Source: Succinivibrio sp. (GTDB taxonomy: Bacteria > Pseudomonadota > Gammaproteobacteria > Enterobacterales > Succinivibrionaceae). Taken from it: a DNA stretch of 64,000 nt. Below the pieces are notes generated by a model. That model saw only the letters and a list, made by a program, of their open reading frames with translations. It was not told where the DNA came from and searched no databases. The DNA is taken from contig JBNMJE010000001.1 in the NCBI GenBank assembly GCA_050873645.1, positions 4,255-68,254 of the forward strand, read 5' to 3'. How positions within the stretch are numbered: the stretch's first letter is position 1; every line of letters begins with the position of its first letter. Made by a program: the position numbers and the translations under genes. Positions 1-64,000 of the stretch are shown in pieces.

Positions 1-464
1 TCATTAGAGATATGCCAGCCTAATACAGCAGGGTGGTGTGAGTAACGCTCAGCCAATGCAGTATCAATCTTTCTTACCATCTCACGGTAAACTGGAGATG
101 AGGCACAGTGATTGTGACGGCCACCGTGTAAGGCTCTTACACGGTTGTCCCATACTCTTAAAACCTCAGGGTACTTTTTAGACATCCAGCCAGGGCGAGC
201 ACCACTAGGTGTAGCTAAAAAGACCTTTACACCGATACTGTTTAGGTTATCTAAAACTTTATCTAACCACTCAAAGTTGTATACGCCTTCTTGCGGCTCT
301 AATTTTGCCCATGAAAAGATACCTACTGACATAATTGAACAGTGAGCCTGTTTCATAAGCTCTAAATCTTTCTCTAAGATCTCAGGTGAGTCTAACCACT
401 GCTCAGGGTTATAGTCTGCTCCGTAGAAGATCTTATGCTTTCCAAATAAAGGTTCAAAAGACAT
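1..464 (-). CDS. ganB: GH42 beta-galactosidase, 5' part only (runs off the left edge)
   Basis: Not in the ORF track. Manual minus-strand translation from ATG at 464 gives MSFEPLFGKHKIFYGADYNPEQW...LATPSGARPGW...GRHNHC...WHISNE, with the GH42 motifs YNPEQW, ATPS, RHNHC and HISNE. Symbol follows Dickeya gan nomenclature. Confidence 0.9.
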   Translation of the reverse strand, partial: MSFEPLFGKHKIFYGADYNPEQWLDSPEILEKDLELMKQAHCSIMSVGIFSWAKLEPQEGVYNFEWLDKVLDNLNSIGVKVFLATPSGARPGWMSKKYPEVLRVWDNRVRALHGGRHNHCASSPVYREMVRKIDTALAERYSHHPAVLGWHISN

Positions 465-478
465 TGTTATAATTCCGT

Positions 479-1726
479 TTAATCGTTAAATACTTTTACA
501 GACTCAAGAACTTTACCGTCCTTATCAAATAGAGCCTGATTCTCTCGAGCATTACCTACAGTGCAGCTTGCATCACAGTTAATGTATTTAAATGAAGCAG
601 GAGTTCCCCAGGAAATCTCTTTGCCCTTTACAGTCTTCCAGGTTGTACCCCAGTAGAAGAAGCCTGTACCACCAGCTTTATTGATACCTTCTAAAAGATC
701 TTTTAAGTATGAGTACTGTCCTTGAACTGATGCTTCATAGCCTGCGGTTTTAGCATCCTTTTCAGAGAAGTCATTAGCTAAATTGTCTTCACTTACTAAG
801 GTGTATGGATAGCTGCCTTCAACTACCTGAACCTCTTTACCGTAGGTCTCACGTACCCACTTGATGTTGTCCTCTAGTGCCTGAATACCACCGTCCCACC
901 AGGTGTACATGGACATACCGATGACATCAAATGGTACGTTGCGTTTGGTGATTTCATCAAACCACCACTTGTAAAGGTTCTGATCAGGACCCTTGGCTAG
1001 GTGCAGCATAACTTTGCATTCAGAGTTACCTTTAGCCTCATCAAAGCCTTTGATAGCTGATTTTAAAAGCTCAGCTAATCTGTCAAACTCATGACCGTCG
1101 CCACCCCAGCTCTTGCCTTCAGGCCATAAGATACCTGAGTTAATTTCATTACCGATCTGGACCATGTCAGGCATTACACCTTCTTTTTTGAAAGTAGCAA
1201 TGGTGTCTTTGGTGTACTTGTAGATAGCTTTATTAAGTTCAGCAAAAGATAACTTTTCCCAGGCTTTTGGCTTTAACTGTTTGCCAGGATCTGTCCAGAA
1301 ATCTGAATAGTGGAAGTCTAATAAGAACTTCACACCTAAGGCTTTAATTCTTTTAGCTAAAGCTAAAGTGGTCTTTAAATCATTGTGTCCTGCGCCATAG
1401 GTATTACCGTCTTTATCCTGTGGATCAACCCAAAGGCGTACACGCATATAGTTAATGCCGTTGTTCTTTAAGATAGTAAGAGCATCAGCTTCATTGCCGT
1501 TTGCATCATAGTATTTAAAGCCGTTCTCTTCCATTTCAGCTAACTCTGATACATCAGCGCCTTTAATAAAGGTTGATGGCAGATTAGCTTTTACAAAATC
1601 TACATCTTTAGCATTAACAGTCTGATTTACAACAGTATTGTTATTGTCTGTTGCTGTGTTTGAAGCGCAAGCGCCCATCATTGCTGACAGTACAGCCACT
1701 GCCAGCACTTTTAATGATTTATTCAT
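479..1726 (-). CDS. ganA: GH53 endo-beta-1,4-galactanase, predicted lipoprotein
   Basis: KGADVS, RVRLWVDP, LLDFHYSDFWTDPGKQ and VQIGNEIN (acid/base Glu) motifs; lipobox MMGAC (Cys20). Confidence 0.92.
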   Translation of the reverse strand: MNKSLKVLAVAVLSAMMGACASNTATDNNNTVVNQTVNAKDVDFVKANLPSTFIKGADVSELAEMEENGFKYYDANGNEADALTILKNNGINYMRVRLWVDPQDKDGNTYGAGHNDLKTTLALAKRIKALGVKFLLDFHYSDFWTDPGKQLKPKAWEKLSFAELNKAIYKYTKDTIATFKKEGVMPDMVQIGNEINSGILWPEGKSWGGDGHEFDRLAELLKSAIKGFDEAKGNSECKVMLHLAKGPDQNLYKWWFDEITKRNVPFDVIGMSMYTWWDGGIQALEDNIKWVRETYGKEVQVVEGSYPYTLVSEDNLANDFSEKDAKTAGYEASVQGQYSYLKDLLEGINKAGGTGFFYWGTTWKTVKGKEISWGTPASFKYINCDASCTVGNARENQALFDKDGKVLESVKVFND

Positions 1727-1754
1727 GATTTTTTTCCTAGATTATGTTTGTTGA

Positions 1755-2603
1755 TTAACCTTTAGAACCACCTGCTGTAAGTCCTGATACGAAGAACTTC
1801 TGTAACCATAAGAACAGTAGAGCAACTGGTACTGAAATCAGTACGGCACCTGCTGCATAGGTGGTGTAACTTGCTCCCATCTTCATGGAAACTAAGTTAT
1901 ACAGACCGATTGGCAGTGTGAACTGATCAGGTGTTCTTAAAATAGTGGTTGAGAGAATGAAGTCGCCTAATGGACCTGTAAATGAGAACAGGGCAATTAC
2001 CGCAATAATTGGCTTTGATAAAGGCATAATGATCTCACAGAAGATTCTGAAGTGACCTGCGCCATCCATTCTAGCTGACTCATCCATATCACGAGGAATA
2101 GCATCGATATAGCCTTTCATCAGGTAAGTGTTCATAGGGATCATGCCACCTACATAGATTAAGACTAAAGCTAAATGTGAGTTTACAAGTCCTAACATCT
2201 GTGACAGTACAAAGATAGCAATCAGTGCTGAAAACTGAGGGATCATTTGTAGTAACAGGAATAGAACCAAACCATTCTTACGACCGACGAAACGGAAGCG
2301 TGAGAAAGAGTAAGCTGTAAAGCTTACAAAGATTAAGGTTAATACCATGGTAAAGAAACTGATCTTCATGGAGTTCCAGTACCAGGTTACATAATCAACC
2401 TGTCCGTTAAAGAGGGCAGCGTAGTGCTCAAAAGAAATATTCTTAGGAATAATTGATGAGCTCATTAAGCTGTTGCCAGGATTTAATGATGCACCTACTG
2501 TCCATACTAATGGGTAGATGATGAGCAAACTTACAAATCCAATTACCAGCCAGGTTAAACCTAGTCTTATGTGAGTCTGACGTTTAATACTGCTTTTAAC
2601 CAT
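1755..2603 (-). CDS. ganG: Galacto-oligosaccharide ABC permease (MalG-like)
   Basis: Multiple TM segments, EAA loop IPRDMDESARMDGA, C-terminal FVSGLTAGGSKG. Confidence 0.88.
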   Translation of the reverse strand: MVKSSIKRQTHIRLGLTWLVIGFVSLLIIYPLVWTVGASLNPGNSLMSSSIIPKNISFEHYAALFNGQVDYVTWYWNSMKISFFTMVLTLIFVSFTAYSFSRFRFVGRKNGLVLFLLLQMIPQFSALIAIFVLSQMLGLVNSHLALVLIYVGGMIPMNTYLMKGYIDAIPRDMDESARMDGAGHFRIFCEIIMPLSKPIIAVIALFSFTGPLGDFILSTTILRTPDQFTLPIGLYNLVSMKMGASYTTYAAGAVLISVPVALLFLWLQKFFVSGLTAGGSKG

Positions 2604-2615
2604 TTTTTATTCCTC

Positions 2616-3929
2616 TTACATCATCTCATCATTCTTGAAAGCACTTGATCTTCTGAACTGCCATAGTGCGATACCTACAACAAAGATTGACAGTAGAATG
2701 GTGATAGCTGCAGCTACAGAGTACTGTGAAGAGCTCATGGTTAACTTATAAATCCATGATACTAAGATATCTGTACCACCTGCATTTGAACCAGGAACAG
2801 CAGGACCACCGTTGTTGAACAGGTAAATAATGTTGAAGTTGTTAAAGTTAAAGGTGTACTGAGTAATGATAATTGGAGCAATGGAGTACAGTACTAATGG
2901 CAGTGTGATAGTACGTAACTTGGTAAATGAGCTTGCGCCGTCCATAGTAGCTGCTTCATACAGATCCTCAGGAATAGCCTGCAGAACACCTGTAGTCATT
3001 GCAAACACAAATGGGAAACCTAACCAGGTCTGCATCATGATTAAAGCAGTCTTAGTCCAGAAAGGATCGGTCATCCAAGCTTTAGGCTCGATACCAAACA
3101 TTGGCAGAATTGAGTTGTTGATAACACCAAAGCTGTCGTTGAACATACCTGCAAATACTAAGATGGTAACGAAACCAGGTACAGCCCAAGGTAAAATGAA
3201 GATGGTTCTTACAATGCCTCTAAAGCGTAAGTCTTTCTGATTTACAAGGATAGCCAGTAACACACCTACAGAGCACTGTAAGGTAGTAGCTAAAACTGTC
3301 CAAACAACTGTCCACTGTAATACATCAAAGAAGGTATTACGCCATAGCTTTAATGAGAAGATGTTTTCAAAGATCTTAAAGCCAACCCAGTGTACTAATT
3401 TTGCTGGAGGTGCGTTATACAGGTTGTAGTTGGTAAAGGCGATAGCAAAACCGAAAATAATTGGGAAGATAACAACGAATACTAGAATGATAAAGCCAGG
3501 GGCAATCATTAAGTATGGGAAACCGTTATCTAAGAGGTTCTTGTATTGGCTACGAACTGAGTAAAGTGCTTTACCCTCGTCTCTTCTCTTACCGCACTCA
3601 TAAGCATCATGTAAAGATACGCCCCACAGAGCCAGTGCTAAGATCACCATAAGTACAGTGATGATACCTTCAGCTAATAAGAAGATAGAGTTATCACGTG
3701 GTACCTGCTCGCCTAAAGTAACTAATCCCCACAGACCGTGAGAGACTAAATCTTTAGAGCAAGAAAAGAAACTTACCAGAAAGATAAAAAAGATAAGACC
3801 TTTTACCCATTGACGGTTATAGAACTGACCGCCACCTGGAATAATGCCTAAAATGAGAGCTGTTAATGCATGATGTGTTGCATTGACGTTCCCTTTGCTA
3901 GTATTGACAACTTCCACTTCGACCACCAA
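2616..3929 (-). CDS. ganF: Galacto-oligosaccharide ABC permease (MalF-like)
   Basis: EAA loop IPEDLYEAATMDGAS, PWAVP motif, TM segments. True start may be the GTG at 3917. Confidence 0.88.
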   Translation of the reverse strand: MVVEVEVVNTSKGNVNATHHALTALILGIIPGGGQFYNRQWVKGLIFFIFLVSFFSCSKDLVSHGLWGLVTLGEQVPRDNSIFLLAEGIITVLMVILALALWGVSLHDAYECGKRRDEGKALYSVRSQYKNLLDNGFPYLMIAPGFIILVFVVIFPIIFGFAIAFTNYNLYNAPPAKLVHWVGFKIFENIFSLKLWRNTFFDVLQWTVVWTVLATTLQCSVGVLLAILVNQKDLRFRGIVRTIFILPWAVPGFVTILVFAGMFNDSFGVINNSILPMFGIEPKAWMTDPFWTKTALIMMQTWLGFPFVFAMTTGVLQAIPEDLYEAATMDGASSFTKLRTITLPLVLYSIAPIIITQYTFNFNNFNIIYLFNNGGPAVPGSNAGGTDILVSWIYKLTMSSSQYSVAAAITILLSIFVVGIALWQFRRSSAFKNDEMM

Positions 3930-4021
3930 TTGTTTTACTAAATGTGTTTATTTAATGTTATAAGTTAGTTTTTGGGATTTTTATAAAGGGCAGATTGCTC
4001 TGCCCTTTGGGTAATTTTTAA

Positions 4022-5239
4022 TTACATGCCAGAGCGGAATGCTTCGATCTGGTTGTGGATATGATCGGTAGCACCCTGTAGAGCAGATTTAACATCCTGC
4101 TTACCAGTTACGCTTAACTGTAGCGCTGCATCGATAGGACCCCAAACTTCAGACATCTCAGGAATTGATGGCATTGGAGTTGCACGGGACGCCTGAGTTG
4201 CAATAGCTGATGCAATTGCGTTGTCCTGAATGATTGAGTCTGCCATAACTTCCTTAATAGGAGGGATCTCCATGGTCTCCTTAAAGCGGATTGCAGCATA
4301 TTTAGGCTGGTTGATGTAATTGATGAACTTCTCAGCTAAATCATGATCTTTTGCCCATGATGAGATTACATAACCTTTAACACCCATAAATGAGCTCATA
4401 TCTTTGCCATTTGGTAATTTTGGTAGTGGTACCACACCAAAATCAACACCTGCTTTGGTGTATGGCTCAACTGCCCATGGTCCGTTGATAACAGCAGCTG
4501 CTTTCTTTTCTGTAAAGAGTGAATCGATAGCATTGATACCGTTGTCACCGATGATACCTGCAGGGAATAAGCCTTCAGTGTAGAACTTCTTAATATACTC
4601 AACACCTTGTACTGCGCCGTCATTTGACAGACCAACATCCTCGGCATCATAATTACCGTCAGCATCGCGCTTGAATACATAAGCACCATATGGAGCTAGA
4701 GCACCATAAGCGTAGTAGATTGAGTCAAACTTAGCTAATAAGCCGAAGTTACCGTCTTTGGTGTGCTCTTTTGAATACTTATAGTACTCATCAAAAGTTT
4801 CAAAAGGCTTTTTAATCATTTCTTTGTTGTAGAACATTACAACTGTCTCTACAACTTTAGGTACACCGTAGATCTGACCGTTTGCTGTAAAAGCTGAGAT
4901 TGCTGAATTGATGTACTTGTCTGCATTTTCCTGCATTGACTTAACAGGGGTGATTAGATTCTGTACAACAGCTGCGCCTAACTGATCATGTGGAATAACC
5001 ATTACATCAGGACCAATACCAGCAGGGCCGTCTAAACGCAGTTTTTCAATCTGCTGTGTATATGGCATTTCCTGAATGTTAACTTTAACATCAAACTCTT
5101 TTTCAAAGTCTGCTACAGCCTGAGTGATACCTTTTGACTTCTGGATATCCTCCCAAACGTTAAGCTGTGTCTGTGCTGCTGCAAAGCCTGAGGTTAAGGT
5201 TAAGCCTAAAGCTAAGGCTAATTTAGATAAGTTGGTCAT
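4022..5239 (-). CDS. ganE: Maltose/galacto-oligosaccharide ABC solute-binding protein, copy 1
   Basis: Signal peptide; LDGPAGIGPDV, AAAVINGPW and PMPSIPEMSEVW motifs of MalE/CycB-type proteins; first gene of the operon. Confidence 0.88.
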   Translation of the reverse strand: MTNLSKLALALGLTLTSGFAAAQTQLNVWEDIQKSKGITQAVADFEKEFDVKVNIQEMPYTQQIEKLRLDGPAGIGPDVMVIPHDQLGAAVVQNLITPVKSMQENADKYINSAISAFTANGQIYGVPKVVETVVMFYNKEMIKKPFETFDEYYKYSKEHTKDGNFGLLAKFDSIYYAYGALAPYGAYVFKRDADGNYDAEDVGLSNDGAVQGVEYIKKFYTEGLFPAGIIGDNGINAIDSLFTEKKAAAVINGPWAVEPYTKAGVDFGVVPLPKLPNGKDMSSFMGVKGYVISSWAKDHDLAEKFINYINQPKYAAIRFKETMEIPPIKEVMADSIIQDNAIASAIATQASRATPMPSIPEMSEVWGPIDAALQLSVTGKQDVKSALQGATDHIHNQIEAFRSGM

Positions 5240-5252
5240 ATTAACTCCTGTA

Positions 5253-5267
5253 TGTGAACGCTATACA
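5253..5267. promoter_or_regulatory. Lac-operator-like site (putative GanR operator) upstream of ganE
   Basis: TGTGAACGCTATACA next to the ganE RBS; the TGTGAACG core recurs at 9915-9925 (reverse) and 10024-10038. Confidence 0.6.
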
Positions 5268-5369
5268 TTATGTTGTGCTGAGCGTGTATATTAAATTAAG
5301 AATAAATTAACAAATAGGTAATTTATGCTTTTTATATAAGGTAGTATGTAAATGAATTAAAATACATAA

Positions 5370-5399
5370 TGTGATGTAATTTACTTGAGGTTTATCACA
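5370..5399. promoter_or_regulatory. Possible CRP-like sites in the ganE/ganK divergent promoter
   Basis: TGTGA-N6-TTACT (5370-5385) and CTTGA-N6-TCACA (5384-5399); partial matches to TGTGA-N6-TCACA in an AT-rich region. Confidence 0.35.
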
Positions 5400-5574
5400 A
5401 AAATGTATAAAAATAATCATGAGATGTAAAAAGAAATGTATATTTAATATCAAATCATGTTTAACTCATGTATAAAAACATACAAACTACATGATAAAAG
5501 AATACATGATACAGATTTAAAATTTTTTTTGAAGCTATAAACAAGCTATAAACAAACAGTTCATCGGAGAGTTT

Positions 5575-6720
5575 TTGATGGCAAGTATCGAATTGAGAAA
5601 TGTAACCAAAGCCTACGGCAAAGTTGTTACTTTAAAGAATATCAATCTACGTATTGAAGATGGTGAGTTAACTGTCTTTGTAGGTCCTTCAGGCTGTGGT
5701 AAGTCAACCATGTTAAGAATGATTGCAGGCCTTGAGGAAATCACTGATGGTGAACTGTTAATTGATAACGAAGTTGTTAATGATGTAACCCCAGCTGATC
5801 GTGGTGTTGCTATGGTGTTCCAGTCATATGCTCTGTATCCTCATATGACTGTAGCTGAGAATATGGCTTACTCTCTTAAGATCCACAAAGTACCTAAAGC
5901 TGAGATCGAGCGTGAGGTTCATGAGGTAGCTAAAGCACTGCAGATTGAGCATCTATTAGACAGAAAGCCAAAGCAGTTATCAGGCGGTCAGAGACAGCGT
6001 GTGGCTATCGGTCGTGCGATTGTAAGAAAGCCTAAGGTATTTACTTTCGATGAGCCTTTATCAAATCTTGATGCAGAGTTAAGAGTGGAGATGCGTCTTC
6101 ATATTGCCAGAATGCATCATGACATGAAGACTACCATGGTATATGTAACTCATGATCAGGTTGAAGCTATGACTTTAGCTGACAAGATCGTAGTTATGAA
6201 CTTTGGTAAGGTAGAACAGGTCGGTGCTCCTATGGATCTGTACTACAACCCTTGCAACAAGTTCGTAGCAGGCTTTATCGGTTCACCTAAGATGAACTTC
6301 ATTTCAACTACTATTTCAAAGGTAGAGCCAGGCTTTGCTCATGTAGCTCTAGATGGTCAGGATGTTAAGGTGCCTGCTTTAACTGATGGTGTCAAGGCAG
6401 GTGACAAGGTAACAGTAGGTATTCGCCCTGAGTATATCTGCATCGGTGCAATCCAAAAATCACTTGAGGTTTTAGGTGGTGAACCTGGTGTTACTTTAAA
6501 CTTTGATTCAGATGTTGTAGAGCGCCTAGGTAACAACACTTATGTATATGGTACCTGCTGTGGTCAGGATAACTTTAAGGTAATTCTGCCAGGTGACGTA
6601 CAGGCTCCTGCCCGTCAAAAGACTCAGGTTTCGACTCTCATTAAGAACATCATGCTCTTTAATGACAAGGATGAGCGTATCTATGCAAACGAGGAGCAGC
6701 GCCAGAAGAACCAGATTTAG
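5575..6720 (+). CDS. ganK: Sugar ABC transporter ATP-binding protein (MalK/MsmK family)
   Basis: Walker A GPSGCGKST, signature LSGGQRQRVAIGR, DEPLSNLD, VYVTHDQVEAM, C-terminal TOBE region. Start may be 5578. Confidence 0.92.
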   Translation: MMASIELRNVTKAYGKVVTLKNINLRIEDGELTVFVGPSGCGKSTMLRMIAGLEEITDGELLIDNEVVNDVTPADRGVAMVFQSYALYPHMTVAENMAYSLKIHKVPKAEIEREVHEVAKALQIEHLLDRKPKQLSGGQRQRVAIGRAIVRKPKVFTFDEPLSNLDAELRVEMRLHIARMHHDMKTTMVYVTHDQVEAMTLADKIVVMNFGKVEQVGAPMDLYYNPCNKFVAGFIGSPKMNFISTTISKVEPGFAHVALDGQDVKVPALTDGVKAGDKVTVGIRPEYICIGAIQKSLEVLGGEPGVTLNFDSDVVERLGNNTYVYGTCCGQDNFKVILPGDVQAPARQKTQVSTLIKNIMLFNDKDERIYANEEQRQKNQI

Positions 6721-6773
6721 TCACAAGATCCCATAATAATTGATATTTGTTTTTTTCATCAATTATTCATCTT

Positions 6774-6815
6774 CCTAGTCTATTTTAAACTCTCGAAAAT
6801 AGACTAGGTCTTTTT
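6774..6815 (+). terminator. Intrinsic terminator after ganK
   Basis: cctagtctatttt / aaaatagactagg stem followed by tcttttt. Confidence 0.75.
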
Positions 6816-7190
6816 GCCTGCTTTTAAAGCAGTCTCTTTAGTGATTTTTTCTAATCTGTATTACTTTATTACAAGTAAAAACAAATTAGAAAATGTTACA
6901 GATCCTGTTTTGCTTTTTAAATCTTACTTCTTGAAAATAAAGCATAATTTTAGTATTTGATTGTTATTACTCATAAAAATGTAATAAATAATGTGAATTT
7001 TGATAAATATTGGGTGTTTTATCACAAAAACTGTTAATTATGCTACAAGATTGGACTTATTAATTTATACTCATAAGCAATGAAAACGCATACATATCGG
7101 ATGGAATGCGCTTTTGTTAAATTAAACAAAGATTTTAAACAATCTCAATTTAAACAAACAACAATCAAACAACCTAGGGAAAAATCAGTT

Positions 7191-8423
7191 ATGAAATTAC
7201 TCTCAAAACTATCAGTAGTTGTAAGTTCAGTTCTATGTCTTTCAACTGCTCTATCAACTGTAGCTAACGCTGCAGAGCAAATTACCGTTTGGGAAGATCT
7301 GCAAAAGGGTAAGGGCATCGAGCAGGCTGCTAAAGACTTTGAAAAAGAAACTGGAGTCAAAGTAAACATCGTGGAGATGCGTTACACCTTACAGCTAGAA
7401 AAGATCCGTCTAGATGGTCCTGCTGGTATCGGTGCAGACGTGATGTTAATTCCTAACGATCAGTTAGGCTCAGCAGTAGTACAGGGACTGATTAACCCAA
7501 TTGATACTAACTTAACTCCAACTGACGATTACCTGCCAGCTTCAATTGAAGCTTTTACCCAAGATCAAAAGCTCTACGGTGTTCCAAAGGTAATTGAAAC
7601 CTTAGGCCTTTTCTACAATAAAGACATCATTAAAGAACCTTTAAGAACCATGGATGACTACTATGCTTACTCATCAAAGAGAGTAGCTGAAGGTAAGTTA
7701 GGTCTTTTAGCAAAGTTCGATGAGATCTATTACGCTATCTCTGCACTAGAGCCATATGGTGCTTATGTCTTTGGAAAAGATGCAACCGGTAACTACAACG
7801 CAGAGGATGTAGGCTTTAACAATGACGGTGCAGTACAGGCTACAGAGTATATTTCAAAGTTCTATAAAGACGGTTTATTCCCTGTAGGTATCATGGGACA
7901 GAATGGCTTGAATGCTATTGACTCTCTATTTACAGAGGGTAAAGCTGCTGCTGTAATCAATGGACCTTGGGTAGTTGAGCCATACCAGAAATCAGGTATT
8001 AACTTTGGTGTAGTACCTCTACCAAAGATGCCTAACGGTAAAGATATGACCTCATTTATGGGCGTACGTGGTTATGTAATTTCACATTGGACAAAGAACC
8101 AGGAGTTAGCTCAGAAGTTCATTAACTTTGCTAATCAGCCTAAGTATGCAAAGATCCGCTTTGAAACTACTACAGAGATCCCTCCATTAAAGTCTGTTCT
8201 AGATGATCCAATCATTAAGAACAATGAGATTGCTTCAGCTTTCGCTCAGCAGGCTTTAAGATCATATCCAATGCCTTCAATTCCAGAAATGGCTGAGGTT
8301 TGGATACCTATGGATTCAAGTTTGCAACTGTGTTTAGTAGGCAAGCAGGATGTTAAATCTGCTTTAGATGATGCTGTTAAGTTAATCAATCAGCAGATTG
8401 AAGCTTTCAGATCACAGATGTAA
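7191..8423 (+). CDS. Galacto-oligosaccharide ABC solute-binding protein, copy 2 (paralog of 4022-5239)
   Basis: Co-linear with copy 1 (IRLDGPAGIGADV, LLAKFDEIYYA, PMPSIPEMAEVW, QIEAFRS). Start reassigned to ATG 7191, which begins the signal peptide MKLLSKLSVVV. Confidence 0.88.
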   Translation: MKLLSKLSVVVSSVLCLSTALSTVANAAEQITVWEDLQKGKGIEQAAKDFEKETGVKVNIVEMRYTLQLEKIRLDGPAGIGADVMLIPNDQLGSAVVQGLINPIDTNLTPTDDYLPASIEAFTQDQKLYGVPKVIETLGLFYNKDIIKEPLRTMDDYYAYSSKRVAEGKLGLLAKFDEIYYAISALEPYGAYVFGKDATGNYNAEDVGFNNDGAVQATEYISKFYKDGLFPVGIMGQNGLNAIDSLFTEGKAAAVINGPWVVEPYQKSGINFGVVPLPKMPNGKDMTSFMGVRGYVISHWTKNQELAQKFINFANQPKYAKIRFETTTEIPPLKSVLDDPIIKNNEIASAFAQQALRSYPMPSIPEMAEVWIPMDSSLQLCLVGKQDVKSALDDAVKLINQQIEAFRSQM

Positions 8424-8507
8424 TCAGATCTTTAAGATCTTCTCAAAGGATAAAATGACACCTGTTAGAATTTGACAGGTGTTTAAATCGAGTTCTTCTC
8501 CAAAAAT

Positions 8508-8537
8508 AAAGCTATGGATTTTACTCCATAGCTTTTG
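8508..8537. terminator. Bidirectional terminator between the convergent SBP copy 2 and ganR
   Basis: aaagctatgga / tccatagcttt stem flanked by A and T runs. Confidence 0.65.
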
Positions 8538-8598
8538 TCGTTAAATCGTGTTTATTGAAAGAGTGTTTGTTTATAAAAAGAGTGTTTGAAGCTCTTTT

Positions 8599-9684
8599 CT
8601 ATTCAGCGTCTTCACTTTGCTCAAGAGCTGAAGCTACTTCACGTAATTTGTTAGCTAAAGTCTTTAAGTCCTGCTTTGATTCTCTTACTTTGCCTGATGA
8701 TTTTCTGACAATCAAAGTAGTAGGTAGAACTGATGAGACCTTAGGTTCATCTGGATTTGTTAACTTTTCAACAGCCAAACGACACTGCAGATCTCTATCT
8801 AAATGAACAGAGGTTAAAGGTGGAAGATAGTAAGCACTGTCAACATAATCGTCATAACCGATAACAGAGATGTCATCAGGTACATTCTTATGATTTTGAG
8901 TTAAAGCACTGATGGCACCTAAAGCCATCTGATCATTACCAACTAAAATAGCGGTAAAGTCATGGTGGTCACGTAGCATTTTTACAGTTGCAATGTAACC
9001 GCTCTGCGCTGTCCAATCGCCTCTTTCAAGGCATTCCTCCTCAAGATTATTGATCTTGATACCTTCTCTCCAGCACTTTAAACGTGAGTCTGCTGAGGAT
9101 ACACCCTCAGGACCTGCTAAAAGGGCAATCTTTTTATGACCTAACTCTCTTAAATGAGAAACAGAGAAGAGGGTACCGTCAGCAGGATTGAAGGTAACAT
9201 TAAAGACTGGGCAGTAAGGATCAACGTCGACAAAGAGGATCTGCATATCAGGATTGTTTTGAGTTAAGTTAATCGCATCCTGAGAATCCATAGGTACGTT
9301 AATAACTACCTTTGAAACGAGTTGACTCTTAAGTTCTAAAATTGAAGCTTCAACACTCTCATAGTCATTTTTACCAATAAGGTTAATGGCAATTGAATAT
9401 CCCTTTTCAAGAGCATATTTACGTACTAGTGATGCTACATCAACAGATGCTTGTGAGAGTAAAGCGGTACTGATGATACCTAAGGCATTAACTTCTTTTT
9501 TGGCTAGTTGCTGAGCTAAAAGATTTGGTACATATTTTAATTCAGCAATGGCATTTTCAATCTTATCTTTGGTAGCTGATGACACGTTACAGGAGTTATT
9601 TAATACTCTTGAAACGGTCTGGTATGACACACCTGCTTTTTCAGCCACATCTTTCATGGTGACTTTTCTGTTCTTAGTATCCAT
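8599..9684 (-). CDS. ganR: LacI-family transcriptional regulator of the galactan locus
   Basis: HTH TMKDVAEKAGVSYQTVSRVLN (recognition helix YQTVSRV as in E. coli LacI), hinge PNLLAQQL, GNDQMALG, SVIGYDD. Confidence 0.88.
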   Translation of the reverse strand: MDTKNRKVTMKDVAEKAGVSYQTVSRVLNNSCNVSSATKDKIENAIAELKYVPNLLAQQLAKKEVNALGIISTALLSQASVDVASLVRKYALEKGYSIAINLIGKNDYESVEASILELKSQLVSKVVINVPMDSQDAINLTQNNPDMQILFVDVDPYCPVFNVTFNPADGTLFSVSHLRELGHKKIALLAGPEGVSSADSRLKCWREGIKINNLEEECLERGDWTAQSGYIATVKMLRDHHDFTAILVGNDQMALGAISALTQNHKNVPDDISVIGYDDYVDSAYYLPPLTSVHLDRDLQCRLAVEKLTNPDEPKVSSVLPTTLIVRKSSGKVRESKQDLKTLANKLREVASALEQSEDAE

Positions 9685-10023
9685 TTTTATATTTATTATC
9701 CAATTTATTTTGTAATTGTTCTATTGTAATAGAACTTCTTAGTGTTGAGCTTAATCGTTAGTATGTCTAGTATATCCCATTTTGTATGAGCGTTTTTATA
9801 CAATATTCATCGGCTTGCATTAAAAATTCAACAAACATATCAAAAAACTTACATAACTCACAAAAAGCTAAAACTTCCTGATAAACAAAGGAATGAGAGC
9901 ATATTTTAAAAGAAATACGTTCACATTTCTATGTTTAAAATATTAAAAATATTTTGATATTGATCGAATTTTAATGAATGTATTCTTTAAAACAAAATAT
10001 TAATAACCTATGATTTATGTCAA

Positions 10024-10038
10024 TGTGAACGTATAACA
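10024..10038. promoter_or_regulatory. Lac-operator-like site upstream of the porin gene
   Basis: TGTGAACGTATAACA matches lac O1 core TGTGAGCGGATAACA at 13 of 15 positions. Confidence 0.65.
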
Positions 10039-10082
10039 AAAACATTCACATTATTAGTCAAACATAACTTAGGAAAAAATTT

Positions 10083-11534
10083 ATGAAAAAATTAACTATG
10101 CTTGCAGCCTGCGTAGCAGTTGCAACTCTATCTTCATCAGTTGCATACGCAGCTCCTACTGTAGACTTCTCTGGTACCTATTTCCGTTCAGGTTTAGGTT
10201 CATCTCGTGATGGCGCTCATTTCACTCAGAACAAAGATCTTTTAGGTCGTTTAGGTAACGAGTCAGATACCTATGCTGATATCGGCTTAGGTGCAAATGT
10301 TTTAGAGACAGATGACCTATCAATTCGTGCTGAGACCATGTTTGCTTTATCAAATGACGGTACCTCACGTGGTGAAAAGACTAACACCGATTTAGAGCAG
10401 TTAAACTTACAGATCAAAGGCTTAATTCCTAGCGATAAAAACGCTGTAGTTTGGGGCGGTAAGCGTCACTATCAGCGTGAAGATATCCACATGATTGATA
10501 AAAAGTACTACAACGTATCAGGTTTAGGTGGCGGTCTTGAGTACTTACAGTTAGGCCCAGGTCAGTTATCTTTAGCATGGACACGTAATGATGCTGATGG
10601 CTTCCAGTACAGATACAATGATCAGAACTGGAACGAGTGGGGCTGGGTTGATGAGTCAAACCGTGGCTATAAACTCTATGAGAAGAGCAAGTCAATCAAC
10701 GTTAATTATTTAGATGCTCGTTATGCTGGTTGGGCTCCATGGGATGGTGCTTGGACTGAGTTTGGTTTCACCTATGCAATGCCTAAGAAGGGTGAAGCAG
10801 ACGATCGTAACGGCAAAGTTTCTTTCTACGAAGGTTATAACGGCCAGTTCAACCTTGGCGATGCTTACATGGCAACCGCTCAGTTATCACAGAGCTTCAA
10901 CGGTGGCTGGAATAAGACTATCGTTCAGTATACAACCGGTGGTTTAGCTCACCATGCAATCGACATCGGTGATTCATGGATGGACTTCTGGCACAATTCA
11001 GACAATGCTAAAGGTCTTAACATCATCAACACTGGTGTAACCTCAATCTGCGAGAACTTAAGCGTACTACACGTTGTTGCATACGGCTTTGAGAATCACG
11101 TATCTGAAGACTACTACACCACTTCATTCTATGGCCAGAAAGGTGATGTATCTTCTAAGTTAACCAAAGCTTCAGAGAACGGCTATACCCCAATTGACCG
11201 TCAGGACAGCTTCAGAGTTGTTGTACGTCCTAGCTACCAGTTAACTAAGTACACCAGATTATTAGCTGAAGTTGGTGCTTACTGGAATCACACCAAGTAC
11301 GCAGGTCAGGATAAGGTTTTAGAGAGACAGCAGAAGTACACCTTAGCTTATGCTATTGCACCTACTGCTGATATCTTCTCACGCCCTGAGTTACGTTTCT
11401 ACATCACTTACTTACATGCAAGCGATTGGGACAGATCAGATGCTAACTGGACTAAGGGTATTCGTAACCACGATGGTGACAAATACTACCAGGATAACTA
11501 CATGTTCGGTATCCAGGCTGAAGCTTGGTGGTAA
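10083..11534 (+). CDS. ganL: LamB/maltoporin-family carbohydrate porin
   Basis: Signal peptide, VDFSGTYFRSG, GRLGNESDTYA, WGGKRHYQREDIHMID, SRPELRFY and C-terminal QAEAWW. Confidence 0.88.
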   Translation: MKKLTMLAACVAVATLSSSVAYAAPTVDFSGTYFRSGLGSSRDGAHFTQNKDLLGRLGNESDTYADIGLGANVLETDDLSIRAETMFALSNDGTSRGEKTNTDLEQLNLQIKGLIPSDKNAVVWGGKRHYQREDIHMIDKKYYNVSGLGGGLEYLQLGPGQLSLAWTRNDADGFQYRYNDQNWNEWGWVDESNRGYKLYEKSKSINVNYLDARYAGWAPWDGAWTEFGFTYAMPKKGEADDRNGKVSFYEGYNGQFNLGDAYMATAQLSQSFNGGWNKTIVQYTTGGLAHHAIDIGDSWMDFWHNSDNAKGLNIINTGVTSICENLSVLHVVAYGFENHVSEDYYTTSFYGQKGDVSSKLTKASENGYTPIDRQDSFRVVVRPSYQLTKYTRLLAEVGAYWNHTKYAGQDKVLERQQKYTLAYAIAPTADIFSRPELRFYITYLHASDWDRSDANWTKGIRNHDGDKYYQDNYMFGIQAEAWW

Positions 11535-11585
11535 CAGAGTAGTTTAAAACTTTATATAAACTAACTTGTTTGATAATCATCTATA

Positions 11586-11611
11586 GGGAGGCGCAAGCCT
11601 CCCATTTTTTA
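11586..11611 (+). terminator. Intrinsic terminator after the porin gene
   Basis: gggaggc-gcaa-gcctccc followed by a T run. Confidence 0.85.
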
Positions 11612-11701
11612 TCCTGAGCGCGAAAAGTAGGGGTAAGTAATTATGAAGCTATAGCACTTGGATTTGTAAGACAAGTGTTTGAAGTTAAAGTTGATGGCAA
11701 G

Positions 11702-12337
11702 CTATTTTGCTTTTATTGACTCATACAAAAGCTCAAAACCGTTTTGTAAGAATTCATTCTTATCAACTTTAATGATGGCCTTAAGGTATTCTTCTTTATT
11801 TGAAGCAAGTTCTATAAGACCTGATATCATCGCCCACATCGAGAGAATTGATGGCATGATCTTAAGATCAGATCTGAATTCACCTTCTTTAATACCAGAT
11901 TCTATAAACTCATAGATCATTGCGTTGATCTTTTCACCAACTTCAAAGGTATCCTTCTCTTCAGGCAAAAAGTTATCACAGTGCTCATCAAATCTTATAG
12001 TCTTGAGGACTAAAGAGAAATACAGAGGGTAGAGTTTTTTGTACTCATATAAAGAACTGCAGATTCCAAAGAATCTTTCTTTATAGTTGCTATTGCTATC
12101 TTTAAGAGCCTTTTCTGTAAAATCATACAGTGTCTGCATGCTCTGCAGCACCAGATATGACACTAAGATGTCTTTACTTTTAAAGTACACATATAAGGTA
12201 GCTTTACTGTAGCCAGAGCTTTTGGCTATATCGTCCATGCTGGTGTGCTCAATACCTTTTTGTAAAAAGAGTTCTTGAGCGACCAAAGCTATAGCCTTGC
12301 GGTGTACACTTTGAGGTTCTTTTTTACGTCTTGCCAT
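11702..12337 (-). CDS. TetR/AcrR-family transcriptional regulator
   Basis: N-terminal HTH AQELFLQKGIEHTSMDDIAKSSGYSKATLYVYFKSK. Confidence 0.9.
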   Translation of the reverse strand: MARRKKEPQSVHRKAIALVAQELFLQKGIEHTSMDDIAKSSGYSKATLYVYFKSKDILVSYLVLQSMQTLYDFTEKALKDSNSNYKERFFGICSSLYEYKKLYPLYFSLVLKTIRFDEHCDNFLPEEKDTFEVGEKINAMIYEFIESGIKEGEFRSDLKIMPSILSMWAMISGLIELASNKEEYLKAIIKVDKNEFLQNGFELLYESIKAK

Positions 12338-12384
12338 GTTGGTGGATCCTTATGGTTATACCATGAGTGTAACAGCAGCAAGGC

Positions 12385-13477
12385 TTACTGTGAAGACTCT
12401 ACATGAAGGTAATCTTTAAGATCGCGTCTTAATTTGTTGTTTTTGCCATAGTCATCAACATATCCAATGCGTAAGATCATTTGTATCTTATCCTGTGTAT
12501 TCAGTTTGTTCTCTAAAAGCGATCTGTACAGAGGATCTTCTAATGGAGAACTCAATGGCTGTATAGCAATGTCCTTGTCGGTAAGATAAAGCATCAGATC
12601 ATATAAAGTCATACCTGTCTTTATCAGAGAGTCAAAGCTGTCTGTCTTTGACTTTAGCACCAGATAGCCTGCGCGGTTGTTGGCCTGTGCACTAGCTATC
12701 TCAAGACTCTTTGCAGCAAAACTGTCTTTTAAGACACTGTCATGATCCATAAAGGTGTAATAAAAGAACTTTTTTTACACCGGTAATACCAAGAAGCTCA
12801 GCTGACAGTCCATCTTTATGCATCAGTGTTTCTTTATCAGAAAATCTCATCCAGTAAGAGAGCTCTTTAGCTATTTCCTTATCAAAAGACTGCTTTTTAA
12901 AAGCTCTTATAAAGGTATCCTTAAAAAAGGTAAAGTTAGGGCTTTGATAAGCTAAATACTCCGTGTTGCCGTACGTAAGGCTAATCTCATTTAAGACACT
13001 AATATCAATCTTATCTGTTTTAAATTCTCGTTTGTCAGTATGGCGCTTTTGCATTAGCGCAAGCAGCTTTTGATCTTGCGTCTGAGTGTCTGCGTTTTGA
13101 TAATGAGAGTAAGTAAGCTCAACATGATCATGATAAACATTAGTCTGTGTCTTATAGCCATAGGCTAGATAAGCTAATTCAAGTGCTCTTACATAAGCTC
13201 CCAATGAGATTGTCGATTCTCTTTTTAAAGGATCGGTAACTTTAAGTAGGCTAGAGTTATCAAGTCTTATTTGCACCCTTTTTAAAGCAGGGGTGATAAC
13301 AACAGAGTACATTTGGGTGTTATGGGCGCTAGGAGCTAAAGATGCCATATAAAAGATCTCAGATAAGCCCTTTTCAAGATTGGGAACATCCTTATCGTTA
13401 TTAACCTCAAGCGAGCAGGCACTGATAAAAACTGGAATTACAGGAAACAGAAGTCTTTTTAAAGAGAGCAACATCAT
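12385..13477 (-). pseudogene. Nitroreductase-like (Acg-type FMN-binding) oxidoreductase split by a +1 frameshift (ORFs 12740-13477 and 12385-12750)
   Basis: ASLAPSAHNTQ and RHTDKR motifs in the 5' ORF and QMILRIGY in the 3' ORF. Removing one A from the A7 run (12770-12776) fuses them as GVKKFFYYTFMDHD. Confidence 0.7.
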
Positions 13478-13487
13478 TTCACCTCTT

Positions 13488-13516
13488 AAATAATTAAACT
13501 TACAGTTTAATTATTT
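13488..13516. promoter_or_regulatory. Perfect palindrome, putative TetR operator
   Basis: aaataattaaact-tac-agtttaattattt (13-bp arms, 3-bp spacer) about 10 bp upstream of the oxidoreductase-tetR operon start. Confidence 0.7.
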
Positions 13517-13694
13517 AACCAAAAAGAAAAGATGTCAAAAGGAAAATTCAAATCTATTGATTTTGCTGATAATAAAACTGTTTTGAGGTGAACTTTTTAG
13601 ATTGATTTGTCAGGGTAGGTCAGATGGTATTTTAAAATAAGTTATAAAACTCAGACTATATGAGACCATATAGTCTTTGAGTTTTATCAGGACT

Positions 13695-16600
13695 CTATGC
13701 GTCCTGTTTCTTTTTAAGGTTAGCTTTAGCAACACCGAGCATTAGTTTTACACGGTTTAACTGATTTACCTCAGAGGCACCAGCATCACAGTCAATAGAG
13801 ACGATATTAGCCTCCTCATAGCTTTGACGTAAGGAGTGCACTACACCTTTACCGGTGATGTGATTTGGCAGACAGCCAAAAGGCTGCAGGCACACAATGT
13901 TAGGTACACCGTTTTCAATGAGTTTTACCATTTCACCGGTTAAGAACCAGCCTTCACCTGCCATATTACCTAAAGAGACAAACTTGCCAGCAAGTTTTGC
14001 TGTAGTAAAGATGTTCAAAGGTGGAGTAAATCTCTTTGAGTTTTTCAGAGCTTTATAAACATACTTTCTGTAGTGCTCAACTAATCTTATGAAGGTCAGT
14101 GCAAAGAACTTGTTTAAAAGTTTACCTTCTAAAAGATTGTGCTCAATGATTGGATCACCTGCTAGGTATAAGAAGAAATCTACAAAGTCAGGCATTACAA
14201 CTTCAGCACCCTCATCAAAGAGCTCTTTTTCAAGATAGTTGTTAGCTACTGGGTGATACTTAACTAAGATCTCACCTACGATACCTACCTTTGGTTTTTC
14301 GATATGGTTAATCTCAATGTTCTCAAAGTCTTTAACCATATCAAAGATATTTCGTTTGTACTGTTTATTTGAGCTGTCTAAAAGTTCCTGTTTACAGTTA
14401 TTAAGCCACTTTTCAAAGTACTTTTGAGTCTCGCCTTTATGTACTTCATAAGGTCTTACACGATTGGTTAATTTCATTAACAGATCGCCGTAGACAGCAG
14501 CTTTAATTGCATCCTTGAACATAGCTGTAGGCATCTTGAACTCATCTGTTTCAAGACCGTAGACAGCAAAGACTGGTACCTGAGGGAAGCCTGCGTATTT
14601 TAAGGCTTTACGCAACACTGCAATATAGTTGGTAGCACGACAAGCACCACAGGTCTGGAAGAGCATGATAGAGGTGTTATCAGGATCATATAAACCTGAT
14701 TTTAAAGCCTCGAGCATTTGACCAATAACTACAATTGCAGGGTAGCACATATCGTTGTTTACATAGCGTAAACCTAAATCAATAGATGATTTATCAGGCA
14801 GTGCAGGAATTACTACGTTATATCCAAACTTTGATAAAACCGTCTTGAAGAGCTCAAAGTGGATAGGTGCCATTTGAGGTGCCAGAATAGTATGTTTTCT
14901 GATGCACTCTTTAGTAAAGTGAGGTCTATCGATAAATGGAATAGGTGTAAATACAGGTACTGATTTACGGGCTAAGGCAGCTAACAGTGAACGCAGTCTG
15001 ATCCTTGCAGCACCTAAGTTAGAAACTTCATCTAATTTAATTAAAGTATAGATACGCTGATGCTCTTCTAAGATCTCTTTTACCTGATCTGTAGTAATAG
15101 CATCAAGTCCACAACCAAATGAGCTTAACTGAATTAGAGTTACATCTTTATTCTCAACAGCCAATTCAGCTGCGTGATACAGTCTTGCGTGATAGCTCCA
15201 CTGATTGATAAGACCTACTTTGTTAGCCTTGATCTTTTGATGGTAGACGCTGTCCTCAGAGATAACGGCAAGACCATAAGACTCAATCATATCGGCAATA
15301 CCGTGATTGATCTCAGGATCAATATGGTATGGACGACCTACTAACATGATGATGTGGCGATTCTCATTACGTGCCTTTTGAATTACGTTTTGAGCAAAAT
15401 CTCTTACATCCTGTTTGTAGTGTTCAAGCTCGGCATAAGCTGCGTCACAGGCAGCTTCAACTTCTTTTTTAGTAAGTTTTTCTGATTTGAACTCTTCGAG
15501 TAGGCGCTTGCATAAACGCTTTTCATTGTTAATAGGTAAGAAAGGCTGTAAGAAGGTGACATTCTCAGCTTTTAGAATATCCATGTTGCCACGAATATTC
15601 TCAGCATATGAAGCTACAACAGGGCAGTTGTAGTGGTTGTCATTAGGATGAGCCTTATCCACAAGATTAAATGGCAGACATGGGTAGAAGATCTTTTTAA
15701 TGCCTGCTTCAATAAGACTCATGATGTGTCCATGAACTAATTTAGCTGGATAACATAATGAGTCTGATGGGATTGTAGCAAGTCCCTTTGCGTACAGGGC
15801 AGCTGATGACTCTTCAGATAAGACAACCTTATAGCCTAACTTAGTTAATAAGGTAAACCAGAATGGGAAGTCCTCGTACATATTCAAACAACGAGGAATA
15901 CCGATAACTCCACGAGGAGCTTTATCGTCATCTAATGGTTTGTAGTCAAAGACTCTCTGATATTTGTAACGGTAAAGATTATTAGTGTTCTCTAAAGAGT
16001 TATTTACTTTACCGCCAATACCTTTTTCACAGCGGTTGCCTGTAAAGTGACGAGAGTTGTCAGGGAAGATCTGCATGGTGATCATGCAGTTGTTTCCACA
16101 CTTATGGCATCTGTATGATCTGGTCTTATAGGTAAATGAATCTAGATCTTCTCTTTTTAGAATAGTTGAGACATAAGGTTTACCATCTAGCTGCTTTAGT
16201 GTAGCTGATTCATGAGCTAGTATGGCAGCTCCGTAAGCACCCATGTGCCCTGAGATATCAGGGCGAATTACTTTTTTATTCAGTAATTTCTCCATAGCGC
16301 GTAAAACAGCATTGTTCAGGAAAGTACCTCCCTGAACGACGATGTGATCACCTAGTGAATCCACATCCTTTAATTGCATTACTTTAAAGAGCGCGTTTTT
16401 AATTACTGAAATTGAGATCCCTGCTGAGATGTCACCAACTGATGCTCCATCTTTTTGAGCCTGTTTTACCTTAGAGTTCATAAAGACGGTACATCTAGTA
16501 CCAAGATCAACTGGAGCTTTTGAATCAACAGCTTTGTCAGCAAACTCTGCTGCACTTAATTTTAAGCCTTTAGCAAAAGTCTCAATAAAGGAGCCACAGC

Positions 16601-17936
16601 CTGCTGAACATGCTTCATTTAAGGTGATATTACCTATAGTGCCGTCTTTTACAAAGAAGCACTTCATGTCCTGTCCACCAATATCCATGATAAAGGATAC
16701 CTCAGGACAGAATTCTTTAGCTGCACGCAAGTGAGCGAAGGTTTCAACCTCACCAAAGTCAGCATGCAGAGCTGCTTTAATTAAAGACTCACCATAGCCA
16801 GTGGTAGTTACACCTGCTATATAGCAATCCTCTGGCATGTGATCATAGAGTTCTTTTAACTCATTGACCACAGTGTTCAATGGAGAACCCTGATTAGAGC
16901 CATAGATAGTATATAAAAGCTCGTTTTTGTCAGTTACAGCTGCAATCTTTGAGGTGGTAGAACCTGCATCAATACCAACGTAGACAGGTCCATGATAGTT
17001 GTCAAAAGAGGTTCTTTTAACAATATCCTCGCTGTGTCTTTTAACAAAGGCGTCATACTCATCACGTGAGGCAAACAGAGGTTCACTGTGATTTTTAGTC
17101 TCTGTTACAGCATTTAAGGCTGTTTGAGAGAGTTCTGTTAATTCTTTTAAAGAAGTTAATTTTGCTTCATCGCAAATAGCTGCACCGATTGCCACAAAGT
17201 AACAGGCATCAGGTGTTGAGACGACATCCTCATCTTTTAGCTTTAAGGTTTTAATAAAGCGGTCTTTTAATTCAGATAAGAAGGTTAATGGTCCACCTAA
17301 AAAGGCAGTCTTACCTTCAATAGCACGACCCTGAGCTAGAGTACCTACAGTCTGATTGACGACAGCCTGAAAGATTGAGAGAGCTAGATCCTCTTTTTGA
17401 GCACCGTCATTGATAAGAGCCTGGATATCGGTCTTGGCAAACACGCCACAACGAGAGGCGATGGTATAAAGTTTGGTTCCTTTTTTAGCTAAATCATTAA
17501 GACCTTTAGCATCGGTATTTAAGAGGTTTGCCATCTGATCGATAAAAGCGCCGGTACCGCCTGCGCAGGCACCGTTCATACGCTGTTCAAGAGAACCTCT
17601 TAAATAGGTGATCTTTGCATCCTCACCACCTAACTCAATGGCAGTATCAGTCTCTTTGGCAAGTAAGTTAATCGCACTAGTACAAGAGAGCACTTCCTGC
17701 TCAAATGGTAAGTTTAATCTTGAGGCTACACCCATACCTGATGAGCCTGAGAGGGTAATATAGAAAGGATTATCACCTAAAACAGGAGCCACCTTTTCAA
17801 GGTTTCTTTTAAAAGCATTGCCTGTTTCAGAAAAGTGTCTTTCGTAATTTTTGTAAATAATCTTTGCATTCTCATCAAGCACTACGAACTTGATGGTGGT
17901 AGAACCAATATCAATACCAAGTCTTAATGTCGTCAT
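13695..17936 (-). CDS. 2-hydroxyacyl-CoA dehydratase activase-type multidomain protein (two BadF/BcrA-type ATPase domains plus dehydratase-like C-terminus)
   Basis: Two GIDxGSTT-type motifs (GIDIGSTT, GIDAGSTT), CAGGTG and CSAGCG Fe-S motifs, RCGVFA/RCTVFM repeats, SSFGCGLDA, QPFGCLPNH. Confidence 0.82.
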   Translation of the reverse strand: MTTLRLGIDIGSTTIKFVVLDENAKIIYKNYERHFSETGNAFKRNLEKVAPVLGDNPFYITLSGSSGMGVASRLNLPFEQEVLSCTSAINLLAKETDTAIELGGEDAKITYLRGSLEQRMNGACAGGTGAFIDQMANLLNTDAKGLNDLAKKGTKLYTIASRCGVFAKTDIQALINDGAQKEDLALSIFQAVVNQTVGTLAQGRAIEGKTAFLGGPLTFLSELKDRFIKTLKLKDEDVVSTPDACYFVAIGAAICDEAKLTSLKELTELSQTALNAVTETKNHSEPLFASRDEYDAFVKRHSEDIVKRTSFDNYHGPVYVGIDAGSTTSKIAAVTDKNELLYTIYGSNQGSPLNTVVNELKELYDHMPEDCYIAGVTTTGYGESLIKAALHADFGEVETFAHLRAAKEFCPEVSFIMDIGGQDMKCFFVKDGTIGNITLNEACSAGCGSFIETFAKGLKLSAAEFADKAVDSKAPVDLGTRCTVFMNSKVKQAQKDGASVGDISAGISISVIKNALFKVMQLKDVDSLGDHIVVQGGTFLNNAVLRAMEKLLNKKVIRPDISGHMGAYGAAILAHESATLKQLDGKPYVSTILKREDLDSFTYKTRSYRCHKCGNNCMITMQIFPDNSRHFTGNRCEKGIGGKVNNSLENTNNLYRYKYQRVFDYKPLDDDKAPRGVIGIPRCLNMYEDFPFWFTLLTKLGYKVVLSEESSAALYAKGLATIPSDSLCYPAKLVHGHIMSLIEAGIKKIFYPCLPFNLVDKAHPNDNHYNCPVVASYAENIRGNMDILKAENVTFLQPFLPINNEKRLCKRLLEEFKSEKLTKKEVEAACDAAYAELEHYKQDVRDFAQNVIQKARNENRHIIMLVGRPYHIDPEINHGIADMIESYGLAVISEDSVYHQKIKANKVGLINQWSYHARLYHAAELAVENKDVTLIQLSSFGCGLDAITTDQVKEILEEHQRIYTLIKLDEVSNLGAARIRLRSLLAALARKSVPVFTPIPFIDRPHFTKECIRKHTILAPQMAPIHFELFKTVLSKFGYNVVIPALPDKSSIDLGLRYVNNDMCYPAIVVIGQMLEALKSGLYDPDNTSIMLFQTCGACRATNYIAVLRKALKYAGFPQVPVFAVYGLETDEFKMPTAMFKDAIKAAVYGDLLMKLTNRVRPYEVHKGETQKYFEKWLNNCKQELLDSSNKQYKRNIFDMVKDFENIEINHIEKPKVGIVGEILVKYHPVANNYLEKELFDEGAEVVMPDFVDFFLYLAGDPIIEHNLLEGKLLNKFFALTFIRLVEHYRKYVYKALKNSKRFTPPLNIFTTAKLAGKFVSLGNMAGEGWFLTGEMVKLIENGVPNIVCLQPFGCLPNHITGKGVVHSLRQSYEEANIVSIDCDAGASEVNQLNRVKLMLGVAKANLKKKQDA

Positions 17937-18389
17937 AGCATATGTTCTTGTTTTATTAAGGTCTGTCAGTTATAGCGCACTTTTTATTTTTAAGTAAGTG
18001 CAAGAAGACTTTATATGACTGTATAAGTACATGCCTGTTTAAGTAACTTTACTTAATTGAAGCGTCTTCTCTTAGTATTAACTGTCAGATGTTCACTACG
18101 CAAATTTAACATTCTGTTAATAACTTACTGTAACAGGTATATTTTACTTAACTTTATCTGACATGCCTGATAATTTTGCTATAAATTTAGTCAAGTGAAT
18201 AAAAAAGTCAAAACAGCATGCATAAAGGCATAGAGTAAAATACCTCCAGCATACTGTGCAGGATCTTTGGTTTTGCATACAAAACCTATCCAAACAGTGT
18301 ATAATGTGACCTCAATTTAACAGGATATGAAATCCTGTCTTCTTTTTTAAACTGTCAGAAAGACACGTTTCCTATCTTCGGAGCTAAAA

Positions 18390-19364
18390 GTGCAACTTAA
18401 AGATCTTGCAGATAAAATCATTGATGGATATGAGATTTCAAAAGAGGAAGCTTTAGAGCTATATGATGCTCCTCTTGAGGAACTCAAGGAAAGTGCCAGC
18501 AAAATTACTTCACACTTCTTCAAAGAAGCAATCGAACTGTGTTGTATCTCTAATGGTAAGTGTGGCAAATGTTCTGAAAACTGTAAATTCTGTTCTCAGA
18601 GCCGCTACTACAACACCGAAATTCAACAGTCTGTTTTAAAGTCTGTTGATGAGTTCTTTAAAGAGGCTCAGGCAAATGACAGACGTGGTGTGCACCGTTT
18701 CTCAATTGTAACTGCAGGTGTAAGACTGTCAAAAGCTGAGTTAAAGACTATTGCTCAGGCTTATAAAAAGATCACCTCAGAGCTTAAGATCTCATGCTGC
18801 GGTTCTTTAGGTCTTTTAGACTATGACGATTTTGTAATGTTAAAAGAAGCAGGACTTAAGCGTTACCACAATAACTTAGAGACCTCTCCTAACTTCTTTA
18901 AAGAGATCTGCACTACTCATACCATGAAGCAAAAAGAAGATACCATTGCTTTAGCTAAAAAGGCTGGTCTTGAGATTTGCTCAGGTTGCATTTTAGGTAT
19001 GGGCGAGAGTGTCGAAGACAGAGTTGATATTGCTCTAGAGTTACGTAAGTTACAGGTAGACAGTACTCCTATCAATATCTTAAATCCTATTAAAGGTACA
19101 CCTTTAGAGAACCGTCCTACTGTTCACCCTGATGAGGTAAGACGTACTATCGCTTTATTCAGACATGTACTGCCAAAGACAGTTTTAAGATTAGCAGGTG
19201 GCAGACTCATCATTCAGAAGTACTTTACTGATTTATATAAATACGGTATCAATGCTGAGATCACCGGTGATATGTTAACTACAGCAGGTCTTACTGTAGC
19301 TGATGACATCTCTGCTGCTATTAGCAATCAGAAGATCTTAACTAAGATTGAGCCTATTAAGTAG
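18390..19364 (+). CDS. bioB: Biotin synthase (radical SAM)
   Basis: CSENCKFC radical-SAM motif, YHNNLETS, CSGCILGMGE, PINIL, LRLAGGR; GTG start after GGAG. Confidence 0.93.
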   Translation: MQLKDLADKIIDGYEISKEEALELYDAPLEELKESASKITSHFFKEAIELCCISNGKCGKCSENCKFCSQSRYYNTEIQQSVLKSVDEFFKEAQANDRRGVHRFSIVTAGVRLSKAELKTIAQAYKKITSELKISCCGSLGLLDYDDFVMLKEAGLKRYHNNLETSPNFFKEICTTHTMKQKEDTIALAKKAGLEICSGCILGMGESVEDRVDIALELRKLQVDSTPINILNPIKGTPLENRPTVHPDEVRRTIALFRHVLPKTVLRLAGGRLIIQKYFTDLYKYGINAEITGDMLTTAGLTVADDISAAISNQKILTKIEPIK

Positions 19365-19512
19365 TACCTGTAAATAAGCAGTACCTGTAAAACTTTGTAC
19401 TACTAAAACAAGCGCCACATTTTACAGCAATACTAAAACTGCATAAGTTAAAGTTGCATAAAAATGTGGCGTTGTGTTTTTGTAGTTTATTCAGACAGTC
19501 AGTAAGATAGCT

Positions 19513-20592
19513 CTAGTCAACTGAAGTATTATCCTCAGCTAGAGTAACCTTTTCCTGTTTTATCTTACCTTCTCGTTTAATCTCAAAGTTCATCACAGTG
19601 TTAGGTTTTGACTTTGAAACTAGATCAATAAGTTCCCTTACGTTTTTAACGCTGTAGCCATCAACTTTAGTGATGAGATCACCTATTTTTAAAATGCCAA
19701 AAGCAGGTCCTTCAGGATCGACATAACCGATTCTGACTCCAGTCTCTGAATCTAAAGCGGTTGTTTCATCATCTGAAATACCTAAATAACCACGCTCTAC
19801 TTTACCGTGTCGTAAGATCTCATTCATTACTTCACGAACCATCTTTACAGGTACAGCAAAGCCAATGCCGTAGGTATTGTCACCACTGAATGAAGCTGTA
19901 TTGATACCAATCAGATTACCTTTAGTATCAACTAAAGCACCACCTGAGTTACCCTGATTGATAGGAGCATCAGTCTGGATTAACTCCTGAACACCCTGAC
20001 GGATATTCATTTGATCTTTAGATAAAAGACCAGAACCTGAGCGCGATACAGCAGAGATAATACCGTGAGTTACGGTTTGTCCAAGATTATTTGGGTTACC
20101 AATAGCAAGAGCGATATCACCGATATTTGGTTCATTCTTAGCAGGTGTAATTGGAGTTAATGGAGTATCAGATACTGATAAAACTGCTATATCAGTACGT
20201 CTGTCACAACCTACTACAAAAGCTTTCATGACCTTGCCGTCACGAGTTTGCACAAAGATTGCTTTATTAGGCTCATTACCAGATGGAACTACATGGTAAT
20301 TAGTGACGATGATGCCATTCTTATCCATGATCACACCTGATGCTGATGAGGTGATAGAGTTAGGATCAGGAGTTGAATAATCGTCTTTTAAGGTAGCTAC
20401 ATAGATATTTACAACACTAGGAGCTGCTTTGTTTACAGCGTAAGAATAACCTTCAGTTGAAATACCACTTGAATAGATAAGATCGCCTAGTTTTTTACCA
20501 GTAGATGGTTTTACCAAAAGTACAGCGACGCCAACAATGACGCCTACAGCTACTGGAATAAGAAAGGGGAGAGTCTTTTTGCTAATAATCAT
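19513..20592 (-). CDS. degS: DegS-type membrane-anchored HtrA serine protease, one PDZ domain
   Basis: N-terminal TM, triad motifs TNYHVV / TDIAVL / GNSGGAL, one PDZ; downstream of degQ. Start set at ATG 20592 (ORF track extends to 20607). Confidence 0.85.
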   Translation of the reverse strand: MIISKKTLPFLIPVAVGVIVGVAVLLVKPSTGKKLGDLIYSSGISTEGYSYAVNKAAPSVVNIYVATLKDDYSTPDPNSITSSASGVIMDKNGIIVTNYHVVPSGNEPNKAIFVQTRDGKVMKAFVVGCDRRTDIAVLSVSDTPLTPITPAKNEPNIGDIALAIGNPNNLGQTVTHGIISAVSRSGSGLLSKDQMNIRQGVQELIQTDAPINQGNSGGALVDTKGNLIGINTASFSGDNTYGIGFAVPVKMVREVMNEILRHGKVERGYLGISDDETTALDSETGVRIGYVDPEGPAFGILKIGDLITKVDGYSVKNVRELIDLVSKSKPNTVMNFEIKREGKIKQEKVTLAEDNTSVD

Positions 20593-20742
20593 ATAAAGAG
20601 TTCGCACATACGTAGAGTTTCTTTAAAAAGAATACCTTAAATTTCATGAAAATGTGTTGATCTTTATATGATTTTACAAAATAAATCTGCAAAGAAATAT
20701 ATCCATTGAGACAAGCAAATTTGCAATTGTCATTAAGACAAT

Positions 20743-20770
20743 AAAAATGGAGACCTAAGTCTCCATTTTT
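20743..20770. terminator. Terminator after degQ
   Basis: aaaaatggagac-ctaa-gtctccattttt perfect stem with A and T flanks. Confidence 0.8.
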
Positions 20771-20841
20771 AGATACAGGAAATATTAACCTTTGTAACAG
20801 CAGTTAAGCTTCACTTGCTAATATTCACCACTAAATATTCA

Positions 20842-22239
20842 CTATCTGATTGTGATAAATAAGGTACCACCGTTACGGTTAATTCTGATTGCTGAAATCT
20901 TGCCCTTAACATTCTCAAGATTTTTCTTCAAATCAGAGATGGTCTTAATTTCAGCACGGTTTACAGCAGTGATAACGTCACCTTTACGTAAACCAAAACG
21001 CTGAGCAACGGAGCCTTTTGCTACATCAGTTACCTCTACACCGCCATCTTTAGCGTTTGCAAATGAAGCGCCTTCAAAAGCAGGAGAAATACTCTTTGAG
21101 TTTGTAGCAGCTACTTCAGTAGCTTCAGTGTTCTTACCAATCTTTACGGTAAAGTCTTTGTATGAACCATCACGGAAGACAGTGATATTAACCTCAGAGC
21201 CTTCACGCATTGTGGCAATTTCAGCTCTTAACTGAGCAAATGAGGTTACCTTCTTACCGTTTACAGCAGTGATGATATCACCTGACTTGATACCAGCCTT
21301 GTCAGCGCCAGATCCTTTCATTACTTCATTTACAAAAGCACCTGAACTCTGGTCATAACCAAAGCTTTGAGCTAAATCAGCATTTAATTCTGTACCTGAA
21401 ACACCTAACAGACCACGCTTTACTTCACCGAATTTTAATAACTGCTCAGTTACGGTCTTAACCATGTTAGCAGGGATTGCAAAGCCGATACCGATGTTGC
21501 CACCTGATGGAGCCATAATAGCGGTGTTAATACCGATTAACTGACCTTTTAAGTTAATTAAAGCACCACCTGAGTTACCTGAGTTAATAGCAGCATCAGT
21601 CTGAATGAAGTTTTCGATGTTCTCAATATTAAGACCGGTTCTGCCTAAAGCCGAAACGATACCTGAGGTTACAGTCTGACCTAAGCCGTATGGGTTACCG
21701 ATTGCTACAGCAAAGTCACCAACTTCAAGGCTGTCAGAATCAGCTAAATCGATCTGAGTTAAATTCTTAAACTCTTTTAACTTTAATAAAGCCAAATCAG
21801 TGTGAGCATCTTTACCAACTAACTTTGCGTCATACTCACGACCATCTGATAACTGAACCTTGATCTCATCTGCTGAATCGATAACGTGGTTATTAGTTAC
21901 TACAAGACCTTGTGCTGCATCGATGATTACACCAGAGCCTAAAGCACGGAATTCCTGTTGGCGAGGTTGTGTTGGTCCAAATGAGTCGTCCATACCTGGG
22001 AACATAAATCTAAACTCATCTGGTAATGAGAAGCCCTGAACGTCTTTTTTACCCTTTACAGAGATATTAACTACACCTGGTAGTACCTTCTTTAACATTG
22101 GAGCTAGAGAAGGCATATCTCCTTTAGCCATTAAATCATTGATAATAGGGGCTGCAGCCTGAGCCTGACCTGCTGTAAGCACTGTCATTGATAAAGCCAT
22201 TGCAGCTGCTAATGATGCGTTCTTAATCTTGTTTAACAT
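20842..22239 (-). CDS. degQ: Periplasmic HtrA protease with two PDZ domains (DegQ/DegP family)
   Basis: Signal peptide, TNNHVI / TDLALL / GNSGGAL triad, two PDZ domains; zapG-degQ-degS synteny. Confidence 0.85.
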   Translation of the reverse strand: MLNKIKNASLAAAMALSMTVLTAGQAQAAAPIINDLMAKGDMPSLAPMLKKVLPGVVNISVKGKKDVQGFSLPDEFRFMFPGMDDSFGPTQPRQQEFRALGSGVIIDAAQGLVVTNNHVIDSADEIKVQLSDGREYDAKLVGKDAHTDLALLKLKEFKNLTQIDLADSDSLEVGDFAVAIGNPYGLGQTVTSGIVSALGRTGLNIENIENFIQTDAAINSGNSGGALINLKGQLIGINTAIMAPSGGNIGIGFAIPANMVKTVTEQLLKFGEVKRGLLGVSGTELNADLAQSFGYDQSSGAFVNEVMKGSGADKAGIKSGDIITAVNGKKVTSFAQLRAEIATMREGSEVNITVFRDGSYKDFTVKIGKNTEATEVAATNSKSISPAFEGASFANAKDGGVEVTDVAKGSVAQRFGLRKGDVITAVNRAEIKTISDLKKNLENVKGKISAIRINRNGGTLFITIR

Positions 22240-22374
22240 CTTTGTTTGTTACTCCTAAATAAAAGTATCAATTTCTTTTAAATCGTTTTTAGTATCTTTT
22301 CTAAACTTAGAATCTAATAAACTCTGACCCTAATAAAACTTAGAACCTAAAGCTAAGAACCTAAAGATAGTTAT

Positions 22375-22902
22375 TTAAACTTTTAACTTCTCTTCTTCAG
22401 CAACTTCTTCTTTTGACTCACTCTCTGTCTCAGAAGGTTTTTCAATATTCTTTTTTACCTTCACAGGATCTGCAAACTCGGTTTGGATCTCGTTAGGTCT
22501 TAATACCTTAGGTGTTGGAATCTCACCTAAGGTACCAGTTACTTCCTTAGTTGTTTCTGACTGTTGTCTTTTTGACTCGCGTCTTGGGGTAATACCTTCG
22601 TATATACCCTGATTTAAAAATTCGTGACTGTCAGCTTCTTCAGGTGCAATCTTTTGGGCAGCTTCTTTTAAAAACTGCACATACTGCTGATGGGCAGAAT
22701 CAATCTCAGAGAACATATCTAAAGAGGTCTTAAAGAACCTGTCTAGAGTACGTTGAGCACGGATAGCAGCTCTTTTGGTTTTTAACAGTTCATCTCTAAC
22801 TCTTTTGTGTTTGTAAATCTGTGCCATCACTAAAAAGCAAGCAACAGCACCGACAATAAAACCTGCAAAAAAGATTGCTGCTAGGAGCGCGTAATTATTC
22901 AT
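22375..22902 (-). CDS. zapG: ZapG/YhcB (DUF1043)-like inner-membrane protein with an acidic C-terminal tail
   Basis: N-terminal TM (FAGFIVGAVA) then coiled coil (LDRFFKTSLDMFSEIDSAHQQYVQFL); position upstream of degQ. Start reassigned to ATG 22902. Confidence 0.65.
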   Translation of the reverse strand: MNNYALLAAIFFAGFIVGAVACFLVMAQIYKHKRVRDELLKTKRAAIRAQRTLDRFFKTSLDMFSEIDSAHQQYVQFLKEAAQKIAPEEADSHEFLNQGIYEGITPRRESKRQQSETTKEVTGTLGEIPTPKVLRPNEIQTEFADPVKVKKNIEKPSETESESKEEVAEEEKLKV

Positions 22903-23459
22903 ATCCCACCTTAAACTTTGCACAGCTGCTCTGCTACTGCGCACTATTGAGAATAAATTTATTTTCTTAGTTAATACTTAGTTTTTATTTGTAAGTTTCA
23001 ATAAAAACGGTACTCATTGAAATATCAAATAAATTATCCTCGAAAATGGCCAATAAAACTGCCACAACTGTTTAATTATTTGAGGTCTGACATTACTTTT
23101 TTCAAGTTTTTTCATGAAAGGTGATAATTATTGTTGAAAATTCTCATTAACCTTAAGCTAGGTAAGTGAAAATTGGATAATAAAGAAGGTCATTTAAAAC
23201 TCTTAATTTGAGTTTTAAGACTTTAGATGCCCATGACAACTAACCTATTTTCATCTTATATTCGTTAAAAGTGACAATAACAAAAGTATGAAAATTTCTC
23301 TTTAAAGATCTGCATCAAAAGACGAATGACAGTAGTCTTTGAACTACTGAAATTATCAGGTGATAAAACAAATCATATTTTGGTATTTAAAGATCAAGTA
23401 ATTATTCTTATTTTGAATTATTATGGATATAAAAGATAAATATTAAAGGAGCATCCAAA

Positions 23460-23744
23460 ATGTGCACTTTGATGGAAAAAGACGTTATACTTGATGCAAT
23501 TTCATGGACAACTGCTTTTATTGCTTATAGAACTCCACCACATAGAAACACTGATGATCTAAAAGAATGTTCTCATTTAAGGTACAAAATCCTTTCTTCA
23601 GATCCTGAAGAAATCGATAAACCAAAAGTTATGGAAAAATTGCGATCTCTCAGAAAGAAATACGAAGGTCTTCCTGTATTTTCATGCTATTTGGGAGATT
23701 ATGCAGAAGAATACAAGAAAATTACTGGAAACGAAGTGATTTGA
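23460..23744 (+). CDS. Hypothetical protein, 94 aa, tandem copy 1
   Basis: RBS AAGGAG; 74 of 94 residues identical to the next ORF; no family recognised. Confidence 0.75.
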   Translation: MCTLMEKDVILDAISWTTAFIAYRTPPHRNTDDLKECSHLRYKILSSDPEEIDKPKVMEKLRSLRKKYEGLPVFSCYLGDYAEEYKKITGNEVI

Positions 23745-23872
23745 AAAAAGAGTGTACGCAAAATAAGGTCTTTATATGCTGATTAAAATGGTTTAGCAAT
23801 TGAAATTTGCAGGTAAAAAAACAAATCACAATTTGCTTTCAAAGCTTATGTAAATATTAAAGGAGCTTCAAA

Positions 23873-24157
23873 ATGTGTACTTTAGTGGAAAAAGAGGTTC
23901 TACTTGATACAATTTCAGGATTTACAGCTTTTATTGCTTATAGAACTCCACCATATACAGATACAGTTGATCTCGAAGAATGTTCTCTGTTAAGGGATAA
24001 ATTACTTTCTTCAGATCCTGAAGAAATCAATAAACAGGAAGTTTTGGAAAAAATACGATCTCTCAAAAAGAAATACGAAGGTCTTCCTGTATTTTCATGC
24101 TATTTGGGAGATTATGCAGAAGAATACAAGAAAATTACTGGAAACGAAGTGATTTGA
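23873..24157 (+). CDS. Hypothetical protein, 94 aa, tandem copy 2
   Basis: RBS AAGGAG; paralog of 23460-23744. Confidence 0.75.
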   Translation: MCTLVEKEVLLDTISGFTAFIAYRTPPYTDTVDLEECSLLRDKLLSSDPEEINKQEVLEKIRSLKKKYEGLPVFSCYLGDYAEEYKKITGNEVI

Positions 24158-24187
24158 AAAAAAGTGAACGCAATATAAGGTCTTTAT

Positions 24188-25333
24188 ATGCTGATTAAAA
24201 ATGGCTTAGTTTTTACAAAACAGGGCTTTGAAAACAAAGATATTAAAATTGAAGCTAAAAGTATCAAAAGCCTTAGTGATAAAAGTACTGATAATAGTGA
24301 TGCTTTAGTTATCAACGCTGATGACTGCTACGTGCTCCCTGGCTTTATCGATCTGCATTTTCATGGAGCAGCAAAAGTCGACTTTATGGATGGCACTCTA
24401 GAGAGTGTTAAGACTTTAGCTTCATATGAAGCTTCAAACGGTGTAACTTCAATAGCGCCTGCTACTATGACCATGCCAGTTGATGCTATTAAACAGAGTA
24501 TCAATTCAGCCTTAGAATTTAAGCGTCAACTCAAAGATAACGAAGCATCTCTTGAAGGCATCTACATGGAAGGACCTTTTGTAAGTCCTAAAAAGTTAGG
24601 AGCGCAAAATCCTGAATATGTACTAAAGCCAAATGCTAAAGATTTAGATTCACTTTATGAAGTTTCAGAGGGCTTAATTAAAAAAGTTGTTATTGCACCT
24701 GAAGAGAATGGAGCTTTAGAGCTTATAAAAGCTTTTCATAATAAAGTCTCTTTCTCTATAGGTCACACGGTAACAGACTATGAAACAGCAACTGCTGCCA
24801 TGAAAGCGGGTGCTAATGAGCTTACACATACCTTTAATGCCATGCCGCCATTAAATCATCGTGCACCAGGCCCTATTGGTGCTGCTTTTGAAAATAAGCA
24901 TGTATTTTGTGAGCTGATTACCGATGGCGTACATGTAGATAAGACCATGGTCAACATCCTGTTCTCTTTAATGGGGGACGACCGAATTGTTATGATTTCA
25001 GATTCTATGATGGCTACAGGATTAGATGATGGTGAGTACTCATTAGGAGGACAGAAGGTCTTTGTAAAGGGGAATAAAGCTACCTTAAAAGATGGCACTA
25101 TCGCAGGTTCAGTAACTAACCTTTACAGTTGCTTTGTAAATGCAGTTCAAAATATGAACGTAAGTCTTGAGAGTGCAATCAAAGCTTGTACCATAAATCC
25201 TGCTCGTGCTTTAAAGATTGATGATAGGGTAGGTGAAATCAGTGAAGGTAAGAGAGCAGATCTTTTAGTTGTCGATAAAAATCTAAAAATAAAAGAGATT
25301 ATTCTTCGAGGAGAGATCTTAAAAAGAGCCTAA
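24188..25333 (+). CDS. nagA: N-acetylglucosamine-6-phosphate deacetylase
   Basis: PGFIDLHFHG, YMEGPF, GHT, THTFNAM, ITDGVHV, LISD-like MISDSM, GTIAGS, NPARAL. Confidence 0.92.
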   Translation: MLIKNGLVFTKQGFENKDIKIEAKSIKSLSDKSTDNSDALVINADDCYVLPGFIDLHFHGAAKVDFMDGTLESVKTLASYEASNGVTSIAPATMTMPVDAIKQSINSALEFKRQLKDNEASLEGIYMEGPFVSPKKLGAQNPEYVLKPNAKDLDSLYEVSEGLIKKVVIAPEENGALELIKAFHNKVSFSIGHTVTDYETATAAMKAGANELTHTFNAMPPLNHRAPGPIGAAFENKHVFCELITDGVHVDKTMVNILFSLMGDDRIVMISDSMMATGLDDGEYSLGGQKVFVKGNKATLKDGTIAGSVTNLYSCFVNAVQNMNVSLESAIKACTINPARALKIDDRVGEISEGKRADLLVVDKNLKIKEIILRGEILKRA

Positions 25334-25569
25334 TTCAAACAGTTATTCAGGAAATTAATTTCACGATTTTAATGCGTGAAATTAATAAAAATATTGTTTG
25401 ATAAAAGTCGCTATTTTGTTTAAAATACACCATTGCCCCTCTAATCGAGGAACCGGTTTCCCACCCGAGTTGCTTGATGCAGATTGAGTAATCAGTCTGT
25501 TTGGAAAGAGAGCAGATATTTTTATCTGTATGTTTTAAAGGAAATTTTCCTTCAAAAAAGGGTTTTTTA

Positions 25570-25998
25570 ATGAAAACTTATGTTGCAACACCATCAACAA
25601 TTAAGCGTGATTGGTTAGTTATTGATGCTGAGGGTCAGACTTTAGGTCGCCTAGCTACTGAAATTGCTTTACGTTTACGCGGTAAGCACAAGCCAGAGTA
25701 CACTCCATTCTTAGATACCGGTGATTATGTTATCGTAATCAACGCATCAAAGGTTAAGGTAACTGGTAACAAGGCTCACGACAAGATGTATTATCACCAC
25801 ACTGGTTTCCCAGGTGGAATCAAGTCAGAGTCTTTCGAGAAGTTATTAGCACGTAAGCCAGAGGATGTTATCGAGACTGCTGTTCGCGGTATGCTTCCAA
25901 AGGGACCATTAGGTCGTGCTATGTTCCGTAAGCTAAAGGTATATGCTGGTGAGTCACATAATCATGCTGCTCAACAGCCTCAGGTTATCAAGTTTTAA
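25570..25998 (+). CDS. rplM: 50S ribosomal protein L13
   Basis: MKTYVATP...[22 protein letters not shown]...[10 protein letters not shown]. Start reassigned to ATG 25570. Confidence 0.98.
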
Positions 25999-26011
25999 GG
26001 AGCATTAGCAA

Positions 26012-26404
26012 ATGGCTGCAAATCAGTATTATGGTACCGGTCGTCGTAAGGACTCAACTGCACGTGTATTCTTAAAGCAGGGTACTGGTAAATTAGAGAT
26101 CAATGGTAAGACTCTTGATCAGTATTTTGGTCGTCCAACTTCTCGTATGGTTGTAGCTCAGCCATTAGAGTTATTAGAAGTTGCTGACAAGTTTGATCTG
26201 TACATCACTGTTAACGGTGGTGGTATCACTGGTCAGGCTGGTGCTATCCGTTTAGGCATCACCAGAGCTTTAATTCAGTATGACGAGTCATTCCGTTCAG
26301 CTTTACGTAAGGCTGGCTTCGTAACTCGTGATGCTCGTGCTGTAGAGCGTAAGAAGGTTGGTCTTCACAAAGCTCGTAAACGTCCACAGTACTCAAAGCG
26401 TTAA
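26012..26404 (+). CDS. rpsI: 30S ribosomal protein S9
   Basis: [21 protein letters not shown]-terminal PQYSKR. Confidence 0.98.
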
Positions 26405-26431
26405 TATCAAAACAATTTTCATTGTTTTGTC

Positions 26432-26463
26432 AAAAGCCTCTGCCTCACCGCAGAGGTTTTTTT
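26432..26463 (+). terminator. Intrinsic terminator after rpsI
   Basis: gcctctgc / gcagaggt stem followed by a T run. Confidence 0.8.
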
Positions 26464-26504
26464 ATGCATTTTTTATGTATAATATCCTTCAGAGGATATC
26501 TGTT

Positions 26505-27065
26505 ATGGAAAGATTAAAAAGCTTAAAACCTTATCTATTCACCGCTTATTATGATTGGCTAATCGATAATAAGATCACTCCACATCTTTTAGTTGATGCT
26601 AAGATGCCTAGTGTTAGGGTTCCTGTTGAATATGTAAAGGATGGTCGCATTATCTTAAGTCTTTTACCTTCAGCCATTGCAGATTATGAATGCACACCTA
26701 AAGGTATTTCTTTTAAAGCTCGCTTTAAGGGCAAGAGTGAAGATATCTTTATTCCTTTCCATGCTATGGAGCAGTTAATTGCTTTAGAGTCAGGATCTGC
26801 TCTACCTATTGGTACTGCACTAGAGCAGTTGGATTTAGCACCAGACGATGAAGTTTATCCAGATGAAGCTTCAGAAACTCCAATGTTCAAATTAGATGAT
26901 GATGAAGATGGAGCAGATGATGAGGAAGTTTCATCAGAAGATTTAGCAGAAGATGACAAAATTCCTGCTGATATCAAAACATCAGAAGCAACTAAGATTG
27001 AAGCTACAACTCCTGCAAAAGAAGAAAACAAACCAGCTTTCTCTTTTGTAAAGGACGATGAATAA
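26505..27065 (+). CDS. sspB: ClpXP adaptor SspB
   Basis: KPYLFTAYYDWLIDNKITPHLLVDA, VPVEYVKDGRIILSL, FKARFKG, acidic tail. Start reassigned to ATG 26505. Confidence 0.85.
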   Translation: MERLKSLKPYLFTAYYDWLIDNKITPHLLVDAKMPSVRVPVEYVKDGRIILSLLPSAIADYECTPKGISFKARFKGKSEDIFIPFHAMEQLIALESGSALPIGTALEQLDLAPDDEVYPDEASETPMFKLDDDEDGADDEEVSSEDLAEDDKIPADIKTSEATKIEATTPAKEENKPAFSFVKDDE

Positions 27066-27150
27066 GCACATCTCTAAATTTCAATTCAAATCATAAGATG
27101 TCTACGAGTTTTTAGACAACTTTTCAAAGTTAGCATTTTCAAAAGACATT

Positions 27151-27180
27151 AAAAAAGGCGGTTATAAAACCGCCTTTTCA
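27151..27180. terminator. Bidirectional terminator between sspB and lpoA
   Basis: aaaaggcggtt / aaccgcctttt stem. Confidence 0.8.
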
Positions 27181-27199
27181 GAAGATTATTGATTTAAGC

Positions 27200-29029
27200 T
27201 TATCTAATCTTGCCTAAGTCAACCCACATTGGAGTTGATTCAATTAGACCATTCTGGCCTAAAGAGATATCGCCTGAAAGACCGTGTAAAACGTCATCCT
27301 TGTTAGCAGCTAACTTCTCAATCTCAAGAGCGAAGTTTACGCTGTCGTAAGCTGCTGCAAATACTCTTTGAACCTGATTATTTGCCTTTGGTAAAGACTG
27401 CATGAATGAGTCCTTTAATGGACTATCGGTTAATAACCAAGTCATATCACCTAAGGTTGAACCTTTAAGTGCTAACTCTTGAGATGAGTTATTAACACCA
27501 ATGTAGCTCTTATCGGTTAGGTAAACATGAACTGTTGATGGAATAGCAGCTTTAATAGCTACAGCGTCAACAACTGATGCATTTACATAAGCACTGTCTG
27601 CCTCTGATAGAGGGCAATTTGACATTGAAGTTTTAATGGTTGCTGCATCAGAGTAATAGCAAACAGGTACGTTTGCATTTACCTTTGAGAAGGTAGTCTT
27701 AAAGCTGTGAACTGAACGCTGTGAAGCTGTATCACTGCTCTGAGCAATAACAACAGGTTTCTTGTAGCCATCAGCATAGATCTTTGAAGCTGCGATAGCA
27801 CCTTCGTAGTTAGGACCTAAATCGAAGTACCACTGATTAGCAGGCTTGCTACCTTCAGGCTGGTTTAAGACGATTGAAGGTACCTTAAGACCTGTTGCAT
27901 TTAAAGCATTAACTTCAGGCTTTAAGATAGGACCAATAACTAATTTGGTACCATCATTCTGAACTTTAGCTACGATCTCAGAAATGTTGTTCTTGTTGGT
28001 ATCGTAGAAAACAACTTTTGAGTTTGAATTTCTGTCTTTTAATGCAGCTAAGATACCTAACTTAGCAGGCTCGCCTACGATTGGAGCAAAACGACCTGAT
28101 AGAGGTAATAACACTGCAATTCTGTCACCATCAGAGAACTTGAATAGAGCGTTAGCTGGAACATTAGCAGGAGCTGCGTTCTCAGGAGTTGCATCATCTG
28201 AAGATGTTGCAGCGTCATTATCAACTACTGTATTGTCAGCAGTTTCTGCTGAAGCTGTATCCTGAGTATTGGTAGAAGCAATAAGCTCATTTACAGGGTG
28301 GTTAGGGTATTTCTTTGAGAAGTCAGCTAAAGCCTGCTGCTGTAACTCACTACTCTGTGAACGAGTGATGATAGCGTATTCAATAAAGCCTTTATCATAA
28401 TCAGACTGAGCTGATTTCATTGCCTGAGCTAAATCTTTATCGCTTAAAACCTTTAATAAATCATTGCTCTGATTGATTACAGTAGCTCTGTCAGTTTTCT
28501 TTTCAACAATCTTTAATAAAGTTGCTTTGTTCTTAAAAGCAGTTAACTCATACTGAGGATCTTTAGTCTGTCTGTAAAGTTTTGCATTTACATTTGAGTT
28601 TAAGATTAAGTAGTAAGACAGTGACTGCTTTGGAAGAGCCTGATAGTTAATCTGATTTAACAGTGCAGATGCTTCTTTTAACTGGTTCTGTTTAACTAAA
28701 AGCATAGCTTTAACTAAAGAAGCCTGATCTTTTTGAACATCAGTCTGAGCGTTTGCATATAGATCATTGATGTTAGAAGCTGCTTTATCTAAATCTCCTG
28801 AAACGATCTGAGAACGAGTCAGCAGAACTTGAGCTTTAAAGCTAGTGTCGCTTGATGCATCATCAAATGCCTGCTGGTATTCCTCTGTAGTCAGATTTAA
28901 TGGACCAAAAGCATTGGTTGATGCTATTTTCTGAGTAGCTTCACTTGAAGCACAAGCAGATAGAGTAATGGTTGCAGCTGCAAATAAACTGCATAAACAT
29001 AGATTTAATGTTGATCTTTTAGCTTTCAC
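27200..29029 (-). CDS. lpoA: Penicillin-binding protein activator LpoA (lipoprotein)
   Basis: Lipobox LSAC, TPR-like N-terminal region, RIAVLLPLSG, VIGPILKPEV, GLSGDISL; divergent from rsmI. Confidence 0.85.
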   Translation of the reverse strand: MKAKRSTLNLCLCSLFAAATITLSACASSEATQKIASTNAFGPLNLTTEEYQQAFDDASSDTSFKAQVLLTRSQIVSGDLDKAASNINDLYANAQTDVQKDQASLVKAMLLVKQNQLKEASALLNQINYQALPKQSLSYYLILNSNVNAKLYRQTKDPQYELTAFKNKATLLKIVEKKTDRATVINQSNDLLKVLSDKDLAQAMKSAQSDYDKGFIEYAIITRSQSSELQQQALADFSKKYPNHPVNELIASTNTQDTASAETADNTVVDNDAATSSDDATPENAAPANVPANALFKFSDGDRIAVLLPLSGRFAPIVGEPAKLGILAALKDRNSNSKVVFYDTNKNNISEIVAKVQNDGTKLVIGPILKPEVNALNATGLKVPSIVLNQPEGSKPANQWYFDLGPNYEGAIAASKIYADGYKKPVVIAQSSDTASQRSVHSFKTTFSKVNANVPVCYYSDAATIKTSMSNCPLSEADSAYVNASVVDAVAIKAAIPSTVHVYLTDKSYIGVNNSSQELALKGSTLGDMTWLLTDSPLKDSFMQSLPKANNQVQRVFAAAYDSVNFALEIEKLAANKDDVLHGLSGDISLGQNGLIESTPMWVDLGKIR

Positions 29030-29189
29030 GATAGTTTCCTGCTAAATCACAAATGAATTATTGGTTGGATATTTTACCATAATGTGAGATAGGTAACGTG
29101 TATTGAAACAAAAATCGCTCATAGTAAGAAGCTGAGAACTGTAAATTTTATTAGATACTATTTTTAATAGGTAGCTAAAAAGGTAAAAC

Positions 29190-29846
29190 ATGAGTATTCA
29201 GGACACAGAAAAACTCTACAAAGAGTGTCGTGATAAGTGCGACGAGTCATTTAGAATCAGAATTCACAGGGCAATCAGTTGGATTAAAAAGTCTGAAGCA
29301 CTTCCTGAAGATGACATCGATTTGAAGTTTATCTCTTTATGGATAGCCTTTAACTGTGCTTATGGCAAAGAGATCACAACTGATGGTTATTTAGGTGAGA
29401 AGGTTGGCTTTAGAGACTTTCTGACAGTAATTACCTCTCTTGATGAAGAAAAAAACTTAGACAAGATCTTATGGAATCGTTTTTCACAGAGTATCAAAGC
29501 GCTTTTAGAGAATAAGTACACTTTCCAACCTTACTGGAACTTTTACAATGGTGATGACAGGGCAGCAGATTGGGAGATGTCTTTTCAAAGTTACAATTCA
29601 CAGGCTTTAAAGTCTTTAATGACGCAAAATACCGTGAGGGTATTAAATATTGTCTTTGACAGACTCTATACCATCAGAAATCAGCTCTTCCACGGAGGTG
29701 CTACTTGTAACAGTAAAGCTAACCGTATGCAACTACATGATGGCTGTGCCATTTTATCTGAACTCATGCCATGCGTACTGGACATCATGTTAAAACATCA
29801 TGACAGAGATTGGGGACGGGCATTCTATCCTTATGTAAAGGATTGA
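29190..29846 (+). CDS. HEPN-domain protein (putative RNase)
   Basis: RIHRAISW, FISLWIAFNCAYG and LYTIRNQLFHGG containing an RxxxxH motif. Confidence 0.7.
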   Translation: MSIQDTEKLYKECRDKCDESFRIRIHRAISWIKKSEALPEDDIDLKFISLWIAFNCAYGKEITTDGYLGEKVGFRDFLTVITSLDEEKNLDKILWNRFSQSIKALLENKYTFQPYWNFYNGDDRAADWEMSFQSYNSQALKSLMTQNTVRVLNIVFDRLYTIRNQLFHGGATCNSKANRMQLHDGCAILSELMPCVLDIMLKHHDRDWGRAFYPYVKD

Positions 29847-30010
29847 CAGAAAGCCTTACAGAAAGGCTTACAGTTTGATTATCTTAAATACACATGAAAG
29901 CAAAGCTGTCAGACTGTATAATGAGGCAATTGATTTTTAATAGAACCATTAAACAGAACCATTACATAGAACAAAAGAGTCTTTTTACTTACAAAGACAA
30001 AAGGTTAATC

Positions 30011-30853
30011 ATGTTAGATAGTGCTTTATATATCGTTCCTACTCCAATTGGTAATCTTGATGACATCACCTTACGTGCAATTGAAGTCTTAAAAAATGCA
30101 ACTTTAATTGCAGCTGAAGATACCAGACACTCAAAAATTCTCTTAGACAAGCTAGGGATCTCTGGTAAAAAGATGATTAGCTGTCATGATCACAATGAGG
30201 AACAGAGAGCATCTATCATTATCGATGAAGTTAAAAATGGCGGTATCGTCGCTTTAATTTCTGATGCTGGTTCTCCTTTAATCAATGATCCTGGTTATAG
30301 AGTAGTAACACTATGTTCAAAAGCTGATGTAAGAGTAGTGCCACTACCAGGTCCATGTGCCTTAATTACAGCACTTGAAGCTAGTGCATTACCTACAGAT
30401 AAATTCATGTTCTTAGGCTTTTTCCCTGTAAAAGAAAAGGAATTAACAGAAAAGGTTCAGTCACTAGAGAATGCTGACTACACTGCTGTGTTCTATGAGA
30501 CTCCACGCCGTATTGTCGATACCATGGAAATTGTAGGTAAGATTTTACCTGAGCATGATGTAACTTTATGCAGAGAGATGACTAAGACATTTGAATCTTT
30601 CTATAGATTAAAAGCAAAGGATGCTGCTTCATTTTTAAAGGCAGATCCTGACAGAACTAAAGGCGAGTTTGTAGTAGCTATCGGTTCCTTAAAACAGGAA
30701 ACATCCTCTGTTCCTGCTCCTGTAGTAAAAGCAATTTCAGAGCTGATTAAGACTTCTCCTGTAAAACAGGTAGCTAATGTCTTATCAGAGCTTACCGGTA
30801 TTAAAAAGAACGATTTATATAACCTAGCTTTAGAGCTTAAAAACAAAAGCTAG
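30011..30853 (+). CDS. rsmI: 16S rRNA C1402 2'-O-methyltransferase
   Basis: LYIVPTPIGNLDDIT, AEDTRH, ISDAGSPLINDPG, FYETPRR, KGEFV. Start reassigned to ATG 30011. Confidence 0.95.
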   Translation: MLDSALYIVPTPIGNLDDITLRAIEVLKNATLIAAEDTRHSKILLDKLGISGKKMISCHDHNEEQRASIIIDEVKNGGIVALISDAGSPLINDPGYRVVTLCSKADVRVVPLPGPCALITALEASALPTDKFMFLGFFPVKEKELTEKVQSLENADYTAVFYETPRRIVDTMEIVGKILPEHDVTLCREMTKTFESFYRLKAKDAASFLKADPDRTKGEFVVAIGSLKQETSSVPAPVVKAISELIKTSPVKQVANVLSELTGIKKNDLYNLALELKNKS

Positions 30854-30921
30854 GAATAAAAAGCTTTAGAATAAAAGTAATTAACAGTTCGAAGAGTCAA
30901 CCTTTTTCATGTATAATGCAC

Positions 30922-31296
30922 GTGAGTCGACCGGGCAATCGCTGCCGTGCACGCGTGTTTAAGATCTTTAAGCATACGGTCACTGGGGGAGGAAAGTCCG
31001 AGCTCCGAAGGACAAGGTGCCAGGTAACGCCTGGAGGGCGCAAGCCCATGACAAGTGCAACAGAAAGTAAACCGCCACTTTGTGGTAAGGGTGAAATGGC
31101 GAGGTAAGAGCTCACCGCTTTTCTAGCAATAGGAAAGGCATGGTAAACTCCACCTGGAGCAAGATCAAATAGGCTCTCTATGGTTTGGTCCGAACCGAGG
31201 GCGGGTTGATTGCTGGAACCAGCGAGCGATTGCTGGTCTAGAGGAATGGTTGCCACTGCTTAGCAGAACAGAACTCGGCTTACAGGTTGACTCATC
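30922..31296 (+). ncRNA. rnpB: RNase P RNA, class A
   Basis: GGAGGAAAGTCCGAGCTCC, GTGCCAGGTAACGCCTGG, AGTGCAACAGAAAGTAAACCGCC, GGTAAACTCCACCTGGAGCAAG, AACAGAACTCGGCTTA; P1 pairing gagtcgacc/ggttgactc; TATAAT at 30912-30917. Confidence 0.97.
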
Positions 31297-31716
31297 TTTT
31301 GGCTGATTCAAAGCCATAATCCAATCATCAAGACTAACTAATGTTCGTTAAAATCAGATTAAAATCGAACTTGCTTTAGCAGTCTGTTTTTTTTTCTTTC
31401 TCCTATAGAGAATTATTGCCTATTAATCGCTCATAAAAGACTCATTAATGGTCCATTAATATCTTTTTGCACCACAAATTGTGTATTTGATCACATCCTT
31501 ATAACAACGTAATTTTAAGCCCCAATTTGCGCACATTTTTGACTGGTTTTGTTTAATAAATTGCCTTTATTAATAAAGCGATAGATATGAACAAAAGACA
31601 AAATTAATTTTTTCTCCCACATTTTTACACACTTTATAACACCTTGAAATAAAAGCAAATTTATAAAAGTAAGCTAGATTACTTTCTTGAATTTATCCTA
31701 TGATTTGGTAAACTAA

Positions 31717-31750
31717 ATGGGTAAAAGTGGTAAATTGTGGTGAAAGTGTG
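31717..31750 (+). promoter_or_regulatory. MraZ binding boxes
   Basis: (A/G)TGG boxes at 10-bp spacing (31717, 31727, 31737) plus GTGTG at 31746, upstream of mraZ. Confidence 0.75.
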
Positions 31751-31806
31751 ATTAATCTTTCTCACAAACGACTTTAAAGGTAGTGTGATTTAGGCTTAAT
31801 TTTATT

Positions 31807-32289
31807 ATGTTTGACGGTTTGCTTTTAAGTGGAACAAGTGAAGTTTCCCTTGATTCAAAAGGGCGACTGTCTGTGCCTGCACGCTATAGAGAGATATTTG
31901 CCGATGATGGAGATGGTCAGTGCGTAGTCACTCGCTCTTTATTTGACAAATGTTTATGGTTATACCCCTCCAGTGAATGGGATAACGTAGTCTCAACTTT
32001 AGGCTCACTTCCTACTATGACTGATCCACTGTGTCGTACCATTCAGCGTATTGTTTTAGGCAGTGCAGTTTTTTGTCAGTTAGATGCCCAGGGTCGAGTT
32101 TTATTACCACCAGAGTTAAGACAGGTAAGCGAGATCAGTAAGAAAGCTTATCTTATTGGCTTTAACAACAAATTTGAGCTTTGGTCTGAAGAGAACTTTG
32201 CTCTTCAGCGTAAGGCTGATGACGATTTATTACAGCAGGCAGCAAAAGATCTTGCATCACATAGCGTGCTTGCTAATTTAAAACTATAA
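31807..32289 (+). CDS. mraZ: Division/cell wall cluster transcriptional repressor MraZ
   Basis: Two DxxxR motifs (LDSKGRL, LDAQGRV), FELWSEE; first gene of the dcw cluster. Confidence 0.93.
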   Translation: MFDGLLLSGTSEVSLDSKGRLSVPARYREIFADDGDGQCVVTRSLFDKCLWLYPSSEWDNVVSTLGSLPTMTDPLCRTIQRIVLGSAVFCQLDAQGRVLLPPELRQVSEISKKAYLIGFNNKFELWSEENFALQRKADDDLLQQAAKDLASHSVLANLKL

Positions 32290-32315
32290 ATATTTAGAAT
32301 AATAAGAATTTAATC

Positions 32316-33266
32316 ATGGCATTTTCACATATTCCTGTACTGTTAAATGAAGTCCTTGAAGGTATGAACATCAAGGAAGATGGAGTTTATGTTGATGCCA
32401 CATTTGGTCGCGGCGGTCATTCAAGAAAAATCCTAGAAAGATTAGGTCCAAACGGCAGATTATATGGACTTGATAGAGATTTGACTGCAGTAGAAGCTGC
32501 TAAAAGCATTACTGATCCAAGATTTAAAATTATCCACAGTGCTTTTTCAAATTTAAAAGAAGTTTGTGAGAGTTTAGGTATTGAAGGTAAGGTTGACGGT
32601 ATCCTTATGGATATTGGTGTTTCTTCACCTCAGATTGATGATCCGACTCGTGGTTTTTCTTTTGAAAAAGATGGTCCTCTTGATATGCGTATGGATCAGA
32701 GTGCCAAACTAGATGCTAAGACCATAGTTAATACCTATTCAAAACAGGATCTTGCCTATATCTTTAAGGTATATGGTGAAGAGAATTTTGCTTCAAAGGT
32801 AGCTTCAGCCATCGTAAGAGAGCGCGAGAAGACTCCTTTTGAAACCACACTACAGTTATCAGAATTTATTAAAAGAGTAATTGGCGGTAAGCCTACTCCT
32901 AAACACAAAGCTACACGCTGTTTCCAAGCTTTGAGAATTGCTGTAAACGGCGAGCTTGACGAATTAAAAAAAGCTCTAGAGAGTAGTATTGATGTCTTAG
33001 CAGACGATGGTCGTCTGTGTGTCATCTCTTTCCACTCTTTAGAAGACAGAATAGTAAAAACATTTATAAAAGATAAGTCTCAGGGACAAAAGATCCCTAA
33101 CGGTCTTCCAATTACTTTTGAAGAAGCCGAAAAAATGAGACTTGCTACAGCAAAAGTGGAGCCTGTAGGAGGTGCTATTAAGGCAACTCCTGAAGAAATA
33201 GCAGCCAACGTAAGATCCAGAAGTGCCACACTTAGGATCTGCAAGAGGCTTAAGAGGCTACCCTAA
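32316..33266 (+). CDS. rsmH: 16S rRNA m4C1402 methyltransferase
   Basis: HIPVLL, DATFGRGGHS, DIGVSSPQID, GPLDMRMD, FQALRIAVN, ISFHSLEDR. Confidence 0.97.
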   Translation: MAFSHIPVLLNEVLEGMNIKEDGVYVDATFGRGGHSRKILERLGPNGRLYGLDRDLTAVEAAKSITDPRFKIIHSAFSNLKEVCESLGIEGKVDGILMDIGVSSPQIDDPTRGFSFEKDGPLDMRMDQSAKLDAKTIVNTYSKQDLAYIFKVYGEENFASKVASAIVREREKTPFETTLQLSEFIKRVIGGKPTPKHKATRCFQALRIAVNGELDELKKALESSIDVLADDGRLCVISFHSLEDRIVKTFIKDKSQGQKIPNGLPITFEEAEKMRLATAKVEPVGGAIKATPEEIAANVRSRSATLRICKRLKRLP

Positions 33267-33827
33267 ATGCAACAGTCAAATGCAGTAAGAAAGCTAGAAG
33301 AGAATTTTCCAAGTGAGGCTCCTCAAATCGAAAAGAGGGAACCTCAGTTTGGTGACAGACCTAATCCACAGGCAAAACCTGTGCAAAAGGTTGTTCCTAG
33401 TGTTACTACTCAAGTAACTCATGAACATATCATTAGAATTCAGGCACCAACTGATTTATTAAGTGATGATTCAGCTCAGTTAGCTGTGCCATCATTAAGC
33501 CTTTTTGAAGGTTATAAAAAACAGAAAAAGGCCTTAGTTCCTACTATTTTAAATGACATATTCTCAAATCTTTTGACTTATGTTTTGATCCTTGTCGTTA
33601 CAACTTTAGCCGTATTAAAGGTTCATCAAGTCCAGATGACCCGTGATATGACAATACAGTATAATGAGGTTTTAAGACATAACGAGCTTCTGCATAAGGA
33701 ATGGTTAACTCTGTTATCAGATAGAGAAGCCTTAACAGAGTACTCTGTGATCCGTAAGAATGCTGACGAAAAGCTCGGTATGGTGCAGCCTAAAACTGAA
33801 GATGAAGTTGTAATCGATTTGAGATAA
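33267..33827 (+). CDS. ftsL: Cell division protein FtsL with a long N-terminal extension
   Basis: Between rsmH and ftsI; single TM then coiled coil (EWLTLLSDREALTEYSVI...KLGM). Confidence 0.8.
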   Translation: MQQSNAVRKLEENFPSEAPQIEKREPQFGDRPNPQAKPVQKVVPSVTTQVTHEHIIRIQAPTDLLSDDSAQLAVPSLSLFEGYKKQKKALVPTILNDIFSNLLTYVLILVVTTLAVLKVHQVQMTRDMTIQYNEVLRHNELLHKEWLTLLSDREALTEYSVIRKNADEKLGMVQPKTEDEVVIDLR

Positions 33828-35537
33828 ATGGCTTTAAAACAAGTTAACGATGGAAACTATAGTCGCCTACAAGTATCAACAACCAGAATAGCCATCGTAT
33901 GGTTTTCTGTAGGCTGTCTTTTCATATATATCCTTGCCAGATTGTTCTGGATACAGGTTCTTTATCCTGAAAATCTTATCCGCGAAGGTAATGCTCGCGT
34001 AGTCAGAAATTATCATTATGAGCCTCCAAGAGGTCTAATTACCGATAGAAATGGCAAAATCTTAGCTATTTCTGTACCTGTAAAATCAGTAGAAGCTGAT
34101 CCTAAATTCCTACACGAAGAAGGAGTTTATGATGATCTTTCTAAGATGAAAAAGTTAGCTACAATCTTGGAACTTGATGTTAATGAACTTTACAAAAAGA
34201 CCAAAGATCCTACACGCCGTTATGTGCATTTAAAGCACTATTTAGAGATGGATAAGGCTAAAGAAGTCCGTAAGATCTCCAAGACCGGTATCATTCTAAA
34301 TGACTCTTATCGTCGTCACTATCCAACAGGCGAGATTAACGCCAACCTAGTCGGTCTTTTAAATGGTGATGGTGTCGGTGTCTATGGCGTAGAGCAGAGC
34401 TTTAACTCATACCTGACCTCAACCTCTTCAACACAGTTAGCAAAAAAAGATCGCTACAACCACATTGTGGAAAATTTAGGTACTGTCAAAAAGGGTAATT
34501 TAGGTGGCAACTTGATGCTGAGTGTGGATAACCGCCTGCAAGAGTATGCTCATGCCATGTTAAAACAGGCTGTTGAAGAGAATGATGCTGACAGTGGCAC
34601 TGCAACTTTAATTGATGTAAAAACAGGTGAGATTTTAGCTCTTGCTAATGCTCCATCATTTGATCCAAATGATAGAAAACACTTTGACAGTACTAATGCT
34701 AAAAACAGAGTAGTAACAGATATCTTTGAGCCAGGTTCTACTCTAAAACCAATTGTGGCACTAGCAGCTTTAGAAGCTAAAGCTACTAACTGGTCAGAAG
34801 TGTTTGACACTAGACCTTTTATTGTAGATGGCAAGATGGTACGTGACTCTCATGCTATGGCTCAGGGTACACTAGCCGACATTATTCAGTATTCATCAAA
34901 TACTGGTATGGCAAGAATTTCGTTAAGAGTTGGACCTCAAAAGATCATGCAGGTTTTAACCAGATTTGGTTTTGGTTCTAAAACAGATTCTGGTCTTGTA
35001 GGTGAGAACTCAGGCAGACTTAACGAGAACAGAAAGTTCTGGTCTGAAATTGATAAGGCAACTTTAGGTTTCGGTTACGGTGTGGCAGTAACTAATCTGC
35101 AGTTAACTCAGGCCTATGCTACTTTAGCAAATGGTGGTCTGAAAAATCCTGTCTCAATTCTTAGATTAAAAAATCCTCCAAAGGGTACTATTGTGGCTCA
35201 GCCAAATCAGGTAGCTAATATGCAAAGAGCGCTTGAGACTGTAGTTTCTGAAGGTACCGGTGGCAAAGCTGCAATTGACAGATACCGTGTAGCAGGTAAG
35301 ACTGGTACTGCTAAGATTGCATCAGTTGGCGGTTACGGTAAATACTACATGTCAACTTTCGCAGGTTTTGCTCCTATTTCTAATCCACGCTTTGCACTTG
35401 TGGTCGTAATTAGTGCTCCAAAAGCTGGTAAGTTCTACGGTGGTGTGGTATCAGGTCCTGTATTTAGAGCCGTGATGTCAAAGGCTTTACAGTTATATAA
35501 CATCAAACCTGATAGAGAGAAGAACGAAAAGAATTAA
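33828..35537 (+). CDS. ftsI: Septal transpeptidase PBP3
   Basis: PRGLITDRNG, SxxK (EPGSTLKP), SSN, KTGT motifs. Confidence 0.95.
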   Translation: MALKQVNDGNYSRLQVSTTRIAIVWFSVGCLFIYILARLFWIQVLYPENLIREGNARVVRNYHYEPPRGLITDRNGKILAISVPVKSVEADPKFLHEEGVYDDLSKMKKLATILELDVNELYKKTKDPTRRYVHLKHYLEMDKAKEVRKISKTGIILNDSYRRHYPTGEINANLVGLLNGDGVGVYGVEQSFNSYLTSTSSTQLAKKDRYNHIVENLGTVKKGNLGGNLMLSVDNRLQEYAHAMLKQAVEENDADSGTATLIDVKTGEILALANAPSFDPNDRKHFDSTNAKNRVVTDIFEPGSTLKPIVALAALEAKATNWSEVFDTRPFIVDGKMVRDSHAMAQGTLADIIQYSSNTGMARISLRVGPQKIMQVLTRFGFGSKTDSGLVGENSGRLNENRKFWSEIDKATLGFGYGVAVTNLQLTQAYATLANGGLKNPVSILRLKNPPKGTIVAQPNQVANMQRALETVVSEGTGGKAAIDRYRVAGKTGTAKIASVGGYGKYYMSTFAGFAPISNPRFALVVVISAPKAGKFYGGVVSGPVFRAVMSKALQLYNIKPDREKNEKN

Positions 35538-35617
35538 GCTCAACCTTAAGTTGCAATTTCACTTTGCAACTTAAAGTAGGCTTTACAGATTTATACATAA
35601 AAGAGCTGAAGGTAAAG

Positions 35618-37120
35618 ATGAAAAAGTTAAAAGAAATCTTCCAGTACTTAGGAATTAAAAGAAAAGCTCCAGACATTGAATGTACTTCACTTGAGGTTGA
35701 TTCTCGTCAGGTAAAGAAAGGTGCACTTTTTGTAGCTTTAAAAGGCACTAAGGTCAATGGTCTTGATTATGCTAAAAAGGCTTATGACTTAGGTGCTGTA
35801 GCAGTTCTCTTTGAAGAGGGGAATACTCCATCAGATGAACTTTTAAAGGAAGTACCTGTTCCATTTATCAAGTTATCAGCTAAGAAAAGTTTAGGTGAGT
35901 TTAGCTCTTTCTTCTATGATGAGCCTTCAAAAAGATTAGGTCTTATCGGTATTACCGGTACTAATGGTAAGAGTACTATCACTCAGCTTATCGCTCAGTG
36001 GCTATCTAATACCTTTTCAACTAAATGTGCTGTCTTTGGTACCTTAGGTTATGGTTTTTTACCAAATTTAAAGAAAAGCTCTAACACTACTTTAGATGCT
36101 GTAAGACTGCAGCAGGCTTTAAACGAAATGGTAAATGAAGGCGCTCGTTTTGCTGCTTTAGAAGTCTCCTCAATTGGTGTTTGTGAAGGTCGAATTGATG
36201 GCTGTACCTTTGTTGCAGGTGGTTTTACTAATTTAACTCGTGACCATCTTGATTATCACAAGACCATGGAAAACTATGCTAAAGCAAAAGAGGACTTCTT
36301 AAGACGAGTTCCTAAAGAGAAGCTAGTTATTAACGTAGATAATGAGCAGGGCTGTAAATATGCTGATACCTTCGGCAAGTGTGTAGCCTATTCATGTAAG
36401 AGCGATTTTATGGGCTCAGTCTCATCACTTATCTACTCTCAGTATGTATGGATTAAATCTGTAACCTATAAGCCTCATGGTATTGCTCTTGAAATTGAAT
36501 CAACCTTTGGTTCAGGCAAGTGCGAAATTGGTCTGTTAGGTGGCTTTAATGTTGAGAACTTTGCCTGTGCACTAACTGTACTTTTAGCAATGGGCTATGA
36601 CTTTGACAAACTCTTACGTGGTGCTTCAAAGTTAAAGCCAATTAAAGGTCGTATGGAATGCTTCAGAGCTGAAGGTAAACCTCATATTGTAGTTGATTAC
36701 GCTCATACCCCAGATGGTGTAGAGCAGGTACTGCGCGGTGTAAGAGAACACCATCCTGACGGTAAGATCTTCTGCATCATAGGCTGTGGCGGTGACAGAG
36801 ATAAGGGTAAGAGACCTATCATGGCAATTAAAGCCTCAGTCTTCTCTGATACTGCAATTCTAACCTCAGATAACCCTCGTACTGAAGATCCTGAGGCAAT
36901 CTTACGTGATATGGCCTCAGGTGTTGGTGAGGCTAATAACGTTGTACTTATTGCAGATAGACGTAAAGCTATTGAATATGCCTTTGAAAAAGCAGGTCCT
37001 AAAGACTGCATCGTAATTGCTGGTAAAGGTCATGAGGATTATCAGATCTTTAAAGATAAGACCATTCATTTTTCAGATAGAGAAATTGCCTGTGAACTTT
37101 TAGGAGTTAAATGTGATTAG
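35618..37120 (+). CDS. murE: UDP-MurNAc-dipeptide:meso-DAP ligase
   Basis: ITGTNGKST, TNLTRDHLDYH, DYAHTPDG, DNPR (meso-DAP specificity), AGKGHE. Start reassigned to ATG 35618. Confidence 0.95.
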   Translation: MKKLKEIFQYLGIKRKAPDIECTSLEVDSRQVKKGALFVALKGTKVNGLDYAKKAYDLGAVAVLFEEGNTPSDELLKEVPVPFIKLSAKKSLGEFSSFFYDEPSKRLGLIGITGTNGKSTITQLIAQWLSNTFSTKCAVFGTLGYGFLPNLKKSSNTTLDAVRLQQALNEMVNEGARFAALEVSSIGVCEGRIDGCTFVAGGFTNLTRDHLDYHKTMENYAKAKEDFLRRVPKEKLVINVDNEQGCKYADTFGKCVAYSCKSDFMGSVSSLIYSQYVWIKSVTYKPHGIALEIESTFGSGKCEIGLLGGFNVENFACALTVLLAMGYDFDKLLRGASKLKPIKGRMECFRAEGKPHIVVDYAHTPDGVEQVLRGVREHHPDGKIFCIIGCGGDRDKGKRPIMAIKASVFSDTAILTSDNPRTEDPEAILRDMASGVGEANNVVLIADRRKAIEYAFEKAGPKDCIVIAGKGHEDYQIFKDKTIHFSDREIACELLGVKCD

Positions 37121-38492
37121 CTTTAGTTTAGGTGAACTTGCTACCTTTGGAAATTACATCCTAAAGGGACAGGATTTAGTTATCGATGCTGTAAGTACCG
37201 ATTCAAGAAAGTGTAAAAACGCTTTATTCGTAGCTCTAAAAGGTGAGAAGTTCGATGGTCATGACTATATTGAAAAGGCTATTGAAGGTGGAGCTGTAGC
37301 TGTAGTGTCATCAAAAGTCTTACCTGAGAGTATTACTTCTAGAGTAAGCGTAGTTTTATGTGATGATACTTTAAAAGCTTTAGGCTATTGTGGTTATTTA
37401 GTAAGACGCAAGAGTAAAGCTAGAATTGCCTCTTTAACCGGTTCATGCGGTAAGACCACTGTTAAAGAACTAACCCATGCCATCTTATCTATCTGTGGCA
37501 ACTGCATGTGCACACAGGGTAATTTCAATAACGACGTGGGTGTGCCTTTAACTTTATTGTCATTAACTAAAGATACCAAATATGCAGTAATTGAGCAGGG
37601 TGCAAGTCACCTCTTTGATATTGCTCATACCTGTGAATTTGTAAAAGCCAATACTGCAATTATTAACAATGTAGGTGGAGCCCACTTAGAAGGCTTTGGC
37701 TCTTATGACGGTGTTTATCGTGGTAAGTCACAGATCATAGATGATGTGCTCTCACGAGGAGGACGCGCTGCTGTGCCATCTGACTCAAAGTACTTTGAGC
37801 GTTGGAAAAGTGAGTATGCTTCAGCTTTTAGAAAAGGTTCATTAGTATCTTTTGGTACTCATGATTTTGATTTTGTGCAGTACTCAAATGTCAAAGAGAG
37901 TCTTTTTGGCATTGAGTTTGATTTAAGATCACCACTTAATGACTATAAGATCAAAATGAATGTTCTAGGTGCTCACAATGCATCAAATGCAGCTGCAGCT
38001 ACTACTTTAGCTTTAATGACTGGAGCATCTGAGGCTGCTTTAAAGGCAGGCTTAGAATCAGTATCCTCAATGCAAGGTCGTCTGTGTGCTCATGAGTTTA
38101 AAAAGATGACAGTAATTGATGACGCTTATAACGCAAGTTTCAATGCCTGTATGTCAGCTGTTGATACTCTGTCTTTATATAAAGGTCATAGAGTTTTCAT
38201 TTTCGGAGACATGGGCGAGCTTGGTGATGCAGCAGTAGAGTTGCATGAAAAGTTAGGTGCACATGCTGCAACAAAAGTAGATGAAACCTTGTGTGTAGGT
38301 CCATTGAGTGAAAATACCAGCAGATGCGCCGGAGTGAGCGGTAAGCATTTTAATTGTCATTCAGATCTCGTACAATATGCACGCGATTTATTAGATAAAT
38401 ATCCTTATGTAAGCTTTTTAGTCAAGGGCTCACACTCTATGCATATGGATACAATAAGCAAAGAACTCATCGCTCTAGGAGAGCAGTTATGA
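37113..38492 (+). CDS. murF: UDP-MurNAc-tripeptide:D-Ala-D-Ala ligase
   Basis: [42 protein letters not shown]; GTG start. Confidence 0.95.
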
Positions 38493-39571
38493 TAGTTTAT
38501 TTATCAGATTATTTAAGTCAGTATATTCCATCACTAAGAGTTGTAAGTTACCTGACCTTTAGAGCTGTAATGTCCTTATTTACAGCCTTAGCAATTTCTC
38601 TGTTTTTCGGTCCTTATGTGATTAGAAAACTGCAAATGTTACACTTTGGACAGGTAGTACGTGACGATGGTCCACAGACTCATTTAAAGAAGACTGGTAC
38701 TCCTACCATGGGTGGTGTACTGATTGTAAGTGCAATCGCAATTTCAATGTTACTGTGGTGTAACCTTTCAAATGTTTATGTTTGGTATACCCTGGCTACT
38801 TTAATCTGCTATGCAGCCATCGGTTTTTCAGATGACTTCTTAAAAGTAGTTCGTCATGATCCAAAAGGTTTAAGAGCAAAGTACAAATATTTCTGGCAGT
38901 CAGCCTGTGCTATTGTTTTAGCTTGCCTAATCTATGGCTCAGCAAAGCTCCCATCAGAGACTACCTTTGTAGTTCCTTTCTTTAAAGATTTCATGCCTGA
39001 TATTGGCTTTTTGTTAATTCCATTAGCTTATTTTGTATTAACTGGTTCATCAAATGCAGTTAACTTAACTGATGGTTTGGATGGTTTAGCTATTATCACT
39101 ACTATTACAGTAGCAGCAGGTTTAGGTATTGTTGCCTGGGCAACTTCAAACGTTAACTTTGCTTCATACCTGTATATCCCATACGTTCCAAGAGCAGCTG
39201 AAATTACCATTGCATGTACAGCAATTGTAGGTGCAGGTTTAGGCTTCTTATGGTTTAACTCATACCCAGCACAGGTATTCATGGGCGATGTAGGTTCCCT
39301 GTCTTTAGGTGCTGTTTTAGGTATGATTGCCATCTTAATTCGTGAAGAAGTATTACTGTTCATCATGGGCGGTATCTTTGTATTAGAGACTGTAAGTGTG
39401 ATCTTACAGGTAGGTTCATACAAGTGGACCGGACGCAGAATCTTTAGAATGGCTCCAATTCACCATCACTTTGAGAAAGGTGGCTGGCCTGAGCCTCGAG
39501 TAATGGCCCGTTTCTGGATCATTACTTTAGTATTAGTTCTAATTGGTCTTATTACTTTAAAGATCCGCTAA
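38489..39571 (+). CDS. mraY: Phospho-MurNAc-pentapeptide transferase
   Basis: [38 protein letters not shown]. Confidence 0.97.
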
Positions 39572-39581
39572 GGATTAGAAA

Positions 39582-40919
39582 ATGAATTCACAGCTTGATA
39601 ACAAAAAAGTCGGCGTAATTGGTTTAGGTGTATCTAATATCTCTGTTATTGGATACCTGTTAAAGCACAATTTAAAGAAGTTCTCTTTATACGACACCAG
39701 AATGAATCCTCCTCATGTAGGTGATCTTCCTGTGGGAGTTGATCTGCGTTTAGGACCTCTAAATGCTGAAGAGTTAAAACAGTTTGATATGGTGGTTATA
39801 AGCCCAGGCATCAGCATTTATAACGAAGTAATTGAAGAGGTAGCTGCTTCTGGTGTTGAAATTGTAGGCGATATTGAGCTGTTTGCGCGTGAGGCAAAAG
39901 CTCCTGTTATCGGTATTACAGGTTCAAACGGTAAATCAACCGTAACCTCACTTACAGGTTATATGGCTGATGTGGCTCATATCAAGGTAGCAGTTGGTGC
40001 TAACTTTGGTGTGCCTGTATTTGATATCTTATCTGACGAGGTTGAACTCTACGTTTTAGAGTTATCAAGTTTCGAACTTGAAACTACCCGTTCTTTAAAG
40101 TTAGATGCTGCAACCATTTTAAATGTATCTGAGGATCATTTAGACAGATATCATGGCTCTATTGAAGAGTACGCAGAGGCTAAACGCAGAATTTTTGCTC
40201 ATGCAAAAACTGTAGTTGTAAACCGTGATGATAAGAGAACCTACCCTGTAGAGTCTGATTTAAAGAATCATGAGATTGTAAGCTTTGGTTTAGATAACAA
40301 AGAATATGGTCTTTTAACAGAAGGTGACGATACCTATTTAGCAGTTGACGGTAAGAAAGTACTTAACGTCAACGAAATGCGCATCTATGGTGAGCACAAT
40401 CACTTAAATGCTTTAGCATGTATGGCTTTAGCTGATGCTGTAGGTATTTCTCGTGATGCTCAGGTAACAGCTCTGCGTAATTTCTCTGGTCTGCCACATC
40501 GCTGTCAGTTAGTTAAAAAGATCAAAGGTGTGTCTTACTACAACGATTCTAAGGCAACTAATGTTGCTTCAACAGAAGCTGCTATCTCTGGTCTTAAAGG
40601 TCTGCACAAAAAAGGCATTATCCTCTTAGCAGGTGGTTTAGGTAAAGGTCAGGACTTTACTCCATTAAAGAGATATTTAGGTCATGAGGTAAGTGCTGTT
40701 TACTGCTTTGGTAAGGATAAGCAGAAGATCTTAGACTTATCTGACAAGTATTGCTTTGATGTTGAGACTATGGAGCAGGGACTGAATGAAGCTTACAAAG
40801 TAGCTAAAGAAGGTCAGGCTGTTTTACTGTCTCCTGCTTGTGCTTCATTTGATCAGTTCAAAGGTTTTGAACATCGTGGTCAGGTCTTTGTAGATTTAGT
40901 TGCTAAGTTACAAGAGTAA
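39582..40919 (+). CDS. murD: UDP-MurNAc-L-Ala:D-Glu ligase
   Basis: ITGSNGKSTV, ELSSFEL, DHLDRY, NDSKATN, LLSPACASFDQF. Confidence 0.96.
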   Translation: MNSQLDNKKVGVIGLGVSNISVIGYLLKHNLKKFSLYDTRMNPPHVGDLPVGVDLRLGPLNAEELKQFDMVVISPGISIYNEVIEEVAASGVEIVGDIELFAREAKAPVIGITGSNGKSTVTSLTGYMADVAHIKVAVGANFGVPVFDILSDEVELYVLELSSFELETTRSLKLDAATILNVSEDHLDRYHGSIEEYAEAKRRIFAHAKTVVVNRDDKRTYPVESDLKNHEIVSFGLDNKEYGLLTEGDDTYLAVDGKKVLNVNEMRIYGEHNHLNALACMALADAVGISRDAQVTALRNFSGLPHRCQLVKKIKGVSYYNDSKATNVASTEAAISGLKGLHKKGIILLAGGLGKGQDFTPLKRYLGHEVSAVYCFGKDKQKILDLSDKYCFDVETMEQGLNEAYKVAKEGQAVLLSPACASFDQFKGFEHRGQVFVDLVAKLQE

Positions 40920-41011
40920 AAGCTACAAGGGTAATTGCTAACTAAGAGTTACGTACAGGACAATCTGATAACTTACTAATAGAGTTAACTTAATCATAGA
41001 GTGAATTGACG

Positions 41012-42157
41012 ATGTTATTTAATAAAGGCAAAATTCCAGCATTTGACAGAGGCTTGTTAGTAGTTTCTCTGCTCTTAATTTGCCTTGGTATTATGGTCAT
41101 CAGTTCTGCTTCTGTAATGGAGTCTATGGTCAAATACGGAGATTCTCTGTATCAGACCAAAAAGCATGTATTTGCTGTGGGTATGGCTCTGTTTGTAGGT
41201 ATGCTCTGTGCGATGACTCCTACCGAGATTTGGAAAAAGTACTCACTGCCTTGTTTCATTGTAGTGTGTGCTTTGATGGTCTTAGTAATGATTGTGGGTC
41301 GTGAAATCAACGGTGCCAAGCGTTGGTTACCTTTAGGCTTTATTAACTTACAGCCATCAGAATTATTAAAGATCTTTTGGATCTTATATTTCTCATCCTA
41401 CGTCTCAAGAAAGATTGAAAGTATCAGTACCACAACCAAAGGCTTTATAAAACCGGCAGCTTTCATCGGAGTTATGGCAGTTCTTCTGCTAGTTCAGCAT
41501 GACATGGGCTCATTAGTGGTAGTCTCCTGTATTACCTACTCTTTAACCTTTATAGCTGGAGCTGGTTTCATCAAATATGGTGTGGTTATTCTCATTGCTT
41601 TACTATTAGCATTCCTCTTGGTTTTAATCTCACCATATCGTATTGCCAGATTTAAATCATTTATGGATCCTTGGCAGGATCAGTACGGTTCAGGCTATCA
41701 GTTAACTCAATCTCTGATGGCTTTTGGCCGTGGCGGTATCACCGGTGAAGGTTTAGGTAACTCTTATCAGAAATTAGGTTATCTGCCTGAAGCTCATACC
41801 GACTTTATTACCTCTATTTTAGGAGAGGAGTTTGGCTATGTAGGCATGGTAGTGCTCTTATTGTTAGAGCTCTTTATTGTCTATAAAGCTTTCAGACTTG
41901 CTTTTAAGATTTTAAAAAAGGACGCAATCTATCAGGGCTATGTAGCAGCAGGTATCGGCACCCTGTTCTGCGTACAGACCTTCATCAATGTAGGCTCTGC
42001 CTCAGGTGGTATTCCGACAAAAGGTTTGACCTTGCCACTTGTAAGTTATGGCGGTTCCTCGATGATCTCGTGCTGTATGGCAATTGCTATCTTGCTCAGA
42101 ATAGATTTTGAATGGCGTAATAACGTTATAAGCGATAAACGAAAAAATGAAAGTTAA
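41012..42157 (+). CDS. ftsW: SEDS peptidoglycan polymerase FtsW
   Basis: INGAKRW, QPSELLK, GYQLTQSL, LPEAHTDF, SYGGSS. Confidence 0.95.
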   Translation: MLFNKGKIPAFDRGLLVVSLLLICLGIMVISSASVMESMVKYGDSLYQTKKHVFAVGMALFVGMLCAMTPTEIWKKYSLPCFIVVCALMVLVMIVGREINGAKRWLPLGFINLQPSELLKIFWILYFSSYVSRKIESISTTTKGFIKPAAFIGVMAVLLLVQHDMGSLVVVSCITYSLTFIAGAGFIKYGVVILIALLLAFLLVLISPYRIARFKSFMDPWQDQYGSGYQLTQSLMAFGRGGITGEGLGNSYQKLGYLPEAHTDFITSILGEEFGYVGMVVLLLLELFIVYKAFRLAFKILKKDAIYQGYVAAGIGTLFCVQTFINVGSASGGIPTKGLTLPLVSYGGSSMISCCMAIAILLRIDFEWRNNVISDKRKNES

Positions 42158-43217
42158 AAAAGTATTAGTAATGGCAGGTGGTACAGGTGGACATGTATTT
42201 CCTGCTTTAGCTATTGCAAAAGCCCTAGAAAAAGAGGGCGCAGAAATTTTGTGGTTAGGAACTCGCGGTCGTATGGAAGAGATGTTAGTTCCTAAGTATG
42301 GTTACAATATCCGTTACATTGATGTTAAAGGTGTAAGACGCAACGGACTTAAAACTCTTTTAAAAGCTCCTTTTATGGTAGCAAGAGCCATTGTTCAGGC
42401 ACGAGCTGTAATTAAAGAGTTTAAACCAGACGTAGTTTTAGGTATGGGCGGTTATGCCTCAGGACCTGGTGGAGCTGCAGCTTTCTTATCAGGTATACCT
42501 GTAGTGCTGCATGAGCAGAATGCAGCTGCCGGTATGACCAACAAGCTTTTATTTAAGATTGCTTCAAAAGTAATGCTAGGTTTTCCTGGTGCCTTTACAG
42601 GAGATAAGGTCTCTGTAGTAGGTAACCCAGTGCGTGATAGCATTATTGCACTGCATGGTAAGACTCGTGATTTTAAGCATACACCTGTAAGGATCAGTAT
42701 TATTGGTGGTTCATTAGGAGCTAGAGCCTTAAATGAGTTAGTACCATTAGCTCTAAAGAAATTTACTGACAACTCAATTGCAGTTACCCATCAATGTGGT
42801 AAGGGCAACAGCGAAAAGGTTAAAGCTTTATATGAAGGCGCTTCCTTTAAAGTTGAAGCTACAGATTTTATTGATAACATGGATGCACTTTATGCCAATA
42901 CTGATTTAATTATCTGTAGAGCAGGTGCTTTGACTGTAGCTGAGACCTCAACTGCCGGTATCCCTGCTATTTTTGTGCCTCTGCCATCAGCTGTAGATGA
43001 TCATCAGACCAAGAACGCTTCAGTACTGGCAAAAGCAGGAGCTGCTTTTGTATGTAAACAGTCATCACTGAGCGCAGATTCTCTGTATGATTTGGTAAAA
43101 TCTCTAGTCGATGACAGAGAAAAACTTGCCTTCATGTCTTCAAAGGCATATGAATGTGCAATTACAGATGCTACAGAGCGCGCTGTAAAGATTATTGACA
43201 GCGTGGTTAAAGACTAG
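42147..43217 (+). CDS. murG: Lipid II GlcNAc transferase
   Basis: AGGTGGHVFP, HEQN, GNPVR, GGSLGA, CRAGALT, DDHQ. Confidence 0.97.
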   Translation: MKVKKVLVMAGGTGGHVFPALAIAKALEKEGAEILWLGTRGRMEEMLVPKYGYNIRYIDVKGVRRNGLKTLLKAPFMVARAIVQARAVIKEFKPDVVLGMGGYASGPGGAAAFLSGIPVVLHEQNAAAGMTNKLLFKIASKVMLGFPGAFTGDKVSVVGNPVRDSIIALHGKTRDFKHTPVRISIIGGSLGARALNELVPLALKKFTDNSIAVTHQCGKGNSEKVKALYEGASFKVEATDFIDNMDALYANTDLIICRAGALTVAETSTAGIPAIFVPLPSAVDDHQTKNASVLAKAGAAFVCKQSSLSADSLYDLVKSLVDDREKLAFMSSKAYECAITDATERAVKIIDSVVKD

Positions 43218-43287
43218 TGGTCACAGATCTTAAAAGATCTGAATAGAAAAGATTTAAGTATACGATTACAAGAAAAGATAGTTTTAA

Positions 43288-44715
43288 ATGGAAAGTTCAA
43301 AGTTAAACTGCAATGTGCCTCTGATGCACAAAGTTAAAAGAATTCACTTTGTAGGTATCGGTGGTGCCGGCATGTGCGGTATTGCTGAAGTTTTAAGAAA
43401 CGAAGGTTATGCTGTATCCGGTTCTGATATTGCAGCTTCAAAAGTTACCAAAAGATTAGAGAGCTTAGGTATTACTGTATTTATTGGCCATAATGCTTCA
43501 AATGTAAATGGCGCAAGCGTAGTTGTAGTGTCATCTGCAATTCACGAAGGTAATCCTGAGGTTGACAGCGCCAGAGCAATGCACATTCCAGTAGTAAGAC
43601 GTGCTGAGATGTTAGGTGAGCTCATGCGTTACCGCTATGGTATTGCTATTAGTGGAACCCATGGTAAGACTACAACTACAAGTTTAATTGCATCTATCTA
43701 TGCTGCTGCAAAATTAGATCCTACCTTTGTGATAGGCGGTCTTTTAAACAGTGCAGGTACTAATGCAAGATTAGGTACAGGCAGATATTTGATTGCTGAA
43801 GCTGACGAGTCAGATGCTTCATTCTTACACTTACAGCCAATGATGACTGTAGTAACTAACATTGAGCCAGATCATCTTGATACTTATGGCGGTGATTTTA
43901 ACTGCCTTAAAAAGACCTTTGTGGAATTCTTACACAACTTGCCATTCTATGGTGTTGCAGTAGTTTGTGTAGATGATCCTAATGTAAGAGATATCATTCC
44001 ACAAATTGGCAGAACTGTAATTACTTATGGTGTAAGTGAAGATGCTGATTTTAGAGTGACCGATTTTAAAGAAACAGGTCCTCACAGCTCCTTTACCTTA
44101 GTAAGAAAAGATGCAGCTCCTTTAAAGATTGAGTTACCAATTCCAGGTCTGCATATGGCAAAGAATGCAGCAGCTGCGATTGCTGTAGCCCTAGAAGAAG
44201 GTATTGAAGATGACGTCATTGTACAGGCTTTAAAGAACTTTAAAGGTGTAGGCAGACGTTTCCAGAATTATGGTGAGTTTAAGACCAAGAAAGGATGTAC
44301 TTTAACTTTAGTTGATGACTATGGTCATCACCCAACTGAGGTTGATGCAACTATTAAGGCTGCAAGACAGGCATATCCTGATAAGAAACTGGTGATGGTA
44401 TTCCAGCCTCACCGTTATACTCGTACTCGTGACTGTTACGAGGACTTTGTAAGAGTATTACAGCAGGTTGATAAGTTAATCCTAGTGGATGTATATCCAG
44501 CAGGTGAAACTCCAATTCCTGGTGCTGATGGCAGACACTTATGTATGTCAATTAGATTACAAGGCAAGATTGAGCCTCATTTCGTGCAGACTGTAGATGA
44601 AGTTCCTGCTCTGTTAGAAGAACTAGTGGAGGATAACTCATTAGTTCTAACTCAAGGTGCTGGTAACGTCGTTCAGGTTGCAAGAAACTTAAGCGAAATA
44701 TGGGAAAAGATTTAA
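43288..44715 (+). CDS. murC: UDP-MurNAc:L-Ala ligase
   Basis: [43 protein letters not shown]. Confidence 0.97.
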
Positions 44716-44732
44716 TTTAGGCCCTAAAGACT

Positions 44733-45506
44733 ATGGCAGGCAATAAACAGACAAGAGGTTACTTTATAGCAGGTGTACTATTCCTGCTACTCTTGATTAT
44801 TGCCATAGTGAAAAGTGACTATATCATTCAGAACACTTTGTCTGAAACTGGCGCATTACCAGTTAAGGCAGTAAAGATTGATGGTGTTTTCAGACAGCTT
44901 ACCAGAAAAGGTATAGCTGATGTCACTGGTAGAATTTGCGCAGGTCAGAATATAGCAACTTTAGATACTAATGTATTAAAAGATGAGCTCATGAAAAATC
45001 CATGGGTAGCTCAGGTTGCTGTAAAGAAAAAGATGCCAGATACTATCGTGTTATCTGTCATTGAGCATGTACCTGCTGCTTACTGGAATGACAACGGCAT
45101 CTATGATGCCCGTACAAAATCAATTTTTTATCCGGATCTGTCACAATTTAGCCAACCATTAGTGAAACTTGGCGCATTTAGGGATAATCTGTGTAATGAA
45201 GTTTACGACAGTGCTGTTTTGTTCATAAGAGCAATGACTGACAGTCCTTATCAGATGGTAGCTTTGTATTTAGATAAAGTAAGGTGTTACACCATTACTT
45301 TAGATAACGGTACAAGACTTATCTTAGGTAGAGGACAGGATAAAGCTTTGAGCAGATTAAAGCGATTTATCCGATCATTCAGTCATTCTGGACTTAGCAT
45401 CGATGATGTCGATTATGTGGATTTAAGGTATGATGTAGGCTTTGCTGTAGGTAAGAGAGACGCAAATTCACCTAATGCAGTTTCTTCCGAGAGTACAAGC
45501 TATTAG
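44733..45506 (+). CDS. ftsQ: Cell division protein FtsQ
   Basis: Short cytoplasmic N-terminus, TM, POTRA (NPWVAQVAVKKKMPD), YVDLRYDVGFAVG. Confidence 0.87.
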   Translation: MAGNKQTRGYFIAGVLFLLLLIIAIVKSDYIIQNTLSETGALPVKAVKIDGVFRQLTRKGIADVTGRICAGQNIATLDTNVLKDELMKNPWVAQVAVKKKMPDTIVLSVIEHVPAAYWNDNGIYDARTKSIFYPDLSQFSQPLVKLGAFRDNLCNEVYDSAVLFIRAMTDSPYQMVALYLDKVRCYTITLDNGTRLILGRGQDKALSRLKRFIRSFSHSGLSIDDVDYVDLRYDVGFAVGKRDANSPNAVSSESTSY

Positions 45507-45542
45507 CTTATTAAAAAGATAATTTTATTAAGGGTATTCATA

Positions 45543-46955
45543 ATGCTAAATATGAAGAAGAAAAACAATAATGCAGTTGCAAAGAGTGATAAGGAAGAAC
45601 TTATCACTGCCCTTGATATTGGTAGTAGCCATCTGCGTTTATTAGCAGGCTATGTAGCACCTGATAAGCAGATTAGAGTAAGAGGCTATAAAGAAATTAA
45701 GAGTGCTGGTTACTCTAAAGGCGAAATCAATGATATTACAAAGTTAGCAGCATCCATTGCTTCTGTTGTACAGCAGTTCCAAAATGAGTACGGCATAGAA
45801 GTTAAAAATGTAGTAACTGGTGTTCCAGGTCACGTCATTCAGGGCGAAAATCAGCAGGGCAATGTCACTGTAGGCACAGGACATGTAAGCGAGTTTGATA
45901 GAAATAGAGCTATTGAAAATGCTGCAGCTGGCCTTCAGCAGTTAAATCGCAATGACTTTGTGATCATTCATAAGAATCCACAGAATTATTCTACTGAGTC
46001 ATCAGAAAACATTGTCAACCCAATCGGCTTTTATGCCAAAAGACTTGATGTAAATGTACATTTCATCGGTTGTAAGGGCTTGTACAAAAAGAATATTGAA
46101 CAAGCTATCAGTATGATTAGCTCCAATATTCATACTAAGAATGTAATTTTTGTCGGAAATGCCGTCTCAGCTGCTGCGATTACTGAAAATGAAAAAGAAA
46201 TTGGTGTTATTCAGGCTGATATCGGTGGTGGCACTATTTCATTTACCGTATATGATTCAGGTAAGCAGTTAATCTCACAGGGTATTTCTGATGGTGGTGA
46301 CTATATTACCAATTCAATTGCAAGAGAGTTTGGTATTCCAAAGCAGTCGGCAGAACAGGTGAAACTTCAATATGGTATTGCTTCTCCTGAATTAATTCCT
46401 GAAGGACAAGAAGATTACCAAATCAAAGTTCAAGTTCCATCTCAGTTATCTAATAGCTATGAAGAGGTAACACTGACTATTACTGATCTTTCTACAGTGA
46501 TCCACAGATGCTTACTCAATATGTTTGAGCTTTTATTCCAGAGAATTACAAGCCATGGTAAATCCTTCTTAAAGTCCCTGGATATTGGCGCCGGTGTGGT
46601 TCTAACCGGTGGAACTGCAATGTTATATGGTATTGACAGGGTTTTATCTGAATTTATTGTTGCTTATACCCAAAATCCTGCTAATGATTTCTTACATTGC
46701 AACTACAAGGTTAAAATTGGTCTGCCTTTAGGCGTTAGAATGTGCGACGATGTGCAGATCCCTGAAGAACTTCGTGGTGAGAAAACAGGAATTGCCGTAA
46801 AACCAGATCAGGCAACAGTATTTGGCCTTTTAAGAGTAGCTAAATTTGAGAATTTAGAGCAATATTCTAATTCAAGATCAAAAGATGACGATTCTGAAGA
46901 ACATGGAAAAGGTCTCCTTGGAGCCTTCAGAAGTTGGATGAAAAGAGAGTTATAG
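45543..46955 (+). CDS. ftsA: Cell division protein FtsA (divergent)
   Basis: ALDIGSS, ADIGGGT, AEQVKLQYG, VLTGGTAML, C-terminal amphipathic helix GLLGAFRSWMKREL. Confidence 0.85.
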   Translation: MLNMKKKNNNAVAKSDKEELITALDIGSSHLRLLAGYVAPDKQIRVRGYKEIKSAGYSKGEINDITKLAASIASVVQQFQNEYGIEVKNVVTGVPGHVIQGENQQGNVTVGTGHVSEFDRNRAIENAAAGLQQLNRNDFVIIHKNPQNYSTESSENIVNPIGFYAKRLDVNVHFIGCKGLYKKNIEQAISMISSNIHTKNVIFVGNAVSAAAITENEKEIGVIQADIGGGTISFTVYDSGKQLISQGISDGGDYITNSIAREFGIPKQSAEQVKLQYGIASPELIPEGQEDYQIKVQVPSQLSNSYEEVTLTITDLSTVIHRCLLNMFELLFQRITSHGKSFLKSLDIGAGVVLTGGTAMLYGIDRVLSEFIVAYTQNPANDFLHCNYKVKIGLPLGVRMCDDVQIPEELRGEKTGIAVKPDQATVFGLLRVAKFENLEQYSNSRSKDDDSEEHGKGLLGAFRSWMKREL

Positions 46956-47066
46956 ATTGTTAAAAGCTCACTTTGACGTGAGCTATAACAAAAATTTATG
47001 CTAAATTTGAGCAGAATGTCTCAAATATTGGTATGATTTAGAAAAGATTTTTAAGAGAGTACAAAA

Positions 47067-48446
47067 ATGAGCGATTTTCGTGTTGAATCAGTGTCAAATT
47101 CAAATGCAGGGAGCACTATAACTCCTTCAGGAAAATGTGTTATCAGAGTATTAGGCATCGGTGGTGGTGGCGGTAACTCACTGCAACACATGATTAATGA
47201 CAGTCTTTCAGGTGTAGAGTTTATTGCTGTAAACACAGACTCTCAGGCTCTTTCTAAGTCAACCTCACCATTAAAGGTACAGATTGGTGTTAAGTTAACA
47301 AACGGTCTTGGTGCAGGTTGTGATCCTAACAAGGGTCGTAAAGCAGCTGAGGAAAGCAAGGAAGACATCAAGAAGTTGATTCAGGGATCTGACATGGTAT
47401 TTATCACCGCAGGTATGGGCGGTGGTACTGGTACTGGTGCAGCTCCTATCATTGCTGAGATCGCTAAAGAAACAGGTGCTCTTACAGTTGCAGTTGTAAC
47501 TAAGCCATTTAAGTTTGAAGGCAAGAGACACATGGTTAATGCCGAGTCTGGTATTACCGAGCTTTCAAAGCATGTTGATTCTTTAATCGTTATCGATAAC
47601 GATAAGTTATTAAAGAACTTAGGTGCAAACATTTCTATTGTTAACGCATTTAATGCAGCTAACGATGTTCTGTTAAATGCTGTTAAGGGTATTACTGACG
47701 CAATCACAAGTCCAGGCTACATTAACCTAGACTTCGCTGATGTTGTAACCGTAATGCGCGGTCGTGGTCATGCAATGATCGGTAACGGTGTAGGTCAGGG
47801 CGCAAACTTTGTTGAGGATGCAGTTGATAGAGCAATCCACTCACCTCTAATCGAGCAGGTTGATATCAAGTCAGCAGCAGGTTTACTTGCAAATGTTCGT
47901 GTTAACCCTAACTTCCCAATTGCAAAATGGGAAGAAATTTGTAATGCAATTCAGTCATATGCTGATGAAGAGGCAGATTGCAAGTTTGGTATGAGCTTCG
48001 ACGATTCTATCGCTGAAGATCAGGTTGCAATTACCATCTTAATTACCGGTATCAGCGCAACTGACAATACTTTAGCTGCTAACAAGCCTCGTCCAAACAC
48101 AGTTGAAGGTTTAAATCGTCCTGCAATGCCAGGTACAAGACCTGCAGCAACTAGAGGTTTCTTTACTCAGGCAAGAACTGATGCAGCTCCTCAGAGCTTC
48201 ACCGCTTCACAGCCTCAGCAGCAGTCACAGCAGCAGCCTCTGCAGCAACCACATGCTCAGACACCTGATCCATTTGCTCAGACTGCTTACAACGGAAGCT
48301 TCGGCTCAGCAGCTCCTCAGGAGCCTACATTCTCAGGCTTAAAGGGTGCAACTGAAGTTCCTGTAGACAGCTTTGGTAAGAGCCCAGCTGAAGATAACAG
48401 CAATATTTGGGAATTACCTCCAATCTTACGTTCAAAGTCTGAATAA
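47067..48446 (+). CDS. ftsZ: FtsZ copy 1 (full length, long linker, divergent C-terminal peptide)
   Basis: [16 protein letters not shown]7 loop INLDFADV, about 130-aa tail ending IWELPPILRSKSE. Confidence 0.96.
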   Translation: MSDFRVESVSNSNAGSTITPSGKCVIRVLGIGGGGGNSLQHMINDSLSGVEFIAVNTDSQALSKSTSPLKVQIGVKLTNGLGAGCDPNKGRKAAEESKEDIKKLIQGSDMVFITAGMGGGTGTGAAPIIAEIAKETGALTVAVVTKPFKFEGKRHMVNAESGITELSKHVDSLIVIDNDKLLKNLGANISIVNAFNAANDVLLNAVKGITDAITSPGYINLDFADVVTVMRGRGHAMIGNGVGQGANFVEDAVDRAIHSPLIEQVDIKSAAGLLANVRVNPNFPIAKWEEICNAIQSYADEEADCKFGMSFDDSIAEDQVAITILITGISATDNTLAANKPRPNTVEGLNRPAMPGTRPAATRGFFTQARTDAAPQSFTASQPQQQSQQQPLQQPHAQTPDPFAQTAYNGSFGSAAPQEPTFSGLKGATEVPVDSFGKSPAEDNSNIWELPPILRSKSE

Positions 48447-48478
48447 TTAGACTAAATCTTGTAAGATACAACGAATTT

Positions 48479-48503
48479 AAAACGGAGCTTAGGCTCCGTT
48501 TTT
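48479..48503 (+). terminator. Intrinsic terminator between the two ftsZ genes
   Basis: aaaacggagc-ttag-gctccgtttt. Confidence 0.85.
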
Positions 48504-48610
48504 CGTTATGATTTCCTTATTTTTATAATTCCTCGAACTTACGTCCCCTAACTTTAAAAATCCCTTTTTTACTCAATTTGTGTGCACAAACTAGAAATAT
48601 CCGCCTAAGG

Positions 48611-48638
48611 TTGCAAAATAAATTTGATTTTTTATAAT
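48611..48638 (+). promoter_or_regulatory. Sigma70-like promoter for ftsZ copy 2
   Basis: TTGCAA-N16-TATAAT, with GGAG upstream of the ATG at 48674. Confidence 0.6.
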
Positions 48639-48673
48639 GTCATTCAATATAAACTTGCGGAGCCAAGAGATAA

Positions 48674-49720
48674 ATGAGTGATATTAAAGTAGAAAACGAT
48701 ATCAACATGCAGGGAGATACTATTACTCCATCATGTGGTTGTGTAATTAGAGTAATTGGTGTCGGTGGCGGTGGTAACAACGCACTGCAGTATATGCTTG
48801 ATAAAAATTTAGCCGGCGTCGAGTGCATGGCTATCAATACTGATCCTCAGACTCTTGAAAGAACCAATGCTAAATTAAAAGTGCAGATTGGTGTAAGAAC
48901 TACCAATGGTCTAGGTGCAGGTTGTGATCCAAACAAGGGACGCAAGGCAGCTGAAGAGAGCTATGAAGACATTAAAAAGTTATTAGCAGGCTCTGACATG
49001 GTATTTATCACTGCAGGTATGGGCGGTGGTACCGGTACTGGTGCTTCTCCAATTGTGGCAAAAGTGGCTAGAGAGGTTGGTGCATTAACTATTGCTATCG
49101 TAACTCAGCCATTCTCCTTTGAAGGTAAGCGTCACCGTATCAATGCTATGGCAGGTATTGGTGAACTTGCTAAGAATGTTGATTCCATCATTATTGTGGA
49201 TAATGACAAGTTATTAAGAAACTTAGGTCCTAATGTTTCTTTAAAGACAGCTTTTGAAAAGGCTAATGAAGTTTTATATCAAGCAGTAGAAGGTATTACC
49301 TCTGCTATTACCAATACTGGCTATATCAATCTTGATTTTGCTGATATTGTAACTGTAATGAGAAACAGTGGTTTAGCTATGATTGGTTCATCTGAAGGTC
49401 AGGGACCAAACTTAGTTGAAGATACTGTTAAGAAGGCTATCAACTCTCCATTAGTCGATAACGTAAACTTAGGATCAGCAACAGGTTTAATTGCTAATAT
49501 CAGAGTAAGTCAGAATATTCCTGTAAATATCCTGTCTGAAGTCTGCGATGCTATTCAGTCATATGCTAGAGAAGATGCTACCTGTAAGTTTGGCTTGTAT
49601 TTTGATGACAAACTTGAAGATGGCAAGATTGCAGCTACTGTTTTAGTAACTGGTATTAGCTCAACTGATATTGATTTACCATCAAATCAGGCTATCAACA
49701 GACTAAATCCAATGAACTAA
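48674..49720 (+). CDS. ftsZ: FtsZ copy 2 (GTPase core only, about 20-aa tail)
   Basis: [23 protein letters not shown] intact; ends 20 residues after the TGI motif. Confidence 0.93.
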
Positions 49721-49860
49721 GAGAGTAAAAAGTCCAAGTAATAGCTCAGAAAAATTGGACAATATTAACTGTAAGAACAGGTTAAAAATACTGATTATAA
49801 GATTAAATTTTTGTAAAAAAGTTGGCTTAAATCAGATATAAATCGGTTTTTACATACGAT

Positions 49861-49899
49861 AAAAGCGTAATTGCACTAGACATGTAATTACGCTTTTTT
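49861..49899 (+). terminator. Intrinsic terminator after ftsZ copy 2
   Basis: aaaagcgtaattgca / tgtaattacgctttt stem followed by a T run. Confidence 0.75.
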
Positions 49900-50176
49900 C
49901 TATAATTTATTCAGAAAATAAAAATAGGTTTGTCGCTTTCTGCTAATTTATCCCTAAGAATAAGCGACTAATATCACATGCAGCAAATAAAAGATTTGGG
50001 AACTTTTGTTAAATTCAAGGCTCTAACAAAAGGACTTTAACAAAGAAGCTCTGACAAAGAGCTTTAACAAAATATAGTTAAGTTTTGTTTAACTTATTGT
50101 TAAAAATGTTCGCTAGATCGCAAAAAAGTTATATAATGTGCACCAATTCTGCACCATATTGGCGTGAGGTATTCAA

Positions 50177-51115
50177 ATGATCAAGCAGAGAACAATCCTA
50201 AAACCTGTATCAATGACAGGTATCGGTCTTCATTCTGGTGCTAAGGTAGAAGTGGCTTTCAGACCAGCTCCTGCTAATACCGGTCTTGTTTATACACGCA
50301 CAGATTTAAATCCTGCCGTAACCATCAAATGTACAGCTGATTCAGTTAGAGATACTCAGTTATGTACCGCTTTAGTTAACGATAACGGTGTCAGAATTTC
50401 TACTGTTGAACATCTTACCGCAGCTTTGAGTTCACTTGGTATCGATAACCTTTTCATCGATGTTAACGCTCCTGAAATTCCTGTAATGGATGGTTCAGCA
50501 CAACCTTTTATTTACCTGTTCGGTACTACCGGCATTAAAGAGTTAGCTACTCCTAAAAAGTTTTTAAGAGTTGCTCGTAAGGTACGTGTAGAAAACGAAG
50601 GTAAGTGGGCAGAATTAACTCCTTCTGAGAGTGGTTTCCATTTAGATTTACAAATCGACTTTAACCACCCTGCAATGGACAGAGATAAGCAGCACTTTGC
50701 AATGGACTTTACAGGTCAGAAGTTTGCAAGTGAAGTTTCTCGTGCTCGTACTTTCTGCTTCATGCGTGATGTTGAATTTATGCATGCTCATAACTTAGCT
50801 TTAGGTGGTTCTTTAGAGAACGCTGTAGTTTTAGATGACAACAGAGTAATCAATCCTGAAGGCCTGCGTTACGAAGATGAGTTCGTAAAGCACAAGTTAC
50901 TAGATGCTATCGGTGATCTGTACATGGATGGTCACAGCATCCTAGGTAATTTCAAAGCTTATAAGACCGGTCATGATTTAAACAACCGTCTTTTAAGAGC
51001 ATTCTTAGCAGATCCTAAGAACTATGAAGTTATCGAGTTTACTGATGAAGTAGCTGATAGCGCAGAACATGCTATCGATTTTTTGGATAGCAAGAAAGCA
51101 TTAAGAGCCTTTTAA
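50177..51115 (+). CDS. lpxC: UDP-3-O-acyl-GlcNAc deacetylase
   Basis: [38 protein letters not shown]. Confidence 0.97.
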
Positions 51116-51124
51116 GGAATATAA

Positions 51125-51655
51125 ATGCTCTCCATTAAGGCCGGTTGGATCGAAGGTGTTCGTCAGGTACCGGTCAAAAGATTCGGTCCACGACCTAGTG
51201 GATTTGAAATCTCTCTAATCGTCATCCACTGTATTGCTCTGCCTCCAAAACATTTTGGAGGACATTATGTGGATGATATCTTTACAGGATGTCTTGATCC
51301 TAATGCTCATCCTTACTTTAAGGATGTAGCTCCTCTTGAAGTTTCCACTCATCTGTTTATTAACAGGCAAGGTCGTATTACTCAGTACGTTTCGTTCCTT
51401 GATAGGGCATGGCACGCTGGTCGCTCTTCATATAATGGGCATAAAGAGTGCAATGATTACTCAATTGGTATCGAACTTGAGGGAAGCGATGATAGTGAAT
51501 ACACTATAGATCAGTATAAGAGTTTAAAAGAAGTCGTAGCTCTTATTAAGCAAACCTATCCTGCAATCGGAAATAACGTTGCAGCGCATAGTGAAGTCGC
51601 TCCTCAAAGAAAGACCGATCCTGGTCCTTATTTTGATTGGAGTGCCCTAAGATAA
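51125..51655 (+). CDS. ampD: 1,6-anhydro-MurNAc-L-Ala amidase
   Basis: LIVIHCIALPP, AHPYF, RAWHAG, SIGIELEG, HSEVAPQRKTDPG. Confidence 0.93.
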   Translation: MLSIKAGWIEGVRQVPVKRFGPRPSGFEISLIVIHCIALPPKHFGGHYVDDIFTGCLDPNAHPYFKDVAPLEVSTHLFINRQGRITQYVSFLDRAWHAGRSSYNGHKECNDYSIGIELEGSDDSEYTIDQYKSLKEVVALIKQTYPAIGNNVAAHSEVAPQRKTDPGPYFDWSALR

Positions 51656-51711
51656 AAATAAAGATAATCTAAGACAAGATAACCTAAGACAAAGAGGTGT
51701 ACCAAAAACAT

Positions 51712-54264
51712 ATGGCTAACTATCTTACTTCTTACTTTGAACAAGCTAAAGCTCGCAAGGAAGCAGGTGTTGAACCTCTTGCTTTGAGCGCAGAATTTAC
51801 AAAAGAACTTGTTTCACTTTTAAAAACACCTCCTGTAGGCTCAGAAAGTGAGCTTCTACACCTCTTAAAAGACAGAATTAACCCAGGCGTTGATGAGTCC
51901 TCAAAAATCAAAGCTGACTTCTTATATGAAGTTGCAACTGGCAAAACAGTAAGCCCAATTGTTGATAAGAAATTAGCTGTAGCTCTTTTAGGCAATATGA
52001 AAGGTGGCTTTAACGTAGGTTACTTAGTTTCTTTATTGTCTGATAAGGAATTAGCATCTGATGCTGAAGATGCTCTAGAGCAGACTCTTTTAATCTATAA
52101 CGCCTTTGATGATGTAGCAGGATTAGCTACTAAAGGTAACAAGAACGCTCAGTCTTTAATTCAAAAATGGGCTGATGCAACCTGGTTTACTAAAAAAGCA
52201 GAATATCCAAAGAAAGTTACTTTAACCGTATTTAAAGTAGCAGGTGAGACTAATACTGATGATTTCTCACCAGCACCTGATGCTTGGTCACGTCCTGATA
52301 TCCCTCTGCATGCACTTGCTATGTACAAGATCTCACGTGATGACTTAAAAGCTGATGTTGAAGGTGTAAAAGGCCCTATCTCTACTATTGAGAAATTAAA
52401 GTCAAAGGGCAATCCACTCTTATTCGTAGGTGATGTTGTAGGTACTGGCTCTTCAAGAAAGTCAGCTGCTAACTCACTTATCTGGCACATCGGTCATGAT
52501 ATCGAAGGTGTTCCAAACAAGAGAGCAGGTGGCGTCGTTGTAGGTGGTAAGATTGCTCCTATCTTCTACACCACTTTAGAGGATTCTGGTGCTCTTCCAA
52601 TTGAAGCTGATGTTTCAAATTTAAACTCAGGTGATGTTGTAGATCTGAATGTTTATGACGGTACTATTACCCGTCATGATTCAGATGAGGTTTTAACTAA
52701 GTTTAGCTTAAAGACCAATACTTTATTAGATGAGGTAAGAGCAGGTGGTCGTATTCCTCTTATCATCGGTAAAGATTTAACCGCAAAAGCTAGAAAGTTC
52801 TTAAAGTTATCTGAGTCTGAAGTCTTTGCAAAGCCTGCTAAGATTGAAGGCACTGGTGGCTACACTAGAGCTCAAAAGATTGTAGGTAAGGCTTGTGGTC
52901 TAGAAGGTGTACGTCCAGGTCAATACTGTCAGCCTGTAATTACAACTGTAGGCTCTCAGGATACAACAGGTCCTATGACCCGTGATGAGTTAATTGATTT
53001 AGCATGTCTTAAGTTCTCAGCTCCAGTTGTAATGCAGTCATTCTGCCATACAGCAGCTTATCCAAAGCCAGTTGATGTAAAGACTCATCATACTTTACCT
53101 CAGTTTATCCAGAACCGTGGCGGTATCGCACTACACCCAGGTGATGGTGTTATCCACTCATGGTTAAACAGAATGTGTCTGCCTGATACTGTAGGTACCG
53201 GTGGTGATTCACATACTCGTATGCCATTAGGTATCTCATTTGCAGCTGGTTCAGGTCTTGTGGCTTTCGCAGCTGCAACCGGCATCATGCCACTAGATAT
53301 GCCTGAGTCTGTATTAGTTCGCTTTACTGGTAAGAGAAAGCCTGGCATCACCTTACGTGATCTTGTACATGCTATCCCTTATTTTGCAATTCAAAAGGGC
53401 TTATTAACAGTTGAGAAGAAGGGTAAAAAGAACATCTTCTCAGGCAAGATCATCGAAATTGAAGGTCTTGAGGATCTGTCAGTTGAGCATGCTTTTGAAT
53501 TAGCTGATGCTTCAGCTGAAAGATCAGCTGCAGCTTGCGCTATCTCTCTGTCAAAAGAGTCTGTAGCTAAGTACTTAAAGTCAAATATCGCACTTTTACG
53601 TCAGATGGCAAAAGACGGTTATGAGACTAAAGAAGCTCTGTTAGCTAGAGCTGATGCTATGCAGAAGTGGCTTGATAATCCTGAACTTATCGAAGCTGAC
53701 AAGGACTGCTCATATGCAGCTGTACTTGAAATTAACTGCGATGAAATTAACGAGCCTATCTTATGTGCTCCTAATGATCCTGATGATGCACGTCTATTAT
53801 CAGAGGTTGCAGGCACTAAGATTGATGAGGTCTTTGTAGGTTCATGTATGACTAATATCGGTCATTACAGAGCAGCAGCCGAGATCTTAAAAGGTCAGAG
53901 CCATGAAGTTCCTGTAAGACTGTGGATGACCCCTCCTACTAGAATGGACAGACAGGAGTTATCAGATGAAGGTCTGTTCTCTGTATTAGGTAAGGCTGGC
54001 GCTAGAATTGAAATTCCTGGTTGTTCATTATGTATGGGTAATCAGGCTCGTGTTGCAGATAACGCAACTGTAATTTCAACCTCTACAAGAAACTTCCCTA
54101 ACCGTTTAGGTAATGGTGCAAATGTGTTCTTAGGTAGTGCAGAGCTTGCAGCAGTAACTGCAAAGTTAGGCAAGTTACCAACAGTTGATGAATACTTTGA
54201 AAACACCAAATGCCTTGATGGCAAAGAGAATGAGATTTATTCACTACTAGATTTTGCAAAGTAG
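51712..54264 (+). CDS. acnB: Aconitate hydratase B
   Basis: GETNTDDFSPA, TGSSRKSA, SQDTTGPMT, QSFCHTA, GSCMTNIGH, GCSLCMGNQAR, STRNFPNRLG. Start reassigned to ATG 51712. Confidence 0.96.
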   Translation: MANYLTSYFEQAKARKEAGVEPLALSAEFTKELVSLLKTPPVGSESELLHLLKDRINPGVDESSKIKADFLYEVATGKTVSPIVDKKLAVALLGNMKGGFNVGYLVSLLSDKELASDAEDALEQTLLIYNAFDDVAGLATKGNKNAQSLIQKWADATWFTKKAEYPKKVTLTVFKVAGETNTDDFSPAPDAWSRPDIPLHALAMYKISRDDLKADVEGVKGPISTIEKLKSKGNPLLFVGDVVGTGSSRKSAANSLIWHIGHDIEGVPNKRAGGVVVGGKIAPIFYTTLEDSGALPIEADVSNLNSGDVVDLNVYDGTITRHDSDEVLTKFSLKTNTLLDEVRAGGRIPLIIGKDLTAKARKFLKLSESEVFAKPAKIEGTGGYTRAQKIVGKACGLEGVRPGQYCQPVITTVGSQDTTGPMTRDELIDLACLKFSAPVVMQSFCHTAAYPKPVDVKTHHTLPQFIQNRGGIALHPGDGVIHSWLNRMCLPDTVGTGGDSHTRMPLGISFAAGSGLVAFAAATGIMPLDMPESVLVRFTGKRKPGITLRDLVHAIPYFAIQKGLLTVEKKGKKNIFSGKIIEIEGLEDLSVEHAFELADASAERSAAACAISLSKESVAKYLKSNIALLRQMAKDGYETKEALLARADAMQKWLDNPELIEADKDCSYAAVLEINCDEINEPILCAPNDPDDARLLSEVAGTKIDEVFVGSCMTNIGHYRAAAEILKGQSHEVPVRLWMTPPTRMDRQELSDEGLFSVLGKAGARIEIPGCSLCMGNQARVADNATVISTSTRNFPNRLGNGANVFLGSAELAAVTAKLGKLPTVDEYFENTKCLDGKENEIYSLLDFAK

Positions 54265-54298
54265 TAATAACTATTTTCTGAAAATCAACCTATACTTG

Positions 54299-54333
54299 AA
54301 AAGCAGAGTGAGAAATATACTCTGCTTTTTTTA
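54299..54333 (+). terminator. Intrinsic terminator after acnB
   Basis: aaaagcagagt / actctgctttt stem followed by a T run. Confidence 0.8.
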
Positions 54334-54557
54334 TATGATCTCAATTTTGAGAGTTGTATACTATTCACATTGCGCAAGCGATGTAATCGTTTGCTATAAT
54401 AGGAAAAGGTAAAAGATTTATCACTTTTTAGTAGAACTTAAAAAAAGAACGGAACTTTTAGAAAGCTCTACTTTTATAAAGTTTTGACAATAGATTTTTT
54501 CAAAATAAAGTTCTAGGCAATAGAGCTTTGTAAATTAGTTATTGTTAGGAGTAACAC

Positions 54558-55517
54558 ATGAAAGTTGCAGTTTTAGGTGCAGCAGGCGGTATTGGCCAGC
54601 CATTATCAATGATTTTAAAGAACAATTTACCAGCTGGTTCTTCTCTGAGCCTGTTCGACGTAGCACCATTTACCCCTGGTGTTGCAAAGGACTTAAGCCA
54701 CATTCCTACAGACGTAACAGTTGACGGCTTCACAGGTGACGACCTAACTAAGGCTTTAGAAGGCGCTGACGTTGTAGTAATCCCTGCAGGTGTTGCTCGT
54801 AAGCCAGGTATGACTCGTGATGACTTATTCAACATCAACGCAGGCATCATCGCTAACTTAGTTCGTAACATTGCAAAGACCTGCCCTAAGGCATGTATCT
54901 GCATCATCACCAACCCAGTAAACTCAACTGTTCCATTAGCAGCTGAAGTATTAAAGGAAGAAGGCGTATACGACAAGCACCGTTTATTCGGTATTTCAGT
55001 TCTTGATGTACTACGTTCAGAGACTTTCTTAGCTGAAGAGTTAGGTATTTCAAATCAGCGTATCCTAGTTCCAGTAGTTGGTGGTCACTCAGGTACTACT
55101 ATCGTTCCTTTAATCTCTAAGGTTATCGGTCACGAGAAGATCTCTCAGAAGAGAATCGAAGAGTTAACCAACCGTATTCAGAACGCAGGTACTGAAGTTG
55201 TTGAAGCTAAGGCAGGTGCAGGTTCAGCTACCTTATCAATGGCAACTGCTGGTGCTCGTTTTGCTCTTAAGGTTGTTAAAGGCTTATTAGGCGAGCCTGG
55301 TGTTAACGAGTACACCTACGTTGAAGGTGGTTCAAAGTATGCTCCATTCTTTGCTCAGTGCGTACGCTTTGGCAAGAACGGCTGGGATGAGGCTTTCGAT
55401 TTAGGTACTGTTTCAGAGTATGAGCAGAAGTTAATCGACGAGGCAGCTCCTCAGTTACAGAAGAACATCGAAAAGGGTGTTAACTTCGCTAAAGATTGGC
55501 TTGCAAAGAACAAGTAA
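54558..55517 (+). CDS. mdh: NAD-dependent malate dehydrogenase
   Basis: [46 protein letters not shown]. Confidence 0.97.
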
Positions 55518-55556
55518 TCTGAAAGAATCATAAGTTATAAATAAACTATTCTTGGG

Positions 55557-55590
55557 AAGGCAGTTTCTTTTGAAACTGCCTTTATTTTTT
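55557..55590 (+). terminator. Intrinsic terminator after mdh
   Basis: aaggcagtttc-tttt-gaaactgcctt followed by a T-rich tail. Confidence 0.85.
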
Positions 55591-55760
55591 TATTGGAAAT
55601 AGAAATACACCATTTTGTAGTATGTACATATTGTTAATTTACAAATAATAAATAAAATTTAATTTGTAAAAACCTAAAATCAATTTAATTAAAATTAAAA
55701 TGATAACTTTAAAAAGTTAAACTATAATAGAGGTAATATCGACGCATAGAGGTAATAAAA

Positions 55761-56828
55761 ATGACTGTAAGAACAACCAAAAAAGGAGAAAACGTTAGAA
55801 ATCAAATTGTTTCTCTTTTTAAAAATGATTCGATGTTGTCATTCAACGAAATCTACAGAAGTATTGGTCATAATTTAGAGTTGTCAGAAGCAAGTATTCG
55901 CAATTACTTACAACAACTCTTAAGCCAAAAAATCCTTTTTTCAAAGAAAAAAGGTAAGTTTCTTATGTATGGTTTATCTTTGAATGTAGAAATAGAACAT
56001 TCTTTCTCCCTAAAAGATTCTAATCTTACAGAGGATTACGTTTGGAGAACCTATTTATCTGATTCAATCACTAAGGCAAATAAGGCTGCTAAAGAAATAT
56101 TAGATTATGCATTTTCAGAAATGTTTAATAATGTATTGAGCCACTCTAATGCCTCTAAAGTAACCGTAAAACTCATTGAAGACGCAATGAAAACATACAT
56201 TGTTGTTGAAGATAATGGTATTGGTATTTTTAAGAAAATTAAGAATGACTTATCTCTTCAGGATGAACATCAATCTTTGCTTGAACTTGCTAAAGGAAAG
56301 TTTACCTCTAATCCAAAAGAACATTCAGGAGAAGGAATTTTCTTTTCAAGCAGAGCTTGTGATTTGTTTTTAATACATTCAGGATCTTTGACTTACAGTT
56401 TAGACAGTAACTCTGATATTGGTAAATTCATTGAAACTGATAAAGATATAGAAGATGATAATTTTGCAGGAACTATCGTACTAATGGCTGTAAACAACAG
56501 CTCTTCAAACTCTCTAAAACGAGTATTTGACAAATACACATCAAGCACTGAAGATAAAACATTTAGTAAAACTGTTGTTCCTGTTAAATTACTCCGCTAT
56601 AAAGATGAAGGTATTATTTCAAGATCTCAGGCAAAACGATTACTTGCAAGATTTGATAAATTCAAATATGTAGTGTTGGATTTCTCTGGTATCGACGATA
56701 TAGGACAGGCATTTGCTGATGAAATTTTCAGGGTATTCGTAAATTCTCATCCTGAAATAGAAATTTCATATATTGAAGCAAACAAGAGCATTAAAAATAT
56801 GATAGAACACGTTTCTGCTAACAAATAA
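55761..56828 (+). CDS. Winged-HTH + HATPase_c + STAS-like (DUF4325-type) protein
   Basis: HTH LSEASIRNYLQQL; GHKL boxes SEMFNNVLSH, EDNGIGI, SGEGIFF, GTIV; C-terminal SRSQAKRLL...VLDFSGIDDIGQAFADEIFRVF. Confidence 0.7.
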   Translation: MTVRTTKKGENVRNQIVSLFKNDSMLSFNEIYRSIGHNLELSEASIRNYLQQLLSQKILFSKKKGKFLMYGLSLNVEIEHSFSLKDSNLTEDYVWRTYLSDSITKANKAAKEILDYAFSEMFNNVLSHSNASKVTVKLIEDAMKTYIVVEDNGIGIFKKIKNDLSLQDEHQSLLELAKGKFTSNPKEHSGEGIFFSSRACDLFLIHSGSLTYSLDSNSDIGKFIETDKDIEDDNFAGTIVLMAVNNSSSNSLKRVFDKYTSSTEDKTFSKTVVPVKLLRYKDEGIISRSQAKRLLARFDKFKYVVLDFSGIDDIGQAFADEIFRVFVNSHPEIEISYIEANKSIKNMIEHVSANK

Positions 56829-57197
56829 TGCTCATTTTATCTCTTCTTGAACAGGATTTTGTTCACTGTCTAACATATGTGGTGGGGAGTAACCCCCACC
56901 ATTTCATGTTTAGAAATTGTTGGTTGTGAGCCTCATTTTGGAGGATTTATCTTGTGCCCTTCAACTGTTTTTCTGAGTATGTGTGCTATCAGCATGTAGG
57001 CTAATACTCTCCACAATTGCAAAATAAAATTAAACTTTATTTAACTTTTACCGAAAAATAAGTATTAGAAGAAAAAAGTCTTTAAATAAGGTCGAAAGAT
57101 AAAAGTTCTTACCTTATTTTGAGAGTTTGTTTCTTAAAACCGTTTCATGTCACCTATACTTAGTGATATGAGGAGATTAACTTAGGAGGAACGTACG

Positions 57198-57929
57198 ATG
57201 AGGTTAAACTGTAAAATCAGTCTCATTGCGCTTGCTGTAAGCTTGATGTGCGTATCGGCTCCTATTTCATCCTATGCGGCCAAATATGAAGTTGTAACCA
57301 GTACTAAGGCAATGGTTGCTCGTGATACCTTACAGGGTATTGATATGAGTTCAATCTCTAACTCTGGAGGCGCAAGTACAGAAATGTACACAGCTGACAG
57401 AATGAATGCTATTGTTGAAAATACTGATCTTGTGAGTGTGGTAAAAGATCTGGATAAGTGCCAGTTCACCTCCGATATTGAAGATAGAGCAAGACTTGTA
57501 AAGAGTCCTGTCTTTATGTACGCATGGGGAGTTATGCTGCTCAATGGAACCTGTGTAACACAGGATCGTGATCTTGCAATTGGATACATTAGAAAAGCAG
57601 CTGACAATGGTTATGCTCCTGCCATGGTAAGAATGTCTCAATTCTTTGAGCGAGGTCTTTATATGGGCAAGAACATGAATATGTCAGAGCAGTATATGCA
57701 TACTGCTGCCGCTCTAGGATCTAAGACTGCTAGATTAGGTTGGGCAGATATGTTAGTACGAGGCTATGGAACTCCAGCCTTGTATGAAGAAGCTTATGGA
57801 TGGTTGTATCACTCTGAATATGAGGATAACTACTCTAAAGCTAAAAAAGCATATCTTGAGAGTCAGCTAAAAAAGCACTTACCACCTAATGTAATTGCTC
57901 GTAATGAGGCCTTCGAGCCTGATTATTAA
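57198..57929 (+). CDS. motX: Sel1/TPR-repeat periplasmic protein, MotX-like
   Basis: Signal peptide; CQ...DIEDRA...P.FMYAWGVML..GTCV.QD...Y..KAA..G and GYG.P..YEEAY.WLYHS, resembling Vibrio/Aeromonas MotX as recalled (not searched). Confidence 0.6.
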   Translation: MRLNCKISLIALAVSLMCVSAPISSYAAKYEVVTSTKAMVARDTLQGIDMSSISNSGGASTEMYTADRMNAIVENTDLVSVVKDLDKCQFTSDIEDRARLVKSPVFMYAWGVMLLNGTCVTQDRDLAIGYIRKAADNGYAPAMVRMSQFFERGLYMGKNMNMSEQYMHTAAALGSKTARLGWADMLVRGYGTPALYEEAYGWLYHSEYEDNYSKAKKAYLESQLKKHLPPNVIARNEAFEPDY

Positions 57930-58215
57930 AAACTTGGGGACGGCAATGCCGTCCTTAGTTTTTACATTTCCTTTTTATTTATACCGCACTTTTCACTGAA
58001 CTTGTACTTTGCAAACAGCATACAAGCCTTTCTTTAGCTTATTGAACTCGTTACATCTTTTTGAGATCTGCTATAATCAATGAAGTTTTTGTTTTAAAAG
58101 TTTTACTGTAGTTTTATAAGATGTAAAACTCTTATATCTACAAGCTTGACTGTTTACGATTTTTTACTGCACAAGACAATAACAGTCTTGTGCAGCCATT
58201 AGATGAGCCTTAAAG

Positions 58216-59610
58216 ATGTTTGATAATCTTACCCAAAGACTTAACCGTACCTTAAAGAATATTAGCGGTAAAGGTCGCATTACCGAAGATAACATTAAAG
58301 ATACTTTACGTGATGTTAGAACCGCACTGTTAGAAGCTGACGTTGCTCTGCCTGTAGTTAAATCATTTACAGCAAGAGTAAAAGAAAGAGCTTTAGGTCA
58401 AGAAGTTGCCATGAGCTTAACTCCAGGTCAGGAGTTCATTAAAGCAGTTCATGCTGAACTTGTAGCTACCATGGGTGGTGAGACCTCTGAAATCAATTTA
58501 GCTCATCAGCCTCCAGCTGTGATCTTATTAGCAGGTCTACAAGGTGCTGGTAAGACTACCTCTGCTGCAAAGCTTGCTCTTTACTTAAAAGAGAGAATGA
58601 ATAAAAAGGTTTTGTTAGTATCAGTTGATACTTACAGACCTGCAGCTATGGATCAGTTAAAGACCTTAGCTCAAGAAATCTCCGTAGACTGCTATCCATC
58701 AGATCCTAAAGATAAACCTGAAAATATCGCACAGGCTGCTTTAAAAGAAGCAAAACTTCGTGCATATGATGTCATGATCTTAGATACAGCTGGTCGTTTA
58801 GCTGTAGATGAAGAGATGATGAACGAGGTTAAGCGTCTGCATGATTTAACCGATCCTATTGAGACCTACTTCGTAGTTGATGCGATGACAGGTCAGGATG
58901 CTGCTAATACAGCTAAAGCCTTTAATGACGCTTTAGAGTTAACAGGTGTCATCCTAACTAAGGCAGATGGTGATGCTAGAGGTGGTGCTGCTCTATCTGT
59001 AAGAGAAATTACCGGTAAGCCAATTAAGTTTATCGGTATGGGCGAAAAGATTGCAGCTTTAGAGCCATTCCATCCAGACAGAATTGCTTCCCGTATCCTT
59101 GATATGGGCGATATCTTATCTTTAATCGAAGATCTGCAGCGTAATACTGATCTTGATAAAGCCAAGAAGATGGCTGAAAAGATTAAGTCAGGTGCTGGCT
59201 TTACCTTTGAAGACTTCAGAGATCAGATTGCTCAGATGAAGAAGATGGGCGGTATGACCGGTCTATTAGATAAGTTACCAGGTATGGGTAATTTGTCCGA
59301 CAAGATTAAGGATAAGGTCAACGACAAGCAAATCGATCACATGGAAGCTATCATCAATTCCATGACTAAAAAGGAACGTATCCACCCAGAAATTATCAAA
59401 GGTTCTCGTAAAAAGAGAATTGCTATGGGCGCAGGCGTTGAAATCCATGAAGTTAATGTACTCTTACGTCAGTTTGATATGACCCAGAAGATGATGAAAA
59501 AGATGGGTAAAGGTGGTGTACGTAAGATGGCAGGTGCTATGCGTGGCATGATGGGGGCTATGGGTGGCATGGGCGGAATGGGAGGTATGGGAAACTTCTT
59601 CCGTCGCTAA
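58216..59610 (+). CDS. ffh: Signal recognition particle protein
   Basis: ALLEADV, GLQGAGKTT, DTAGR, TKADGDARGGAALS, PFHPDRIASRIL, Met-rich M domain. Confidence 0.98.
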   Translation: MFDNLTQRLNRTLKNISGKGRITEDNIKDTLRDVRTALLEADVALPVVKSFTARVKERALGQEVAMSLTPGQEFIKAVHAELVATMGGETSEINLAHQPPAVILLAGLQGAGKTTSAAKLALYLKERMNKKVLLVSVDTYRPAAMDQLKTLAQEISVDCYPSDPKDKPENIAQAALKEAKLRAYDVMILDTAGRLAVDEEMMNEVKRLHDLTDPIETYFVVDAMTGQDAANTAKAFNDALELTGVILTKADGDARGGAALSVREITGKPIKFIGMGEKIAALEPFHPDRIASRILDMGDILSLIEDLQRNTDLDKAKKMAEKIKSGAGFTFEDFRDQIAQMKKMGGMTGLLDKLPGMGNLSDKIKDKVNDKQIDHMEAIINSMTKKERIHPEIIKGSRKKRIAMGAGVEIHEVNVLLRQFDMTQKMMKKMGKGGVRKMAGAMRGMMGAMGGMGGMGGMGNFFRR

Positions 59611-59803
59611 TATTTTTATTGAAGAGAAAAGGCTCTAGTATGCTTGAAGAGTCCTTTACTCTTTGATAACTGAAGTTAACAGTTGCATAAATTTTTTACT
59701 CTTGATTTTTTGAAATTAAAGTGTAAAATAATGCAACTGTTTTTGTATGTTGACAATTTTTTTAGATTGTCAGATTTTTTTAATTAATATAGGTACTAGC
59801 GAA

Positions 59804-60169
59804 ATGGTAGTCATTCGTTTACGTCGTTTAGGCGCAAAAAAACGTCCTTTCTATCACGTTATTGTTGCAGACAAGCGTTTTGCTGCATCAGGCCGTTTCA
59901 TTGAGCAGGTTGGTATTTACAACCCTATCGCTCAGGGCAAGGAAATCCGTCTACGTTTAGATTTAGAAAGCATCAATGCATGGATTGCAAAGGGTGCACA
60001 GCCATCAGATCGTGTAAAGCGTCTTTTATGGGAAGCTGAGCAGGGTGAAGAGGCTGTTTTAAAGGCTAAGGCTGATAAGCACGAGAAGGCTGTTGCTGCT
60101 CGTAAAGCTGCTGCTGAAGCTAAGGCTAAGGCTGAAGCTGCTGAGTCTTCAGAGGCTGCAGAGGCTTAA
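59804..60169 (+). CDS. rpsP: 30S ribosomal protein S16 with a C-terminal extension
   Basis: [42 protein letters not shown]. Start reassigned to ATG 59804. Confidence 0.96.
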
Positions 60170-60178
60170 TAGCTGCTT

Positions 60179-60709
60179 ATGGCAGATACACCGCGTCCAA
60201 TGGGAGCTTTAGGCTCATCATTTGGAGTAAAAGGATGGATGAAGGTCCGTTCTTTTGCGAGCCAACCTGAGAACCTTTTTGACTACTCGCCATGGTTTAT
60301 ACGTCAGCGCGGGGCGGAATGGCGCGAGGTTCAGGTTGAAGAATACAGACCACATGGTAACGACTTTGTCGTTAAGTTAAATGTGGCCTCAACTCCTGAG
60401 GAAGCAAAAGCTTATGCAGGAGCTGAGATTGGGATCAGGCGCTCAAGCCTGCCTCCTGTACCTGAAGGTACATATTACTTGTGCGATCTTGAAGGTTGTA
60501 CTGTAATTGGACTTGAAGGTGTAATGCTCGGCAAAGTGTCGAGAATTAGGGATTATGGAGCCACTCCTATTTTAGAGGTGTCTCCCTCTGACCACCTGGC
60601 TAAGGAACGCACAGAAGACTTTCTGATTCCTTATGTCGTGGGCCCAATTGTTAAAGCAGTTGATCTCGAAGCTAAGACAATTGAGGTTGAGTGGGGCGTG
60701 GATTATTAA
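60179..60709 (+). CDS. rimM: Ribosome maturation factor RimM
   Basis: [25 protein letters not shown]; between rpsP and trmD. Confidence 0.92.
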
Positions 60710-60711
60710 CC

Positions 60712-61455
60712 ATGTATTTTGGTGTAGTTACGCTCTTTCCTGAGATGTTTGATGCTGTGACCAAATCTGGGGTTACACGAAGAGCCTGTGAAAACGGGCT
60801 GATTAAAGTTGAATGCTTTAATCCTCGTACATATACCTTAGATAAGTTTCACAACGTGGATGACAAGCCATACGGTGGCGGTCCAGGTATGTTGATGCAG
60901 GTTCAGCCATTGCGTGATGCAATTCATGCAGCTAAAGAAGCAGCACCTCAAGGAACTAAAGTAGTTTGTTTATCTCCTCAAGGTAAACAGCTAGATCACT
61001 CTCTGGTCACCAAATTCCACAGCTGGGGCTCAATGATTCTTGTAGCAGGTCGCTATGAGGGTATTGACGAGCGTGTCCTTCAGACTGAAGTCGATCTGGA
61101 GGTTTCAATCGGTGACTACGTCCTGTCAGGGGGTGAACTTCCTGCCATGTGTATCATCGATGCAGTTTCAAGAATGGTGCCTGGTGTTTTAGGCAACATT
61201 CAGAATGCACAAGAGGATACTTTCGCACAAGGCCTTTTACATTTTCCTCAGTACACACGTCCTGAGGTGATCGATGGACTTAAGGTTCCTGAGATTTTAA
61301 TGAGTGGCAATCACGAGAAAATCCGTTCTTGGCGTTTAAAGCAGTGTTTAGGTCGAACCTATGAGCGCAGACCTGATTTACTGCAACACCGTGAATTGAC
61401 TAAGGAAGAGAGTAAGTTACTCTCAGAGTACTTAGAAGAGCACGGCTTGAACTAA
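60712..61455 (+). CDS. trmD: tRNA m1G37 methyltransferase
   Basis: [43 protein letters not shown]. Start reassigned to ATG 60712. Confidence 0.97.
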
Positions 61456-61490
61456 GTTTTTTGTTTTTACTTAATGGTAGGTACATTAAA

Positions 61491-61844
61491 ATGGCTAGCA
61501 ACCCAATTATTGATCAGCTAGAGAAAGAGCAAATCCGTACTGATATCCCTGAGTTCAACCCAGGTGACACCGTACGTGTTGAGGTTAAGGTTGTTGAAGG
61601 CGACAAGAGCCGTTTACAGGCTTTTGAGGGCAACGTTATCGCTAAGCGTAACCGTGGCTTAAACTCATCATTCACCGTTCGTAAGATTTCTTCAGGTGAA
61701 GGTGTTGAGCGTGTATTCCAGACCAATTCACCACTTATCGCTTCAGTTAAAGTAACTCGTCGTGGTGACGTTCGTCGTGCTAAGCTTTACTACTTACGTG
61801 ACCGTGCTGGTAAGTCAGCTCGTATTCGTGAGAAGATCAACTAA
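61491..61844 (+). CDS. rplS: 50S ribosomal protein L19
   Basis: [35 protein letters not shown]. Start reassigned to ATG 61491. Confidence 0.98.
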
Positions 61845-61867
61845 TCAGTTCATAACTGATAAGTTAA

Positions 61868-61895
61868 AACGCCCAGTCAATGCTGGGCGTTGTTA
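61868..61895. terminator. Terminator after rplS, convergent with the HxlR gene
   Basis: aacgcccag / ctgggcgtt stem. Confidence 0.75.
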
Positions 61896-61920
61896 TACTT
61901 GAGTAGGATAATCCTCAATC

Positions 61921-62271
61921 CTATTCTGATTCAGAATCCTCCTCCACAATAAAATATTTTTCACCCCATTTACTTATATTATCTAAGACTGGAATAATCG
62001 ATTTGCCTTTTTCAGACAGCGAATACTCAACCTTTGGTGGGATCTCATCATAAGACTGACGTACTATCATCTCACTGCTGATTAGCTCCTTTAGAGAAGC
62101 TGCTAACACTGCATCAGTGATGTTTGCAATCTTACTTTTGATTTCACCGTATCTTAAATTATCAGCTTTAGACAAAACTGATAAGATCCTAGACTTCCAT
62201 TTTCCACTGAACATATCAAGACTATATTCTAGAGAATTACGGATATCCTTTTTTAGTTTTCGTTCGTACAT
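61921..62271 (-). CDS. HxlR/DUF24-family winged-helix regulator
   Basis: SGKWKSRIL, LRYGEI, ITDAVLAASLKEL, YDEIPPKVEYSLSEKG. Start reassigned to ATG 62271. Confidence 0.88.
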   Translation of the reverse strand: MYERKLKKDIRNSLEYSLDMFSGKWKSRILSVLSKADNLRYGEIKSKIANITDAVLAASLKELISSEMIVRQSYDEIPPKVEYSLSEKGKSIIPVLDNISKWGEKYFIVEEDSESE

Positions 62272-62456
62272 CGTTACCTCTGAGTATATTAAAAGTATAA
62301 CGAACATCGAACTTTTATAAAGTAACTATAAAAACTATTATCTAAACGTAAATCTCAAAGTAACCATAGAAATAACATGTTACTAAACAAGTGCATAGTA
62401 GCTAATAATTTTGCTTTCTTCTTACCAAGTGCTTTTTACTTTTATACAATTAGCGT

Positions 62457-62602
62457 ACCGTAATTTGAAAATCGTTTTATTGATGCAAAACGTGTCTAGT
62501 GTACGCGTACTCGTCACACGGTGTAACGATCATGACGAGCTTCATCAATAACCCTCTTTCAATTTAATACGCCAGCTGTGACCTCTTACAGCTGGCGCTT
62601 TC
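62457..62602 (+). ncRNA. Candidate small structured RNA (or small-ORF transcript)
   Basis: TTACCA-N17-TACAAT at 62422-62450, nested stems at 62477-62551, strong hairpin acgccagctgt/acagctggcgc then tttc. No family recognised. Confidence 0.4.
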
Positions 62603-62849
62603 TTAGACCACTCTCATTTTTTACTCTTTGTAATTTCGCTCTAGTGCGCTTAAATACACTTGAGAATTGGAATCTTTGTATTTACTGATAAATACTTGCA
62701 TATCCTACTTCAAGTCTTCTGAGCCTCAAATTTAAGCTGTCTTTGCCTATTTGTAAGTCAGTTGCTAGGTTGTATGGTGTTCCTGTTTTACTTGTGAATT
62801 CTGATAACAACATTGTAGTCATAATCTACATATGACTACATTAGCTTAG

Positions 62850-63305
62850 TTATTTCTTATCTTCAGGAAAGAGCCTTTTATATATCTGCTCGTATGCCAT
62901 TCCTAGCATCCACACAGGAGCATGCGCGTAAAGACTGTCTAACAGGCGTTTAGAGTCTTTGATGTGAATTCTATTCTCTTTAATTGGATTTAACCGTCTG
63001 CAACCAAAGTGGGCAATGATTTTGGGAATTCCATCTTTTTGCCTTTCACTAAATTTAGCTACGTTATGATTCTGCAACAGGATAGCGTCAGTTGAGGCGC
63101 CGTATTTAATTTCACTAATATCAAGACGCAGTATGTAAAGGCACTCTAAGAAGTATTTAGGGTATTTACCATCTTCAGTCTTAGGTCTTGTGATAACGAT
63201 GAACTCCTGATCATCATGTTTTTTGATGTAGTTATTCCAAACGTATGGAACAGGATTTTGCTTAATCTTGTTGATAGCCTGTGTGTACATTTCTTCAAAA
63301 GTCAT
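62850..63305 (-). CDS. Hypothetical protein, 151 aa, tandem paralog A
   Basis: GGAG RBS before ATG 63305; co-linear with 63523-63975; no family recognised. Confidence 0.75.
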   Translation of the reverse strand: MTFEEMYTQAINKIKQNPVPYVWNNYIKKHDDQEFIVITRPKTEDGKYPKYFLECLYILRLDISEIKYGASTDAILLQNHNVAKFSERQKDGIPKIIAHFGCRRLNPIKENRIHIKDSKRLLDSLYAHAPVWMLGMAYEQIYKRLFPEDKK

Positions 63306-63522
63306 TTGATACTCCATGTCTCTTTTTTACCATATGAGTATTAGCTAAAAGAGGATCCTAGATGTCCGCGTAACTGCCAACTCATATTGCATCTGTTACC
63401 TGCTCTTGAGGCGCAGGTGGCCAATTTACTTAAGATAGACAGAATTAGAATAAGCTTCTGTCTTATAGCTCAATACTTAAACTTACTATGTAGTTATAAC
63501 CTTGGTTATAACTACACATCTC

Positions 63523-63975
63523 TTAGTTGTTTTGCTTCTCAGGAAAGAGGTGTTTATAGATCTGATCACAGCACATTCCCATTAACGTCAATGTGGAGTG
63601 AACATATGCACTGTTTAAAAGAAGTTTTGATCCTTTGATGTGGATCCTTTTCTCTTTAATTGGATTTAACTGTTTGCAACCAAAGTAGGCAATGATTTTC
63701 TGAATTCCTTCTTTTTGCTTATCAGTAAATTTAGCTTCATTATGATTCTGCAATAGCAAGGCTTCAGTTGAGCTTCCATAACAGATCTCACTGATATCAA
63801 GCTTCAGATAGTAGAGGCACTCTATGAAGTATTTTGGGTACTTACCTTCTTTTGGATAAGTAATTACTGCGAACTCCTGATCATCATGCTTTTTAATGCA
63901 GTTATTCCAAACAAATGAAACAGGATCTTGCTTAATCTTGCTGATAGCATCTGCGTACAGTTCATCAAAAGTCAT
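63523..63975 (-). CDS. Hypothetical protein, 150 aa, tandem paralog B
   Basis: Same RBS context (ggagtatcaaatgacttt); shared motifs VWNN.IKKHDDQEF, GKYPKYF.ECLY, LLQNHN.AKF, LNPIKE.RIHIK. Confidence 0.75.
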   Translation of the reverse strand: MTFDELYADAISKIKQDPVSFVWNNCIKKHDDQEFAVITYPKEGKYPKYFIECLYYLKLDISEICYGSSTEALLLQNHNEAKFTDKQKEGIQKIIAYFGCKQLNPIKEKRIHIKGSKLLLNSAYVHSTLTLMGMCCDQIYKHLFPEKQNN

Positions 63976-64000
63976 TTGATACTCCTTGTCAATTATTACT

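Follow-up and report, generated by a model that had tools for sequence, protein, structure and literature searches.

The 64,000-nucleotide stretch of DNA from a gut Succinivibrio sp. analysed here (the window) carries two ftsZ genes in tandem between ftsA and lpxC: a canonical full-length copy, ftsZ1, and a second copy, ftsZ2, whose protein lacks the C-terminal tail. Our leading interpretation, held with slightly better than even confidence, is that ftsZ2 is a functional, separately transcribed and Succinivibrio-native gene that has lost its tail, and that its product most likely enters FtsZ1 filaments and thereby modulates the Z-ring.

A tandem ftsZ pair between ftsA and lpxC

The preliminary description of this DNA had reported two intact ftsZ frames in tandem, one full-length and one tail-less (459 and 348 aa), and the open reading frames of the window agree with it to the nucleotide, placing both genes between ftsA and lpxC (Table 1). 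The cores of the two proteins share 63% identity and 82% similarity over 340 aa (E 3e-141), and the CKFG motif is common to both. FtsA is a membrane tether that binds the C-terminal peptide of FtsZ, and the corresponding peptide of FtsZ1 (IWELPPILRSKSE) lines up with LPPILR(S/N)K, the motif seen in canonical FtsZ of the Succinivibrionaceae, and with its outgroup counterpart DIPAFLRRQAD. The FtsZ1 core shows 100% identity to that of assemblies L006, L007 and L009, and 94% to that of L002 and L004. Beyond residue 335, a region that is mostly linker, the identity is 56-76% with a dN/dS of 0.05-0.28, the core showing 95-99% identity at the same species distances. There was no support for codon bias behind the low dS of ftsZ1, the effective number of codons being 41 for ftsZ1 and 35.5 for ftsZ2.

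At least seven independent assemblies (L002, L003, L006, L007, L008, L009 and L062) contain this tandem pair, and the assemblies with the order ftsZ1-ftsZ2-lpxC, UBA6849, CAG:777, a Hadza MAG, hRUG862 and GCA_051891035.1, come from different studies and hosts. Misassembly, which the preliminary description had itself raised as an objection, is excluded by this recurrence. Some database proteins of the family are indeed faulty (P0002 being chimeric and P0026 having a frameshift in its linker), but the idea that the pair is an assembly artefact, that is, a collapse or chimera of the ftsZ of two strains, has to contend with the same gene order in independent assemblies of different studies and hosts. 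In addition, ftsZ1 and ftsZ2 are too diverged for strain variants, since their DNA identity is only 74% in the best-conserved 300 nt. We give this explanation practically no credence.

Table 1. Features of the ftsA-lpxC region (positions in the window)
Feature	Position	Strand	Description	Basis
ftsA	45543..46955	+	470 aa; upstream neighbour	ORF; syntenic genes of relatives with Pfam SHS2_FTSA and FtsA
ftsZ1	47067..48446	+	459 aa; N-terminal peptide, GTPase core, linker, C-terminal peptide; canonical full-length	
FtsZ1 C-terminal linker	48057..48404	+	about residues 331-446; Q/P-rich, poorly conserved	alignment
FtsZ1 C-terminal peptide IWELPPILRSKSE	48405..48443	+	FtsA/ZipA-binding type	alignment
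Terminator-like hairpin and T-run 3' of ftsZ1	48479..48505	+		predicted folding
Sigma-70-like promoter of ftsZ2	48611..48638	+	TTGCAA-16-TATAAT	consensus match and conservation
Shine-Dalgarno-like stretch GGAGCCAAGAGA 5' of the ftsZ2 ATG	48659..48670	+	kept in L006-L009	sequence reading
ftsZ2	48674..49720	+	348 aa; N-terminal peptide, full GTPase core, 18-residue stub	
FtsZ2 stub	49664..49717	+	homologous to the linker start of full-length paralogs	alignment
Terminator-like hairpin and T-run 3' of ftsZ2	49861..49899	+		predicted folding
lpxC	50177..51115	+	conserved downstream edge of the ftsZ1-ftsZ2 slot	ORF; Pfam LpxC in syntenic genes of relatives

FtsZ2 keeps the core and lacks the tail

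The T7 loop of one FtsZ subunit completes the GTPase site of the next subunit. In FtsZ2 this synergy loop (NxDxxD) reads NLDFAD, with no fixed change in the tail-less clade, and the G-box carries the tubulin signature GGGTG(T/S)G as GGGTGTG; the alignment confirms the earlier observation that both copies retain the two motifs. In all five tail-less orthologs, loops T3 (10/10 positions), T4 (7/7) and T6 (3/3) equal the canonical consensus, and T5 matches it at 8 of 10 positions. Residues 22-330 match solved FtsZ chains (E 3e-83), and the two-subdomain FtsZ fold is recovered as PF00091 and PF12327 on the window-encoded fragment P0041 and on the 95%-identical P0001. In the AlphaFold2 model (pLDDT 83, pTM 0.82), residues 24-330 are confident, and residues 1-20 and the stub are disordered, the stub being of low confidence. 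Judged from sequence conservation per structural element, by which the longitudinal interface was also assessed, the core of FtsZ2 is complete and predicted to be catalytically competent for GTPase activity and polymerisation.

The tail-less clade differs from canonical FtsZ by 26 fixed differences, mainly in surface loops and in helices H1, H7, H9 and H10. The C-terminal subdomain, which supplies one face of the filament contact in FtsZ, holds 14 of the 26; therefore, the assembly of FtsZ2 is possibly weakened or one-sided (capping).

The FtsZ2 protein stops 18 residues past the globular core, without a linker or a C-terminal anchoring peptide. Neither linker nor tail peptide has left a remnant in the three reading frames downstream of the stop, and the LPPILR-type peptide is absent from the FtsZ2 protein and from every downstream frame, whereas FtsZ1 has both linker and peptide; the second copy is thus tail-less as initially proposed. 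The DIDLP... stub was considered as a degenerate anchor peptide and rejected, as it aligns with the linker start of full-length paralogs (compare TNLPSERAKNRL in P0044 and TNLPSVKARGNL in P0039). On this alignment, the 18-residue tail is a retained linker start. Its pattern, (P/A)SNQA(I/L)..L.P, is kept in the tail-less clade, and the N-terminal MSD(I/V)KVEN is kept across it.

Transcription of the two copies

The hairpin after ftsZ1 has a folding energy of -18.5 kcal/mol (z = -5.6) and that after ftsZ2 of -19.0 kcal/mol (z = -6.9); a simple terminator scan picked up neither. The former is kept in L006-L009 with changed loops, and L002 and L062 present a hairpin of another sequence at the same place. 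Upstream of ftsZ2, the promoter-like TTGCAA-16-TATAAT matches 10 of 12 consensus positions. Such sites show no excess over chance in the region (9 found, 9.4 expected), so the consensus match alone is no proof, and it is the conservation across species together with the RNA contig pattern that supports this promoter. L006-L009 keep the two hexamers and the entire 5' leader, the spacer upstream diverging, and at the equivalent place L002 and L062 have TTGTAT...TATAAA/TATAGA.

The RNA was taken from bovine rumen metatranscriptomes as assembled, unstranded contigs of a relative that is ~95% identical, and their depth, a crude measure, is 122 and 57 for ftsZ2 versus 171-242 and 187 for ftsZ1, corresponding to 0.3-0.7 of ftsZ1. 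At the hairpin after ftsZ1 the contig depth drops from 171-187 to 0-2 and the spacer is nearly empty (0-2). The ftsZ2 contigs start at 48663 and 48671, 25-33 nt past the predicted -10, and in run X2 the contig of ftsZ2 stops at 49709, that of lpxC beginning at 50085. In this close rumen relative, ftsZ2 is transcribed as its own transcription unit. The suggestions that each copy has its own transcription signals and that the second is expressed are therefore borne out, the first by strongly folding hairpins, of which the one after ftsZ1 is conserved, by conserved promoter hexamers and the RNA gap in the spacer, the second by its transcripts in the rumen.

Conservation and selection

The ftsZ2 frame is open in eight genomes (the window and seven assemblies) at 70-99% identity, and the second copy is intact in sister species, where pseudogenisation had been a concern. 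Its dN/dS of 0.012-0.036, at unsaturated dS of 0.2-0.7, equals that of the essential neighbour lpxC (0.021-0.029) and is below those of ftsQ and ftsA. Between the window and L002, dN is 0.22 for ftsZ2 versus 0.043 for ftsZ1, an approximately fivefold faster protein evolution. ftsZ2 is under strong purifying selection, in line with the proposal that it is diverged yet selected. Its shorter length and this faster evolution are what could be expected from a decaying or neutral duplicate, a functionless pseudogene in the making, but a dN/dS equal to that of essential neighbours, a frame open in eight genomes with all catalytic motifs kept, and transcription with conserved promoter and terminator already contradict this reading, which we consider highly improbable.

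Second ftsZ copies across the Succinivibrionaceae

The duplication had been placed within the lineage, and this part of the preliminary description needs correction, as the event is neither private to the lineage nor recent. The synonymous distance between ftsZ1 and ftsZ2 is saturated (dS 1.5-2.1), and on this distance and a DNA identity of at most 74% over the best-conserved 300 nt a recent duplication or a recent gene conversion is rejected; second copies occupy the same position in the wider family. In the ftsZ1-lpxC slot, we found a second ftsZ of 401 aa in S. dextrinosolvens, of 521 and 588 aa in other Succinivibrio and of 456 aa in an Anaerobiospirillum MAG, all of them annotated merely as 'cell division protein FtsZ'. 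Second ftsZ copies thus recur at the ftsA-lpxC locus across the Succinivibrionaceae, a pattern that appears to be undescribed.

The second copies of relatives (401-604 aa) mostly keep the linker and the tail peptide, indicating that the tail-less state is a later loss in one subclade. In many of them the conserved Arg of the tail peptide is changed (LPPILNSRNEF, LPPILSSKPE, LPPILNRNLK), S. dextrinosolvens has an altered peptide, and the canonical VPPILRGRAD also occurs; some copies have NVDFND or NVDLND in T7. The S. dextrinosolvens and other Succinivibrionaceae second copies share the slot and the family signature (see below) with the FtsZ2 of the window, but they keep linker and tail peptide, and the window protein is the tail-less end of the series.

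These tails bear on the possibility that FtsZ2 forms a separate cytoskeletal element apart from the Z-ring, for example one related to the curved or helical shape of Succinivibrio, with the stub or the N-terminal peptide binding a partner other than FtsA. The stub SNQA(I/L)..L.P might bind its own partner, which would allow a role independent of FtsZ1, and the conservation of stub and MSD(I/V)KVEN in the tail-less clade and its 26 fixed differences from canonical FtsZ fit such a role. However, there is no co-conserved partner gene beside ftsZ2, the neighbours differing between lineages, and the truncated paralogs studied so far need canonical FtsZ. Moreover, sister-lineage second copies keep an FtsA-type peptide (LPPILNS..., VPPILRGRAD), which points to a division-related ancestry. 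We regard a separate cytoskeleton as improbable.

The second copies of Succinivibrio group with the window FtsZ2 (informative sites 10 versus 1 and 0; NJ bootstraps 65-86%). All copies carry the family-specific signature GCDPN, where outgroups have GANP, and the GC and GC3 of ftsZ2 are typical of the neighbouring genes. A foreign or phage origin is therefore rejected, the nearest relatives being Succinivibrionaceae FtsZ, the family that the preliminary description had correctly guessed; by relationships and composition, ftsZ2 is native to the Succinivibrionaceae. In an NJ tree rooted on distant outgroups, the second copies formed a basal grade that followed branch length, which we read as a long-branch artefact, and this tree was left out of dating the duplication. 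As to one duplication for the whole family or several, only 6 of 200 conserved columns have derived states shared among at least three second-copy groups. The Anaerobiospirillum second copy has the N-terminal peptide of its own genus (MSEFKVAAVSN...), which fits either an independent duplication or a 5' gene conversion. A 14-nt match between TAAGAGAGTAAAAA after the ftsZ2 stop and the ribosome-binding region of ftsZ1 was considered as a relic of the duplication junction and discarded, as it is not kept in L007, L008 and L002.

Comparison with other FtsZ paralogs

FtsZ paralogs without the anchoring tail occur in Alphaproteobacteria, plastids and archaea, and their purpose is debated. Truncated paralogs have been defined by a full GTPase domain that lacks linker and tail peptide and by a canonical FtsZ in the same genome (10.1101/412759), a definition that covers the FtsZ2 of the window. 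Agrobacterium tumefaciens FtsZ1 (Atu_4673) and the Rhizobiaceae/Phyllobacteraceae paralogs, including Sinorhizobium meliloti FtsZ2, likewise consist of the GTPase domain only alongside a canonical FtsZ, and share with the window FtsZ2 their long-term maintenance by selection and a proposed role in division tuning via co-polymers. A. tumefaciens FtsZ1, without linker and tail peptide, reaches mid-cell only with canonical FtsZ, and forms no polymers alone but co-polymerises with it (10.1101/412759). The two cases differ in origin. Alphaproteobacterial duplicates are called by their location outside the dcw operon (10.1101/2025.09.29.679267), whereas ftsZ2 lies within the dcw cluster directly after ftsZ1, and its gammaproteobacterial sister lineages have full-length second copies. 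FtsZ2 does not share descent with the alphaproteobacterial duplicate clade, as all nearest relatives are Succinivibrionaceae FtsZ; since GCDPN is also shared with these and absent in outgroups, the likeness is convergent rather than orthologous. By these affinities, the tail-less FtsZ of Succinivibrio is an independent origin of such proteins in the Gammaproteobacteria.

Overproduction of A. tumefaciens FtsZ1 blocks division (10.1101/2025.09.29.679267), and this is one of the points behind the idea that FtsZ2 inhibits division or caps filaments. It would then bind the filament ends or subunits of FtsZ1 via one intact interface and limit the Z-ring as an in-built SulA-like brake, itself derived from FtsZ, under a condition-dependent promoter. 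The enrichment of fixed substitutions in the C-terminal subdomain and the promoter and terminator of its own also speak for it. Nevertheless, the T7 catalytic residues and nucleotide-binding loops are all kept, which a pure cap would not need, and the contig depth of ftsZ2 relative to ftsZ1 in the rumen looks constitutive and high for an inhibitor. An inhibitory role is, in our view, unlikely but deserves consideration.

Two other systems are instructive. As summarised in one study (10.1101/412759), FtsZm of Magnetospirillum gryphiswaldense is also a truncated paralog beside canonical FtsZ, dispensable for division and with a condition-dependent role. Its gene, however, is located in magnetosome clusters and tied to biomineralisation, whereas ftsZ2 is in the division cluster with no organelle context. 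In chloroplasts, FtsZ1 and FtsZ2 build heteropolymers and divide the work, one being the backbone and the other promoting remodelling (PMC3494859, PMC8142252), and these proteins (FtsZB/FtsZA), like the window pair, are two FtsZ types with different C-terminal motifs (PMC11285052). They are eukaryotic organelle proteins of cyanobacterial descent that are both required (PMC8142252), and in plastid FtsZ1 a linker is retained together with a C-terminal motif of its own (PMC11285052), neither of which FtsZ2 has. The chloroplast pair is the best functional analogy for a two-component ring: Succinivibrio has the architecture, with transcripts of both a tailed and a tail-less copy, and the heteropolymer itself is suggested by analogy. 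In role, the FtsZ2 of the window is probably like Agrobacterium FtsZ1 or chloroplast FtsZ1.

Proposed role of FtsZ2

The C-terminal peptide of FtsZ is the route of membrane tethering by FtsA/ZipA and also of many regulators. FtsZ2 alone would probably be unable to build a membrane-attached ring, and we infer that it co-polymerises with FtsZ1 and has a modulatory role. FtsZ2 would join FtsZ1 head-to-tail in mixed filaments, leaving fewer tethering and regulatory tails per Z-ring, and this dilution may adjust how filaments turn over or bundle, or how wall synthesis at the septum is activated, at a dose of FtsZ2 that would be set by its own promoter. A broader version, which we advance only tentatively, is that Succinivibrionaceae divide with a two-FtsZ Z-ring, in which an old second lineage, fixed in the ftsZ1-lpxC slot, would be the standing partner of FtsZ1 and would have gone from tether-variant (LPPILN/S..., 401-604 aa) to tether-less forms, as in the window.

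Implications for the Succinivibrionaceae

Our literature search retrieved no report linking FtsZ paralogs to Succinivibrio or the Succinivibrionaceae, or describing one in the Gammaproteobacteria, and ftsZ does not come up in the genome paper of S. dextrinosolvens Z6. The partners of the FtsZ tail (FtsA, ZipA, MinC, SlmA, ZapD and ClpX) are best characterised in the Gammaproteobacteria, the class of E. coli. At one locus, a single family offers a natural series, from canonical FtsZ through Arg-altered tail peptides and very long linkers to no tail, through which the contributions of linker and tail peptide, and a possible tuning of ring dynamics by tether dilution, can be addressed directly. 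S. dextrinosolvens, which is cultured and has a complete genome, is an entry point for experiments. Succinivibrionaceae are abundant in the rumen and in non-westernised human guts and are linked to low methane emission (PMC7507024, PMC4619255), so that their cell biology is of some applied interest. If true, a two-FtsZ Z-ring in this family would be a bacterial counterpart of the division of labour between chloroplast FtsZ1 and FtsZ2, in the very class of proteobacteria whose single-FtsZ division is understood best.

The tandem ftsZ pair and its relatives

The division and cell-wall cluster in the window is complete, with the gene order murD, ftsW, murG, murC, ftsQ, ftsA, ftsZ1, ftsZ2, lpxC, an AmpD-like amidase gene and acnB. 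The two ftsZ ORFs reported in the preliminary description are both there, their products being 63% identical and 82% similar over the 340 residues compared, and all the shared residues that it named, including CKFG, were found in both proteins. The GC (0.387) and GC3 (0.275) of ftsZ2 are typical for the cluster. In FtsZ1, the core is followed by a Q/P-rich linker of ~115 residues and, at the C-terminus, by IWELPPILRSKSE, the Succinivibrionaceae version of the FtsA/ZipA-binding peptide. The stop codon of FtsZ2 lies 18 residues past the final strand of the globular domain, and the three frames 3' of it hold no trace of either linker or tail peptide.

The closest proteins all come from Succinivibrio or Succinivibrionaceae. 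The pair is also present in four GTDB species representatives (Succinatimonas sp. UBA6849, Succinatimonas sp. CAG:777, an uncultured Succinivibrio from a Hadza sample and the rumen MAG hRUG862), whose FtsZ2 are 93-99% identical to that of the window, and 351-aa orthologs with 70-71% identity occupy the same slot in the more distant loci L002/L003 (Succinivibrio MAG, GCA_051891035.1) and L062. Because the pair recurs in assemblies made independently, in several studies and from several hosts, and because the DNA of the two copies is at most 74% identical, a misassembly is excluded and the data contradict an assembly artefact as the source of the tandem. Tail-less ftsZ2 is common in metagenomes, since its 90%-identity cluster (P0001) contains 398 sequences. 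Among the database proteins, P0002 (a Firmicute-like N-terminus fused to a tail-less FtsZ2) and P0026 (an FtsZ1 frameshifted within the Q-rich linker) are artefacts, and P0067, which joins the N-terminus of a 401-aa form to an FtsZ1 tail, appears artefactual.

Positions of the features discussed, in the window or in database loci of relatives (L numbers), and depth of contigs from two bovine-gut metatranscriptomes (X1, X2)
Feature	Position	Remark	Depth X1	Depth X2
RNase P RNA gene, bacterial class A	30923-31298	strand +; Rfam RF00010, 315 bits, full length		
ftsA	45543-46955		34	69
ftsZ1	47067-48446	459 aa	171-242	187
FtsZ1 N-terminal extension	47067-47140			
ftsZ1 core	47067-48071			
ftsZ1-ftsZ2 spacer	48464-48655		0-2	0
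ftsZ2	48674-49720	348 aa	122	57
FtsZ2 N-terminal extension	48674-48745			
Direct repeats upstream of lpxC	50010-50075	family D10		
Passengers in S. dextrinosolvens	L004 6576-8783	two NMT1/THI5-like binding-protein genes		
Passenger in Anaerobiospirillum	L068 7936-8574	YrbL/PhoP-network-like gene		
Passenger in L060	L060 8883-9482	unassigned gene, 199 aa, opposite strand		
P0063 gene	L058 3930-4976	348 aa		
P0083 gene	L063 1847-3223	458 aa		

Anatomy of FtsZ2

Residues 22-330 of FtsZ2 match solved FtsZ structures (E 3e-83), and the AlphaFold2 model (pLDDT 83, pTM 0.82) shows a confident whole FtsZ fold at residues 24-330, with residues 1-20 and 332-348 disordered. The T3, T4 and T6 loops match the canonical consensus exactly in 5/5 tail-less orthologs and T5 matches at 8/10; T7 has zero fixed changes among the five, a difference being counted as fixed if the tail-less clade uniformly has a residue other than one whose conservation in canonical FtsZ is at least 85%. 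The clade has 26 fixed differences, most of which fall in surface loops and in helices H1, H7, H9 and H10, and 14 of them lie in the C-terminal subdomain (E. coli/Klebsiella numbering is the FtsZ2 position minus 12). The T1 motif is GGGGNN, the usual form in Bacillus subtilis. The FtsZ2 core retains all the elements with which a polymerising FtsZ binds nucleotide and carries out catalysis.

The 18-residue stub aligns with the linker start of full-length paralogs (TNLPSERAKNRL in P0044, TNLPSVKARGNL in P0039). Therefore, it is a retained proximal linker, and its interpretation as a decayed anchor peptide was rejected. The pattern (P/A)SNQA(I/L)..L.P is kept throughout the tail-less clade.

At the other end, both paralogs have a long N-terminal extension, ~24 residues in length, whose start, MSD(F/I)(R/K)VE...TITPS, is conserved, compared with only ~12 residues ahead of the first strand in E. 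coli FtsZ. This extension is predicted to be disordered, yet it is kept across paralogs and species, which suggests that it has a function of its own.

Transcription and selection

Hairpins follow both ftsZ1 (-18.5 kcal/mol, z = -5.6) and ftsZ2 (-19.0 kcal/mol, z = -6.9). The former is conserved in the window's clade, with changes in the loop only, and a differently sequenced hairpin (CAGCCGAT...ATCGGCTG) stands at its position in L002 and L062. Upstream of ftsZ2, TTGCAA-16-TATAAT and the entire leader to the ATG are kept in the close relatives L006-L009 and the spacer further upstream has diverged; in L002 and L062 the corresponding place is taken by TTGTAT...TATAAA/TATAGA. Since a consensus scan for promoter-like sites found no excess over chance, it is this conservation that constitutes real evidence for the ftsZ2 promoter.

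The metatranscriptome data are assembled contigs rather than reads, carry no strand information and derive from a relative (~95% identical), not from this exact strain. In both X1 and X2 the two genes lie on separate contigs, those of ftsZ2 starting at 48663 and 48671 (25-33 nt past the predicted -10 element), and the spacer stayed empty when contigs were also sought at an 80% match threshold. The unequal depths and the empty spacer argue for RNA instead of contaminating DNA, and for ftsZ2 being transcribed separately. Transcription may read through into lpxC, as the ftsZ2 contig extends into that gene in X1 and stops at 49709 in X2. The 456-bp spacer upstream of lpxC holds short direct repeats, AAAG(G/A)(A/G)CTTTAACAAA, 27 nt apart, beside a small inverted repeat, AAGCTCT..AGAGCTT, and these may be a regulator-binding site or a leader element.

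Between species, at unsaturated dS (0.2-0.7), the dN/dS of ftsZ2 is 0.012-0.036, against values on the same genome pairs of 0.021-0.029 for lpxC, 0.016-0.056 for acnB, 0.035-0.083 for ftsQ and 0.044-0.135 for ftsA, so that its constraint is as strong as that of essential neighbours; a neutral duplicate is contradicted by the data. Both the selection on the second copy and its own transcription, as first proposed from the window, are borne out, the latter by the conserved promoter and hairpins and the separate RNA contigs of the relative. The FtsZ2 protein nevertheless evolves ~5x faster than the FtsZ1 core, whose conservation is extreme (dN 0.22 vs 0.043, window vs L002).

The dN/dS of ftsA (0.04-0.135, same genome pairs) is the highest of the cluster in most comparisons, and FtsA diverges unusually fast when set against L002, L006, L007 and L008: window and L002 share just 51% identity in FtsA (95% in the FtsZ1 core), and window and L006 share 91% (98-100% in all neighbouring genes). 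Given that the FtsZ tail has FtsA as its partner, this divergence may be linked to FtsZ tails turning over within the family. For the ftsZ1 core, dS is lower by a factor of 2.5-3 than for ftsZ2, ftsQ and lpxC on the same genome pairs (e.g., 0.077 vs 0.19-0.21). Codon bias was not supported as the cause (effective number of codons 41 for ftsZ1 and 35.5 for ftsZ2); nucleotide-level constraint and between-strain recombination are possibilities.

Second ftsZ copies across the Succinivibrionaceae

The second ftsZ is not confined to the window's lineage: second copies are also present in S. dextrinosolvens, L060/L061, L067 and Anaerobiospirillum.

Gene order and second-copy tails in other lineages
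Lineage	Genes in order	Second-copy features
S. dextrinosolvens (L004/L005)	ftsZ1 451 aa, two NMT1-like genes, second ftsZ 401-403 aa, lpxC	short linker, WNLPPILNSRNEF
Other Succinivibrio lineage (L060/L061)	ftsZ1 445 aa, ftsZ 521 aa, lpxC	ELPPILSSKPE
L067	ftsZ1 452 aa, ftsZ 588 aa, lpxC	Q/N-rich linker, LELPPILNRNLK; T7 NVDLND
Ca. Anaerobiospirillum merdipullorum (L068)	ftsZ1 472 aa, ftsZ 456 aa, yrbL-like gene, lpxC	VPPILRGRAD; T7 NVDFND

Additional second-copy forms have 504-604 aa, and no second ftsZ was found in the 5 kb examined 3' of ftsZ1 in L066. The longest contig listed is the same 3,468,545 bp for P0131 (the 402-aa S. dextrinosolvens form) and P0008 (a 453-aa FtsZ1), suggesting that the two genes share the chromosome of a cultured organism whose genome is complete. 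The ftsZ1-lpxC slot carries different passenger genes by lineage.

GCDPN is common to all FtsZ copies of the family, the outgroup having GANP; therefore, the paralogs arose inside the Succinivibrionaceae or on its stem. Within Succinivibrio, ten informative sites unite the tail-less and S. dextrinosolvens-type copies, against one for the S. dextrinosolvens type plus FtsZ1 and zero for the tail-less type plus FtsZ1. NJ bootstraps recover the tail-less, 401-aa and 521-aa forms as one clade in 65-86% of replicates, the 401-aa form never groups with FtsZ1 (0%), and the tail-less clade, with its common stub, has 100% support. The most economical reading of these sequences is that one duplication preceded the Succinivibrio radiation, and that linker and tail would then have been lost once, in the tail-less ancestor. 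The second copy of Anaerobiospirillum has the N-terminal peptide of its own genus, compatible with either an independent duplication or 5' gene conversion; this copy and the 580-aa forms may stem from the duplication proposed for Succinivibrio or from separate ones.

In one Succinivibrionaceae MAG, the tail-less P0063, with an FtsZ1-like core, is the sole ftsZ between ftsA and lpxC (L058), and the full-length P0083 (LPPILSNKSL) follows a gyrB/parE-like gene in L063, a locus from the same samples (ERZ12302817, ERZ28613016). NJ bootstraps place these two proteins as sisters at 89-95%, which, on two short contigs of low coverage, suggests that a tail-less FtsZ arose a second time, independently, with the locus roles swapped.

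Novelty and proposed role

Truncated FtsZ paralogs are already known, and a survey citing at least five independent bacterial duplications does not mention Gammaproteobacteria (10.1101/2025.09.29.679267). Our literature search found nothing tying FtsZ paralogs to Succinivibrio or Succinivibrionaceae and none reported for Gammaproteobacteria, and public annotation of both genes is plain "cell division protein FtsZ". Therefore, we file the tail-less FtsZ of the window as an independent origin of this kind of paralog. Two traits go beyond those described for the alphaproteobacterial truncated FtsZ: ftsZ2 sits in tandem inside the dcw cluster, and the Succinivibrionaceae present a series of tail variants within one family.

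The C-terminal peptide of FtsZ is the docking site of FtsA, ZipA and many regulators, and the FtsZ GTPase site is completed solely between stacked subunits. Given this biology, a complete core without a tether, expressed from its own promoter and under strong constraint, is best explained by FtsZ2 joining FtsZ1 filaments. That FtsZ2 would instead cap filaments as an inhibitor seems unlikely, and that it would build a filament independent of FtsZ1 slightly more so. The closest experimental precedent is the FtsZ1 of A. tumefaciens, which like FtsZ2 has neither linker nor tail peptide: it needs the canonical FtsZ to reach mid-cell and to polymerise, forming co-polymers but no polymers of its own (10.1101/412759), and its overproduction blocks division (10.1101/2025.09.29.679267). 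The closest functional analogy to the proposed ring is found in the chloroplast FtsZ1/FtsZ2 heteropolymers (PMC3494859, PMC8142252). By entering FtsZ1 filaments, FtsZ2 would cut their tail density, and this reduction would adjust how they are tethered, bundled or turned over, or how they signal to septal wall synthesis.
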